Shown here: in pieces, positions 1-64,000 of the stretch | Layout: the number at the start of each line of letters is the position of its first letter | How positions within the stretch are numbered: the stretch's first letter is position 1 | From: Thecamonas trahens ATCC 50062 | Lineage: Eukaryota; Protista; Apusomonadida | Length of the DNA: 64,000 nucleotides | Direction: 5' to 3' | Assembly (NCBI RefSeq): GCF_000142905.1 | Contig: NW_013657658.1 | Location: 186,001 to 250,000, forward strand | Translations under genes and position numbers: made by a program | The notes under the pieces: model-generated | The model's input: only the letters and a program-made list of their open reading frames with translations | What the model was told of the DNA's origin: nothing | Database searches by the model: none

Positions 1-1785
1 GCTGCGGAAGGAGCTTGTCGGTAGCGCGGATGAGGACGCAGGTCTCGACCACAAGCGAGGTCAGAGCGGAGACCTTGGTCTCGAGGCCAGCGCCGGCCTC
101 GGCTGCCAGCGCCGCGTTGAACAGTTCGACGTAAGCAACCAGGAGCTCGGCAATGAGCTTGGCGATGGTCGCCTTGGCCTGTGGCGAGTCGTGGGGCAGC
201 GGGAGGCCAACAGCGGCCGCGCCGGTTCCGCGGTAGAACGCCGTAGCGAGGCGAAGCGCCGACACAAACTTACCGCGCTGCGCAAGGCCCTGGACCCGCT
301 CGGCCCATGTAAGAACCGCAGCCTTGTACAGGCCGCCCATGCCGAGCAGAAAGGCGGTCCGCCCGCTCACAGCAAGACATGGCGCGTACGAGACTGCGCC
401 GTCGGGTGCAGTCTCGAACGCCAGGTCGAGTGAGACTACTGAGATCGTCTCGAGCGGCGCGAGGCTGTGGGCGTCGACAAAGACGATGGTGAGGTTCGAG
501 GTGAGCGCGAGGAGGACCGACGACGACAGGAAGCGCAACTCGACAACGGCGGCGGTCGTGGGCGGGCCAAGGCTTGCCTGCCGCTCGGCGACCGGTACAA
601 GTCCAGACACATCGTCGCAAGCGATCGAGGTCAGCGAGACCTGCGAGCCGTGCGCAACGGCAAGGAGCGGCGCGTGCGGACTCCACGCTGTGCGCGGCCA
701 AAGTCGCCGACGGATGCGCTGGCTGGAGCGTTGGTCGCCGACGGGAGGCGGAAGACAACCCGTGTCTTTGGGTGCAGGCTAATGACCGAGACCGAGACCG
801 CGGTGGCGACGGCGTAGAGCGACGAGGAGGCGATCTGCGGCGGCGCCAGGCTCCGGCCGCTGGTCAGCGGCTTGAGGTCGTGCACCCGCCCGGCCTGTCC
901 GTCAACGAGGACCCCGGTCTCGGCCTTCCAGCCGAGCAGCGCCTTGCTAAACGAGGTGACCGAGAGCGCGCCGGAGGCGTCGCCCCAAAGCACTGCCGGC
1001 TTGTCGAGAACCAGGCTCGCGAGCGCGACCGGTGATGGCGACGCGAGCGTGTCAAGAACCTTGAGCGGCCGAGCGTCGTCAGCATTCCACAGAACGAGTG
1101 CGCCTGAGGCGTGGCCGGCGGCGACGACCTGGAACTCGCCAAAGTGGGCCGGCGAGTAGCCACCGGCGATGGCGGTGATGGCGCCCAGGGCCATGCCTGG
1201 GCCGGAGCCCAGCGAGCCGAGCACGTTGGCGAGCACATAGCCTCGCTTGCCCGATGCCGCCGTCCGTGCCATAAACCGCAGCACAAGGCCGTGTGACGAG
1301 CCGAGGAGCAGCACCGGGTGCGACGCAGTCGGCTCTGGCGCGGGCGGGGGCGCTGCGAGCGCTACCACAGTTGGCAAGCCCATCCGCGACTGCAGCTTTG
1401 GCCGGGTCATGTACGCCGAAATGCTCTTGAGCAGCGAGAGCCGGACAATGCCAGACGTTTCGGGCGAGTCGGCCGGTACCGCCCGTAGCGGCGAGACCCG
1501 GGTCAGCCCATCGGCAGCAGCGTCGCTGACCGGAACTGGCGCCTGGCTTGCAGCCGCATCCAACGACTGCGCCTGCAACGAGCCCGACGGTGGTGACGGG
1601 CCCGGCGGCGGTGACAAACTCGGCGGCGGCGACGATGAACTCGGCGGCGGTGAAGGAGCCTCCAGAGCAGCCACTAGCGAGGGTGTGGAGGCTGGAGCAA
1701 AGGCAGCCGCGTCTGCAGCAAACTCTGCCGGAGGTGTGTCTGGTGCAGCGAGGGCCTCCTCCAGAAGACTGCGGGTGGAGGACAT
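1..1785 (-). CDS. VPS8: Vacuolar protein sorting 8 (CORVET subunit), N-terminal beta-propeller; runs off the left edge of the window; frameshift near 690
   Basis: ATG at 1785 (MSSTRSLLE). The segments LLKSISA..GLPT..LLGSSHGLVL..GAITAI..AGHASGALVLWN..GDASGAL follow the VPS8 N-terminus. A second frame continues AWSPHAPLLAV...LTWAERVQGL..GKFVSALRLA..FY. Confidence 0.8.
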
Positions 1786-2381
1786 GGAGAGGGTGGCAGG
1801 GGTAGGGGTAGGGGGGGGGGGNNNNNNNNNNNNNNNNNNNNNNNNNNNNNNNNNNNNNNNNNNNNNNNNNNNNNNNNNNNNNNNNNNNNNNNNNNNNNNN
1901 NNNNNNNNNNNNNNNNNNNNNNNNNNNNNNNNNNNNNNNNNNNNNNNNNNNNNNNNNNNNNNNNNNNNNNNNNNNNNNNNNNNNNNNNNNNNNNNNNNNN
2001 NNNNNNNNNNNNNNNNNNNNNNNNNNNNNNNNNNNNNNNNNNNNNNNNNNNNNNNNNNNNNNNNNNNNNNNNNNNNNNNNNNNNNNNNNNNNNNNNNNNN
2101 NNNNNNNNNNNNNNNNNNNNNNNNNNNNNNNNNNNNNNNNNNNNNNNNNNNNNNNNNNNNNNNNNNNNNNNNNNNNNNNNNNNNNNNNNNNNNNNNNNNN
2201 NNNNNNNNNNNNNNNNNNNNNNNNNNNNNNNNNNNNNNNNNNNNNNNNNNNNNNNNNNNNNNNNNNNNNNNNNNNNNNNNNNNNNNNNNNNNNNNNNNAC
2301 CACCCACACCACCACTCCTCGGCTCTACTCCCTCCACCGCCCCTCCCTCCCCCCCTCCCCCCCCTTCCCCTCCCCTCGCAC

Positions 2382-4314
2382 ATGCACCCCATTCTTCGGC
2401 GCGGCTACCTCGTCCTGGCGGTTGCCGGCTGCCTGACCTACGCCCTCTTGGACCGCCACGCACCTGCGCAGGTCGCATTCGCTGCTTCCGTGGCTCAGAC
2501 ACTCTGTACGTGGCACCCTGCCTTTGCCGTTGCCCCTTCTCTCCTTCCCTGCTGCTTCGCCACTCACCTCCTCCTCTCCTAGACGCCGCCCTGCTGCCGT
2601 GGGCACCAAGCGAGGCGCTGCCGGTCAAGGCTGTGCTCCCGCTCGCACTCTGCCTTCCTTTGGCTGCGGTGGCCGGCATGGCGGTGGCCTCGACGGCCGA
2701 GGCTGCGCTTGTCTCGGAGTGGACCTCGCATCACGTCCTGTATCTGGTGCTGCTGCTGGTCATGTCGGTGGCGGTGCTGGCTGATGTGGCGGCCTCGCGC
2801 TCGCTCCTCGCCTCGCGGGTGTACGCGGTGCGATCGTGGGCCGGCCTGGTGGTTGTCGGCGGATACTTTGCCGGCGCGCCGCTGGCGGTCATTACTGGAG
2901 TCTGGATCTATGGGGGTGCGGTGACGTCGGCGATGTATGGGACGCACATGGCGCCCGGACTGGTGGTCATCGCCATGGCGCTGACTGTGCTGGCAGTGAC
3001 AGGCTCGTTCTTTCTGGTACTTTTGCTCTCACACGAAGACGGCTGCAACGAGCCGGGCGCGTCACCGTGCGCACCGCTGCTTGCTCCCGGTGACGATGGC
3101 AGGTACGGGACGAGCGGGGCGGCGACACGATCGGCGTGCGCGGCAGCGGGCGGGCTCGACATGCCTGCGGCAGAAGTGGCAGAGGGCTCGGTGCGTATCA
3201 CGCGGCTCCATACGCGGGTGATGGACCTTCTTTGTGAGCCCGAGTCTGCGTTTGTGCGAGCCGTGGTCGACGGCATTCCACGCGACGCGCGCGACGAGGC
3301 CATTGACACGCTGATTGGCCTTGTGGACGAGATGGACTCGCCCGGCCGGCCGCGGACGCTTCGGCTGGTTGAAGGCCTGACTGCCGACGAAGCCGTCCAT
3401 GTCGACGTGTACTCGCCCTGGACACTATTCCGCAGCAACCACAACCGTGTGCGAGTCATTTCTGTGCTCGCCAAGCGGCACGCCGGCGACTATGTGTCGG
3501 CGGTGCTCCGCGAGCCGCTGTCGCGGGTGTGGGGCGCGGCTGGCGTCTCGTTTGTCCTCGACCCGCTCAAGGTGCCGGACGAGGACCAGCGAGCGCAGAA
3601 CATGGCGGCGATCCAGGTGGCGGTGCTCGAGGTACTCGACAGTGTGTTTGCCACGCCGCCGCCGCCGTTTGTGGTCACGCTGCTGCGTGCGGTCGTCCGC
3701 ATCCTTCGAAGCAAGTTTCCGGACGCTGCTGACGAGGTGGCGCTCAACGCAGCAACCAGCGTGTTTTTCCTCGGCTTTTGGTGCCGGCGGTGGTGACGCC
3801 GGCCAACCACGGGCTGGTTGACGGTCTGGGTGGCGCCGCCGACCGGCAGAACTGCGTCATCCTCGGCTCGACGCTGCAGACCCTCGTCAACCGGCAGATG
3901 TTTGCACAAAAGTCGGCGCATATGCAGGTGCTCAATCCATTCCTCGCCGAGCAAATTCCGCGGCTCACGGCGTGGTTCGACTCGCTCCTTCGCGACGGCT
4001 CGCCGCCGTCGACGCCGCGGTCGGCCGAGCTCGGCCCGATGACCCTCGCGGACACCGCCGTCTCCTTCAGCTCTCTCGAACGCCTTGTGTCCATCATCCA
4101 CAACCACGCAGGTCACATCCTCGACCACATTCCGCGCCCTGACGCATGCACGATCCCACCTGCCGCGCTCGAAGCGACCCGCGCCCTCGTCGCCTCGCTT
4201 GCCACGCCACCGTCGCCGTCATCGTCGTCGCTCGACTCCTCCGATGGCGATGCTGTCATCTCCTCCTCGCAAGGCGGGCGAGGTTCGCTACAAGCCGGCG
4301 GAAGCCGCGAGTGA
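2382..4314 (+). CDS. Polytopic membrane protein fused to a RasGAP domain; exon 1 2382-2505, intron 2506-2582, frameshift near 3772
   Basis: A GTACGT...CCTAG intron joins in phase (QTL-Y-AALLPW). About 5-6 hydrophobic segments precede the arginine-finger motif TLFRSN. Adding one base restores the RasGAP signature FFLRLLVPAVVTP, followed by LGSTLQTLVN and LNPFL. Confidence 0.8.
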
Positions 4315-4540
4315 GCCATTTGTAATGCTCTGCGCCGTCTGCGGTAGCATACTCGAGGAATAACACTCTTTTACTGAGTTGGCCTGCCAAAGTCAGCACA
4401 TTCGACTCGGATTCGGCCATGTCCAGCACCAAGCGGCTGCAGGCGTACTCACCGGCAAGCGGAGCACGGCTGCTGTCTGGCGCAGAGGATGCACACTCTG
4501 TTGTACGTACTTCCACCCCGTCTTCTTTCCTGGCCCCCTG
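4256..4540 (-). CDS. Possible terminal exon of a small PH-like-domain gene whose 5' part may lie in the gap
   Basis: The reading ...VLTLAGQLSKRVLFLEYATADGAEHYKWLTRGFRRLVANL resembles a PH C-terminal strand plus Trp helix. It would overlap the RasGAP 3' end by 59 nt. Weak. Confidence 0.25.
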   Translation of the reverse strand, partial: QGARKEDGVEVRTTECASSAPDSSRAPLAGEYACSRLVLDMAESESNVLTLAGQLSKRVLFLEYATADGAEHYKWLTRGFRRLVANLARLARRR

Positions 4541-4747
4541 GGTGTGCATGTGGTCTGTGGTCTCCCTCCCCTCCCGCCCTTGGTCTTGGATAGGGGGGGG
4601 GGTGGGTGGAAGTGGCGGGAGACAGCGGTAGATTCTAACTGGGGGGANNNNNNNNNNNNNNNNNNNNNNNNNNNNNNNNNNNNNNNNNNNNNNNNNNNNN
4701 NNNNNNNNNNNNNNNNNNNNNNNNNNNNNNNNNNNNNNNNNNNNNNN

Positions 4748-4786
4748 ACACACACACACACACACACACCCTCTCTCTCTCTCTCT

Positions 4787-4866
<80 letters not shown>
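4748..4866. repeat. (CA)n/(CT)n microsatellite next to an assembly gap
   Basis: Seen directly. Confidence 0.95.
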
Positions 4867-4868
<2 letters not shown>

Positions 4869-4875
4869 TCAACGG

Positions 4876-6507
4876 GTGCAGACTGAACTCATCGGCAGGA
4901 AGCTCGACTTTCCCGCCGCTCCGGTAACCAAGACACACGCGTCGCTGGCCGCACCCGCTGCCGTGACCGCCACGCCCGATGCCGTGACCGCCACGCCCGA
5001 CGCACCCGCTGCGCCCGATGCGTCGGCGCAGACTGCCAGTCCCGCCAAGGCCACGACGCCGCGGAGCAAGACAAAGAAGCAGAAGAAGAGGAGCAGCAAG
5101 GCGGGGAGCAAGGCAAAGTCCCGGTCATCGACCGTCGAGCTGCCGGCAGGCGAGGAGGCACCCGAGGGCTGGGCATCGTGGTCCGACGCCAAGCGCAAGT
5201 CGTGGCTCCTCCGCGACGTCAACCCCAACGCGTTCTACTACCGCCACACTCCGCCTGGTGAGACCCAGCTGAACGGCAAGTGGTCCGACGAGGAGCAGGC
5301 TGTCTTCATGGCCGCTCTCGAGTGCCATCCGCCCAATGGCCACTGGGGCCTCTTCGCCATGCACATCCCGGGCCGCGTCGGCTACCAGTGCCGCAACTTT
5401 TATCACTATTTGCTCTCCACTGGTGTCCTCTCCGACCCGGACTACACCGATGCCAACGGCAACTACACCGCAAAGAAGGTGCGCGGCCCGCGCTCCGCCG
5501 CAAAGAAGCCGCGCAAGCCACGCAAGACCAAGGTCATCCGCCCGCCGCCCGTCGTGGCCGCAAAGCCCGGCACCCCAGCCTCGGTCGCCGCCGCAAACAG
5601 AACCGCCGCCGCAAAGGCCGCCGCTGCCGCAAAGGCCGCCGCCCGCCGCGCGCAGCGCAAGGCCGCAAAGGAGCGCAAGGCTGCCGCTGCTGCTGCTGCC
5701 GCTGCCGCCGCCACAGAGTCCGCCACAGAGTCCGCCGCAGAGCCCGCGCCGCCTACCCAGCCCACGTCCATGGACGAGGAACTCGATCTGGTGCCGGCCC
5801 CGGTCGCAGAGGCAGTCCCAGTCATCACCCTCAAGCGCAAGCGCGCCTCGCCCACCGTTGCCGCCCTCCACAGCCGCATGATCGAAGGCGACGGCATCGC
5901 TGCCGAGGCCGAGATCCTTGGCCAGGGCCGCCTCAAGCGCGGCAAGCCGCTGCCCTCGCTTGTTCCGGACCTTCCGCCGCTCCCGTCGCCGTCCGAGCTC
6001 CCGCCGCTTCCGGTCCTGCCCTCGCTCCCGGTCCTCCCGCCGCCTCAGCTTGGCCTCGAGCTCGAGCAGGCCGCCGAGCACTGCGTCGTCGAGAACAGCG
6101 CCACCATCCGCTTCGATCGCGCCACTGCCCACGAGCTCGCCCACCTCCTCGCCCGTCACCAGGACCAGCGCCTCGAGCTCATGCGCGCCATCACTGCAGA
6201 GCAGAACAAGTTTATCACCTTTTTCACTGCAGAGCTCGCCCGCGCCGCCGCAGCCGCCCCGGCCTCGGACGCCCGTATCCGCGTCCTTCGTGCCTCGCTC
6301 CGTGCAAAGTTTGACTCGATGGCCGAAGACATGCTCTCCAAGCAGCGCCAGGAGGCTCAGATGCTGGCCTGCTGGCAGCTGTGGGAGGCAAAGCATGCCC
6401 TCGGCATCTCCACCGCTTCTCCGCTCGACGCCCGCAACCCCTCCGCTGGCCTCGCCACTCTCTCCGTCTGCTTCCCCTTCCATCTCGTTGTCGTCGCCGA
6501 CCACTAG
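4876..6507 (+). CDS. Myb/SANT-like DNA-binding protein; true 5' end uncertain
   Basis: NPNAFYYRH..PGE...GKWSDEEQAVFMAAL...WGLFAMHIPGRVGYQCRNFY is a Myb-like repeat. Flanks are Lys/Ala-rich. The ORF starts at GTG, so an upstream exon is likely. Confidence 0.8.
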   Translation: MQTELIGRKLDFPAAPVTKTHASLAAPAAVTATPDAVTATPDAPAAPDASAQTASPAKATTPRSKTKKQKKRSSKAGSKAKSRSSTVELPAGEEAPEGWASWSDAKRKSWLLRDVNPNAFYYRHTPPGETQLNGKWSDEEQAVFMAALECHPPNGHWGLFAMHIPGRVGYQCRNFYHYLLSTGVLSDPDYTDANGNYTAKKVRGPRSAAKKPRKPRKTKVIRPPPVVAAKPGTPASVAAANRTAAAKAAAAAKAAARRAQRKAAKERKAAAAAAAAAAATESATESAAEPAPPTQPTSMDEELDLVPAPVAEAVPVITLKRKRASPTVAALHSRMIEGDGIAAEAEILGQGRLKRGKPLPSLVPDLPPLPSPSELPPLPVLPSLPVLPPPQLGLELEQAAEHCVVENSATIRFDRATAHELAHLLARHQDQRLELMRAITAEQNKFITFFTAELARAAAAAPASDARIRVLRASLRAKFDSMAEDMLSKQRQEAQMLACWQLWEAKHALGISTASPLDARNPSAGLATLSVCFPFHLVVVADH

Positions 6508-6627
6508 CCCTTATCGGTGCGGTCGTGGAGGCGCGTTGTCTCGCGCGCCAAGTGAACAACACAGTACATAACCAGTTCCACTCGCTCAGAGCTAAGCAGC
6601 GATACACATCTCTCGTTCATTTCCCCA

Positions 6628-9600
6628 TCACTCCTCGCATGACTCGTCCACGCGGGTAGACCGCGACGACATGTTCTCTTTCTCCAGCTCAAGGGACTTG
6701 CGGACCATCTGCAGCCGCTCAATCTGCCCCAGACTCTGCGCCGCAGCGCGCGCCTCGGCATCCTTCAGTGCCTCAAGCGCTGCCTGTGCCGTAGACGCTT
6801 CCGCCCGCGCCGCAACAAGCTCTTCGTGAGCTGTCGCGACTTCGGTCTCCAGCTCCACCACGCGCGCCTCGAGTGCTGAAACCTGCGCACCGCTCTCGGC
6901 ACGCTCACTCGCGACGAGGGCATCGAGCTCGCGCAGCTGCGACTCGTAGTCGCCCGCTCGCCCCTCGGCTGCCATCTTGGCCTCGTGCAGATGCGCAACT
7001 TCGCCCTGGACCCGTGCCACTTCCATCTCGGCCCGAGTCAACTTGAGCTCCAGCGCCTCGCACCGCTCACGCGACGCCGCCAGAGCCGCATCCAACTCGC
7101 GAACCTTGTCGTACATGGCGCCCTCGTCGTCGGCACGCGCACGTGCCGACACCGTCGACACAAGCTGAGAGTGCTCGATCTCGCGGATGGCGTTCTCCAT
7201 CTTCACCGTCGCCTCGCGCGCCGCTCGGTGCGCCTCGGTCTTGTCCATGAGCGCACGCTCCAGCGCTCCCCGGCTCTCGGCAAGCTCCGACTGCAGCTGT
7301 CGGATCGTCGCCGCAGACTGCTTCAGCTCGTAGCTCGACGACGTGTGAGCCTCTGAGAGCTGCTGTCGCAGTGTCGACGACATCTGGTCCACATGCGTGA
7401 CCTTCTCGTGCCGCGCCTCCTCCAGCTGGGCCTCGAGCGTCTTAGCCTTGGCCTTTCCCAGCGCCTCGGCGGCCTGCACCTCGGCCTCGGCGCTCGCAAC
7501 CTTGGACTTCAGCTCACCAACGAGCTCGAGCAGCTCTTCGTGTGCCTTCTCCAGCTCCAGCTTGCGGCCTTGCACCTCAAGGTGGCTCTGCTCCAGCGCG
7601 CTCTTGGACGCGTTGGCCGCCTCGAGCGATGCCCGCGTCAGGTCGAGCTGGGTCGCCAGCGACTCTTGCTCGCGCTGCGCCTCGCCCATGGCGTCGACAA
7701 GCGATGAGAGCTCAACCGCCATCTGGTGCTTCGTCCGCTCGAGATCAACCACCTTGGCCGACGCCGCAGACAACTCATGTTTGGCGCTCTCTGCCACGCC
7801 CTCCCACTCGTCTGCCTTGGCCCGGCTCCGCGCCAGCTCCTCCGCCTGCGCATCATGCCGGTCCTGCAGCTTCATCACCAGCGAGCCGAGCCGGTCACGC
7901 TCAGAGCATGCCTCGAGCGCCTCGCGCTTGGCCGCGGCCAGCGCTGCCTTTGCCTCGCCACACTCGCCCACCAGCGCGTCGTGGTCCTTGCGCAGGCCCA
8001 GCAATTCGCCCTCGGCACTCTGCAGCTGAGTCATTAGGCTCATTTTGGTGTCCAGCAGCTCCTCCAACTGGCCCGCGCCGCCGCCAGCTTGCTCGCTGTC
8101 TCGCGCTCGGCCGTCTCCGCCCGCGTCACAGCCTCTGTAGCCTTGGCCGCTGCGCCCGTCGCCGCAATGTTCTCCTGCTGCACCTTGTAAAGGTCCTTGG
8201 TCAGCGTTGCCAGGCGGTCCTCGAGCGCAGGCAGGCCAGCACGACGCTCGGTCTCGGCGTCGAGTCGCGCCACGTACTCGTCAATCTTAGCCTGCAGCGC
8301 CGAGTTGGTCGCCTCCAGCCGCGCCGTCCGCGTCGAGACTTCGGCGTCGGTCGATGCCCGCGCCGCGTACAGCTGCTCTTGCAGCGCCGCGACAGAGGCC
8401 TCGGCTGCCTCCAGCCGTGCCTCCCGTCGCGCTTGTTCCTGGCCCATCAGCTCGAGCTTGACCTGCGCCACCCGCGACGCCTCAACCTCGTCGGCCATGC
8501 CTGCCAACTGTGCCTTGGCGCTCACTAGCTCGGCCTGGACCAGTGCCAGTGCCGACCGTGCCTCGCGCGAGCTCTCGGCAGAGTCGGCCGCGTGCGACGC
8601 GTGCTTGGCGCTCAGGTCCATGTGTGCCGACATCGCGTCTACCTGTGACGCGAGGCTCCGCCGCGCACTCTCGGCTTCAGACACTCGGTCTTCCAGTCGG
8701 CTCTTAACCTCCTTGAGCGAAATGACCACAGACTTGAGTCGGGCGCACTTGTCGCGGAGCTCCGCGAGCTCAGCTTCGGCCGCCGCAAGCCGCCGCTCGG
8801 CCGTGGTCTCGGTCTCGCGGCGGGCGGCCTCCAGCGCCGCCTCGGCTTCCCGCTTCTCCAACACTGCGAGGCCAAGCTGCTTCTCGGTCTCGCGAAGCTC
8901 GGCTTCAAGCTCGGATGCATGCTCAGTCGCGCTGTCGACCATGCTCGTCATCTCGCTCAGCGACGCGCGCAGCTGTGGCAGCGCCGCCGCCTTGGCCCGC
9001 AGCGAGTCCAGCTCGCTTGCGCTCGGCATGCTGCTCAGCTTAGCACGCGCTTCCGCCAGCTCGACTTCCAGCCGCGCCATCCGCGACGGGTCGCTGCTCT
9101 CTCCGGCGCGGACTTGCAGCTGCGCGTCTGCGGCCTTGAGCTTGTCCAGCGCGTGACCTGTATCCTTCTCATATGCAGTCTGAAGAACCTTCAGCTCGGT
9201 TTTCAGCTCTGCCACCGCCGCCTCCGCCGCGCTAGCCTTCTTGCGCGCCGCCTTGAGCGCCTTGGCGTTGCGCGATGCTAGTTGTGACTTGGCCTGCAGC
9301 TGCAGCGAGAGTTCGCGATTCGTTGCGTCGGCCTTCCGCAGCGCGCGTCGTGCCTTGGACAGCTCGCCCGCCGCCTTTCCGCGGTTGCCCTCAGTCGCCT
9401 CTAGCTGTGACTGCACCAAAGCCGTCGTCGCCTCGGCGTGCTCCACACGGCTCTCGAGCGCGTTCTTCTCAGTTAGCGCCTTGCGCAGCGCGCCCTGTGA
9501 CTCCTGGAGCACCAACCGGAGCTCGGCAAGCTGGTTCAGCGCCGACTCGGCCCGCTCGGCCGCAGCGTCGCGCGCAAGCTCCGCGTCGGCACACAACTTC

Positions 9601-12600
9601 TCAGCGGTGTCAAACGTCCGCGACCGGCGGTTGAGCTCCGCGCGCAGATCACCAGCCTCGAGCTGAAGTGCATCAAGCGCAGCCTTGGTCTCGTCAAGCC
9701 TCGCCCGGGTCTCATCGAGCTCGCGAGCGCTCATCTTGTACGCAGACCGTGCCTCTGAAAGCTCCTCGCCAAGTGCACGCATGCCCTTGGCCGCAAGCTC
9801 TTCGACTTTGCGGTGCTCGGCCTGGAACTTGTCGACCACAGCAGTGAGCTCGTCGCGGACAGCTTGGCACGCCGAACTCGTCGAGCCAGTCTGGTCCTGC
9901 ACCAGCGCCATAGCCTCGTTGCGTGCCGCAGCGGCTGCCTCGTGCGCTGCTGCCACCTGCCCTGCCAGCGACTCGCGGTGGTCTTGTGCACTAGCCAGCT
10001 CGTCCTTGGCCTCTTTGAGCCGAGCCGCAAGCTCGCGGTTGTGCTGCTGCAATTCACGGATGCGATCACGCGCCGTGTTGAGCTTCTCGCTTCGCGACGC
10101 CAGTAGATCCGCCATCGACGACGACGACTGCGAGAGCTCTTCCAGCTTCTCAGTTGTATTCTCCAACTGCTGGGTGAGCAGTGCCTTGGCCAGCACCAGC
10201 TCCTCGCGCGTCGCGTTGAGCGCGCCAACCTCGTCTTGTGCCTCCTTCAGTGCAGCATTTGACGCATCAAGCGCATCCGCCAGCTGCGCTGAACGCTCGC
10301 TTTCGGCCTCGAGCGCCCGCTGGGTCTCGGCAGCGTTCGACTCCATCACTCTCACGTTGGCGTTGATCTTCTCCAGCCCCGACGCCAGCTCGTCGCGCTC
10401 CAAACTGATCTTCTTGTAGCGGGCCTTGAGCTCGTCCAATGCCTCGGCAAGGTCTTCGTTAGCCGTTTTGACCTCTTCGACCTCATCTTGCACGTTGAGT
10501 CGTGCAAGCATCATCTCGTGGAGAGCATCGCGCTCAACAATGACGTCGTCGAGATCGGCCGCAGTCGCCTCGAGCTCGGTTTGCAGACCCTCTGCAGCGT
10601 CGGCGGCAACCCGGAGCTCTTGGTTACTCGTCTCCAGCTGCGACGCATGCGCTCGCGCGCTCGCAAGCGCTCCTTCCAGCTCGGTGACCCGAGCTGTTGC
10701 GTCACCCAGCTCGCGCTCCAGTGCCGCCATCTTGGCTGCATGCACTTCTGCAGCCTGAGCCGCAAGCTCTTCGGCGCGATCGGCAGCGTCTGCCGCCGCA
10801 GCTGCGGTGGCCTCGCAGTTGGCGAGTGCGTCATCACGCTCGGCCTCGGTCGCCTCCAGCGCCGCGCGCGTCGATGATAGCTCGGTCTCACGCTCGGCAA
10901 GAGAGGCGCTCGCTGCTGTCAGGTTCGACTTGGTCTCTTCCAACTCGTCATGCAGCGCGTCGGCACCAGCCACAGCAGCAGCGAGCTTGCTCTCCAACTC
11001 GGTGCAGCGGATAGAGCTTGTCTCCAGCTTTGCAGCCTGAAGCTCAAGGTCTGCCGTCGCAGCAGCAAGATCGGCCGCCACCGCCTCACAGCGCGTGTTG
11101 CGCTCGACAAGCTCGGCCTCGAGCTCGGCCTCCTTTGCAGCCGCAGCATCGGCGTCGGCGGCAGCTTTCTCGCCAGCAGCGGCGAGCTCGGCCTTGGCCT
11201 CTTTGAGCAGGGCAGCAAGGTTCTGTGCCGCCCGCTTGTGGCCCTCTAGATGATCGATGTGCGACGCGTTGGTGGCACTCAGCTGCGCCAGTGCATCTTT
11301 TTCCAGTGCCGTCGCATTGAGGTCGGCCCGCGTCGCCTCGAGCTCCTCGGACTGGACCGAGTAGTCGATGCGCATGGCGTCCAGCTCGGCCGCAAGCGCC
11401 TCCTTTTCGTTGCGGAGCATCTCAAGCGCCAGCGCCTGCTCTCCGACCTCCTTCTCGAGGTCACCAATTGTCGTCCAGAAGCCCTGCTGCTCAGCCTGAG
11501 TCTCGGCAAGCTGGGCCTCGACCGCGGCCTTGTCCATGTCCAACGCCTCGAGAGCAGCCCGGAACGAGTCCTTCTCCTCGGCAAGAGTCCGCGCCTCCTC
11601 GCGGGCGAGCATCAGCTCGTCAGCTGTCGACGAGACCAGCTGCTGCAGCTCAGTTGACTCGCGCTGCATCTTGACCAGCTCCATCGAAAGTGACTCGCGC
11701 TCGAGCGCCACGTGCGAGAGCTCGTCCAGTTTCTCCTGCTTTTGATCGGCATCAGCCTGCAGCGAGACAAGCGACGACTCCAGCTTGGCAATGACCTTCT
11801 CCGACTCGTCCATGTGCGCCGAGAGCTGTGACTGAGTAAGCACCAGGTTGTGGTCAAGGTCGGCAGCCTCGTTGCGGGCTGCCGCAAGGAGCTGCTCCAA
11901 CTCGAGCGTCCGCTGCATGAGCGAGGCCTCACGCTCCGCAGCTTCAGTGGCAGCAGCGTCAGTGTCGTGCCGGAGCGAGTCATGCTCCGACCGCAGCGTC
12001 TCGAGTGCCGACTCAGCGTCAGCCAGCTGATGTGCAAGCTCCTCATTCTGCTCCACCGTCCGCTCGAGCGTCTCGGTAGTCTTGGTGAGAACAACTTGCA
12101 AGTCAGTGGCCGTGTTGTGCAGCTCGATGAGCTGCAGTGACGCATCATCGCGCTCGAGCGCAGCCTGGGCAAGATCCTCGCGCGCCGCGGTGAGCGACGA
12201 GTTGACCGCAGCAAGCAGCTCATCCTGATGAGCGATCTTCTCCTCAAGCGAGCGTGCGAGCACCTCTGCATCGGCCTCGCCCTGAGCCTTGTTCATCTCG
12301 GACAGCTCCAGTGCGTGCTTGATCTCGACGAGCTCCTCGCGGAGCTCGGCCTCAATTCGCTGTGCCATGTTGAGCTGGTACTCAAGGTTGGCAACCTGCT
12401 CCGCGCGTTGCTGCAGCCGCTCGCGAACTGCTGTGTTCGGGTTGGCGTAGTCGCCAGCAAGCACCGGCGTCACACCCATGTCGACCAGCTGGTTCCGCAA
12501 CTGCTCGTTGGCGAGCACAGTCTCCTCCAGCGAGTCGGTCATGTCACGGAGCTGCTGCTGCTGGGTAGCGAGCGTCCGCTGCAGCTCCAGGATCTGGATG

Positions 12601-13207
12601 CCGTCTTCAGAGTGGGTCGACTCGGAGGTATACTCGAGTTCACGGATGCGCGCCTCGAGCGCGGCATTGTGCTGCTCCAGCGTCTCCACATGCGACTGCA
12701 TACCCGATGCTGCGCTAGCCTGCTCGGCAACTGACTTTTCCACCAGCGAGCGAGTGGAGTCCAGCATCTCGACCGCACGATCGCGCTCCGACGCCGCCAC
12801 CTCGAGCTCCTGCTGCGCAGTGAGGAGCTGGGTCTCAAGCTCGGAAATGATGGCCTTGTACTTGGAGTACATGTTGGCCAGCTCTTCACGGACATCGTCC
12901 TGCGGCTCAGACTGGGTCATCAGCGAGAGAACCCGCTGCATGTTGGCCGCATTCTCCTGAAGCTTGGCATACTGCGCCTCGAGCGCGTTGCGCTCAGTCA
13001 CGGTGTTCAGCAGCTGAGTCTGCGTCAATTCCAGCTGGCGCGCAAGCTCAGTGTCCGGAACAGCAGTCGGTGCAGCTGCACGCTCGGCGGCACGCTGTGC
13101 AGCTGCGGCCTCGGTCTGGGCGTCAACGAGCTCGATCTCGAGCTCGCGGATGCGGGCGCGCAGCTCGGCAACAAGGCTCGAAAGCGCAGCAAACGAGTCG
13201 TGGTCAT

Positions 13208-13238
<31 letters not shown>

Positions 13239-16135
13239 TCCACCTCCGCCGCCGCCTCCATCGCCTCCACCGCCTCCACCACTTCCGCCGCTGCCTCCGC
13301 TCCCGCTCCCGCCACCTCGATGGGGACCGACATTCCCCGCATCGTCGCGACGGTCGCCAGCATTGTTGTTGCCGTCGCCAACTTCGTCATCGTCGTCGCC
13401 ATCGTCGCCACCGCCGCTCCTGCCGCTTGTTCCGTGCGATGACTTGCCCGAGCTTGCTGCCGACTTGGCGGCCGCGCGGGCAGAATCAAGCATGGCGCGC
13501 AGGTCAACAAGATTAGACTCGAGGTCGTGAACTGTAGCCTGGGCCGAGCTCGACTCGGTGCGTGCGGCGGTGAGATCAGCGCGCAGGGCACGAGTCTGCT
13601 CGCGAGCTGCTTCAAGCGCAGTTTGGAGTGCGTCACGCTCGTCACAGGCAAGCTGCAGGTTATGAGCCGCTTGCGAGGCAGCAGTCTCTGCGTTGGCGGC
13701 CTTCTTCTCGACCTCCAACTTGGCCGAGGCGAGGGCAGCGTTGTCCTTGCGCAGCGAGGCGACTGTGGCCTCGAGATGCGCGACGCCGGCCTCACGCTGT
13801 GAGCCGTCCCACTTGAGCGTATCGAGTGAGCGCGCAAGATCATCACGCTCGGCGGTGAGGGTCCGCAGCTGGCCGCGAAGCTCATTGGCCTGGGCAGTGA
13901 CAGTTGCCAGTTGTGCCTGGGTTCCCTCCAGGCGGACGACCTGGCCGCGAGCCTCGCGGGCGTCCACCACCGCAGCCTCAAGCTTGTCGGTCGTCTCGGC
14001 GAGCGACTTTTTGAGCAGCGTAAACTTGGACTTGTCGTCCTTGCGCTGCGAGCGCAGTAGCGAGATCTGGTGCTTGGCATCCGTGAGCTCGGCAGTCAAG
14101 TCCGCAATCTTGGCCTGCGCATCGGTGGCAAGGGTGTGGATCTTGTCGCGGGCAGCGTGCGCCTCGGCAATCTGCTTCTCGGCCAGCTCCTTGTGCATCA
14201 TCACTTGCGCATCGCGCTCGGCCTCAATAGACGCCACTGCCGCTTCAGCCTCGGCTCGGGCAATGTCAAGCGACTTGTGCACTCCCTTGAGCTTGACAAG
14301 CTCGGCCTTGACCTCGTTCGCCTCGGCAAGCTTGGCCGCAATCTCTTGCTCTGCTTCACGCAATTTGGCCCGGGCCTCGGAAAGCTCGCCCGACGTTCGG
14401 TCCAGCTCGTCCTGGGTTGCCGCGAGCTCAGCTTGAACTTGCCCGGCGTCGGCGAGATCATCCCGCACAGCGGCCAGCTGTGTCGTGAGCTGGGCAACGC
14501 TTGTCTCCAGCTCGGCAATGTGAGCGTTACAGCGCTCGTGATCAGGTGTCGCGAATGCCGACGAAATCGAGGTTGACGACGACAATGATGAGTTGGGCGT
14601 CGCGGGAGCTGCACGCGCAGCAACTAGCTCAGCCTCGAGCTGGGCAATCTTAACGCGGCAGTCCTCACAGTCGGTAGCTGAGAGGTTTGCTGAGCGCGCG
14701 GCCGCAAGCTCGGCCTTGAGACTTGCAATCTCAGGCTCGTGGGTGCAAGCGATGCGACCGGTAGCCTCGCTCAGCTTGGTCTCGAGCGCGGCCTTGGCGT
14801 TCAGCGCAGCCGCGAGCTCAGCCTTGGCAGTGCTGAGGTCGGCGTGGGCTGCTGCAATGAGGGCATCAAAGTCCGGGCCCGGAGAGAGGTTCTCCGAGGC
14901 TGAGGCTGGGACCGACTCAAGCTCCGAGGCAAGCGCAGCGTCAACGGCAGCCGTGACCGAGGCGAGCGCGTTCTCGGCGGCAGCGAGGGCTGCGCTGCCG
15001 GCCGAGGCCTCGTCGTCGGAGAACGACGGTGAGGGCGACGACGACATATGGCGGAGCGCGTCAATCTGGTCAAGCAGAGCTTGACGGTCGCGCGTAGAGG
15101 CGGCAATGGTGGCATGGGCACCATCGAGGGACGCCGTCAGAGACGAACGCTCGGCTTCTAGCGCCGCAACCAGGGTACGGAGCTCTGAGACCTCACCCGC
15201 AGCCGAGGTCTGGACGGCGCTCAGCTGCGCCTCAAGCGCCTCGTTGGCGGCGCGGAGCTCAAGGAGCGCGGACGAGAGCTCGGAGCAGCGCGCGTCGGTC
15301 GAGTCGTCGAGCACGTTGCGCGGGGAGCGGCTTCGGCCGACGAAGCCGACGACGAGACGGTGACGACCGACGAAGCCGCCGAGATGTCGAGCGACGACGA
15401 AGCCGACGAGAGATCATCTGCCGAGTCATCGGGCGCCATTGAGGCGTCGAGCAGGGCCTGCAGCTCGGAGCGGGCCTGGTCGCGCGCATCGAGGGCTCGC
15501 GACAGGCGAGCCTGCGAGGCTGCGAGCAAGGTGTCGGTGGCATGCTTGTCCGAGGCCATGGCGGCAAGCTGGGTCTGGAAGGTCACCAGCTGAGCCTCCA
15601 GCCGGGCGTTCTCCGACTCGAGCGAGGCGTTGATCGAGTCGAGGCGGGCGATAGTGGCATCGGCCGAGGTCAGCTGGTCAACGAGCGTCTCGATGGTCTT
15701 GGTGTATGTCTCCTGCTCGTCGTCAAGCAGGCGCGAGTCGCGGAGGACGGTCTCGAGCTTGTCGACGCACTCACCACGGGCCTGAAGCAGCTCCTTGGAC
15801 GGGGTAGCCGGCGGGCCCGCCCGCGGCGGGCGGGTGATGGCGTCGGCCTGTGCGCCCAGCGCGGCCGAGGCCTCGGCCAGCGAAGCCTGGAGCGCCTCCA
15901 CAAGCTGGTCCTTCTCGGCCAGCCGGGCCTCCATGAACGCCAAGTCGTCGACGAGCTTGCCGACGTCACCACGGGCGACAGCAAGCTCGTCACGCAGCGC
16001 TGCGTTGGCCGCCTGCAGTCGCGACAGCTCGTCGGCGCCAGTTTGGCGCGGAACGGCGGCGCGTTTGGCCGCCACCACGGGCGCTGTCGCCCGCAGTGGC
16101 GCGTTGCTTCGGGAGCTTGCTTGCAGCACGCGCAT
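6628..16135 (-). CDS. Giant (~3150 aa) coiled-coil protein, split by frameshifts near 15323 and 8071
   Basis: Three consecutive overlapping ORFs (304, 2424 and 479 aa) share E/A/L/K heptad composition, and one added base joins each junction (APPRNVLDDS; AARAQLEELL). Confidence 0.75.
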
Positions 16136-16465
16136 GCTCCCCTTGGGTTGGCTGTGGTGTGGCTGGGGGGTGGAAGGTGGCTGGGTCTGGGGTGGGGTGG
16201 GGGTGCGTTGAGTGGCGGTCCCTCCGTGCTCGGCGCCTTGCGGGCGCAGGCGTGGCGCGCGATGCGCGGCGAATCAATGAATCATGTCGGGCTCAAAGTT
16301 TGTGGCGCCGCTCACTGCTGAAGGCGAGGGAAATGGCAAACAAATTGTGTGTGCGTCTATGCCGGGCCTGTGCCGCAAGCAACACACGCCCCTCGACACA
16401 CCCCAGCTGCGGCCGCAGCTCTGCGTAGGCCGCGTCCTTGCCTCGTCTCACACCCCACTTCAGGC

Positions 16466-17719
16466 ATGGCTGCGTTGGCGCTCGCATGGAGCATTTCTGT
16501 GCTGAGCTCGAGCTTGGGTGGGGGCTGGGTTGGTTGCGCGGGGCGGCGCGGGCGGTGCGCGGGGCGGCCGCGCCTGGTGCCGCTGACGGTTTGGAGCGCA
16601 GTCCTGGTGGCGTGTGCGCTTGGAGCCGATGTTGGACTCCTCACCGCTGCGACGCGGACCAATGGCGACGATGACGATCGCGGCCTGGTCTGGGGTGTGG
16701 CGCTGGTGGCAGCTGCCGGTGCGGGCATGGTGCTCGAGGGCTGGTACGCCGAGTACGCGATGGTGACTCGGGCCCCCGATCTGGGCTTTCCTGCTCGAGG
16801 CACGGCGGTGACCATTGCCTGCGCTGTGGCTGGCGGAGTTGCAGCCACAGCTGGCATGGCTTTGGCAGGGCGGGTCATGGTCTTGGGGCTGCTGGTGATT
16901 GCCGATGCAGTGACAGCTGGATGTGCGGGCGTGGTGCTTGCCAAGCTGGCGCACTGGGACGCGCCTGTGCGGGTCCGGCTGTCAGACGCAGCAATCCGGG
17001 CGTCGGCTGCGCCGATGGTTGTGGACTTTGTTGCGTCCGATGCGCTGCCGGCCGGTTTTGGCAGTTTGGGCATGAGCGCGTGCCCGGGACGGTACAAGCC
17101 GCCGGGGGTGGTGCGGGACCTGGCGGTCGATGTGGCGCACCTGAGCGGCTCACTTGGCGTCGACGTGCTAGTTACGCTCGTCCCGGTTGACGAGCTGCGA
17201 CGAATGGGACTCCAGGACCTGGGAGACGTTGCACAGCGTGCAGGACTTGTATGGGAAGGCAGCGTAACGTGGCGCGACAAATGGGTCCCCACGCTTGCCG
17301 ATCTCGCGCTTGCTGCCGAGACCATCGCGGTCCATCTCGCTGCCGGCCGCCGAGTAGTCGTCCACTGCAACGGTGGCAAGGGACGAACGGGACTTGCCGT
17401 GGCCGCTACTCTCCTCACCTGCGCACGCGCAAGCGCCGACAGCGCGCTCTCCCTCGACGATGCGCTCTCCGCCATGCGCGCTGAGCGCCTCGGGATGCTT
17501 CGCAACCCTGTCCAGATTGCCGCCGTGTTGGCCTTTACCTCGCGGCTGCATGCCCTACCCACTCCCGGCCTCCACGTCCACCCACGATCTCTAACCGGCT
17601 CAGCCAGTCTCAGCTCGAGATCATCGTCGTTCAGCAGCGCAAGCTCTGCCGTTTGCCACTCGGACTCGGACTCACATGGCAGCCATGATCTCTCCACCAG
17701 CCCGAGTAGCCATCCGTAG
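16466..17719 (+). CDS. Membrane-anchored Cys-based phosphatase, CDKN3/dual-specificity-like
   Basis: ATG at 16466 and 4-5 hydrophobic segments. These are followed by LGMSACPG..RDLAVD..L..LVTLV..EL, then the catalytic loop VVVHCNGGKGRTG and MLRNPVQ. Confidence 0.8.
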   Translation: MAALALAWSISVLSSSLGGGWVGCAGRRGRCAGRPRLVPLTVWSAVLVACALGADVGLLTAATRTNGDDDDRGLVWGVALVAAAGAGMVLEGWYAEYAMVTRAPDLGFPARGTAVTIACAVAGGVAATAGMALAGRVMVLGLLVIADAVTAGCAGVVLAKLAHWDAPVRVRLSDAAIRASAAPMVVDFVASDALPAGFGSLGMSACPGRYKPPGVVRDLAVDVAHLSGSLGVDVLVTLVPVDELRRMGLQDLGDVAQRAGLVWEGSVTWRDKWVPTLADLALAAETIAVHLAAGRRVVVHCNGGKGRTGLAVAATLLTCARASADSALSLDDALSAMRAERLGMLRNPVQIAAVLAFTSRLHALPTPGLHVHPRSLTGSASLSSRSSSFSSASSAVCHSDSDSHGSHDLSTSPSSHP

Positions 17720-17782
17720 CACGTACAACCATCGCACAATCTCGAATCCGAGATGGCCGGCCGCAGCTAATTCCTTGATTTA

Positions 17783-17806
17783 CAGCAGCAGCAGCAGCAG
17801 CAGCAG

Positions 17807-17844
<38 letters not shown>
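17783..17844. repeat. (CAG)n trinucleotide tract, intergenic or UTR
   Basis: About 20 CAG units with one CAC interruption. Confidence 0.95.
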
Positions 17845-17846
<2 letters not shown>

Positions 17847-17947
17847 GTACACCTGAGTCGGCCCGAGCCACCACCGCCCACCCACCCGCACACACACCCG
17901 ACCACCCACCTCTACCCACATACGCCACTCCTCCTCAGGCGGTATCC

Positions 17948-18792
17948 ATGGCCAGTCCTGTGGACAACAGATCCGCACTCGAGCGAGTCACCCTTGTCCA
18001 CACCATCTACATTGGAGCCATCACCGTGGTCCTGGTACGCCCCTTCCCCTCCCCTTCCCTCCCCTCCCCTGTCCGTAACCTCACCCTCTCCCTCATCCTC
18101 ACCCTCTCCCTCTCCCTCTCCCACAGTTCCTCCTCTCTGTCTGCATCGTCCGCTACCGCCACATGAAGCGCATGCGTGGTCTCAAGGCTATTCCCCAGAA
18201 CAGAATACCCGTCGGCCGAGACGATGTACCCAAGGCACGCTCTCTGCCCATCCCCCCCCCCCCCCCTTTCCCCCTCCCCTCCCCCTCTACCCCTCCCTGC
18301 CTCCCTCAGACTCACCAGGACATGGATGATGACGTGTAGAAGCAGGCGGCGTTGATCGAGGCCACGACTCAACGGGCGATGAGTCTGTCTGCGCCGCCGG
18401 TGGTCCCTGCCGAGGGCTCGCTTGGCTGGGGCCAGCCGTCGTCGGACTTCGGCCAAGTGCACTTCAAGACCTCCATCGCGTCGAGCTTCCAAGTCCTTGA
18501 GGCTGCGGCCATGAATCGGTATCCGGTGCTGTATCGTGAGCCGTCGATGACTGTGGCCAACTATCTCGTATTTCTCCGTGAGGTCTGCTCCGGCCTCCAG
18601 CCGCAGCTCTGCGCCTGGTACGTGGCCACCTATGAGCGCGCCCGGTTCTCGACGGACGACTTTACCCTTGACGACTACAAGGCCTTTATGGATCGCTTTG
18701 TCGTCCTCATCCAGGCCATCGAGTCTCCACAGTTTGCCGTCAACGAATCGCTAATCCCACCAGAGCGGTTCCGCATGGCTGCAGTGTCGTGA
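17948..18792 (+). CDS. NICE-3/C1orf43-like (Dlt1-like) single-pass membrane protein; exons 17948-18034, 18127-18234, 18340-18792
   Basis: Splicing gives a TM segment (IYIGAITVVL|FLLSVCIV), then RIPVGRDDVPK, and a C-terminal YVATYERARFSTDDFTLDDY that resembles the NICE-3 YETARYG..F...EY motif. Confidence 0.65.
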
Positions 18793-18821
18793 CGAGCGGC
18801 GCGCGCACATGCTGCAATGTA

Positions 18822-21800
18822 TCAGCGCTTCTTGCCGCCGCCCTTCTTGCCGCCCTTGCCTCGGCCCTTGCCTCTGCCCTTGCCCTTGCCCTTGCCCTTG
18901 CCGCCGCCGGCAATCTGGACTTCGACGCCGCCGAGCATCGGCGGAATGAGGTCATTATCCTTCAGCGACTTGATGAGTGCAAGCTGGCCGGGCGTCTTCT
19001 TGGCGAGGCTCATAAAGTTAGCCACCGCTGCCCGCGCCGCCTTGCCCTTCTTCCCGTCGCCGGGCACAAGCTTGACCTTGTACTTGAACTTGGAGAAGGC
19101 TGACCACGGTCCGCACATGACCAGCGCGTACAGCAGCTCGTTGTCGCCGCCGGTCGAGTCCAGGTTCTCGTCACCCTCGCGTGACGCATCCATTGACGCC
19201 GGGTTGCCCACCAGCGTCTGCATGAGCGACACTGTCGACGCCACTTCGGACTCGACTTTCTTCCGCTGCTTCTCGTGGATGGCCTCGCGTTCGGCGTCGG
19301 TCATGGTCCGCCGCAGGTCCGTCACAATGGTTGCCGTCTCGTCGGCGGCAGAGCCGTCCGACCCGCTCCCGCTCTCTTCGTCGCCGTTGTTGTCGTCCCC
19401 GCCCTCGCTCGGCTCTCCGAGCGCCGCCGCAATGACATCTTCCGAGTGTCCCAGCTCGCGCATCCGCGCCCGCCGCTCCTCGTCGTCCTGGTCGGCATAC
19501 TTGGCCATCATCTTCTTGAGCTTGTTCCGCTTCCGCCGCTTGGTCCGCTCCGACACTTCGCTGGCTGCTGTCCCATCCTGGGTTCCCGAGTCGGACGCCT
19601 CGTCGCCGCGGCTGCTCTTGTTGTTGCCGCCATCACGCGCCGCTGCCGCTGCTGCCGCCCGCTTGCTTGCCGCAAGCTCCGCCCGCAGCGTCTCCAAGTC
19701 GAGCTCGCGCCCCTCTTTCCGAGCCTTGCGCAGCAGCTTGCGCTCCTTGGCGGTGATCCGCCGCTTGCCGCCCCCCTTGCCGCCTTCCGTGCCGCTCGCG
19801 GGGATCGCCGGCCCGCGACCAGCGCCGTCGGCTCCGGCCCCAGCTCCAGCTCCAGTCGGCGTCTCGTACGCCGGCGTGTCCGGAAACAGGCCATCGTCCG
19901 AGCCCTCGTCCTCCGAGTCGTCGTCCGAGTCGTCGTCCGGGTCGCCATCATCCGCGGCAGCGGCGACAGCCTCTCCAATCGCACCATCGCCTGCCCCCAG
20001 GCATGCCACCTCGCCTGCCCCCTCGCTAGCAACTTCCGCCGACGGTCCGGCACCATCAGCCACCGTCAGCGCCGCGTGGACAGGAAGCTTAGTGCGGAAC
20101 ACAATGCCGTAGCCCATGACCAGAGGGTTCGGCGGCAAAAAGTTCTTCTTGCCGCGAATCATGAACGATCCGGTCGAGAGGTACTCACCCGACGGCGCAG
20201 TCTTGGAGACCTGGTGAGCATAGACCCACCAGGCCGAAGAGACAATCTTGGCTGACCACGCAGCCGAGCGCGAGACGCACGCACACCCGGCCTCGGCCAG
20301 CGTGTTGGGCGGAATGACACCGCCGCTCGGGTTCTTGATGATGAGCGATGCCGCGCCGTGGATGTCGGCGTGGACGTATATGTCGTGCTTGTCAAGGTAC
20401 CGCTTGACGAGCAGCTCATTCTGGTGGGCGTCGCGGCCAGAGACGACCATAAACCGCTCCGACGACACAAACCAGTTGAACTTTTCAAACCACAGCGCCT
20501 TGCGGGTGGCCTGGATCTTGACCTTGGATTGGCCAACCTTGCCCTCGGCCTTGGCTGCCTTGGCACGCGCCCGCTTCTCGATGGCGTCCATGGCCTTGTC
20601 AAGCGCCGCGAGCGACTTGGCGTGCTTGGTCCGCGCCGCCTTGGCCTTGGCGTAGTACTCCTGTGCGTTGGCGTACGCCGACTCGGTAACGTCGATGTCG
20701 ACCACCCGCGTCGCGCCCTCGTCGCCCGTCGGGTCCGGCAGCTTGAGCGCAATGGCCGACGACTCGAGCTTGAGCTTGGTGATGAGGCATGCGATTGGCT
20801 CGCCACGCCGCTGCTCTTCCTTGACAATCCGCCCGAGCTCTTCCCAATCAACAGCGTTCTCCAGCGCCGACCGGATGATGAGGATGGCCTGCTCCACTTC
20901 GTCGACTGAGACCTCGATTGCCTGTGCCTTGGCTGTGCAGTCGTCGACCTTGGCCGCCAGTCCGGCCACCCGATTGAGCTGGTCCTTTCGCGCCTTGTCG
21001 ATCTTCTTCTCGGCCTTGTCACCCTTGGTCGTCTTGGTCGTCGACGCCATTGCCATCTCCTTGCACGAAAAGTATGCATCGACCGCAACATCAAACGAGG
21101 TGAACTCGATCCGCGACGCGTCCGCAAACTGCCGCCACAGATGCGGGATACAGTAGCCAGCCTTAAAGCCGGCAGGCGGAATGGCCATGCCCTCGACGTA
21201 GCTCACCACCAGCGGCGCAGCCGGATCGACTTCGTGGCCCTTCTTGGGCAGCAGAATAATGTAGCCAGGCACAACCTCGTTCGGCTCGTCTGGATCCTGC
21301 GTGTTGGAGCCCTCGACCACAAACCGCGGCGAGAGCACATCGACAATGCCGTCGGCTTCGCGACACGCCGCCGCAATCTGGGACACCCCATCGTCGGATG
21401 CCAGCACCTCTTCGGCTTCGGCCTTGCCGTCCACGCCGGCGCCGAGGAGCGCGTGCTGCGCCAGCTCCTTGCCGTACATCGACGACCGGAGCAGCAAATT
21501 GAACGGCGAGCCCGCTTCCGGCAGCAGCGCACGAATCCGCTCGTCGTCGAGCACCTCGCCCACGTTGCGGGCGCTCGCCACGTCCAGCACCTCCCGAGGC
21601 GCAATCTTGACGCCGGCCTCGGCATCCACACGCCTCCGCATCGTTGCCAGAATCACCATCTCAGAGTCCAGCAACACCACATTGCCCTGGTCATACAGCT
21701 CCACATACAGATGATGGAGTCCCTCCCGCGACGCAAACGTCAGCAGCACCACCCGGTCGATGCCCAACTGCTGAACAGCCGCCACCCGCGACTCACGCAA

Positions 21801-22307
21801 GTGCTTGCGCAGCTGCACTCATATTTCGCAAGCACCCCAATCCATTGCGTGATGCCCATCCCTCTCCGTAGTCAGTCGTGTTGCCGCCTGCACCACAGGT
21901 CGCCGTCAGCCGACCGCTGTCCGAGTCGGATCGAAGCTGCCGCCACCTTCCTACAACCGCCCCGCCCCGCCCCTACCCCCTAACCCCTTCCCCACCTTCC
22001 ATCCACCCACACACCCATCCACGCATTCTTCCTCTTCACCCTTTACTCGTCTTCGCTCCAGTCGTCCTCTACGTACCTTGGTGACAAAGCCCGAGGGCTT
22101 GGGCGGACGGGCGCGCTCATAGGTGGTCAGGTGGAGCCGGACGCCCGACTCGACCAGCAACGAGGGCTTGCGACCACGGGCTTGGAGCTTGAACAGCAGG
22201 GTCCGCCCGGTGAGGTCGTAGATGTTCTTCACTGAACACCCGATGATCTCAGGTCCAATCATCTTGAGCATCGCTGCCACATCAAGCGCCGTGAACGTGC
22301 CCTTCAT
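18822..22307 (-). CDS. NEMF: Ribosome quality control factor NEMF/Rqc2 (NFACT family); exon 1 22307-22077, intron 22076-21813
   Basis: MKGTFTALDV..NIYD..ESGVRLH..PSGFVTK|LRKHLR..QLGIDR..ELYDQGNVVLLD. NFACT-R motifs WFEKFNWF..GRDAHQNELLVKRY..YVHADIHGA and SKTAPSGEYLSTGSFMIRGKKNFL. NFACT-C motif KYKVKLVPG.GKKGKA. Confidence 0.95.
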
Positions 22308-22426
22308 CTGGCTGGGTGCGAGGGGAGAAGAGACGAGTGGTGGCCGGCTCGGCAAGGTCGCACACAGCCTGATCAACAACCGCTATCGTCGTCACCAGCA
22401 TGAAACTAGTTCACTCGCTCGGTCCT

Positions 22427-25400
22427 CTACTTGTTCTTAAAGTCGTCCACGCGCCGGCTCAGGACCCGTCGCTTCTTGGGGCCGGCCTTGAGCCGGTCGC
22501 CGACGGACTTGCGCGACTTGAGCACCTCCTCCATCTCGCGAGGTGACGCCGGCGGCTTGTTGCCGCCGATGGTGAGCTTGAGCTCGATAGCCTTCTTGGA
22601 CGCCCGACGCGCGGCCATCCGCAGCTTGTGGGCGGCCTTGCGCTTTTTGGCGGCGTCGCGCTCGCGCTGCTGCGCGTTTTGCCGCGCCGAGAGCTGCCAT
22701 TCTTGCGCAAACGAGTCGAGGATGCCAAAGAGCTCCTCCGACGGCGTCTCCTTCTCGCCGAGCTTCGCGCACAGCGCGGTGAGGCCCTTTTCTACGAGCG
22801 AGAAGAGCGGTTCGATGCGGTTGAGCTCGGTAGTAGCGCGCTCCACAAACTCGCCGAGCTTGTCCTTGAGCACGTCGGTCGCCGGCACCGTCGCCAGCTG
22901 GCTCTCCACCGCCCGCACGTCTTTGCGCAGCCGGTTGTAGTCGGCCTGGAGCACTGCCACGCCGACCTTGGATGCCTCGTTGCACCCCTCCAGCGCAGTG
23001 AGGAACGCCTTTTCCGTCCCGGGATACCGCTCTTCCACAAAAGACTGAATGTAGTGCAGCAGGTGCTGCCTCCCGTTCGCTGCCTTGGTCCCTTTCAGCT
23101 TGAGGAGCGACGCCAGCGGGAGAGCCTTGACCCACGTCTGGTTGACAAACGACGCAATGGCGAGAATGATTTCCAGCAGCTGCTCCAGTGCCTCAGACGA
23201 CCGCACAGCCTCGACCGTCCGTGCGTTGAGCTCGAGCTTCTCCGAGATCTCCTGCACCTTTTCGCCAAACTCGAGCTGGAGCTGCAGTGCTGTCAGCCGC
23301 TGGTGGACGTTGGGAATGTTGGCAACAAGAACAAAGAACTGCTCGGCCTCGCCGAGCCTGGCCAACGCCTTGGCGTCGCCCTCGTTGTCTTGCATGTAGT
23401 CGTCGAGCTCGCGCTCCTCCTCCGGCGTGATCCACGCCTTGAGCAAGTCCTTGATCCGGTCTGCTGTCAGCAGGCCGTCGTCGAGGTCCATGATCGCGTC
23501 GCGGATGGCAGGCAGCGGCGCCTTGAACGACCGCAGCAAAAGGCACACGTTGTTGCTCCTCTTGTTGGAGAGAATCGCCACACGCTTCGGCGCAGCCTTG
23601 ACCGCCGCCTTGGTCGACGGCGCCTTGGCCTGGAACAGCTCCTCCAGCACGTTGTAGTCGAGCCGGATGTTGCGCGGATTGAGCTTGGAGTAGAGCGAGT
23701 CCTCGACCTTGACTCCGCGCGCCATCCTTCCCAGGAAGAGCTTCCGCATCTTGACATGGGCCTTGCGCGGCGTGTTTGGCCGCCCACCGCCGCGTCCGAA
23801 CCCGCCCGGTGGCGGTGGCGGTGGCGGTCCTCCACCCGGCGGCGGCGGTGGCGGAGGCGGGCCACCTCCTGGCGGCGGCGGTGGCGGAGGCGGCGGAGGT
23901 GGCCCGCCGCCACCCGGAGGTAGCGGCGGGATCGCCGGCGGCGGTCCGTCTCCGACCTGCTCGCCGACCGCTGTGGGGCCGGCAGGCCCGCCACTGCCGC
24001 CTGGCCCGCGCCCGGGAAGTCTAAACGCGCGAATGACTTTGGTCATCATCACAATGCGCTTGGCAAAGCGCCAGAACCGCGGCAGCCGCTGACGGCCGTA
24101 CGTCTGCGACCGCGCGTGCTCGAGCCGCTTCTTGAGCTTGGTAATCTCAAACAACATGGCCTCGACCGATTTGGCGTACTTGCGCTTGAGCGCAGCGTAC
24201 CGCTGCCTGTGCATCGTCTCCATAGTCTGCTTCGCGGAGACCATCTGCTGCTTCAGCGACTCGTTCCGCTCCTCGAGCATTCGCATCTGGTCCGGCGCGT
24301 CAGCCTCCAGCAGCGCCACCCGGTCCTCGAGCTCGCGCCGCTTGAGGTCAAACTGCGACTTTTCACGCTCGAGATCGTCCACCGACCGCGAGTACTGCAG
24401 CGCATCAAGGAGCGAGGTGAACGACTTGCCGAGCGGCATGTCCGAGGTACCCGCCAGCGATGGCGGCATCGGCGACTCACGCCCGTCGCCGTCGGCCTCG
24501 CCGGAGGGCGGCGTGGCGCTCCCGCCCGGACCCACCACCGCAATGGTCACCTCGGGCCGTGCCGCGCTCGCCGCGCTCGCCTTGGGCCGCCCCAGCATCT
24601 CGCATGCCAGGCTATCAAAGGCCTCCGAGACACGGCCCCACATGGCGTCTCCTTTGGTCCCCGATGCAGGCATGGCCACCAGCATCTGCATGAGCTTGAC
24701 AAACGCGCCAAAGTGCGGCGTCGTCCGCAGATTGAACTTGAGCCGCTCCGCCACCTGGACTGGATCCGACAAGTCCATGTCGTTGAACTTGAGCCGCTTT
24801 GCATCGGCCTCTGCGTACTCGCGGTATGCGTCGATTTGCGTCGAGAGATCGATTGATCGCGTCGCGGATAGCTCCTCCAGGATCTCATCGAGCTTGAGCG
24901 CAGAGAGCTCGCGCCGGAGGTCAACCCGAGTGTTGATGTCGGTCGAGAGGTTGACGAGCGTGTTGATGAGGCAGAGGAGTTCGGCCTGCACCTCCTCAGC
25001 CTCGTGCCCACTTCGGTTTCCGTCCTCGCTCTCGGACGCATCATCAGAGACGGCAAACTTGAGCATCTTGACAAGCGTCGAGAACCGGACCTTTTCCTTC
25101 TTGAGCACCTTGAGCTCGTCAAAGCCGGTCCGGACTAGACCCCGGCCCTGCTCCGAGTAAATGGCGATGCCGGAGAGGAGCTGCGCCGCGCGGATGACTG
25201 CGTCGTTGTTGGTTGTGTCGAGCGAGGCCGTGATGATGTTGACGTAGTCCTGTGCCATGCCGGCCTCGACTCCGGGCATGGTATCAAAGAGCGTCGCCAG
25301 CGTCGAGAGCACTGCGCTCTCAGTGTCGATCTCGTCATCAGTCTTCTTCGACTTGGACGAGAGGTTGTGCAGCAGGTCGATGAGGGTGGTAAAGCCGAGC

Positions 25401-27792
25401 TGGTCGATGAACTCGGCGATCCACGAGTCCGGCGCCACGTCGATGGTCTCCTCCAACTCGCGCAGCGACTCGGCGTCGGCGTGGACGTTGAGCATGGTGA
25501 TAAAGTACTCGGGCGGCCGCAGCCCAACCGAGACGTCGACTTGCGACGCCTCGTCGCCGCCAGGCGTCACCGCCGTCGACGAGAGCCCGCCGTCGTCTCC
25601 ACCGGGAGTCAGCGGCCGCTCGGCCTCGCCGCCCGAGCTCATCGCCGGGTCCGCAATCGAGCTCAGCGACGGCGCGCCGGTCGAGAGCGAGTCGCGTGTC
25701 CGCCCAAACACAGACCCGCGCCGCCGCCGCAGAAACGCCTGCGTGCCGGACGGCGTCGACTGGAGTACAAATGAGCCGCGAGGGCCCGTCCGACTCACCG
25801 CCAGACTGCCGCTCCCCTTGGTCGGCTGGAGGCCCATCTTGGCGTCTTGCAGCTTGGCCACGGCGTCGAGCAGCGCCCGCTTCGCCGCCCGATCCTCGGG
25901 CGTCTCTACAAACGACTCGACCGCGTTTCGCACTCCGCCCACCGTCCGGTGCAGGAGCTCGGCGTGGTACCGATACTCAGCAGCGATGGCATCGTTCGGC
26001 GCCGATACTGCGCCTTTCTTGAGCAAGTTGCCGAGCGCTCTGACCGTGTTGGTGGCGTAGTGCTCGTCGGCCGAGACTCGCTCGACGTCACCGGTCGCCA
26101 CCGAGATGTACATCCGCGAAATGGCGACGCCCACAGCCTGCGCCGCCTCTTGCACCGGCGCAGAGGCGTAGAGGAGCTCCTGTGCTGTCCCGCCAGTCTC
26201 GCTCGTAGATGGAGTGTTCACATCGTCGTCTCCCGAGAGACTCAGCTTGAGCCGCCGCTTGCGTGCAAAGAGCTCAGCCCGGGTCGAGCTCTCGTCCTCC
26301 GACTCCTTGCCGCTGATGGTGAGCGATCGTGAGCGGACAAGGCGCGCCCGCGCATCATCGCCGCTCCTTCGGACGCCCATGTCGTCGAGCTCCTGTCGCA
26401 TGTGCCGCGGCAGTGCTGCCAGCGGCCCGAGCGACTTGGAATGCTCCAGCGTAGTCTCGCAGGAGGTGTTGCAGCCCGAGTCTGAGCTCGAGCCCGAGCC
26501 CGAGCCCGAGTTGGGCACGACCGCGATGTGTGCCATCGAAGAGAGCGCAATAACGTCCGAGGTTCCAGAGCCTGCGCCTGAGCACGAGCCTGAGCTCGAG
26601 CCTGAGTCCGAGCCGCGGAAAAACGATGACGGCTTGCGGGAGAGGACTGAGCCGAGCTCGGACTCATCGTCGTCGTCGTACGCGATTTCCAGCACCGACG
26701 GCTGGACAAAGACGCCGCGAAGTGGCGGGCACGCAAAGTACGTGACATCGTCGACGCTGCCGTTGTTCTTGCCGACCTTCTCGTCAAGCTCGACGCCGAC
26801 CCACGTCCCGCGCGCAAAGTGAGTCTCGCCAATGAACCGCACCACGCCCGAAACTGCACCGAGGACACGGACCCTCGTTCCCGGCGCCATGTTGGAAATG
26901 ATGACTCGTTGGCCCAGCGACGACGACGGGAGCGATGACCAGATGTCAGGGTCTGGTCGTCCATCGTGTGCCGACCGCACCACCTCAACCACGTTATCAT
27001 AGTGGCCATGGCCGTGCGCCGGGAGCGGCTCGTGCGACGCTGCGCCCGTCGGCGACGCACTGGCGCCGCGTGGAAGCAACGGCCGGAACTGGATTCGGTG
27101 CCGAAGCGCATGGGCTGCGGGAGGCAGCGACGTCGCTCGGTTGCTGGGTCTACTCGATCGAGCCGGCTCGCCCACCCGGGCCGGCGAGTCGAGCGTCGCC
27201 GGCCGGTTCTGGCGTGAAGCTCCACGGCGCACGTTCTTGAGTGCAGACCCTTCTGGCTCGCGGACTCGCGGCTCACCGCCAGGTGACCGGCGTGAACGCG
27301 ACCGTCGGCGCGAGCCCGAACGTGACCCCGATCGCGAGCTGGGCCGATCGACGGCCCGCGGGCGGGCACGTGTCTGTGGCTGCGGCTGTGACCTGCTCGT
27401 CTTTCCGGAGAGCTGGGCGAGCAGCGCCGAGTTGTCATCGGAGAGGGTGTAGTCTGTCGGAATGGCGTAGCGATTGCGGGCAAGAGCGACGTTCTCCGGG
27501 CGGACAAAGACACCGCAGCGGCGCGGGCAGCGAAAGTAGCGGGCGTTGACGTCCTTGCCGTCGCAATTGCCAAGCGGTGCCGCCAGCTCCAGGCCGAGAA
27601 ACACACCTTCTCGGAAGGCCGCGGTCCGACATAGCGAACAAGGCCCACCACCGACTCGCCACGGAGGCGGACCTCGACGGCAGCGCCCACCGATGGGGTC
27701 TTGCGGGCCGCCGCCCGTGCCCTGGCCAGGGTGGCGGCGTAGTAGGCTTCACCCGCCCCCGTAGCAGCAGCAGCAGCAGCAGCATCAGCCAT
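22427..27792 (-). CDS. Formin (GBD/FH3, coiled coil, FH1, FH2) with two N-terminal CAP-Gly domains; frameshift near 27623
   Basis: CAP-Gly 1: GLVRYVGP..FREGVFLGLEL..PLGNCDG...RYF.C....GVFVRP. CAP-Gly 2: GVVRFIGETHFARGTWVGVELDEKVGKNNGSV....YF.C....GVFV. FH3: WIAEFIDQLGF and LINTLV....RVDLR.EL. Poly-Pro FH1. FH2: LEELF, KRSNNV, LGEAEQF, LASLLKL.GTK, LLHY. Confidence 0.9.
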
Positions 27793-28259
27793 GTGCCCCC
27801 GCCCCTGTTCCACTCGGTTTCCCTCCAACAGGTATCCAAGGGCACGGTCGTGGGGCGTGGAATGGGTGAGGTGAAGTGTTGCTGGTACGTAAGGGGGGGG
27901 GGGGAGGGGGGAAGGTCAACCATACCGTCGCCGTGGGCCGCCCCTGCCGCAACGGGTCGAACAACCAAAGCCCACCCCCACACACTCCCCTGACACAGCC
28001 ACTCAACAAACCAATGAACAACATGCGCAAATGGCAAAGATGACATGCCACCCGCCAGCCCACCACCAATAACCCTCGGCAGCGGGGGGGGGGCGGCGTT
28101 GGCGCGGAGCCATNNNNNNNNNNNNNNNNNNNNNNNNNNNNNNNNNNNNNNNNNNNNNNNNNNNNNNNNNNNNNNNNNNNNNNNNNNNNNNNNNNNNNNN
28201 NNNNNNNNNNNNNNNNNNNNNNNNNNNNNNNNNNNNNNNNNNNNNNCTCAACCTTGCCC

Positions 28260-28314
28260 CCCACCCACCACCACCACCACCACCACCACCACCACCACCA
28301 CCACCACCACCACC
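28260..28314. repeat. (CCA)n trinucleotide tract upstream of the lipase gene
   Basis: Seen directly. Confidence 0.9.
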
Positions 28315-28346
28315 CTCCACCCATCACCTTACACTTGTAGCACATC

Positions 28347-29777
28347 ATGCTGGCCAGAGTGTTTGAAGTTGGACTCTCGGGCTTGCTACGCTTCGCCATG
28401 GCCTTTGTGGTCGTGGGCATGGAGGCGGCTCTCCGAGTCACCGTCTTCCTCATTCCCTCGGTAAGGCAGCGCTCTTCCCCCTCCCCTTCCCGTCCCCCGA
28501 TCTGATCGCACTCACCCCCTGTCACTTGTCGTCTTTCAGTTTGTCATCCGGGCTGCATCGAGCCTTCGCAAGCAGGCTCTGCGGGCGCTCCCGCCGTCGC
28601 TGCGGTCGTTGCGGGGCGTGGCCGAACCGGCCGATCCGTGCATGGTGACGGCGACATACTCGGCGTCGACGAGCGAGCTGGCGCGGTTCTACGGATACGG
28701 GTGCGAGGAGCATGCGGCGGTGACGTCAGATGGCTTTGTCCTCATTCTGCATCGGATCACCCCGCGCCACGGCCCGCGCCACGGCGCGCCGCCTGTCCTT
28801 GTTCAGCACGGCCTACTGCAGTGCTCCGAGACGTGGGTGACGACCAACGACGCCTTGGCCTTTGCGCTTGTGGACGCCGGCTTTGACGTCTGGCTCGCCA
28901 ACAACCGCGGCAACCGGTACTCGTGCAAGCACACCCGGCTGCGGCCGGACGATCGGCGGTACTGGGACTTTTCGCTCGACCAGCACGCGCTCATCGACCT
29001 GCCGACCAACGTCGATGCTGTTCTTGAGTCTCGGGCACCCAGCGGCTGGCGTACGTCGGCTTCTCGCAGGGCTCGGCCATGGGCTTTGCCGGCTTTTCGC
29101 TCTCGCCGGAGCTCTCGGCCAAGATCAATGTGTTTGTGGCGCTTGCGCCTGCCGCCCGCGCTGTCGGCCTCCAATCAGGCCTGCTCAAGACTTTTGTCGA
29201 CTGCGCACCCGACTCGCTCTATTTGCTATTTGGCAACACGCGCATTGTGCCGTCGGCCATCTGGTGGCGCAACAACCTCTCGCCGGGCCTCTTTGTCACC
29301 ACCATTGACCTCTGCGTCCGCTATCTGTTTGGCTGGCGGACGGCGTCCATGTCGCGCCTTCGCAAGAAGCTCTGCTACCCGCATCTCTATTCGCCGTCGT
29401 CGGTCAAGACCGTCGTCCACTGGTTCCAGATTGTCATCTCCAACCGGTTCCAGATGTACGACGACTCCTTTACGACAAACTCTGCATACACCGGTGCCGT
29501 CCCGGTCGAGTATCCCATCTCGCAGCTCTCCATGCCACTCGCGCTCTTCTACGGTGGCGAAGACAAGCTGCCTGACTTTGAGTGGCTGCTCTCGGTTGTG
29601 CCGGCGTCAGCCACCGTCGCCCGCATTCCACACTACGAGCACGTCGACCTGATGTGGGCCGACGACGCATCGGACCTGGTCTTCAATCCGGTCATCGACA
29701 TCCTCGCTGCTCACGCTGACGCGGTCCCGGTCCCGGTCCCTGCGCCACGCATTCCTGACTCGCGCCGTGTTGCGTGA
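28347..29777 (+). CDS. Acid lipase / sterol esterase (Tgl1/Yeh1/LIPA family); exon 1 28347-28460, intron 28461-28539, frameshift near 29030
   Basis: EEHAAVTSDGFVLILHRI, PVLVQHGLL, GFDVWLANNRGN.YS, nucleophile YVGFSQG, Asp in YGGEDKL, His in YEHVD, and an N-terminal TM segment. Confidence 0.9.
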
Positions 29778-29808
29778 AGATGATGATGGTTTATTGTCCA
29801 AGGTCAAG

Positions 29809-30852
29809 TTACAGGTGCTGGGCCTTGGTCAGCGCTTCGAACACTGCCAGCCGCGGACGCCACCACGACGCGCCGCTCCAGGCCGAGCCCGGCGTCCGCC
29901 GGGTCATGTGCCGCATTGGGCATCCACCGCTTTGCAGATCGCCATGCGGGCAGATGCCAATGGCCGCAAAGCTGAGGCAAATCTCAACGCTTGCGGATGC
30001 CGAAGCTCGTGGCGCGGTCGCCTGCGGCCGCTTGGAGCAGCATGCCGCCGGCGCCATGGCGGGCGCAGTCGCGGACTTGGCCGCAGGCTTGGCCGCGGGC
30101 GCAGTTGCCGCCGCGTTCGCCATCGCGGTCGCCTGCTCGGTCGGCGCCACGGACGTCACCGAGGCCGCCGAGGCAGACGAGGCCTCGGACGCTTCCGACG
30201 ACGTGTCCGACTCGTCGGCGATCGGTCGACGGTCAGCAAGTGACAGGCGGTGCAAGCCGGCAGAAGGATAGGCGTGCCGCGCCGCAGAAGCCTTGCCCGA
30301 CGAGCTCTTGGTCGACGAGCGCCGGTCGGTTGCGGGCCGGGCCGGCCCCCGCCTTGCTTGCCGCGGGCGGGCCGGTCGAGCCGGCCGCGGAAGCGCCAGC
30401 GGAGACGGCGAAGGGCGGAAGACTTGCTTGATGGTCTTGGTATGTCCCAGATTGTCGTTGCGTGAGCGAAGGTCGGTCTCCCCGTGCGCAAAGAGGCACC
30501 TGTAGCAGCCATGGTGTGAGTTAGAGGCGCGCTGCCCAACAGAAAAAGGTCGTGAAACTCGATGCGACTTGGCACCCCCTCTCCCCCAGAACCTTCCATC
30601 GCCCCTCCCACCACCCGGTACGTACTTGGATCCAAACTTGCACGTCCCGCGCTGCTTCCAGTGCTTGCAAATGGTTGTCTTGTACAGCACAAGCACGTGC
30701 CGGGAGCCATCTGGGCGCACAGACGGCGGAGTACGTCCCGGAAGCCGGCCCGGCTTCCGCCGCTGATCGCGATCAGGACCTGCCAGGTCACGCCCGCCGC
30801 CGGCACCCCGCTGCCGCCGGCTGCATCCGATCCGCGACTTTCGTCCGCTCAT
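29809..30852 (-). CDS. CCCH zinc-finger protein; intron 30625-30500; start uncertain
   Basis: Splicing restores a TTP-like finger YKTTICKHWKQRGTCKFGSK|CLFAHGETDLR. A second finger reads EICLSFAAIGICPHGD....CPMRH. Confidence 0.75.
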   Translation of the reverse strand: MSGRKSRIGCSRRQRGAGGGRDLAGPDRDQRRKPGRLPGRTPPSVRPDGSRHVLVLYKTTICKHWKQRGTCKFGSKYVPGGGRGDGRFWGRGGAKSHRVSRPFSVGQRASNSHHGCYRCLFAHGETDLRSRNDNLGHTKTIKQVFRPSPSPLALPRPARPARPRQARRGPARPATDRRSSTKSSSGKASAARHAYPSAGLHRLSLADRRPIADESDTSSEASEASSASAASVTSVAPTEQATAMANAAATAPAAKPAAKSATAPAMAPAACCSKRPQATAPRASASASVEICLSFAAIGICPHGDLQSGGCPMRHMTRRTPGSAWSGASWWRPRLAVFEALTKAQHL

Positions 30853-31083
30853 TCTCCTTGGCAATGGCCTGTGTTGACGTCTAAGAAGCTTGCTTGCTGC
30901 GAGGCTTCCGGCTTTGTCCGGAGATAAGTCTTGCGTCAACGCCATTCGCGCCGCCCATCGCGATCTGCCGCCGATCGTGATCGCGATCGCGCAGCCAAGA
31001 CAGCCCGAGTGCGACTCAACGCCACACGGGCGCGCGAGCCCGGCACAAACAGCGAGCGCGACACAGCGCTCTCGCCGAGGCTC

Positions 31084-32546
31084 ATGGCGAGAGCGGAGCG
31101 TGCGCACTCGCGCAGGCTCGCCAACTGGATGGCTCTGCTGCCGGAGGAAGCGCTTGCCCGGCGGGTATGGGAGGTGGCCCTCCCGGGGAGCCACGACTCT
31201 GCGGCGCACGCCGTGGCCTTCTGGCACACTCTGCGGGCATCGTACGCAAGCCTGCCCACCCGGCGGCTGGCCGGGCGTGTGCTGCGCGCAGTGGCGCCGG
31301 TGGCTGCCCCACTCGGGTGGATCATCCGCGGGTGGGCGCAGACGCAGGCGCTGGACATTGCCGGCCAGCTCGCCGCCGGCGTGCGGGTCCTTGATCTGCG
31401 GGTCTATGCCTGGCACTCTTCGGCGGCAGAAGCAGGCGATGATGAGGCGGCGGCGGCGAGCGGCGATGGGCTGCAGTATGCGCTCTCGCACTCGTTTCCC
31501 ACCGGTGAGGCGCTGGAGGACGCCCTGGACGCGGTACTCGCCTTTCTCGCCGAGCACCCGACCGAGCTCGTCGTCGTCCGCCTCACCGAGGACGGAGAGC
31601 CCTTCCGCGCCCCACACCTTCTCATGGCCATGCTCGACAACTGCATCGCTCCAGCGCTTGCCCGCCACGCTGCCGTCGTCGCCGCCGTCTCCTCGGTCGA
31701 GCTCGAGCGCCCCATGGCCGAGCTGATCGCCGACGGCCGCCGACTGGTTCTTCTCTGGGAAGGCTCGCTCGACGCTCTGCCTGCCATAGACACGTTGCCG
31801 AGCTATATGGTGTGGGCGCTCGCCACGTCGTCTCCTCTCACTGGGACAACACCGACGAGCTCGAGGTCAAGCTTGCCGCCCTCGACGCACGCGTCAGCCT
31901 CCTTGCCGAGAGCCCGCCAGCGCTCTTCTCCGAGATCGACTTTTGCCTCACCCCGTCGCAGCCGCTCATCCGCTCGCGCTACCTTCCGTGGCAGCGATGC
32001 GCGCGGCAGACATACGGCTCTCTGGCCTCGCTCTGTGAAGCCATGAACATCTCTGCCACCGAGTACGTCACCGCCCACGGCGCCGCCCTCGCCAGCTCGG
32101 CCTCGTTCCTTTCGTTCGACTTTGTGGACCCAGACCTGATGGCATGCGTCATCTATTCACTCTACGCCATCGATTGCCGCGCTCGCACTGGTGGCAAGTA
32201 TGGTGAGTCCCATGGCGGCAGCAGCGTGTGCTGCAGCGATGGCTTGTCGAGTTCAACCGTTCATCGTTCCAGCGACGACGAGCACGCCTCTGACCTGGAC
32301 GCATCGCAGCCGCTCCTGGATCCCGCTAGCCCGAGGTGGATCAAACTCACCAGCAGCCGTAGTCATCAACGCAAGGAGTGGAGAGATGCGGCGCCGCAGG
32401 GACGCTGCACGCGCTGTGCGATCTTGCCAACCGCTTGGCTTCTGCCGCCACCGCCGGGCGACAGCTCGCAGAAGCCGACTGACTCGGAGCAGACCTGGTC
32501 GGTGCTATCGACTTTGACCGCCGTGTTGATCGACGGCAGGGCGTGA
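31084..32546 (+). CDS. PI-PLC X-domain-containing protein (PLCXD-like); frameshift near 31815; 3' end uncertain
   Basis: NWMALL...VALPGSHDS, WAQTQALDIAGQLAAGVRVLDLR, FLAEHPTELVVV, HWDNT, FLSFDFV. Confidence 0.85.
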
Positions 32547-32723
32547 GCTCGGCTAGAAGGAGGAAGAAGAACTCCGTCTCCCAATGCGCCCGCGGATCGA
32601 TGCCGACGTCGATGACATTATGCACGTCGAGCGGGGCGGGAAACGCAGAGCAGATCTCCGACGCCAGCCGCCGGTCGTCCATCACCTCGTGCACGTCGGC
32701 ACTTGTCGCCGACGCCCGCCCAA

Positions 32724-33189
32724 ATGCGCCTGGCTGTCCGGACGCTGCTGCAGGCCTACGTGCCGAGCATTCGGTTCTCCAACACCCACCGTCTGTTCAA
32801 GGAGGTGAGCGGAAGCAGTTCTGCTTCTGCCTCCTCCACTGCCGGTGCCAAGGCTGGGGTCAACGTGGAGTCCGTCACTGTGGTGGATTCCTGGGCTGGT
32901 ACGTGCCCCCCTTCCCCCCCTTCCCTCCCCCACTCTGCGCCGCGTCAACCACCGCCACAGCCGCTGCTCCGACCCGCGCCTTCCCCTCCTCCTCCGCACC
33001 CCTACCTCCCCCCTACCACACACACACACATACTCACTCTCCCCCGTCCCCCTCCTCTGTCGCCCCCACCCCTCCCCTCTCCCCCTCCCCTCCCTCCCGC
33101 CTCCAGACCTGCCCGCCTACTACGCGCCGCGACCCGTCGCCGAATGGGAGATGGAGGCGCTGGTCGACGGTGTCGCCGGCAACCACTAA
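32724..33189 (+). CDS. KGD4: KGD4/MRPS36-like 2-oxoglutarate dehydrogenase adaptor (85 aa); exons 32724-32898 and 33107-33189
   Basis: A presequence-like MRLAVRTLLQA is followed by YVPSIRF, a Ser/Ala linker, and a C-terminal W.DLPAYYAPRPVAEWEMEALVDG. The GTACGT..CCAG intron joins in phase. The spliced product is not represented in the ORF track. Confidence 0.7.
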
Positions 33190-33339
33190 TGGCGTCACAG
33201 GTAGAAGCCGATCCGTTTGTGAGGGACTGCTATGCGGCTCGACACTGTGTAGCCCTTGCACAACGGATGAGCAATCGGCACGCGACTGGTCCCGGTGGCC
33301 TACTTGTTCGAAACTGCTTACGACGAGATAAAGACACGT

Positions 33340-35421
33340 TTATGGTCCGCCTGCCGATGACGCAGGGGCGGTCGAGGCTGCGGCCGAGGTGACAGCGGCC
33401 ACGATGGCGCGGTTTCGATGGGCGCCAAAGGCGGCGTCGGTGCCCTCGACCTCCTCGACCCAGGCCATTGTGAGCTCGGGGAGAATCTCGACGATGAGCT
33501 CGTCGACGTGCTTGCGAATGCGGAGCTGCCGCTCGGAGCGCGAAGGGATGGAGAAGACCTCGTCCTGGGCGGTGTTGATGATGGCGACCTCAGCGTCGCG
33601 CTTGGCATCGGCGCGCGCAACCTCAGCACGCAGCTCTGCCCGGGCGCCGGCATACTCGGCTCGGGCGGCCTTGACCGCGTCGAGCACGCTCGCCGCAGCG
33701 CCGAGGTACGACTTGGCACGTCGCGAGTTGGGCGGCGACGGCGCGCGCTCGATGCGCTGCACGATGACGTCGCGCCCAGCGTCGGTGTGCTTGTTGTACA
33801 GTCGGAGGTGGTGGGCGATGAGCGGGCAGTTGCCGCAGGTGTTGAACGGGACAAACATGTAAGCATCGCGCGGCGGGGCCCGCGGCGCGGCAGGCGAATT
33901 CGGCGCAGCATCGCGGCCTGCACCTGCTCCGGCCGCTGACAACCCGCGGCGGGCTCTCAGCGAGCTCCGCGCCCGAGGCGGGTCAGATGACGGCGGGGCA
34001 GGTGCCAGTGGCGGCGCGCCCGGCTCGGGCGACGGCGGGCGCGGGCCGCGTCCGCTAACCCGTGCAGCGCCCTCGCGATGGCGCTGGAACATCTTGTGCA
34101 GCGTCGCAGTCTTGCGTGGTGCAGACGTCGAGCCCGGCAAGTCCTCCATTGACGCTCGGGTCTCCTGCTCAAAGTCCTCCATGACCTGCATGGCGGTCTC
34201 GTGCACAATGGTAACAAAGTCCTTCGAGTCGGGCAGGAGCGCCGCCGGCCACGTCGCCCACACCCGGTACGGCGCCTTGGTCCCAGACATCCACAGGTAC
34301 ACCATGTTGCAGAGCTTGTCTTTGAACGGCGGGCCAAAGGCGGTGAAGACCGACTGCGGGAAGGCTTCGCAGAAGGAGCGAAAGAGCGCCATGGCCAGGC
34401 ACGACGGGTAGCGCTTGAAAAAGTCGTCCTTGAACTTGGGCGGGACGAGCATAAAGAGTCGGGTGTAGTTGTCAGCGATGCGATCAAACATGGCGTTCAT
34501 GTCCGAAGCCTTGGCCGCCGACTGCAGCTTGGAAGTGTTGTACTCGGAGCACCAGAACCACCAGAACACGTCCTGCAGAATATCGATGGAGAGCCGCGAC
34601 CGGAACAGCAGCTTCCACTCGCCCATCGACATGGTGGGCACAAAGGTGAAGAGCTCGCTGACAAACAGCATGATGTCTGCCGCGTTGCGGTCCTCTGGCA
34701 GCGGCAGCGGCGTCGTAGCATCGGGATTGAAGCCCGGGTACTTGGCCACCGTCACAATGTTGTTCTGCACATTGGCGTAAAGCGCCCGCGCGTTGGTCGG
34801 CAGCGCCGCAGCACGGATCCGCGCCTCGGCCGCAGGCGTTCCGGGCGCAGCCACGGCCACGGCCCCGCTCCCGCTCCCGCCAGCTTCGGACGGCTGGGTG
34901 ATGAACGTCGGCTGGTGGTCGGCCGAGTCGGCATCGAGCTGGCTCGCCTGCACGGGATCGAGTCCGTACACCGCCACAGACTTGAGCAGCTCGGTCCAGT
35001 CGTACCGCATCAGCGTCTTCTCCAGCTCGCCCATCCGCTCCATCAGCTCGTCTAGCTCGCGGGTGGCAAAGGCGACCTCGGACATCTGCACCGCCGCGTG
35101 CAGCGATGTCAGCTCCTCCAGCGCCAGACCCTCGCTGCTGCCTGCCTCCCCGCCTCGACCTTGACCTCCGCCCGATCCCTCCCCTGGCCCCGCCCCCCCT
35201 CCTGCTTCTGCTCCTCCTCCCGCCCCCGCTCCCGTTCCGTCTCTGCCATCAGCCCGTCTCGGGCTGGCCTTGCGGACGGCGAGAGCAACTGCCGCCGCGT
35301 TGGCCGCACCTGCCGCAATGGTCAGCCCAGCATACGGACGCACAAGCTCCGACTTGGGTCCCGGAAGTGGTGGCCAGGCCTTGGACCCGAGCAGGTTCTC
35401 CAGCGGGTCGCTGTCCTGCAT
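33340..35421 (-). CDS. FAM227: FAM227-family (FWWh domain) protein
   Basis: ILQDVFWWF, MFDRIADNYTRLF, KDDFFKRYPSCLAMALF..F.EAFPQS, FNTCGNCPLI. Confidence 0.8.
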   Translation of the reverse strand: MQDSDPLENLLGSKAWPPLPGPKSELVRPYAGLTIAAGAANAAAVALAVRKASPRRADGRDGTGAGAGGGAEAGGGAGPGEGSGGGQGRGGEAGSSEGLALEELTSLHAAVQMSEVAFATRELDELMERMGELEKTLMRYDWTELLKSVAVYGLDPVQASQLDADSADHQPTFITQPSEAGGSGSGAVAVAAPGTPAAEARIRAAALPTNARALYANVQNNIVTVAKYPGFNPDATTPLPLPEDRNAADIMLFVSELFTFVPTMSMGEWKLLFRSRLSIDILQDVFWWFWCSEYNTSKLQSAAKASDMNAMFDRIADNYTRLFMLVPPKFKDDFFKRYPSCLAMALFRSFCEAFPQSVFTAFGPPFKDKLCNMVYLWMSGTKAPYRVWATWPAALLPDSKDFVTIVHETAMQVMEDFEQETRASMEDLPGSTSAPRKTATLHKMFQRHREGAARVSGRGPRPPSPEPGAPPLAPAPPSSDPPRARSSLRARRGLSAAGAGAGRDAAPNSPAAPRAPPRDAYMFVPFNTCGNCPLIAHHLRLYNKHTDAGRDVIVQRIERAPSPPNSRRAKSYLGAAASVLDAVKAARAEYAGARAELRAEVARADAKRDAEVAIINTAQDEVFSIPSRSERQLRIRKHVDELIVEILPELTMAWVEEVEGTDAAFGAHRNRAIVAAVTSAAASTAPASSAGGP

Positions 35422-35910
35422 GGCGGTGGTGGTGGTGGTGGCCGCGGTGGGTCGAGTGGCTGTCACCCGACTCGACTAGCTTCGGCGCAGGGAAGGGGAA
35501 GGGCAGTGCCAGCGTAAGCGATCGACGAGGAAGCGCATAGCTCACAGGCGATTCGAGTGGTGCTACTGTGCTTGATTGTCCATCAAGTCTTTACTTTGGA
35601 CGGCAGTGGCGATGGTGCGTGTGGGAGGGGGAGGGGACAGGGGGGCTGCAAGCTGGTCGGCTCGTAATCGGAGATCGTGAAAGTGGCAAGGAAGGCAACG
35701 GCGGGGCGGGAGGGGGGGGGACGATGCGGAAGGGCAGGGGGGCGGGTTCATGGGCGATGGGCTGGATGGATGGATGGCTGGCTGGTTGGATGGATGGATG
35801 GAAGGTGGGTTGGTTTGATGGAGGGAATGGAGGAGGACAGCAGCACAGTCTGCGTCCGGGCGGATGAGTGAGGGGAGGGGGGGGGGGGGTAATGATTGGG
35901 ATGAGGAGAG

Positions 35911-36564
35911 TTAAGCGGTGGTCATGGCCGACGGGCCATCGTCGTCACCAACGGTGGCCATGGCAGAGTCGAACTTGTCCGAGAGCACATCACAGAGGGC
36001 AGCAATGTCAGCAAAGGCCTGCTTGAGCACCTCGACCGCTGGGAGGCCCTTGGTCTGCAGCCGGACGTGCATAAAGTTCTCCGACGGATGCGGGACCGAG
36101 TAGCCGCAGAAGCCCACCGCAGGGCTGAAGACGGGCACACAATGATGACGACGAGATGATGAGTGATGACGACAGGGAGGGGGGGGGGGCAGGGGGCAGG
36201 GAGGGGGAGGGGGAGGGGGAGGGGGCAGGGGGCAGGGGGAGGGGGAGAGGGAAGGGTGCGATCGAGTCATGAGGAGGCAGCAGGCAGGCAGCAGGTAGAC
36301 AGCAGGCAGGCAGCATGCAGACAGCNNNNNNNNNNNNNNNNNNNNNNNNNNNNNNNNNNNNNNNNNNNNNNNNNNNNNNNNNNNNNNNNNNNNNNNNNNN
36401 NNNNNNNNNNNNNNNNNNNNNNNNNACCCCCCCCCCCCACCCCCCCCCCTCCCCCCACCCCTCCACCACCCTCACCCTTCCCCCCTCTCCCCTTCGCACC
36501 CCCTCGCACCCACCCTCCCCCTTGATGCGCCGTACTTAGCCTCGGATTGGGTCTCTGCCTTCAT
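35911..36564 (-). CDS. POLR1D: RNA polymerase I/III subunit AC19 (RPAC2); last exon 36124-35911, probable first exon 36564-36536, middle exon probably in the gap
   Basis: P.V.FCGYSVPHPSENFMHVRLQT.G.PAVEVL follows a TTCAG acceptor. The upstream candidate exon MKAETQSEA-AA|GTACGG is tentative. Confidence 0.8.
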
Positions 36565-36575
36565 CATCATCATCG

Positions 36576-36613
<38 letters not shown>
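36561..36613. repeat. (TCA)n trinucleotide tract between divergent genes
   Basis: Seen directly. Confidence 0.9.
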
Positions 36614-36698
36614 GTCTATCCCCCCCCCCCCCTCTCCCTCCCGCTTACCCCCAACCCCTATCACCTCGCTCCCCGCCCCCTCCCCACACACGCCGCCC

Positions 36699-37775
36699 AT
36701 GAGCAGGAACAGGGGCCCATACGGGAGCAAGGCTTCGTCGGTCATGTTCCTTATTCTCCTTGGCCTCCCTGCGCCTGCCCTCGTAGTTGCTGTCCCGGTC
36801 TTCTACAACCGGTGCGGGAAGGACCTGGTGACCAGTCTGCTGGTGACGGCGGTAATGGCGCTGCTCACGGTGGGGATGGTCATGGTGCTGCTGTTGCGTG
36901 GCTACTGGCGGGCACGGGATGGCGATGAAGAGGCTCGCCAGGTCCATCGCGCTTCTGCCGTCTGTGTGGCCGCCATCGGCCTCGTCCTCTGGGTCGTCGC
37001 CGCTGTTTGGTCCGCTGCTGCTCTCTTCGACTTTACCGACGCCTGCCGTGATCGCGCCCCGGGTCTGTACTGGACAGGCTTGGTGTGGTTCCTCTGGACC
37101 ATTGGCTTCACCGTGGTCATGGGTCTCTTTGGCTGCGCCGCAAAGCTGGCAAACTCGCTCATCCTCCACTCGGCCGCAGTCACTGACGACGCCGCCGACG
37201 ACGACCCGTGGCTCGAGGCCTCGGCCTCGTACCACGGCGCGCCGTCACACCTTGCCATTGTCCCGGGCACCTCCCACTCGCCCATGAAGGTCACCTTTCG
37301 CACAGACGGCGTCATATCCTCCACCGCCACCGCTCATCGCGCCGTCAACAGAGCCGCCGCCACCAGTAGTGCTACCTCCCGCGCCAAGTCCTCGAACGGC
37401 TTGGACGCCCGCCACGGTAGTAGCTCTAGTCCTGGCACTGGCACCAAGTCCCGTGCTGACACTGTCGCCGGCACGAGCTCCCGTTCGCGATCGCCTTCAG
37501 CTGCCTCGCGCTCCTCTGCCTGTGCTTCCGACTCGGACAAGCAAGTCGAGGACTTGCGCGCCTCGCGCGCCATCGACGACGACGATCTTATATCTAATAG
37601 TGTCTCCGACCATCACCGCGGCTCGATCCACTCTGCCGCCTCCTCCTCCTCCTCGCTTGTCTCTTCATCGTGCCGTACCTACTCGCGCCCGCGGCCATTG
37701 GTCTCGCCCACTCCATCCAATCCCTCCCAGCCCCCTCACGTGTCCAAGGCTCGCTCCGCCAATGACCTCAAGTAA
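36699..37775 (+). CDS. Four-TM membrane protein with a Ser-rich tail (TMEM272-like Cys pattern)
   Basis: Four hydrophobic helices, loop cysteines (RCGKDL; ACRDRAPGLYW) and a disordered C-terminus. Confidence 0.65.
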   Translation: MSRNRGPYGSKASSVMFLILLGLPAPALVVAVPVFYNRCGKDLVTSLLVTAVMALLTVGMVMVLLLRGYWRARDGDEEARQVHRASAVCVAAIGLVLWVVAAVWSAAALFDFTDACRDRAPGLYWTGLVWFLWTIGFTVVMGLFGCAAKLANSLILHSAAVTDDAADDDPWLEASASYHGAPSHLAIVPGTSHSPMKVTFRTDGVISSTATAHRAVNRAAATSSATSRAKSSNGLDARHGSSSSPGTGTKSRADTVAGTSSRSRSPSAASRSSACASDSDKQVEDLRASRAIDDDDLISNSVSDHHRGSIHSAASSSSSLVSSSCRTYSRPRPLVSPTPSNPSQPPHVSKARSANDLK

Positions 37776-38030
37776 GCCATCAGTAGTCCCCAACCCCTCA
37801 TCTTCCCATTACCCCGCAAGTACCACTTGGCGACCACCAGGCTCTGCCAACAAGGTGGAGCCAGGTCATCGTCTGGTACCAACCAAAAAAAAAACAATAA
37901 TGGTGATGGACAGCAACGTGTTTCCACCCATGCTCACCCCCTTTCCCCTCCCCGGTCGGCCACTACCTCCACTTGCTGCACTGTCCACCCTCACTCAAGG
38001 CCACCCACTTTCCTCCACCTTTCCGCCACA

Positions 38031-41000
38031 ATGGTACAACCACTTTCCCCCTCTCCTCCCCCCTTCCCCCCTTTGTCCTCCCCCCCCCCCCCCCCCCCCC
38101 AACCACAGGAGACGTCATGGCGCGACAAAGTGCAACAGCAGGGCGTGGAGGACCTGACGCTCCTGTCCAAGATCAACGAAGGAGCCATTGTGGACAACTT
38201 GCGCAAGCGGTACATGAACGACCAAATCTTCACCTACTGCGGCAACGTGTGCGTCTCGGTCAATCCGTTCACACCGGTGGCGTGCTGTGACACCAAGCTC
38301 ATTGTGGAGTATCAGGGCAAGAACCGGCTGGAAATGCCGCCGAACATCTTCTCGCTGGCTGACGACACGTACTCGACCATGCTTAACGAAGCCCAGGACC
38401 AGTGCGTCATCATCTCGGGCGAGTCGGGTGCTGGCAAGACTGAGGCTGCCAAGCTGATCATGAAGTACATTGCCGAGGTCTCGGGCTCATCGTCGGGCGT
38501 GGAGCGGGTTAAGAACATCATTCTCGAGTCGAACCCGCTGCTGGAGGCGTTTGGTAACGCCAAAACCGTCCGCAACAACAACTCGTCGCGGTTCGGCAAG
38601 TACTTTGAGATCCAGTTCAACATGATGGGCGATCCCGACGGCGGGCGGATTACCAACTACCTGCTGGAAAAGTCGCGGGTGACGTTCCAGAACGAGGGCG
38701 AGCGCAACTTTCACGTCTTCTACCAGGTCCTTGCCGGCGCGACGCAGGAGGAGCGGGACTACTACTCGTTCTGGTCGCCTGAGAACTACAACATTCTCTC
38801 GGCGTCGGGCTGCTACACCGTCGATGGCATGAACGACGTCCAGGAGTACCGCGACATGCGGCATGCCATGGACGTCATCGGCATCGACCACTCGACGCAG
38901 CAGGCCATCCTGCAGATCATCTCGGCCATTCTGCACATGGGCAACCTCTCGTTCTACGAGGAAGGCAACTCGGCCAAGTTCGCCGACCCGCAGTCGGTCG
39001 CGCTCGCGGCGCAGATGCTCGAGGTCGATCCGACGTTTTTCGAGACCAAGCTGACGACGCGGGTGATGCAGACCGGGTTTGGCGGCCGCGGTTCAGTGTA
39101 CAACGTGCCGCTCAACGCCGACCAGGCGACGTACGCCCGCAACGCGCTCTCGCAGCAGCTCTACTCGCGCCTCTTCGACTACCTTGTGCAGGCCGTCAAC
39201 GCCGCCATGGTCAAGGAGCAGGACTCGCTGGTCATCGGTGTTCTCGACATCTACGGCTTTGAGATCTTCCGCAAGAACGGCTTTGAGCAGTTTTGCATCA
39301 ACTACGTCAACGAGAAGCTCCAGCAGATTTTTATCGAGCTGACTCTCAAGCGCGAGCAGGAGGAGTACGACTTTGAAGGCATCCAGTGGACGCCCATCTC
39401 GTACTTTAACAACAAGGTGGTGTGCGACCTCATCGAGGGCCGCCGCCCGCCGGGCATCTTTGTCATCCTTGACGACATTTGCGCCACCATCCACGGCCAG
39501 TCGGACGGCGTCGACGACAAGTTTGTGCAGAAGCTCGACGGCCTCGTCTCGTCGCATGAGCACTACGTCTCGCGCTATCCGGCCTTCCTCATCCGTCACT
39601 ACGCTGGCGACGTGACGTACCACCCGGATGGCTTCACCGACCGCAACAAGGACGCCATCTCCAAGGAGCTGTTGGAGATTGTCAAGTCGTCCGGCAACGG
39701 CTTCATCCCGACCCTCTTCCCTGAGCCCATCCCGGACCCGTCCGAGCGTAAGAAGAAGACCAAGACAGCCGGTAAGCGCATTGTCGCTTCGGCCGGCGAG
39801 CTCGTTGAGAAGCTCATGTCGTGTACTCCGCACTACATTCGGTGCATCAAGCCGAACGAGACCAAGAAGCCGCGTGACTTTGACAAGGAGCGCGTCCTTC
39901 ATCAGGTCCGCTACCTTGGCCTCCTGGAGAACGTCCGCATTCGCCGCGCAGGCTTTGCCTACCGCCAGACCTTTGACCGCTTCCTCTACCGCTTTGCCAT
40001 CCTCTCCGAGCGGACCTGGCCGGCGTGGTCCGGCGACGACCGGACCGGCTGCGAAGCCATCCTCACCGACGCCCGCGTCGACCGCAACGAGTGGCAGCTC
40101 GGCCGGACCAAGGCCTTTATTCGCTCGCCCGAGACTCTGTTTGCGCTGGAGGAGCAGCGCGACCGCAAGTTCTACGATTGCGCCATTGTCATCCAGCGCG
40201 CCTACCGCCGCTTCAAGTCGCTCAAGTACTTTTCGGACCTCCGCCAGTCGCAGATCCAGCTGTATTCGGCCCAGAAGGAGCGCCGCCGCAACTCGATCGA
40301 GCGCGAGTTCCTCGGCGACTACCTCGGCTACAACGACAACCCGCTGCTGCAGCAGGTGGTCAAGGCCAATGGGTCCAAGGACGAGCGCATGATCTTCTGC
40401 GACCACTGCGACAAGTTTGACCGCCGCTTCAAGGTCGAGAAGCGCGACATTATCGTCACCGATGCCGCCCTCTACATCCTCGCCATTTTGCAGATCAAGA
40501 AGGGCCCGCGCAAGGGCGAGTGGGTCTACGCCCTCAAGCGCCGCATCCCGCTCAACCAGATCCAGGCCGTTGTCATGTCCAAGCTCGCCGACAACTTTGT
40601 CGCCATTCTCCAGACAGGCTCGCACGGTAACCTCATCCAGCTCAACAAGAAGACCGAGTTCCTCTGCTCGCTCAATCTCAAGATGCAGGACGCCGGGCTT
40701 CGCCTCAATGTCCAGTTCAACAACGTCATTTCCTACCCGCTCAAGGACGGCAAGGGCTCGCGCTCGGCTGTCTTTGACAACGCTGCTACCGGGCCGGCCG
40801 TCTCGTTCAAAAAGTCCGGCAAGAAGCTGGTTGTCCACGTCCCGCGCGGCGAGGACCCGTCGTCTGGCCCACAGCCGTCGTACGTCGCCCCCGACCCGTC
40901 GCAGCGGCGCCAATACGGCGACGGCTCCGGCTCGTTCCGCCCCGGCGCTGGTCGCGCCACCGTTGATCCGCGCAAGGCCTTCCAGGAGCGCAACCGCGGC

Positions 41001-41514
41001 GGCGGCGGCGGAGGCGCCGGTCCTAGCGGTGCCGCGCCGAGTCGTGGCGGTGGTCCGTGGTGGCGGTCGTGGCGGTTGCCCGTGGCGGTGGCCGTGGCGT
41101 GGGCGGTGGTGACCCGCCGGTGGCATCGCTACGGCGATTCTGCGCGTGGCCGCCCGTGTGGCGGGAGCCGTGGCGGCGGGAGCCGTGGCGGCGGGAGCCG
41201 TGGCGGCGGACGCCGGTGGCGGTCGTGGCGGCGGACGCGGTGGCGGTCGTGGACGCGGTGGTGGCCGTGGCGGCGGACGCGGCCGCGGTGGCGGCCGTGG
41301 CGGTGGTCGCGCACCTGCAGCGCCGGCACCGGCCAAGAAGCAGGTCAGGGCGCTGTATGCGTATGCAGCACAGGACGCTGACGAGCTCTCATTCAACGAA
41401 GGCGACATCATCGACATCATCGACGACTCGGAGGCCGGCGGGTGGTGGCGCGGGTCGAACCGCGGCGCGCAGGGCCTGTTCCCGTCCAACTACGTCGAGC
41501 CGTACCGCGGGTAG
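38031..41514 (+). CDS. MYO1: Long-tailed class I myosin (motor, IQ, TH1, Gly/Arg-rich TH2, SH3); ATG-only first coding exon, intron 38034-38108; corrupted GGR repeat at 41050-41200
   Basis: [47 protein letters not shown] motif [10 protein letters not shown]1, and SH3 [18 protein letters not shown]...GWW...GLFPSNYVE. Confidence 0.95.
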
Positions 41515-41636
41515 CAACCCCGCCCCCTCCCCTCTTCAGCTGACTCTGTGAAGCTCTCAATGAACAATAGGCAATGGAGGAAATGAAGGAAAGCAAAGAG
41601 TATGATGTGTTTCACTTGAAAGGGCGAGCACAAGGA

Positions 41637-43894
41637 TTAGGCGTCACGGGCGCCCATCTGCGGCGGCTTGGGGCCACCGGCCTGGCGGCTCATGACGACC
41701 TCGTCGACCGAGACAATGGTGGTGGCGACGTCGACGGAGAGCTTGAGAGCCCAGAGCTTGTTGACGGCAAGGTCGACGACACCGTTCGCGACCGGGTCCA
41801 TGACCTCCTCCGAGTCGAGGTCGACACCGGCGACCTTGCCGGCCTTCTGGGCCGAGTAGAGCGAGGCGACGCGCCGGTGGCGTCGTGGCCCGAGTTCTCG
41901 GCAAGCGAGCGCGGGATGGCCTCGAGAGCCTCGGCAAAGCGACGGATGGCATACTGCTCGACGCCCGGGTGCGAGTCGGCGTACTCAGCAATGCGGGCGG
42001 CAAGGCCGATCTCAAAGGCGCCGGCGCCCGGGACAAAGCGCGGGTCCTTGGTCATCGACTTGACGGCGTTGACACCATCGTCGACGGCACGCGAGACGTC
42101 GTCGAGCAGGTTCATGGTCGAGCCGCGGATGAGGATGGTCGAGATGGCCGAGTCCTCCGTCGCAAACACCGTGACGTAGGTAGAGCCCACCTCCTCGACG
42201 TGGATGTCGGCGCAGAAGCCGAGGTCGTCCGGGGTGGGGACGCCGAGGTTGACCAGCGGGCGGGCGCCGACGGCCTTGCACAGCCGGCGGAGCTGGAACT
42301 TGGACAGGACCTTGACCACAAGCAGGTTGTACTTGTCGAGGAAGTGGAGCGCAATGTCCGAGACCTTGCCGCCGGTGAGGACGACGTTGGCACCAGAATC
42401 GGCGATGCCCTTGATCGTCCGCTCCATCTGCGCCTCCTCGGCCTTGGAGAAGCCGAGCAGCTCGTCGGCGTTGTGCATGAGGACCGTACCCTTGGTCTCG
42501 GTCGTCTGCGCCGCAATGGCCTGCGCAAAGACCGCAACCCGCGCGTTCTGCACGCTCTGCACCGTCGACTCCGGCCGCCGGCCCACAACCATGCCGCGGA
42601 CCACCGCAGTGTCGAGCGTCGAGCCGCCCACCATCTTGGCCACGCGGATGGTGTCCACGTTGAACTGCGCCGGGTCCTCAGGCATCGCCGCCGCGCACGC
42701 CTCGGCAATCACGCCAGCAAAGTGCTCCTCGTACCCGTACTGCTTGGCAGCAATGACAGGAAGAATCGCAGCCTTGATCGAGTCCGCCGAGTGGAGGTCC
42801 ACCGGGAAGTCGACCACAAGCTCCGGAATGAGCTCCAGCGCCTTGGCCAGCGCCATGTTGAACCCGAGCACCACGTCGACCGTGTGCACGCCCATCTTCA
42901 GCAGCAGCTCGGCCTTGGCCAGCAGCTCGCCCGCAAACACAATGACGTAGTTGGTCCCGTCACCGCACTCGGCCTCCTGCATGAACATTGCCTGCATGAT
43001 CATCTTGGCCGCAGGGTGCTGCACATCAATCTCCTGCAGAATCGACGACGTGTCCGACGTCACAAACAGCTTGCCCAGATGGTTGACAACCATCTTGTTC
43101 ATTCCTATTCCCAGCATCATCCACACCAAACCACACCATCCAACCATCCACACCATCATGAGTGAGTGCCCCGTCCCTCCCTCCCTCCCTCCCCCCCCCT
43201 CCCCCACCACTCCGGTCACCCCGCCACCGCCGCCACCACCCAGGTCGCCCCCAGCCCAAGCCCGCGCCCGACCCACCACCGCCCCCCCCCCTACCTCCTC
43301 CTCCTCATCTCCTTCCACTCCCCGGTGTGACCCTTGCCCCTCCCCTTCATCTTCTCCGTCCCTCCCCTCACCCCACCCCCTTCCCCCGCCCTTCCCCGTC
43401 CCCGTAGGGGCCGGGAAGGGGGGGGGGGTGTTGGCCAAGGCCTTAGAATCTGCGAATATTCGCACACTTACCCGTGGGACCAAACGAGGTGCGGGTCATG
43501 AGCGAGAGGCCCTTGCACGCCTACACTCGGCCATCCTTCCTGTGAGTCTCTGTCTTACTCTCATTGCTTCCTCTCGCATGGCCATACTCCTCCCTCTGTC
43601 GTAGCTCATACAGCCTCCCATACCCCCCCTTTCCCCCGCCCCGCCGCCACCTAGGTGGCTCCCCGCCAAAGCAGAGGGATCGACCCAAGAGCGCGAAAAT
43701 CAAGGCCGAGGCCATGGGAGAGGGTACCGGGAGGGGGCTAGGGATGACGCAGGGAGGGAGGGAGGGGAAAGTGAGGGGGGGAGAGGGGGAGTACGTACCT
43801 CGATGTTGCGGTAGACTGCCTCCTCAAGCCCCGAAAGGTGGCGGGAGCCCGGCTTGAGCAGGTCCTGAAGCTGTTGCGCGTTCCAGTTGGCCAT
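41637..43894 (-). CDS. CCT8: Chaperonin CCT theta; exons 43894-43799, 43520-43472, 43104-41637; frameshift near 41871
   Basis: SGLEEAVYRNIE|ACKGLSLMTRTSFGPTG|MNKMVVNHLGKLFVTSD, GDGTNYV, TETKGTVL, and a C-terminal SRQAGGPKPP. Confidence 0.95.
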
Positions 43895-43939
43895 TGTTGA
43901 ACAGAGCGCGAGGTGTGGTGCCGTCCATTCCCGTCTGCG

Positions 43940-44030
43940 ACCGACCGACGACCCGACCGACTCGCCCACCAACTCGACCAACCCGACCAACCCGACCAAC
44001 CCGACCGACTCGACCGACTCGACCGACCGA
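43940..44030. repeat. CCGA/CCGACCAA-type simple repeat upstream of CCT8
   Basis: Seen directly. Confidence 0.8.
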
Positions 44031-44705
44031 TACGGGGAGGGGAGAGGGGGNNNNNNNNNNNNNNNNNNNNNNNNNNNNNNNNNNNNNNNNNNNNNNNNNN
44101 NNNNNNNNNNNNNNNNNNNNNNNNNNNNNNNNNNNNNNNNNNNNNNNNNNNNNNNNNNNNNNNNNNNNNNNNNNNNNNNNNNNNNNNNNNNNNNNNNNNN
44201 NNNNNNNNNNNNNNNNNNNNNNNNNNNNNNNNNNNNNNNNNNNNNNNNNNNNNNNNNNNNNNNNNNNNNNNNNNNNNNNNNNNNNNNNNNNNNNNNNNNN
44301 NNNNNNNNNNNNNNNNNNNNNNNNNNNNNNNNNNNNNNNNNNNNNNNNNNNNNNNNNNNNNNNNNNNNNNNNNNNNNNNNNNNNNNNNNNNNNNNNNNNN
44401 NNNNNNNNNNNNNNNNNNNNNNNNNNNNNNNNNNNNNNNNNNNNNNNNNNNNNNNNNNNNNNNNNNNNNNNNNNNNNNNNNNNNNNNNNNNNNNNNNNNN
44501 NNNNNNNNNNNNNNNNNNNNNNNNNNNNNNNNNNNNNNNNNNNNNNNNNNNNNNNNNNCCGAACGGTACTCGGAAACCCCCCCCTCCTCCTTCCCCTCCC
44601 TACCCCCCCCCTCCCCCCCGTCCCTCCCCCCTCCAGTTTCAAGGGGATCGTGCTCAAAGAACCCCCCCCTCACCCCCCCTCACCCTCTCACCCATCGTTA
44701 CATAG

Positions 44706-46352
44706 CGCGCCGAAGAGGCAAAGGCTAAGGCAGAGGCCAAGGCTGCCCAGGCTGCGGCCGAGGCCGCCAAGCGCAAGTTCAAGGTGGCGGATCCCGAGTC
44801 GATGGACTACTTTGACTACAAGCAGGAGATGATGCGGCAGTACGTGGAGGACGGGAACCAGTCGCACCCGCACAAGTTCCAGGTCACCCACTCGACGGAG
44901 GAGCTCCGCGAGCAGTACGGGTCCGAGGAGGTTGTGCCGACCGGCACTGTGATCGACGACGTCGTCTCGATTGCCGGGCGGGTGTACAACAAGCGCGAGG
45001 CCGGCTCCAAGATGATCTTCTACGACGTGCTCAACAACGGGGTCAAGATCCAGGTCCTTGCCCGCAAGAACGAGGCCGACGAGTCCGAGCTTGAGTTCGA
45101 GGACGCGCATGCCATCATCAACCGCGGCGACGTTGTCGGCTTTACCGGCAAGGTCGGCCGGTCGAAGAAGGGCGAGCTCTCGGTCTTCCCGTCCAAGACC
45201 GTCCTCCTCACGCCGTGCTACCGCATCCTCCCGCGCGAGCTCACCTCGTCGGAGACGCGGTACCGCCAGCGGTACCTCGACCTGCTGGTCAACTACAACA
45301 AGGTCGCACCCATTCTCCAGAAGCGGGCGGCCATTGTGCAGTACATCCGCAAGTTCCTTGACGAGCGCAAGTTCCTCGAGGTCGAGACGCCGATGATGAA
45401 CATGATTGCCGGCGGCGCAACGGCGCGTCCGTTTGTCACCCACCACAACGACCTCGACATCGACATGTTCATGCGCATTGCGCCCGAGCTCTACCTCAAG
45501 ATGCTCGTGGTCGGCGGCCTCGACCGTGTGTACGAGATCGGGCGCCAGTTCCGCAACGAGGGCATGGACCAGACCCACAACCCCGAGTTTACCACCTGCG
45601 AGTTCTACATGGCCTACGCCGACTACAACGACCTCATCGAGATGACTGAGGAGATGATCTCCGGCATGGTCCTCGCCGTCACCGGCTCGTACGTCGTCGA
45701 GTACAAGCCCATGCACGCCGAGGAGCCGTACACCATCGACTTTACCCCGCCGTTCAAGCGCATCCCCATGGTTGCCGGCCTCGAGGAGGTTCTCGGCGAG
45801 TCCATCCCGCGCCCGCTCGACTCGGACGAGGCCATCGCCTTCTACCGCGCCCAGGCCGACAAGCACGGCATCGAGCTCACCCCGCCGTACACCGCCGCCC
45901 GCCTCATCGACTCGCTCGTCGGCGAGCTGCTCGAGGGCAAGTGCGTCAACCCGACGTTCATCACCAACCACCCGGTCCTCATGTCGCCGCTCGCCAAGTG
46001 GGACCGCACCAACTCGGAGCTCACCGAGCGCTTCGAGCTCTTCGTCGCCACCAAGGAAGTGTGCAACGCCTACACCGAGCTCAACGACCCGTTCGTCCAG
46101 CGCGAGCGCTTTGCCGACCAGGCTAAGGACAAGGATGCTGGCGACGACGAGGCCCAGCTCATCGACGAGAACTTCTGCACCGCCCTCGAGTACGGCCTCC
46201 CGCCCACCGCCGGTTGGGGCCTCGGCGTCGACCGCATGTGCATGCTTCTCCTCAACCAGAACACCATCAAGCAGGTCCTCGCCTTCCCAGCCATGAAGCC
46301 CATTGATGAGTCCGGTCCTTCGGCCCCCGCCGACGACGCCGATGGCCAGTAA
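44706..46352 (+). CDS. KARS1: Lysyl-tRNA synthetase (class II); 5' exon(s) probably in the gap
   Basis: CATAG acceptor at 44705, HPHKF, OB fold, [48 protein letters not shown]. Confidence 0.95.
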
Positions 46353-46399
46353 CTCTGGTTGCCGCTGCCATGCCTGTGTGTGTGTTCAATCAACATAAA

Positions 46400-47059
46400 C
46401 TACTCTCCATCTCCCGTCTCCTCGTCGTCCTCAGCCCCGCTGTCCTCCACCACCAGCACCGAGCACAGCCGCTCGTACCGAGCCCGCGCCTCGGGATTAT
46501 CTGCCAAAGCAGCCTCCATCTCTTCCTCGCTCCGGATGAGGCCGGAAGGGAGGCTCGCCACGGCCACCACACCTCCATCGTCGTCGTTGGCGTCGCCCTC
46601 GTCGCCTCCGTCGTTGCCACCGGCCTCCATCGGCCCGGCCTGCATCCCAGCCATCATGCTCATCATCGCCATCATGCTAGCCATCGCCTCTTCGTCCACC
46701 TCGACCGGATTGTCGCGGATGCCCTGGGTGAGCCCGGCAACAACAACCGCCACATCGCTCGCATCGACTGGGGCCAGCCGGATGTCCCCACTGCTCCACC
46801 CGTCCGGCACCATGACCCCGTCTGCAGCATCATCGACTTGGATGACCACATATCGCTCAGCAACATCATCGGTCGAAGCCGCATGCAGTACAATCGCCGT
46901 GTACGGAACCACAACCACAGCCTCGGAGCCGACCATTGCCCTCATCGCCGCCCCGCCGGTCTCCACCACACACCGCACCGCGGCCTCCCGTCCACCGGCA
47001 GCATACGCCCATGCCTCTACCATCTTCTCCCCGCCGCCACTGCCATTGCTAGCATTCAT
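46400..47059 (-). CDS. CLNS1A: Methylosome subunit pICln (Voldacs/Lot5 family); 5' end uncertain
   Basis: VPYTAIVLHAAS.D...YVVIQV, DIRLAP.D.SDV....LT.....NP, and an acidic C-terminus. Confidence 0.65.
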   Translation of the reverse strand: MNASNGSGGGEKMVEAWAYAAGGREAAVRCVVETGGAAMRAMVGSEAVVVVPYTAIVLHAASTDDVAERYVVIQVDDAADGVMVPDGWSSGDIRLAPVDASDVAVVVAGLTQGIRDNPVEVDEEAMASMMAMMSMMAGMQAGPMEAGGNDGGDEGDANDDDGGVVAVASLPSGLIRSEEEMEAALADNPEARARYERLCSVLVVEDSGAEDDEETGDGE

Positions 47060-47543
47060 GTGCACTTGTTGCAGAGAGTGAAGAAGAGTAAGTGTGAGTG
47101 TGAGTGAGTAAGGTCTACTCCACCTTGTCCCCGTCCCCATCCTGTGCCCGTTCCCGTCCCCCCCCTCTTCCCCCCTTCCCGCCCCCTCCAGCCCCCTCCG
47201 TCCCCTTTCCCCCGTTCACTCCGCTCAGCTGATCGCAGCCTCCCCTCACCCGCCTTCCCCGCCCGAACATCCTACGATGCAGTCTCGATTGTTGCAACCC
47301 ACTCCCTCCCTCCACCCGCCCCCCCTCCCGATCACCCCACTCCCCGACCCCTTCCCCGCCCCCCCCTCCCCGCCCCCCCCCCCCCCCCGCCCCCCCCCCC
47401 CCGCCCCTTCCTCCTCCGTCGGCCGGGCAACGAGCGACGGTTGGCAAATGGTGGGCCGGTTGCCGGCGGCAGTGACGCGTCCAGACAAAGGAGCGAGTCT
47501 GAAGCAGAAGCAGAGACTGACACCCCTCCATCGTCAGACGAAC

Positions 47544-48993
47544 ATGTTCACCTCTGTGCTCCGGACCCCGCTCTCGTACGCCAAGGCCACCGCTGCCGTG
47601 GCTGCGCCGTCGCCGCTCGCCCAGGCTGCTGATGTCGGTGCCCTCATCTCGGCTGCCGAGTCCAAGGCGCCGCGTTTTTTGGCTGCTGCCGCCACCGAGG
47701 CTGTTAAGGAGGGTCCCATGGGCAAGATTGTCCCCTTCTCGGCCAAGTACTTTGTCGCCTGCTCCATTGGTACGTTCTCATACATCCCCTCCTGCTTCCC
47801 CCTCCCCGCTTCTTCTTCCCTATCATCCCCCCCCCTCCCCCCCCCCCCCCCCGCCCACCCGCAAAGGGATGGATGTCCGCCCAAAATTCCCGCACACTGC
47901 CCACCAAGCCATACACCACACACACCACACCGCCCATCACTCATCACTCACACACGCGCACACACTCTCTTCCTGATCACCCCCTACCCCTACCCCCTCC
48001 AATCCCCTTGCTGGATGATGGACTCGTCGGATCCGTGCTCTGTCTCGTCTGGCTGGTCTGGTCTGGTCTGGTCTGGTGTGACCCTTACTTTGTTGGGCAC
48101 GGCTTACCCTTCATTGCGACTACACAGGCGGCATCCTTTCGTGCGGTCTCACCCACACGGCCATCACGCCGCTTGACCTTGTCAAGTGCAACATGCAGGC
48201 CAACCCGGAGAAGTACACCGGTATCGTTCAGGGCTTCCGCGTGTTCCTGAAGGAGAAGGCCTCGCTCTCGCGTGGCTGGGCACCGACGCTGCTCGGCTAC
48301 TCGGCCCAGGGTCTGCACAAGTTCGGCCTCTACGAGCTGTTCAAGCACTACTACGGCCAGGCCATCGGTGAGGAGAACGCGTCCCAGTACAAGTCGCTCC
48401 TCTACTGCGCTGCCTCCGGTTCGGCCGAGTTCTTCGCCGACATTGCGCTCTGCCCGTTCGAGGCCGTCAAGGTCCGCGTCCAGACCGACCCGACCTTTGC
48501 CAACGGCCTCATGGACGGCATGCCCAAGATTGTCCAGGCCGAGGGCATCAACGGCCTCTTCAAGGGTCTCGTCCCGCTCTGGGCCCGCCAGATCCCGTAC
48601 ACCATCATCAAGTTCGTCGCCTTTGAGAAGGTTGTCTCGCTCATCTACGCCGCCCTCCCTGGCGAGAAGGCCGACTACTCGTACAACGAGCAGCTGGGCA
48701 TCACCTTCCTGGCCGGTTACATCGCTGGTGTCTTCTGCGCCATCGTCTCGCACCCTGCCGACACCATGGTCTCCAAGCTCAACAAGGTCGCCTCGGCTGA
48801 GGGCGAGGGCATGGGCGCTGCCATGTCGAAGATCTACGCCGACATCGGCTTTGCCGGCCTCTGGCGTGGCCTCGTTGCTCGTGTCTTCATGATCGGTACC
48901 CTCACTGGCCTCCAGTGGTGGATCTACGACTCGTTCAAGGTCTTCGTCGGCCTCCCGACCACCGGCTCGGTCGAGAAGAAGAAGGAGAACTAA
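47544..48993 (+). CDS. SLC25A3: Mitochondrial phosphate carrier; exon 1 47544-47769, intron 47770-48127
   Basis: FSAKYFVACSIG|GILSCGLTHTAITPLDLVKC, GWAPTLLGYSAQG..KFGLYE, PLWARQIPYT..KF, MIGTLTGLQWWIYD. Confidence 0.95.
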
Positions 48994-49087
48994 CTTTGCT
49001 GCCGCATGCAGCTCAGGTAAACGGATTTTCGTACCATCATCAGCGGCGAGCTATGGTCGTGTTTTGCTGCACATGCCCAGCTACCTA

Positions 49088-51883
49088 CTACACTCGCACC
49101 CCACCATCGAGCGCAAAAACCGCAGCCTTGACCCGCCGCTTCATCTCGTGCCGGACCTGGCGCGTCCGCTCTTCGGCCGACATCTTGGCCCACTCGGCGA
49201 CCGGCACAAACGGATGCTGTCCGTTGGCGTCGTACACAGCAGTCATGAGCTTGAGCGAGAGCGGCGTCGCGTGCGCCATCGCTGCCACAATGGCGCCGGC
49301 CGACGAGGTCTTGGCCTTGGCCTTGGCCTTGGCCGACGGCACCAGCAGGTTCTTGAGGAAAAACGTCACGTCCTGCCGCAAGAACACCAGATCCTCCGAG
49401 CCGACCAGCCGCTGGAACGCGCTGTGGACGTCCTCGGCCGAGTGATTGAGGAGGAGGACTGTAAAGACGAGCCGGAAGAAGAGCAGACCGGCCTTGGAGA
49501 GCGACTCGAGCTGCGCGCCCTTGAGCACAGTCATGCTCGCCGCCCCGCGCCCGAGCAGCGCGCCCACAAGCTTGGCCAGATTCAGCCGTTCGGCCGCGCT
49601 CAGCTCGGCTAGCGCCCGGAACTTGTCCCACATCGCAAACTGGAACGTCACCCGGTGGTTGTGATCGCTTTTGAGGACCTTGCTGATAAAGTGCTCGTAG
49701 AACGGGTTGTACTGCGTCTCCTGCAGCGCGCTCTCGATGGCCACATGCACAATCTGCCGCGCCTGCTTCGGCCGCAGGCTCAGCTTGCTCACCTTTTCAA
49801 ACGCGTCCACGTAGTCGCTCGACGTGACGAGGACAAAAAACACTGCCTTGCGCACCTCGGTCGTCATTCCCATCTCCGACGCAAGCGCCGCAAGCTCCGG
49901 CGGCACCACAGGCACCTCCACCTTGGCGTACTTGGCCGCGTCGTCATGCATCGCCTCGCCGAGCACCCACCACAGCCCAGCCTTGCCCTGCTCGAGGTAA
50001 CGCGATGCAGTCAGCCGCAGCGGCCCGCTCTCGCCCGTCCGCGCCGGCAGTGCCTTGTAGTATGGCTCCAGGCCTGCCCGCTCGTCGCTCAGCCGCCGCC
50101 GGTTGTTGCGCACCTGATGGATCGTCTCAAGCATAAACGTGACCCGCGAGGTGGAGCCCAGCGCTTCGGCTCCGCCGGCTGCCCTCACTGCCGCGTCCAC
50201 ATCGCTGATCATCGTCTTGAGCGAAACTGGGTCGTCACCGCGGAGGCGCGCCCGCAGTGGGTCAGCAGCACCAGAACAAGCTCGACCCCGTTCTCGTCAA
50301 GCCTCTCCAGCACCCGCTTCACCAGATCGTACATCAGCTCCGCGCCACAACCCAAAGTTGTACAGCTGGACAAGGAGAAGCATGACTGGCCGCGATGCCA
50401 CAAGCTTGCCGGCCGCCCGCCGCCCGGCATCAGTCCACGCCGCGCCACCCTCACTCTCGCCGACAAAGACCTGCACCAGCCGCTCCACAATCCGCGCAGA
50501 CACATCCTGCCCTGCCTCAATGTGGAGCCACGCCACCGCCGCTGCATATGTTGTCAGCAGCTCGTCAATCCCGCGCTTCTGCCCAGACATCATTCCTAGC
50601 ATGATCGAGGTCAGCAGCTGCGCCACTTCGATCCTAGGCTGCTGCTCGAGCACAGCCACAATCTTGCCGCACATAGGCGCAAGGTTGGAGACCGCCAGTC
50701 GGTTCACCACGCCCCGCAGTTTTTGCGCAATCCGCCGCCGCTGTGCCAGAGTCTCGGCATCAACCGCTGCCGATGATGATGATGATGACGACGACGAATA
50801 GCCCGAGCTCGATCCACTGCCGCTGCTACCGCTGCCACTGTCACTGCTGCTGCTGTTGCTGCTGCTGCTCGTCGCAGAGTTGCTGCTATCGCGCAGCTCG
50901 TCCTCGTCAAACTCGTCGCCAAAGTCCATGGCCGAGTCCGAGTCGGACAGCACACCGCCCCACCACCGCCACCACCGCCACCACCGCCGCCGGCGGCGGA
51001 GAGGCCCTTAAGCACTGCATCGCCAGCAATCTCTGCATAGTCAAACTCGTCCTTAGTCTGCTTGCGGCGCTTGCGGTTGAGGCCAAGCTTGCGCTCCAGA
51101 TCAGCAATCTCCAGATCGATGGTGTCCTTCATGTCGTCGCCGTCCTGACCATAGTCGCCATCGATGAGGCCCTCCTTGGCGAGCAGCTTGAGAAAGTTGG
51201 CGTTGGCGCCCTTCTTCTGTCGCTTCCGCTCCCTCCCAGCTTCGTCCGAGTCCGAGTCGACTTCCTCTGACTCGGTATCCGATGAGAAGGCGCCGCCCTC
51301 GGCCGGCTTGTTGGCGTACGCCTTGAGCACCGGTTCCTTCCGCGGCCGCTTCCGCTGCCGCTCATTGTGCGCCCGCTTGCGCTCCGCACGCTCACGCTTT
51401 GCCAGCCGCCGCAGCTTCTTCCTCGACGTCGTCGGCGCCCGATGCATCGACAGATCTTGCGGCAGATGTGACTCCTTCCGCGCCGCCTTCTCCGCCTCGT
51501 CTGTCGCCCCAAACACCCACCAGACCCACACACGTCCGCCCACAACCGCAATGACCGTCCCCAGCACCCACACCATGCCCATCGTCACCCCATTATCCAC
51601 AGTGAGTCTGGCCCTGCCGTCCTCCCTCCAGCTCTCCCAGCCCCGCCTCCCTCCCCGCCCCCCCCCCCCCCCCCCCCTCCCTTTCCGTCGCGAGACGGAG
51701 AGATGGATGGATGTGCAGCCGCCGCCCGAGGGGAGGCCTGGTCATGGGCATGGACGAGGGTGACGTACGCTTCAGTTTAGCCTGATGGGCGAGCTCTTCT
51801 GGAAGTGTCGGGAGAATGTACCGCCGCCCTGTGTTCATCTTATTTCCCCATCGCCGTCCTCCGCCGCGTCCGCGTCCTCCCAT
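49088..51883 (-). CDS. NOM1: Nucleolar MIF4G+MA3 protein NOM1/Sgd1; exon 1 51883-51769, intron 51768-51501; frameshifts near 50959, 50350 and 50252
   Basis: EIADLERKLGL, LRGVVNRL..SN, LYNFGVV, LRGDDP.SLK, SRVTFMLETI..VRNN, GLWWVLG, MTTEVRKAVF.....SDYVDAFEK, QE..YNPFY. Confidence 0.9.
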
Positions 51884-52142
51884 GCTAGGTGGCGGTGAGA
51901 CGAGTATGCGCGGCGGGCTGCTGGTGGCCGAGTGGGAGAGGGAGGGGGGACCAGATCGACGGGCTCGGCCGATCGCCAGAGCTCGTCCGAGCCAGTCTTG
52001 GCAGCCAGGAACAGACCACGATGGTCGGGCATCCCCTCCCATACACACACATGCACTTCCTTCCGGCCCACGGCTGGTTGGTCCGGCGGAGGGGTGCTGG
52101 CTGAGCTCGGCGTCGCCGCAGGTCGCAAGATGCACACGGCGC

Positions 52143-53087
52143 CTACAAAGAGTGCGGCATGCTCTCCCAGCCGTGGAAGGGGCGATCGGGCGATTGGAGC
52201 CAGTTGTCGGGCGACCAGGTCGAGGCCCGGGACTTGAAGTGGAGGGTGTAGGCGTGGCGAGAGCGCGACGAGGTATTAGCCTTGGATGCGTGGAGCACCG
52301 ATCCGTGGAGTAGAACAAGCGAGCCGGCCTGGACCTCCAGCGGTGTGTACGTCTCCTCATCAAACGGTGGGAAGTCGCCATCCATGGCCGTCGCCTGCGG
52401 GTTGTTGGCCTTTCGGGCAAAGCGGGCATGGAGCGGGTCGCGGTGCGAGCCCGGGAGGACCCACAGGCAGCCGTTGTCGACCGTTGCGTCCTCAAGCGCG
52501 AACCAGAGGCCAGTCACCGTCTGTGGCTCATCGATGAGGAAGGAGGCATCCTGGTGCGGGGCAACGACACCGCCGATCCGCGGCGGCTTGACGATGTACA
52601 TCGACTGAACAAGGACTGGGTCGTCGAGCTGGGTGTGGCCCAGGACCTCGCGCACAGCCTGTGAGAAAGAGAAGCGAGTAAAGACCGGGTTGAGATCGTG
52701 CAGCGCGTGACCGATCTTGTTGATGCTCGCCCGCACGGTAGCCGGGTCGGCCTCGGGCCCGATCTCTGCGCCCTCTTCGAAAAAGTAGCGGATCTTGTCG
52801 CCCGAGCCCAAAAAGTAGTCTTCCGAGCCATGCGAGTGATCCGTGGTGGAGAATCGGGTCGTGGGATGGCTCGCCGGGTCAAAGACAGTCACCAGCCGCG
52901 CAAACTCGTCCATCAGCGCCTGGGTCTCCTCGGGAGCGGCAAAGGCCGGGACGACGGCATAGCCCTCGGACGCCAGCTGTTCGCCCACCGTCGCCGCCAC
53001 GCCAGACACACTCCGTCCCACTCCTGCGTAACATCCTTCCACTCCCATCCGCACTCCCATCCGCACTCCCACTCGCACCGTAAACAT
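52143..53087 (-). CDS. PHYHD1: Phytanoyl-CoA dioxygenase family 2OG-Fe(II) oxygenase; 5' exon structure uncertain
   Basis: YFLGSGDKIRYFFEE, SINKIGHALHDL, QSMYIVKPP.IGG.V.PHQD, WFALEDAT.DNGCLW..PGSH, LHAS..N.S.RSRHAYTLH. Confidence 0.9.
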   Translation of the reverse strand: MFTVRVGVRMGVRMGVEGCYAGVGRSVSGVAATVGEQLASEGYAVVPAFAAPEETQALMDEFARLVTVFDPASHPTTRFSTTDHSHGSEDYFLGSGDKIRYFFEEGAEIGPEADPATVRASINKIGHALHDLNPVFTRFSFSQAVREVLGHTQLDDPVLVQSMYIVKPPRIGGVVAPHQDASFLIDEPQTVTGLWFALEDATVDNGCLWVLPGSHRDPLHARFARKANNPQATAMDGDFPPFDEETYTPLEVQAGSLVLLHGSVLHASKANTSSRSRHAYTLHFKSRASTWSPDNWLQSPDRPFHGWESMPHSL

Positions 53088-53539
53088 CGTGTTCCCGCTC
53101 GCCCTTTGCCTTGGCTTCCGCGTCAGGTGGTAGCCCGCCCTGCCACCAGCCGCCAGCAGCCAGCAGCCAGCCGCCGCCAGCCGCCAGCAGCCAGCAGCCA
53201 GCCGCCAGCCGCGAGCAGCTTGCCAGCAGCCCGCCACTGCAGCCAGTTGCCAGCATCCGCGGTCGATAGCAAGACGCATGCCAGACGAGGAACGCCCGAT
53301 CGAGGGAACGGGCGGACTTGTGGCATGGATCAATCGAACAGAGTTGGGATCGATGGCGGTGGACGTGCTACTGCGGCTGTTGCCGTGGAGATAGGTCGGA
53401 TCATCCGATCGGGGCTTGGGACGGGGGGGGGGGGGGGGCATCAAGTCCATCGTTATGGTGGCGGTGGAGGCGATAGCGATGGTGAGCTAGGCTGAATCGG
53501 GCTGAGGGCACACGTGACGACAAGGCGAGAGGAGCAGGT

Positions 53540-54892
53540 ATGGCCGCAGAAACGCATATGTGGCAGGTCGAGGAGCTGGGTCCGGGTGTGGCTCTGGCGC
53601 TGCCGTACCGACGGCTCTGCAGGGTGGAGACTGTGGTGCACGCGGGCGGTGAGCCGGTCCTGGTCGGTGGCGATTCGGAGGCATGCGGCGATGGCGGCGG
53701 AGAAGGCGACGGAGACGGCGGGAGGGTGGATGACATTGGATCATCTGGGTTCCCTCCACTGGCAGTGGCTGTGGTCGATGGTGTGCTGTATGCCATCGCC
53801 AACAAGTGCGCTCATGGCAAGGGCCAACTCTCGCTCGGCGACATCGAGGATCTGGGCGAGCTAAAGTGCGAGGGCGGTGCACATCCGGACGGATCGAGCC
53901 GCGCAGGACTCTGCATTCGCTGTCCCAAGCATTACAACAAGTTTGGCAAAGGCCTCTACTTTGCCCTCGCTGACGGGCGGTCGTTTGTCCCGCAGCGCAC
54001 TCGCAAGTACAAGGACTCGTACGCTGTCCGCGCTTTCCATCTGGTCGTCCGCGACGACGGCTGGGTGTGGGCGGCGGAAAAGGTGGTGCCACCGCCCGAG
54101 GGGATCAAGCGCGGAGTCAAGGGCGCTGCCGATGGAGGCTTCTTGCCGTGGCGGGTGGTGGCTGTCGATGCGCATACCCACGACTCGGCGGTGTACTCGC
54201 TGGAGCCTGTCAATGCCGACCGCATCGGTGAGCTTCTTGCCCGGGCCAGCGACCACGTTGGAGAGGCGTGGCATGTTGCCGTGGCAGCCGCTGATGGCAC
54301 GCTCCGCGACTACACACCACTCTCATCAATGACCGAGTTCATGGCCGGCCATCTGCGCATCCTGGTCAAGATCTACCCCGGCGGCACGGTGTCCGAGGGC
54401 GTGTTTGCCGCCGCTTCCAAGGGCACAGTCCTCGACATCTCGCTCCCTGAAAACACGCTTGACCTACGTCGCCTGGCATCAAAGCCGCACAAGAGCCATC
54501 TGCTGTTGGTGGTGGGCGGGACAGGCGTGGCGCCGGCGCATCAGCTCCTCGATCACGCCGGCGGCTTTGCACGGGTCACCGTCCTCGTCTCGCAGCGGAC
54601 CGTTGGTGATCTTCTTGTCGCTGACGAGCTCGAGGCTCGTGCCGCTTCTGTTGGCCCGTCTTGCCGTGTTGTACACACCCTCACCGATGAGCCTGGTGGC
54701 GCCGATGTCTGGTCCGGGGCCCGCGGCCGGCTCGACTCCGGCTCGGTCCCTGAGCTCATCGGCGAGCTCAACCCAGGCGATCGCCTCCGTGCTGTGGTCT
54801 GCGGTCCACCAACGTTTGGCCCTGCCCTTGCTGCCGCTCTTGCTGAGAGTCTTGGTCTCCGCCGTAAGCACATCGTCGTTCTGGACTCGTAA
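53540..54892 (+). CDS. Rieske [2Fe-2S] ferredoxin fused to a cytochrome b5 reductase/FNR-like FAD/NAD(P) oxidoreductase
   Basis: Rieske motifs CAH and CPKH with an RFESD-like LSLGDIEDL between them. FAD motifs RDYTP and LVKIYPGG.VS. NAD motifs GGTGVAP and VCGPP. Confidence 0.85.
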   Translation: MAAETHMWQVEELGPGVALALPYRRLCRVETVVHAGGEPVLVGGDSEACGDGGGEGDGDGGRVDDIGSSGFPPLAVAVVDGVLYAIANKCAHGKGQLSLGDIEDLGELKCEGGAHPDGSSRAGLCIRCPKHYNKFGKGLYFALADGRSFVPQRTRKYKDSYAVRAFHLVVRDDGWVWAAEKVVPPPEGIKRGVKGAADGGFLPWRVVAVDAHTHDSAVYSLEPVNADRIGELLARASDHVGEAWHVAVAAADGTLRDYTPLSSMTEFMAGHLRILVKIYPGGTVSEGVFAAASKGTVLDISLPENTLDLRRLASKPHKSHLLLVVGGTGVAPAHQLLDHAGGFARVTVLVSQRTVGDLLVADELEARAASVGPSCRVVHTLTDEPGGADVWSGARGRLDSGSVPELIGELNPGDRLRAVVCGPPTFGPALAAALAESLGLRRKHIVVLDS

Positions 54893-55012
54893 TCGCTGTC
54901 CACGACCACCCTCCCAGGTAAACCAGCACTTGCCTTGATCATCCACGCTTCGTTCCCCTACATCATAACCTCCATCCTCCCTTGTTGTTGTAAAAGTAAT
55001 CGTCAACTAGCC

Positions 55013-58000
55013 ATGCCCCGAGTGCACACCCCAGATGGTGCCATCAGCAGTACGGTTAGCGAGCAGGCAGCCGACAGCCAACCCCCGACAGCGAGGCCAC
55101 GCCGGTCAGCACTCGACTTCACAGCGGTGGTGAAAGCGGGGGGCATGGCGACCAGTTCCGAGTATGATTCACTGGATGACGTGGAGGTAGTGGGTATGTA
55201 TTCTAGGGGTGGGGTGGGGGGGTATGGGGGGGTTATGGGGTATGGGGTGGGGGTGGGTGGGACGGGAGAGGGGAGGGGGGGGGGGGGTCCGTTACGAGGT
55301 GAGAAGAGCGGAGGGGAAGGGGGGTGGGAGGGGAGGAGGGGGGGGATGGGAGGTACTTATGGAGGCATGATGATGATGCTTATGATGATGATGATATGTG
55401 GTGTGATGTATGGTGTGGTATGGTGATGGGGGGGGAGGGGTGACAGACATTACTCGTCATTCCTCGGATGATGAGGATGAGGATGATGAGGATGATGACG
55501 GTGATATGGGCTTTGTCCTCGGCGTGCATCACCCTACTGCACCTGGTGCTGATGATGATGACGATGTCGGTATTGTAGATGATGACGATGATGCCAACGA
55601 GACGCTTGGCATCCTCGACGATGGCGAAGCCAACGAGACGCTTGGCATCCTCGACGATGGCGAAGCCAACGAGACGCTTGGCATCCTCGACGATGGCGAA
55701 GCCAACGAGACGCTTGGTATCCTCGACGATGACGAAGCCAACGAGATGCTTGGCATCCTCGATGACGACGGCCTCAGCCCCAATGAGTCGCTTGGTCTCT
55801 TCAAGGGCAGCGTCGACAGACGCCTCGAGTCGGCAGCAAACATGGAAAATGCCTCCGGCAAGGACGGCGACAACGTTCGCAGGCTGGAGATCGAGTTGGT
55901 CGAGGCAACGCGTGCGGCAGAGGCGGAGCGGCAAGAGCTGACGAGCAAGGTGGAAAAGGCCAAGGCCGAGGCAAGCGAGGCGATGGCCGAGGCCGCTGCG
56001 CTGCGGACGGCGCTTTTCGAGGAGCAGGAGCGGGTGCGGAGTGTGCTTAATGAGCTAGCTACGGCACAAGCGACGCTTGCTGACGCGCGGGAATCAGAGG
56101 CTGCCGCCGTGGCTGAGAGCGTGGCGAACCGGGCCGAGGCCGAGGTTCTTGTCGACAAGTGCCGCGAGGCGTCGGCGGCGGCTGTGCAGGCCGCAGCCGA
56201 TGCCAACGCGCAGCGCGCGGTGCGGGAGATGCAGGACGAGGAGCTTCAGGGTCTGCGCGAAACGCTGGCCCGGATTGGCGTCGCGCCTGCAGCAGCACAG
56301 TCTGTCGAAGCTGCGCACGCGCTCAGCCGTGCCGCCGACGCCCGGGCTTCCGAGCTCTCGTCGCAAGTCAAGACCATGCAAGCTGCTGCGCAGCTGGCAG
56401 AGACACAGCGGACCCGGCTGGCAACGCTGCTGCAGCTGGCGGAGGCTCGCAACGCGGCGCTGACTCGGCAACTCGCTGCCGCCGCCGCCCAGGCCGCTAC
56501 CGACCGCAAAGCCCTCTGCGTCGACCTTGGGCGTGCGCTCAACACTCTCTCGGACTCGCACCAGGCAGAGCTTGATCGGTTGGCGGCTCGGCACAACCGC
56601 GCAGTTGCGGTCCTCGAGTCCGAGGTTAGTGCGCTGGAGGCTGCGGTTCGGCGCGAGGCCGATGCTGCCACCGACGACGTTGTCGTCCTCCGCGCTCAAC
56701 TCCGACGGAGCAGGCTGCAGCTTGCCGCCGCCGAGGACGAGCTTGCCCTGCTTGCGCGGCGGCGTGCGGCTGGGCCTGACATCGACACGTCATTGGCGGC
56801 CGAGAACATGCAGCTCTCGCTATCGCTGAGTGAGGCACAGGCCAAACTGGCCGCGACGCCGAGCGGGACACCGAGTGGGACACCGCTTCGCACGGGCAGT
56901 GGCAACAACCCAGCGATCTCGCTCTCTTCCGAGGCCCTCGTCGACCGCGAGTCGCTCCGCGGCGAGCTGACCTCGCACAGGGCGCAGTTGGCGCAGCTGC
57001 AGGGCGACCATCGCCAGCTCCGCAAGGCGTACGCCAAGCTCGAGGACCTGCACCGCGAGGCTATGGCCCAGCTGAGTGAGGCGCAGTCGGCCGAAGTCAT
57101 CAACGCCGACGTCCAGATGGAGCTAGAGGAGATGCATGAGGCCAACATGTCGCTGCGGCGCAAGCTCGAGCGGGCGTCGAGAGCCATCTCGGTGCTCAAG
57201 AGCCGCGTGGTAACGGCTGCAGACGGACCGGCGTCGCCGGCCGCGCTCGCTGCAGACCGCGTCGCCGCCGCCGAGTCGCGTGCAGACGCCGCCGAAGGTG
57301 CGCTCGAAGTTGAGCGCTCGCGCTCGCTGGCAGCAGCCAACCAGTGGGCTCTGGAAAAGGAGGAGCTGCGAGCAATGATCACGTCACTGCAGGCCGTGGT
57401 GGCCCAGGTCCAGGTTGAGCGCTCGTCGCAGGCGTCGTCGCTGGAGGAGCTCTCGTCGCTGGCAGCGTCGCTCAACGCGTCAGCCGATCTCGACTCGGCC
57501 ACCATGGCCGAGCGGGTCGTGCACCTCGAGGCCGAGTTGGCCCGGACCCAGACTGAGCTGAGCCAGGCCAAGAGCGCGGCGGCTAGTGTGGCGGCGCAGC
57601 AGCAAGCGTCGTCTCCCATCCGCAATCCAGACGACGTGGTCCGCAACGCAATTCTTGCCGAAAAACTTGCTGCCCTCCAGGCCAAGCACCAGGAGACCCT
57701 CGCCGAGCTGCAAATTGTGCTCGAGCGTGCCGGGCCGTGCAGCATGTGCGGGTTCGACCCACGGCGCGATGACGAGGCCGTGCTCGAGACCGAGATTGGC
57801 CTTGACGTCGAGCTGACTGTCCGGGCGCCGGCGCTCCGCTCGCAGTCGGTCATCGAGGCCTCGCTCATCTTTGTCCCGCTGCGGTCGCTGGCCATCGCCA
57901 CCCGCGTTGTCCGGCAGGAGCTGGGTGCAGTAGTGGTGGCCTTTACCCCGCCGCGGGTTGGAGTCTACGAGCTCCACGTTGTCGCCGATGGCCTGCCGCT

Positions 58001-58727
58001 CGACGCATCGCCGCTGCGAGTTGACGTCATCAAGCAGTCGGGCCGGATCAGCGCCACTGTGCGCACCGAGTCGCCGCCGGTCATGGCGCGGGCCGAGCCC
58101 TGCAACGAATGTGGCCGTCGGGCACAGCACCTTGCCTCGTGCTCACAGTACCTCGAGACTTGCGGGGAGTGTGGCGAGCGGGTGCGGCGTGTCGAGCTGC
58201 AGCGCCACGCTGCAGTTTGGTGTTCCTCGCGGCGGGTCTCCTGCGGCGTCTGCGCCTCGGTCCTGCGCGTCGGCGACTATGCCGGCCACATGGGCCGCCA
58301 CGTCGCAGCGTTCAAGGCCAAAACCGTGGTGGAGAACCCGGCCACTCACTTTGGCGTCTTTATCTGTGAGAACTTTACCGGTGGAGCCCGCGTGGCTTCG
58401 GTCCGCCGCGGCCAGCCGGCGCAGCTCGCCGGCCTCCGTGGGGACGACATCATCACCGCTGTCGCCGGCATTCGCGTCGAGTCCAAGGACGAGTTTGCCC
58501 GGGTCGTCCGCGGCGAGTGCGTGCCGACCGTCCCGGTCCAGATCGACTACCTCCGCGACTCGGAGCTATTCACCGTCACCTGCGTTCCTGAGCAGATCGG
58601 TCTCTCCCAGCGCGAGTTTGAGCAGCTCAAGATCCTCGCTGCCGAGTGGCTTCCCGACTACGATCCTGAGCCGCTGCTCTCCGACGCCGCCGACGGTGGC
58701 GCTGACCTCGTCCCTCCGCCATCGTGA
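55013..58727 (+). CDS. Coiled-coil + filamin-type Ig + TRAF-like zinc fingers + PDZ protein; exon 1 55013-55193, intron 55194-55446
   Basis: Phase-1 GTATGT..GACAG intron. Long heptad region. Filamin-like VAFTPPRVGVYELHV..DG.PL..SP. CxxC..H...C repeats. PDZ-like GARVASV..G.PA..AGLR.DDII.AV.G. Confidence 0.75.
55593..55772 (+). repeat. Coding 36-bp tandem repeat x5 (ANETLGILDDGE)
   Basis: Units start at 55593, 55629, 55665, 55701 and 55737; a degenerate sixth starts near 55779. Confidence 0.95.
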
Positions 58728-59037
58728 GCCCGGCCTTTGTGCACCGCAACCGGCAGCCCACACGATTCGCATAAACCCACCATGCATGTCGCCGCCACCG
58801 TCGACAGTCGGCGAGCCGCCCGACCGACCGCCTGCCCGCCGAGCCCCCCCCCCCCCCCCCCCCCAAAAAAAACAAAACNNNNNNNNNNNNNNNNNNNNNN
58901 NNNNNNNNNNNNNNNNNNNNNNNNNNNNNNNNNNNNNNNNNNNNNNNNNNNNNNNNNNNNNNNNNNNNNNNNNNNNNNCCCCCCCCCCCCCACCCCCCAC
59001 CACACACACACGCACACACGCACCACCCCACCCGCCC

Positions 59038-60012
59038 ATGTCTGCTCGGGCCAAGGCGCAAGCTCTCCTCCCGCGGGCTCTCCAGCGCCGCAAGCGGCCG
59101 CGGGGCGTTCTCCGGAAAACGACGGCGAGTCAGCCATGGACGACGTTCCCTCTGTTGCGTGTTGGCCGTGGCGTCATCCGCCTCCTGCCCGAGGATGATG
59201 CTACGGCGGCCGAGCGACACGCCGGGTTGGTCGCCGATGCTGCGGTGGAGATGGAGGCTGGCGGTAGTGGAGACAGTGGCGAAGGGGCAGACATGGCGCA
59301 TCGAGTCGGCGAGCATGGTCCCGTGCGGCTGTGGCAGATCAGAGCGGCCGATGTGGCTGCGCCGCTGCCGCTGGCTCCACTGCACGCTCCGCTCAAAGGC
59401 CAGCTCGCCACCAAGCGGCTGGTCGTCTACTCGTCGCGGTACGAGATCGTCTCGCACGAGCACGTTTCCGCCCTCGTCACCGACGCGCGCGAGTCTGGTT
59501 GCCGCCCAAACGTCGTCAAGGCCCTGCTATGGCATCCTGGAATCAAGGCCTGGCGCGATGCCCTGCCGACCGCAGACATGCCAGCGGTCGACGACGCCAC
59601 CGCTGTGGCTCATCCGGCCCTTGCCATGGATGGTCTCGTCCAAGCTCATCGTCGCATTCGGCCAAAGGTCAAGCAGACTCGCCTCGCGCCGATGCCGGAT
59701 GTCGAAGACCAGCTGTCGGCCAAACTGGCGACGCCGGCCTCGCCGCCGCCCGAGTCCGAGTCCAAGCCTGACGACCATCGGAGATCCCGCACAGGATCTG
59801 CGCGCGCCCGTCGTCGGGCACTTGTTGCCGCACTCTCCCGAAAGCGCGCCTCTCGCTCCGAGCGGCGCCCTCCCTCTCCAACCCACTCCCATCGGCACAC
59901 CAGCAACCGCACCGGCAGCGATGGCGATGCCAATAGCGATGACGACGACGAGATATACCATCGCCAGCGCAACGCTTCCATCACCTCTTTCTTTGCCGCC
60001 CCTCGTCCCTAG
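59038..60012 (+). CDS. Hypothetical basic protein (324 aa)
   Basis: ATG follows a C-rich leader, the frame is open and codon usage looks typical. No family recognised. Confidence 0.55.
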   Translation: MSARAKAQALLPRALQRRKRPRGVLRKTTASQPWTTFPLLRVGRGVIRLLPEDDATAAERHAGLVADAAVEMEAGGSGDSGEGADMAHRVGEHGPVRLWQIRAADVAAPLPLAPLHAPLKGQLATKRLVVYSSRYEIVSHEHVSALVTDARESGCRPNVVKALLWHPGIKAWRDALPTADMPAVDDATAVAHPALAMDGLVQAHRRIRPKVKQTRLAPMPDVEDQLSAKLATPASPPPESESKPDDHRRSRTGSARARRRALVAALSRKRASRSERRPPSPTHSHRHTSNRTGSDGDANSDDDDEIYHRQRNASITSFFAAPRP

Positions 60013-60337
60013 GGCGCAATGATGGATAAACCCCCGCGTCCAGGTTGCGTTGACCACGTAGGGCTCGTCCAGTTGGCAGTCTCGCTTGCGTTTGTTGGTA
60101 CTCAACTTGTTCCCTTCGGTACGATTACCATGATCGCGGAGCGAACCACGGTCATAGGAGGCAAGCAGCCCAACTGCATCCATACCACCACCATGTTGTT
60201 GGAGGCAGTGACCGGCCATGGCAGAGTCAGAGGGAGCAGAAGGGGGCCGGACGAGGTGAAGCAGGATCATGCCCAGGCGGCGGCTTGGTGCGGCACTGCA
60301 CTCACATGGACTCAAATTGGCGAACAGTTGACATCGG

Positions 60338-62614
60338 ATGTCAGTTGGGCACGGCGCGGGCACGTTGGCTATGGTCGTTGTCATTTTTGCCTTGGAATGT
60401 GGACAGAGACGTGGCGAAGCGCAGTCTTTGGCCAACTTTCATGTTCTTCCTGAATCTATCCAGCCGCTTCCCTTTGTCATCGCTCCGATTCTCCTCCCTG
60501 GCGACAGAATGGCGGTCATTGCGCCGGTGGCCGAGCCGTCGGTGTTGGCGGTGGATGGTCACAGCTCGCGCAAGCTTCTGCAGCTCCCGCCGTCAGCGAC
60601 TTTAGTCTCGATCTGCAAGCGCGATGGTACCGGATGTGTGGCATCGACGGTGGCGGCGATGGGTTTTGCGCTCCCGGTCATGGCGGTTGTGGCGCCCAGG
60701 TCGGGCAGGATATACATCGCGCTGGTGTCTTCGGCCGGCGAGCTGAAGATCGGCAGGTGCTCTCTGGTGGTAGACAATTGTATGGTGCTGCCGCTCCGCG
60801 AGAGCACCAACTTGATGCAGGCGCAGGCGTATGACTTGTCCATCAGCCCCGATGAGGACTATCTCATTGTCACGATGGCGGTGGCAGAGGCGGCTGGGTC
60901 GCGCACCAGATACAGGCTGGTGTTGGCGAGCATCGCCACCGCAGCCTCGCCGTCGGCCAGCCAACCGCTAGTCTCCAATCATGCCGTAGCTGAGACCCGC
61001 ACTACAGCGATCATTGACTCGTCGTCGCTTGTGGTCATTGCCGATGGCTTGGACGCCACTGTTGTTGTCTTTGACTCGGGCGCACTCGTCGCGTATCCAT
61101 GCAGCCTTCCGACGGAAGAGCAAGTCGGCGGATGCAGAGCGCAGTCGATTCTGGCTCCAGCGATCTCGAGCGGGCCGACGTACCAATCGATTGCTGTGGC
61201 CGTCGACGACACGAACTCGCGCAGGCTGTTTGCTGTCGGTGCAAGCCGTCAGTACGCGCACGGATCAGGAACGCGGGCCGCCGCCAGTCCCGTCAGAAGC
61301 GATCAGACCAAGCTCGTCTCGTGCGCGATGGACCTCACAGGCTGCATCGACGTCGAGCTCCCGATCGCAGAGACTGGCAAAGCGGTGGCAGTCTCGGGCT
61401 TGATCGTTGATCCGGTCCGGCGCGCTGCGGTCATCATGCAGCAGGTGATAGCGGGTGCGGTGGGCAAGATGCAGGTGACGACGTGCCGACTTGAGGGCAC
61501 CAAGTCGTGTGCGGTCGAGCAGCTGGCGGACGGCCTCCTCAACGCGGCGATGGTGTACGATCCGGCAGCGCGGACTGGTATTGTTTACGCCACTGCCGGG
61601 TTAGCACAGGGCGTGGCTGCCTACTCGCCGCCAGCCAACGAGGAGCTCTGTGCTGAGGTGATGATTGCTACCGGGTGCGCCGCCGGTGAGTGTCTCCCTG
61701 TCTGCGCATCCGGGACATCCGCGGCAAACGCAGTGGTTGCCGACACCGCCATCGACCTTTCGGCAATGAGCGGCGAAGTCGCGATGACGATCAAGCTCGC
61801 ACTCGGCCGGCGCGCCTCGCTCCGTCTGGGACCGCTGATCCGTGTTCGATTCGAGGCACTGGAACTGTTTGACTCTGCGACCGAACCATCAACGATTCAG
61901 GTGGAGTGGAACCCGGGCCAGACCGAGCCAAGCATCAGCGCGCCGTATGTGGCGGCCGGCGGCAGGGTTGTGGTCCGCGTCCCCACCGGAGTCGTAATCA
62001 CCCGCGGCGAGTCGATGGTCCTGCTCCGATACTTGTCGATCGACGGAGCGTTTTCCGACGACGCTGTCGAGGTCGAGCCCCAGTACTCAGCACGGTCGGC
62101 GAGCTCGGCAAGCCACGCCAGCGTGTGGATCGAGTGCAAGTGGGGTGAGTGCTTGATCACGACGACGACGCCGCCGCCACCACCACCACCTTGGGCGTCG
62201 TCCGCGTCGGCATCGGTAGAAGGAGCGGATCCGCCATCGAGACCAAGCAGCGTCTGGCAGTACGAAGTCGGCTCTGCAGTTGTGGCGATAGCTGTGACGA
62301 TTACGGTTTTGGTGGTTTGCTTGGTACGGCGGCGACGGAAGCGAAGGTCTGCGTCGCGCTTCCAGCTTGGTGCCCTCACGCCGCGATCGCGAGCGGCAGC
62401 CGTGCCGATGTTGAGCATGAGCTCCGACTCGGAGACGGCAACGGATCCGGTGCCTCCTGTCATGATCGACGGCGCCACGCTGGCCGCCAAAGTCATCCAG
62501 AGCCGCAACCCAGCGTTTGGTGGTGCAGCTTCTACCTCGCACTCGAGCGACTCTGACACGCTTGACACGGCAGAGTCGTCGTTTGCGCCGTCGATCGAGT
62601 ACTCGTCGTACTGA
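60338..62614 (+). CDS. Type I membrane protein with a beta-rich, Cys-containing ectodomain
   Basis: Signal-like N-terminus, repeated C-x5/6-C pairs, a Pro/Thr stalk, TM SAVVAIAVTITVLVVCLV followed by RRRRKRR, and a Ser-rich tail. Confidence 0.7.
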   Translation: MSVGHGAGTLAMVVVIFALECGQRRGEAQSLANFHVLPESIQPLPFVIAPILLPGDRMAVIAPVAEPSVLAVDGHSSRKLLQLPPSATLVSICKRDGTGCVASTVAAMGFALPVMAVVAPRSGRIYIALVSSAGELKIGRCSLVVDNCMVLPLRESTNLMQAQAYDLSISPDEDYLIVTMAVAEAAGSRTRYRLVLASIATAASPSASQPLVSNHAVAETRTTAIIDSSSLVVIADGLDATVVVFDSGALVAYPCSLPTEEQVGGCRAQSILAPAISSGPTYQSIAVAVDDTNSRRLFAVGASRQYAHGSGTRAAASPVRSDQTKLVSCAMDLTGCIDVELPIAETGKAVAVSGLIVDPVRRAAVIMQQVIAGAVGKMQVTTCRLEGTKSCAVEQLADGLLNAAMVYDPAARTGIVYATAGLAQGVAAYSPPANEELCAEVMIATGCAAGECLPVCASGTSAANAVVADTAIDLSAMSGEVAMTIKLALGRRASLRLGPLIRVRFEALELFDSATEPSTIQVEWNPGQTEPSISAPYVAAGGRVVVRVPTGVVITRGESMVLLRYLSIDGAFSDDAVEVEPQYSARSASSASHASVWIECKWGECLITTTTPPPPPPPWASSASASVEGADPPSRPSSVWQYEVGSAVVAIAVTITVLVVCLVRRRRKRRSASRFQLGALTPRSRAAAVPMLSMSSDSETATDPVPPVMIDGATLAAKVIQSRNPAFGGAASTSHSSDSDTLDTAESSFAPSIEYSSY

Positions 62615-62650
62615 ATCAAGCGCAGGGCGGAGCAGTGTTCATTGGCGCCG

Positions 62651-63455
62651 TCATGGCGGGCGAGCGACCGAGTGAATGCGCTTGACCAGGACACCAAGGT
62701 CCTCGGGCCGCATGGGGATTTCGGTGTGGAGCTCGGCCACAATGGTCTCACCCGAGTCAACCTTGGGGTCAAAGTGGAACTTGACGGTGGTCTCGCTGCC
62801 AGCGGCCGACATAAAAGTAGTGCGCAGAGTGAGGACGCCTTGCTCCGAGACGGCGATGATGTCAACAAGAGGGAGGACCCGCGGCGAAACAACCGGCAGC
62901 GGCGGCGTAGACGTTGACGGTGGATGGTTGGCCTGCGCCTGTGCCTGCGCCTGTGCCTGCGCCTGCGCCTGCGCCTGCGCCTGCGCCTGCGCTTGCTGCT
63001 GGGCATAGACGTAGGCGTCAGCTTGCGCGGCCTGTGCAGCCTGGGCCTGGAGCTGGGCCGCGGTGAGCGCATACTGGGCGGCATAGGCTTCGGCCGCCAA
63101 TTGGCGAGCCTGGCCAGCGTCGGTGGTGGCGGCCTGCAGGCGGGCCTGCTCGGCGGCGTATGCTTGGGCCTGCAGGTCGGCCTGGATGCGAGCTTGTTCG
63201 GCGGCGTATGCTTGTGCCTGTGCCTGTTCAGCGGCGTAGGCCTGCGCCTGCGCCTGCGCCAGCACTTGGGCTTGGACTTGCGCTTGCTGCTGCGCCAGAG
63301 CCTGCGCCTGTGCCTGCGCCTGTGCCTGCGCCTTTTGCTGCGCGAGCGCATCTGCTTGCGCCTGTGCAATAGCAAGAGCTTGCGCCTGAGCCTGCGCCAA
63401 CGCCTGAGCCTGCGCCTGCGCTTGCGCCTGCGCCTGAGCCTGAGCCTGCGCCTGC

Positions 63456-63505
<50 letters not shown>

Positions 63506-64000
63506 TTGCGCCTGAGCCTGTGCTTGCGCCTGAGCCTCTGCTTGCGCCTGAGCCTGCGCCTGAGCCTGCGCTTGTGCCTGAGCTTGCGCCTGGGCCCGAG
63601 CTTGCGCCTGAACCAGAGCATCGACTTGCATCTGTGAGTCGGCGGTGTGGGTGTGGGCGACGTCGCCTACCAGCTCGGGTGCCGGATCAAGAGGGGGCGG
63701 AGCATCAGAGCCAGGGTCAGTGCCGCGCGGAGCAGGCGGCTCGGACGGCTGCGGCTCGGCAGGGCGCGGCGTGCCTGGGGCGCCGATGCCCACCCCAGCG
63801 GCGGGCCCGGCAACGAGTGCGGGAGCGGCGGCGGCGGCAAAAGCAGCGGCAGCGGCGGACGCGGCGACAGCAGCGGTAGCAGCGGCAGCGGCATCCTCGT
63901 CAGCCGAGGCGTACGGCGGCGGCGGCTCTGCTGGCGCCAGTGTGGTGGCCGGTGACGGCTCAGGCTTTTCAACGGGCGAGCCGGGCTGCGGCACATACTC
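62651..64000 (-). CDS. 3' end of a probable WNK-type kinase: AQ repeats plus a CCT-like (PF2/OSR1-C) domain; begins beyond the window
   Basis: The C-terminal LTLRTTF......[20 protein letters not shown]......D....I matches the WNK/OSR1 F.FD...D....VA.EM pattern. No kinase domain is visible in the window. Confidence 0.55.
62930..63610 (-). repeat. Coding hexamer repeats (GCGCAG/GCTCAG/GCACAG) encoding poly(Ala-Gln)
   Basis: Seen directly. Confidence 0.95.

What the first reader, a model, noticed from the sequence alone, without database searches (positions are those of the whole stretch)
22427..27792. Formin carrying two N-terminal CAP-Gly domains: a candidate microtubule-tip-anchored actin nucleator
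Seen: one reading frame (with a single missing base inside CAP-Gly 1) encodes CAP-Gly (~27690-27490), CAP-Gly (~26890-26690), GBD/FH3 (~25530-24780), a coiled coil, FH1 (~23950-23800) and FH2. CAP-Gly 2 through FH2 lie in one uninterrupted 1725-aa ORF, so the fusion does not depend on the repair. Established: CAP-Gly domains bind the EEY/F tails of alpha-tubulin and EB1, and animal mDia1 reaches plus ends by binding the separate CAP-Gly protein CLIP-170. Inference: this gene hard-wires that partnership into a single Rho-regulated actin-microtubule coupler. I do not recall this architecture among the standard formin classes.
Basis: partly seen in the sequence, partly recalled or inferred. Interest (0 to 1): 0.8.

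Follow-up and report, generated by a model that had tools for sequence, protein, structure and literature searches.

The report
CAP-Gly formin of Thecamonas trahens
One gene of the gliding flagellate Thecamonas trahens really does join two microtubule-type CAP-Gly domains to a complete actin-building formin; it is one of five such genes in this genome, a design no searchable paper describes and nobody has tested.

Summary
On the minus strand, 22427-27792, one gene encodes CAP-Gly, a basic linker, CAP-Gly, a Diaphanous-type DID/FH3, a coiled coil, FH1 and FH2. All four Pfam families score far above their cut-offs. CAP-Gly 2 through FH2 lie in one 1725-aa ORF with coding-type GC3 throughout. CAP-Gly 1 is split by one missing base, and the domain spacing leaves no room for an intron.

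The genome is Thecamonas trahens. The gene is AMSG_05276, listed as an unclassified formin in Pruyne 2017, which does not mention CAP-Gly.

The fusion is not a one-off. Three other formin genes here carry CAP-Gly and FH2 in one ORF, and a fifth carries them in two overlapping frames. This scan has already followed up two of those sister loci (s1-746493, s1-743419). I found no protein with both domains outside this species and no paper describing one, but my searches could not cover all architectures.

Function is inferred. CAP-Gly 2 is about half identical to CLIP-170 CAP-Gly 1 and keeps the Lys-Asn of the binding motif. The organism's alpha-tubulin ends in EEY. A formin that docks on microtubules is therefore the likeliest reading. 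"Rho-regulated" is not supported, because no G subdomain was detected. CAP-Gly 1 and part of the FH2 are degenerate.

The parts
27613..27792 (-). Start codon (ATG at 27792) and the first 60 codons in the ATG frame. They hold an Ala-rich N-terminus and, from about 27690, the first third of CAP-Gly 1.
   Evidence: Reading of three frames. This piece alone is too short to give a Pfam hit.
27611..27625 (-). Frameshift site inside CAP-Gly 1. One base is missing relative to an intact domain. It is either an assembly error or a very recent mutation.
   Evidence: The ATG frame ends with VRYVG and the main frame resumes with AAFREG at the canonical CAP-Gly spacing. This rules out an intron.
27488..27690 (-). 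CAP-Gly 1. It is split by the frameshift, and its binding motif is degenerate (GNCDG instead of GKNDG).
   Evidence: The CAP_GLY match at 27488-27619 covers profile positions 22-65 at 43.3 bits, E 9e-10. It is also the second CAP_GLY stretch.
26882..27487 (-). Basic Ser/Arg/Pro-rich linker between the two CAP-Gly domains (pI 11.8, 34 K+R against 15 D+E). It holds two SxIP-like motifs, at aa 158 and 223.
   Evidence: Composition computed. The comparison with the basic serine-rich flanks of CLIP-170 rests on my own knowledge.
26696..26881 (-). CAP-Gly 2, a canonical domain with the motif GKNNG.
   Evidence: Pfam match at aa 242-303, profile 2-63 of 65. 89.3 bits in the own-genome scan. E 8e-20 to CLIP-170 CAP-Gly 1, PDB 2e3i.
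25514..26695 (-). Linker of 394 codons, Ser/Gly-rich and partly helical, with no family match.
   Evidence: No Pfam hit. In-frame GC3 is 0.77-0.84. No detectable similarity to the linkers of the paralogs.
24653..25513 (-). Diaphanous inhibitory domain / FH3 (armadillo repeats). No G subdomain was detected upstream of it.
   Evidence: Drf_GBD 4e-10 (profile 69-187 only) and Drf_FH3 5.6e-21. INF2 DID 1e-15 and mDia1 DID 1e-8.
24104..24373 (-). Predicted coiled coil / dimerisation region (aa 1078-1167).
   Evidence: Heptad-like charged and hydrophobic sequence read directly. It is an inference; no predictor was run.
23807..23944 (-). FH1: four polyproline tracks separated by Gly.
   Evidence: Sequence read.
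22694..23758 (-). FH2 domain.
   Evidence: Pfam FH2 7e-59, 200 bits, profile 8-372 of 372. Confirmed in the own-genome scan. The GNxMN motif is replaced by ASFVN and the knob Ile by Leu.
22427..22693 (-). Basic C-terminal tail (pI 11.7) with a weak DAD-like motif (MEEVL followed by a basic cluster), then the stop codon.
   Evidence: The DAD assignment is an inference from the motif only.
28114..28246 (.). Assembly gap (133 N) lying 320 bp upstream of the ATG. The 5' limit of the gene is therefore not secure.

Best explanation
This is one real protein-coding gene of Thecamonas trahens (AMSG_05276). It encodes a Diaphanous-like formin (DID/FH3, coiled coil, FH1, FH2, basic tail) with an N-terminal CLIP-170-like head: CAP-Gly 1, a basic Ser/Arg-rich linker, and CAP-Gly 2.

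Shown here: the domains, their order, the single reading frame, four similar paralogs, and the EEY tail on this organism's alpha-tubulin.

Inferred: the FH2, DD and coiled coil make the protein a dimer, so each molecule presents two canonical CAP-Gly 2 domains plus two basic linkers. These bind the EEY tails of tyrosinated alpha-tubulin, and possibly an EB protein. That places the FH1-FH2 actin-assembly unit on microtubules or at their growing ends, so actin filaments are nucleated and elongated from microtubules. In this reading one polypeptide does what animals do with two proteins (CLIP-170 plus mDia1). CAP-Gly 1 has lost the Lys-Asn of the binding motif and probably has another role or none. 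The missing base inside it is most likely an assembly error.
For: All four Pfam domains score far above cut-off in one 1725-aa ORF, and coding-type GC3 runs across the linkers.

The same CAP-Gly then FH2 order occurs in one ORF at C9, C12 and C48 of the same genome, and in two overlapping frames at C31. An assembly or ORF accident is therefore excluded.

CAP-Gly 2 matches CLIP-170 CAP-Gly 1 at 8e-20, with 35 of 65 aligned residues identical by my count and the Lys-Asn of GKNDG kept. The inter-domain linker is basic, pI 11.8. Alpha-tubulin of this genome ends in EEY.

Two metagenome contigs that are 99.8% identical differ from the window only by three synonymous changes in the ORF and one change outside it.

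The CLIP-170/mDia1 interaction in animals is documented in PMC2606960.
Against: No binding, localisation or transcript data exist.

CAP-Gly 1 is frameshifted in the only assembly and carries GNCDG in place of the binding motif.

This FH2 is the only one of the genome's 19 with ASFVN instead of GN[YF][LM]N. It lacks the following GF and has Leu at the knob Ile, so its actin activity may be altered.

The one EB1 exon found ends without EEY/F, so EB-dependent tip tracking is doubtful.

CAP-Gly is attached to many unrelated partners in this genome: myosins, ankyrin proteins and an ADP-ribosylglycohydrolase. Its role here could be more general than plus-end tracking.
Confidence: 0.6

Rival explanations
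1. The fusion gene is real, but the CAP-Gly head is not a microtubule anchor. It instead recognises another C-terminal acidic-aromatic tail or a zinc-knuckle partner, or it folds back on the formin as a regulatory module. The protein would then be an ordinary formin with a lineage-specific targeting or regulatory domain.
For: CAP-Gly occurs at about 45 loci of this genome and is joined to very different partners. That pattern fits a general adaptor domain. Beta-tubulin here also ends in an aromatic residue (EPEY), while the EB1 exon found does not. From my own knowledge, CAP-Gly domains in animals also bind non-tubulin partners such as EB1, SLAIN and the CLIP-170 zinc knuckles.
Against: CAP-Gly 2 is closest to the tubulin- and EB-binding CAP-Gly domains of CLIP-170/CLIP-115. 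It sits next to a strongly basic linker of the kind that favours microtubule lattice binding. The EEY ligand is present on alpha-tubulin. The formin's own C-terminus ends in FKNK, which is not a CAP-Gly ligand.
Confidence: 0.2
2. The frameshift is real. Either translation starts at the first in-frame Met of the long ORF (aa 239, just before CAP-Gly 2), giving a formin with a single CAP-Gly, or the gene is starting to decay.
For: The only assembly shows the shift. CAP-Gly 1 already has a degenerate binding motif. The region at aa 101-200 shows no GC3 excess (0.76/0.71/0.71). This FH2 is the most divergent at the GNxMN motif. A search of JGI metagenomes for the site found no independent copy.
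Against: Both halves of CAP-Gly 1 are still recognisable, free of stops and at the exact domain spacing. GC3 over aa 1-100 of the long ORF is 0.77. The rest of the gene is intact over 1725 codons. The second strain carries only synonymous changes. The sister gene at C31 also shows its two halves in different frames, and earlier notes on this assembly report single-base errors.
Confidence: 0.15
3. There are two neighbouring genes, a CAP-Gly protein and a formin, that only appear fused because stop codons are rare in 65% GC DNA.
For: High-GC DNA here does produce many long spurious ORFs on other frames.
Against: The two parts share a frame over a 394-codon linker with coding GC3. The chance of that stop-free run is about 4e-5 by my estimate. 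The same arrangement recurs in one ORF in three other, very divergent paralogs. The public model of the paralog AMSG_02330 is a single 2018-aa protein with CAP_GLY, FH3 and FH2.
Confidence: 0.03

Closest known systems
T. trahens paralogs AMSG_02330 (C9), AMSG_03357 (C12), AMSG_07139 (C31) and the C48 gene
   Same: Each has N-terminal CAP-Gly (one or two copies) followed by FH1-FH2, and most also have DID/FH3. C31 is the closest overall, at 263 bits over the DID-to-FH2 part. Like this gene, it has two CAP-Gly domains with GNCDG in the first.
   Different: Only 26-30% identical in FH2. The linkers show no detectable similarity. The FH2 tree does not resolve them as one clade, but the AU test does not reject one either (p 0.17). 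C48 lacks a DID.
Diaphanous-related formins and INF2 (animals)
   Same: The order DID/FH3, coiled coil, FH1, FH2, basic tail. The DID is closest to the INF2 DID (1e-15) and the mDia1 DID (1e-8). The nearest FH2 relatives of the paralog C9 are vertebrate DIAPH1/3 at 30-33% identity.
   Different: No animal formin has a CAP-Gly domain; none of the roughly 330 formin and CAP-Gly hits I inspected did. No G (Rho-binding) subdomain was detected here. The DAD is only a weak motif.
CLIP-170 / CLIP-115 (+TIP proteins)
   Same: Tandem CAP-Gly domains flanked by basic Ser-rich sequence on a protein expected to dimerise. CAP-Gly 2 is about 54% identical to CLIP-170 CAP-Gly 1.
   Different: There is no long CLIP-type coiled-coil rod, no C-terminal zinc knuckles and no ETF tail. 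The C-terminal half is a formin. The first CAP-Gly has lost the GKNDG Lys-Asn.
CLIP-170/mDia1 complex (animals) and the Tea1/Tea4/For3 relay (fission yeast)
   Same: A CAP-Gly or other plus-end protein brings a formin to microtubule ends to trigger local actin assembly (PMC2606960 and PMC2172381, seen; the accelerated-elongation work of Henty-Ridilla 2016 is from my own knowledge).
   Different: In those systems the link is a non-covalent complex of separate proteins. Here the two activities sit in one chain. The functional equivalence is untested.

Membership tests
Formins (FH2 proteins) | FH2 domain above the curated threshold | tested here: met
   PF02181 at 200 bits against a cut-off of 34.8, covering profile 8-372 of 372.
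Formins (FH2 proteins) | Proline-rich FH1 directly upstream of FH2 | tested here: met
   Four polyproline tracks at aa 1221-1266.
Formins (FH2 proteins) | Conserved actin-contact and structural residues (knob Ile, post Lys, GNxMN motif) | tested here: inconclusive
   Leu replaces the Ile. The Lys of the TK motif is kept. ASFVN replaces GNxMN, uniquely among the 19 paralogs.
Formins (FH2 proteins) | Nucleates and processively elongates actin filaments | not testable with these tools
   Needs pyrene-actin or TIRF assays.
Diaphanous-related formins (DRF) | DID/FH3 armadillo domain | tested here: met
   Drf_FH3 5.6e-21. INF2 and mDia1 DID structures matched.
Diaphanous-related formins (DRF) | N-terminal G subdomain that binds Rho-GTP | tested here: not met
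   The Drf_GBD match covers only profile 69-187. Alignment to mDia1 in 1z2c starts at chain position 88, after the G region. Other formins align only from query residue about 470 onward. The 80 residues upstream are low-complexity.
Diaphanous-related formins (DRF) | C-terminal DAD (MDxLL plus a basic cluster) | tested here: inconclusive
   Only a loose MEEVL motif followed by basic residues. There is no family model for it.
CAP-Gly domain proteins | CAP_GLY domain above the curated threshold | tested here: met
   PF01302 at 115 bits with two stretches. The two domains score 89.3 and 43.3 bits separately.
CAP-Gly domain proteins | GKNDG motif that grips the EEY/F carboxy-terminus | tested here: inconclusive
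   CAP-Gly 2 has GKNNG, with Lys-Asn kept. CAP-Gly 1 has GNCDG, with both residues lost.
CAP-Gly domain proteins | A ligand tail present in the same organism | tested here: met
   Alpha-tubulin at C1 ends in EEY. The EB1 exon found does not end in EEY/F.
CLIP-170 family | Long central coiled coil plus C-terminal zinc knuckles and an ETF tail | tested here: not met
   No such Pfam families are found in the protein, and its C-terminal half is a formin. It works like a CLIP head but is not a CLIP.

The most novel reading that the evidence does not exclude
CAP-Gly formins are a distinct, apusomonad-specific formin class that tracks or decorates tyrosinated microtubules by itself and launches actin filaments from them. 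As a natural 'Rosetta stone' fusion, it would also argue that the CAP-Gly/formin partnership seen in animals (CLIP-170 with mDia1) reflects an old functional link in the lineage leading to animals and fungi, not a vertebrate peculiarity.
Probability: 0.3. Interest if true: 0.7.

Novelty: new variant of a known kind. Interest (0 to 1): 0.55.

Why it matters
Cross-talk between microtubules and actin is usually mediated by complexes of separate proteins. Those complexes are hard to dissect. A natural single-chain fusion of a plus-end-type microtubule module with an actin nucleator gives a minimal, testable coupler.

By gene-fusion logic, it also gives independent support for the CLIP-170/formin partnership. 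Apusomonads are close relatives of the animal-fungal lineage. They glide on a microtubule-supported cell body and also extend actin-based pseudopodia. A five-member family of such formins, alongside myosins that also carry CAP-Gly domains, suggests this organism ties its two cytoskeletons together unusually directly.

The limits should be clear. The proteins are already in public databases, and the paralog AMSG_02330 carries automatic CAP-Gly, FH3 and FH2 annotation. This scan has already reported two sister loci. Everything about function is inference.

Tried and rejected
- **Word searches for relatives.** Three searches were run: the whole protein, a profile of four CAP-Gly formins and the FH2 of the paralog C9. 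None found a protein outside T. trahens with both PF01302 and PF02181. Candidate picking was swamped by low-complexity words. One search did not even return its own member AMSG_02330. These are weak negatives.
- **Full HMMER search.** I searched 1.84 billion representatives with aa 225-1424. I scanned all 308 fetched proteins with my own CAP-Gly and FH2 profiles. Only P0168 (AMSG_02330) had both domains. A calibration shows that paralog-level relatives (182-263 bits) would have been listed, but a C48-like one (43 bits) would not. Two paralogs that should have scored were missing, so the library is not complete for this genome.
- **ESM Atlas.** The window protein could not be read. The nearest clusters to the paralog P0168 are ordinary DRFs.
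- **JGI metagenomes.** No contig spans the frameshift site. Seven related loci each carry CAP-Gly or FH2, never both.
- **Single origin of the fusion.** This is neither shown nor rejected. The FH2 tree is unresolved. The AU test gives p 0.17. The linkers show no BLASTP similarity. CAP-Gly 1 is not specifically closest to the other GNCDG domain at C31.
- **Other dead ends.** One search used a wrong frame and is void. An exact look-up of five neighbouring ORFs found nothing. An intron as the cause of the frame change was rejected because the domain spacing leaves no room.


Full report
**What is there.**
The window is 65% GC. On the minus strand it holds a 1725-aa ORF, 22427-27604. Pfam places these domains on it:

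| Domain | Residues | E-value |
|---|---|---|
| CAP_GLY (two stretches) | strong one at aa 242-303 | 1.4e-33 |
| Drf_GBD | aa 698-814 | 4e-10 |
| Drf_FH3 | aa 828-984 | 5.6e-21 |
| FH2 | aa 1283-1637 | 7e-59 |

Between FH3 and FH2 lie a charged heptad-like segment (aa 1078-1167) and an FH1 of four polyproline tracks (aa 1221-1266).

**The N-terminus and the frameshift.**
- The nearest upstream ATG, at 27792, is in a different frame. That frame encodes an Ala-rich start and the first third of a CAP-Gly domain, ending in VRYVG.
- The long ORF continues with AAFREG and the rest of the domain. The two halves meet at the exact spacing of an intact CAP-Gly. One base is therefore missing near 27611-27625, and an intron cannot be the cause.
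- The second half is a significant CAP_GLY match by itself (43.3 bits). The 60-codon first piece alone gives no hit.
- I searched the pieces apart and did not build the joined protein.
- An assembly gap (28114-28246) lies 320 bp upstream of the ATG, so the 5' end is not fully secure.

**One gene, not two.**
- In-frame GC3 is 0.71-0.92 over the whole ORF, including the 394-codon linker between CAP-Gly 2 and the DID.
- By my estimate, a stop-free run of that length in random sequence of this composition has a chance of about 4e-5.
- More telling, the arrangement recurs. A six-frame scan of the window's own genome found 19 FH2 loci and at least 73 CAP_GLY matches.
- CAP_GLY and FH2 lie in the same open frame at C9 (2021 aa), C12 (1646 aa) and C48 (946 aa). 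At C31 they lie in two frames that overlap by about 200 nt.

**Which organism and gene.**
- Earlier notes of this scan name the genome as Thecamonas trahens. I checked this.
- The first residues of five FH2 domains taken from this genome match, letter for letter, strings printed for T. trahens AMSG proteins in the supplement of Pruyne 2017.
- P0168, which is identical to the C9 ORF and sits on a contig of the same length, is named AMSG_02330 of T. trahens ATCC 50062.
- This gene is AMSG_05276 in those alignments. The paper's S1 table prints AMSG_05726, with subtype 'n.d.'.
- The paper surveyed these formins. It says only that many are 'supplemented with additional domains' and never mentions CAP-Gly.

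**Quality of the domains.**
- CAP-Gly 2 is canonical. It matches CLIP-170 CAP-Gly 1 (2e3i) at 8e-20, with 35 of 65 aligned residues identical by my count. Its motif is GKNNG, which keeps the Lys-Asn.
- CAP-Gly 1 has GNCDG, so both key residues are lost. The first CAP-Gly of the C31 gene has the same variant.
- The linker between the two domains is strongly basic (pI 11.8) and carries two SxIP-like motifs.
- The DID aligns best with the INF2 DID (1e-15) and with mDia1 only from after its G subdomain. The Pfam GBD match also lacks profile positions 1-68. The 80 residues upstream are low-complexity. Rho regulation is therefore not supported.
- The FH2 is complete but is the odd one out among the 19 paralogs. 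It has ASFVN where the others mostly have GN[YF][LM]N, it lacks the following GF, and it has Leu at the knob Ile.
- The tail is basic, with only a loose DAD-like motif.

**Context that bears on function.**
- Alpha-tubulin of this genome ends in EEY, the classic CAP-Gly ligand. Beta-tubulin ends in EPEY. The single EB1 exon found ends without EEY/F.
- CAP-Gly is promiscuous in this genome. About 45 loci carry it, including three myosin-head ORFs with two C-terminal CAP-Gly domains, ankyrin proteins and an ADP-ribosylglycohydrolase.
- Two ENA metagenome contigs are 99.8% identical to 22230-24167. They share three synonymous differences in the ORF and one in the flank. This fits a second strain and a gene under constraint, though three sites prove little.

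**Most likely mechanism (inferred).**
- The formin dimerises through its FH2, DD and coiled coil. It therefore presents two canonical CAP-Gly domains plus two basic linkers, as a CLIP-170 dimer does.
- These dock on EEY tails of tyrosinated microtubules. That places FH1-FH2 where it can start and elongate actin filaments from microtubules.
- Animals achieve this with CLIP-170 bound to mDia1 (PMC2606960). Fission yeast does it with the Tea1/Tea4/For3 relay (PMC2172381).
- I put 0.6 on this reading. I put 0.2 on a non-microtubule role for the CAP-Gly head, 0.15 on a real frameshift (a single-CAP-Gly or decaying gene), and 0.03 on two genes.

**Is it known?**
- No paper in the searchable library combines CAP-Gly with FH2 or formin domain architecture.
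- No protein outside T. trahens with both domains turned up. This covers 120 + 41 + 62 word-search hits, the best 150 of a full HMMER search of 1.84 billion representatives, the Atlas neighbours of the paralog and seven metagenome loci.
- A calibration shows the HMMER search would have listed relatives as distant as the paralogs C9, C12 and C31, but not one like C48. None of these tools performs a true architecture census, so the absence is provisional.
- The paralog AMSG_02330 is in NCBI and UniRef with CAP_GLY, FH3 and FH2 annotated automatically. The design is visible in databases but undiscussed.
- This scan has already followed up two sister loci with the same conclusion, five such genes and none described (s1-746493, s1-743419). 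I reached the count independently before reading those notes.

**Origin of the family.**
- The FH2 tree is largely unresolved. C9 and C31 are sisters (99/96). C12 pairs with a CAP-Gly-less formin at C44 (97/95).
- Holding all five together is not rejected (AU p 0.17).
- The linkers share no detectable similarity. CAP-Gly 1 is not specifically closest to any formin CAP-Gly.
- One old fusion followed by divergence and a loss, or several fusions in a genome that shuffles CAP-Gly freely, both remain open.

**Verdict.**
This is a new variant of a known kind: a Diaphanous-like formin with a CLIP-type head. It is real and recurrent in one lineage, and it is uncharacterised. Its interest is moderate, because the proteins are already public and the function is untested.

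Noticed in passing
G000:C46:278199-283160, C25:165365-170146, C30:318788-322417 (loci L031, L032, L035): Three myosin-head ORFs each end in two CAP-Gly domains. This organism therefore also attaches the microtubule-type domain to actin motors. The 2014 pan-eukaryotic myosin survey (PMC3942036) does not mention CAP-Gly in its main text.
   Followed up: partly
Whole genome G000; L036-L041: At least 73 CAP_GLY matches at about 45 loci in a 28.7 Mb genome. Partners include ankyrin repeats and an ADP-ribosylglycohydrolase (C3:375917-378721), plus several multi-CAP-Gly proteins. From my own knowledge this is a large complement compared with animals or yeasts.
   Followed up: partly
L025 (C1:223561-223950), L027 (C38:233962-234327), L029 (C3:577244-577333): Alpha-tubulin ends in EEY and beta-tubulin in EPEY. 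The only EB1-domain exon found runs to a stop after an acidic tail without EEY/F. EB1 may have a further exon that I did not look for.
   Followed up: partly
window 22230-24167; loci L043, L044, L042: Two ENA metagenome assemblies (ERZ23486198, ERZ27274872) hold contigs 99.8% identical to the 3' part of the gene, with the same four differences. This points to a second strain or to culture DNA in those samples. L042 (ERZ505273) is a low-coverage chimera in which only 406 nt match.
   Followed up: partly
window 22694-23758: This FH2 is the only one of the 19 in the genome with ASFVN in place of the GNxMN motif and without the following GF. It may have unusual actin activity.
   Followed up: partly
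L004/L005 (G000:C31:128503-138239): The C31 CAP-Gly frame (1129 aa) and FH2 frame (2186 aa) overlap by about 200 nt in a Pro/Ser-rich stretch. This fits one gene of about 3200 aa broken by a single-base shift. I could not pin down the site.
   Followed up: partly
window 28114-28320: A 133-N assembly gap is flanked by a (GGT)n run at 28265-28320, just upstream of the gene's start.
   Followed up: no
Pruyne 2017 supplement (PMC5628938): The S1 table lists AMSG_05726, while the alignments carry AMSG_05276 with this gene's sequence. The digits were probably swapped in the table.
   Followed up: yes
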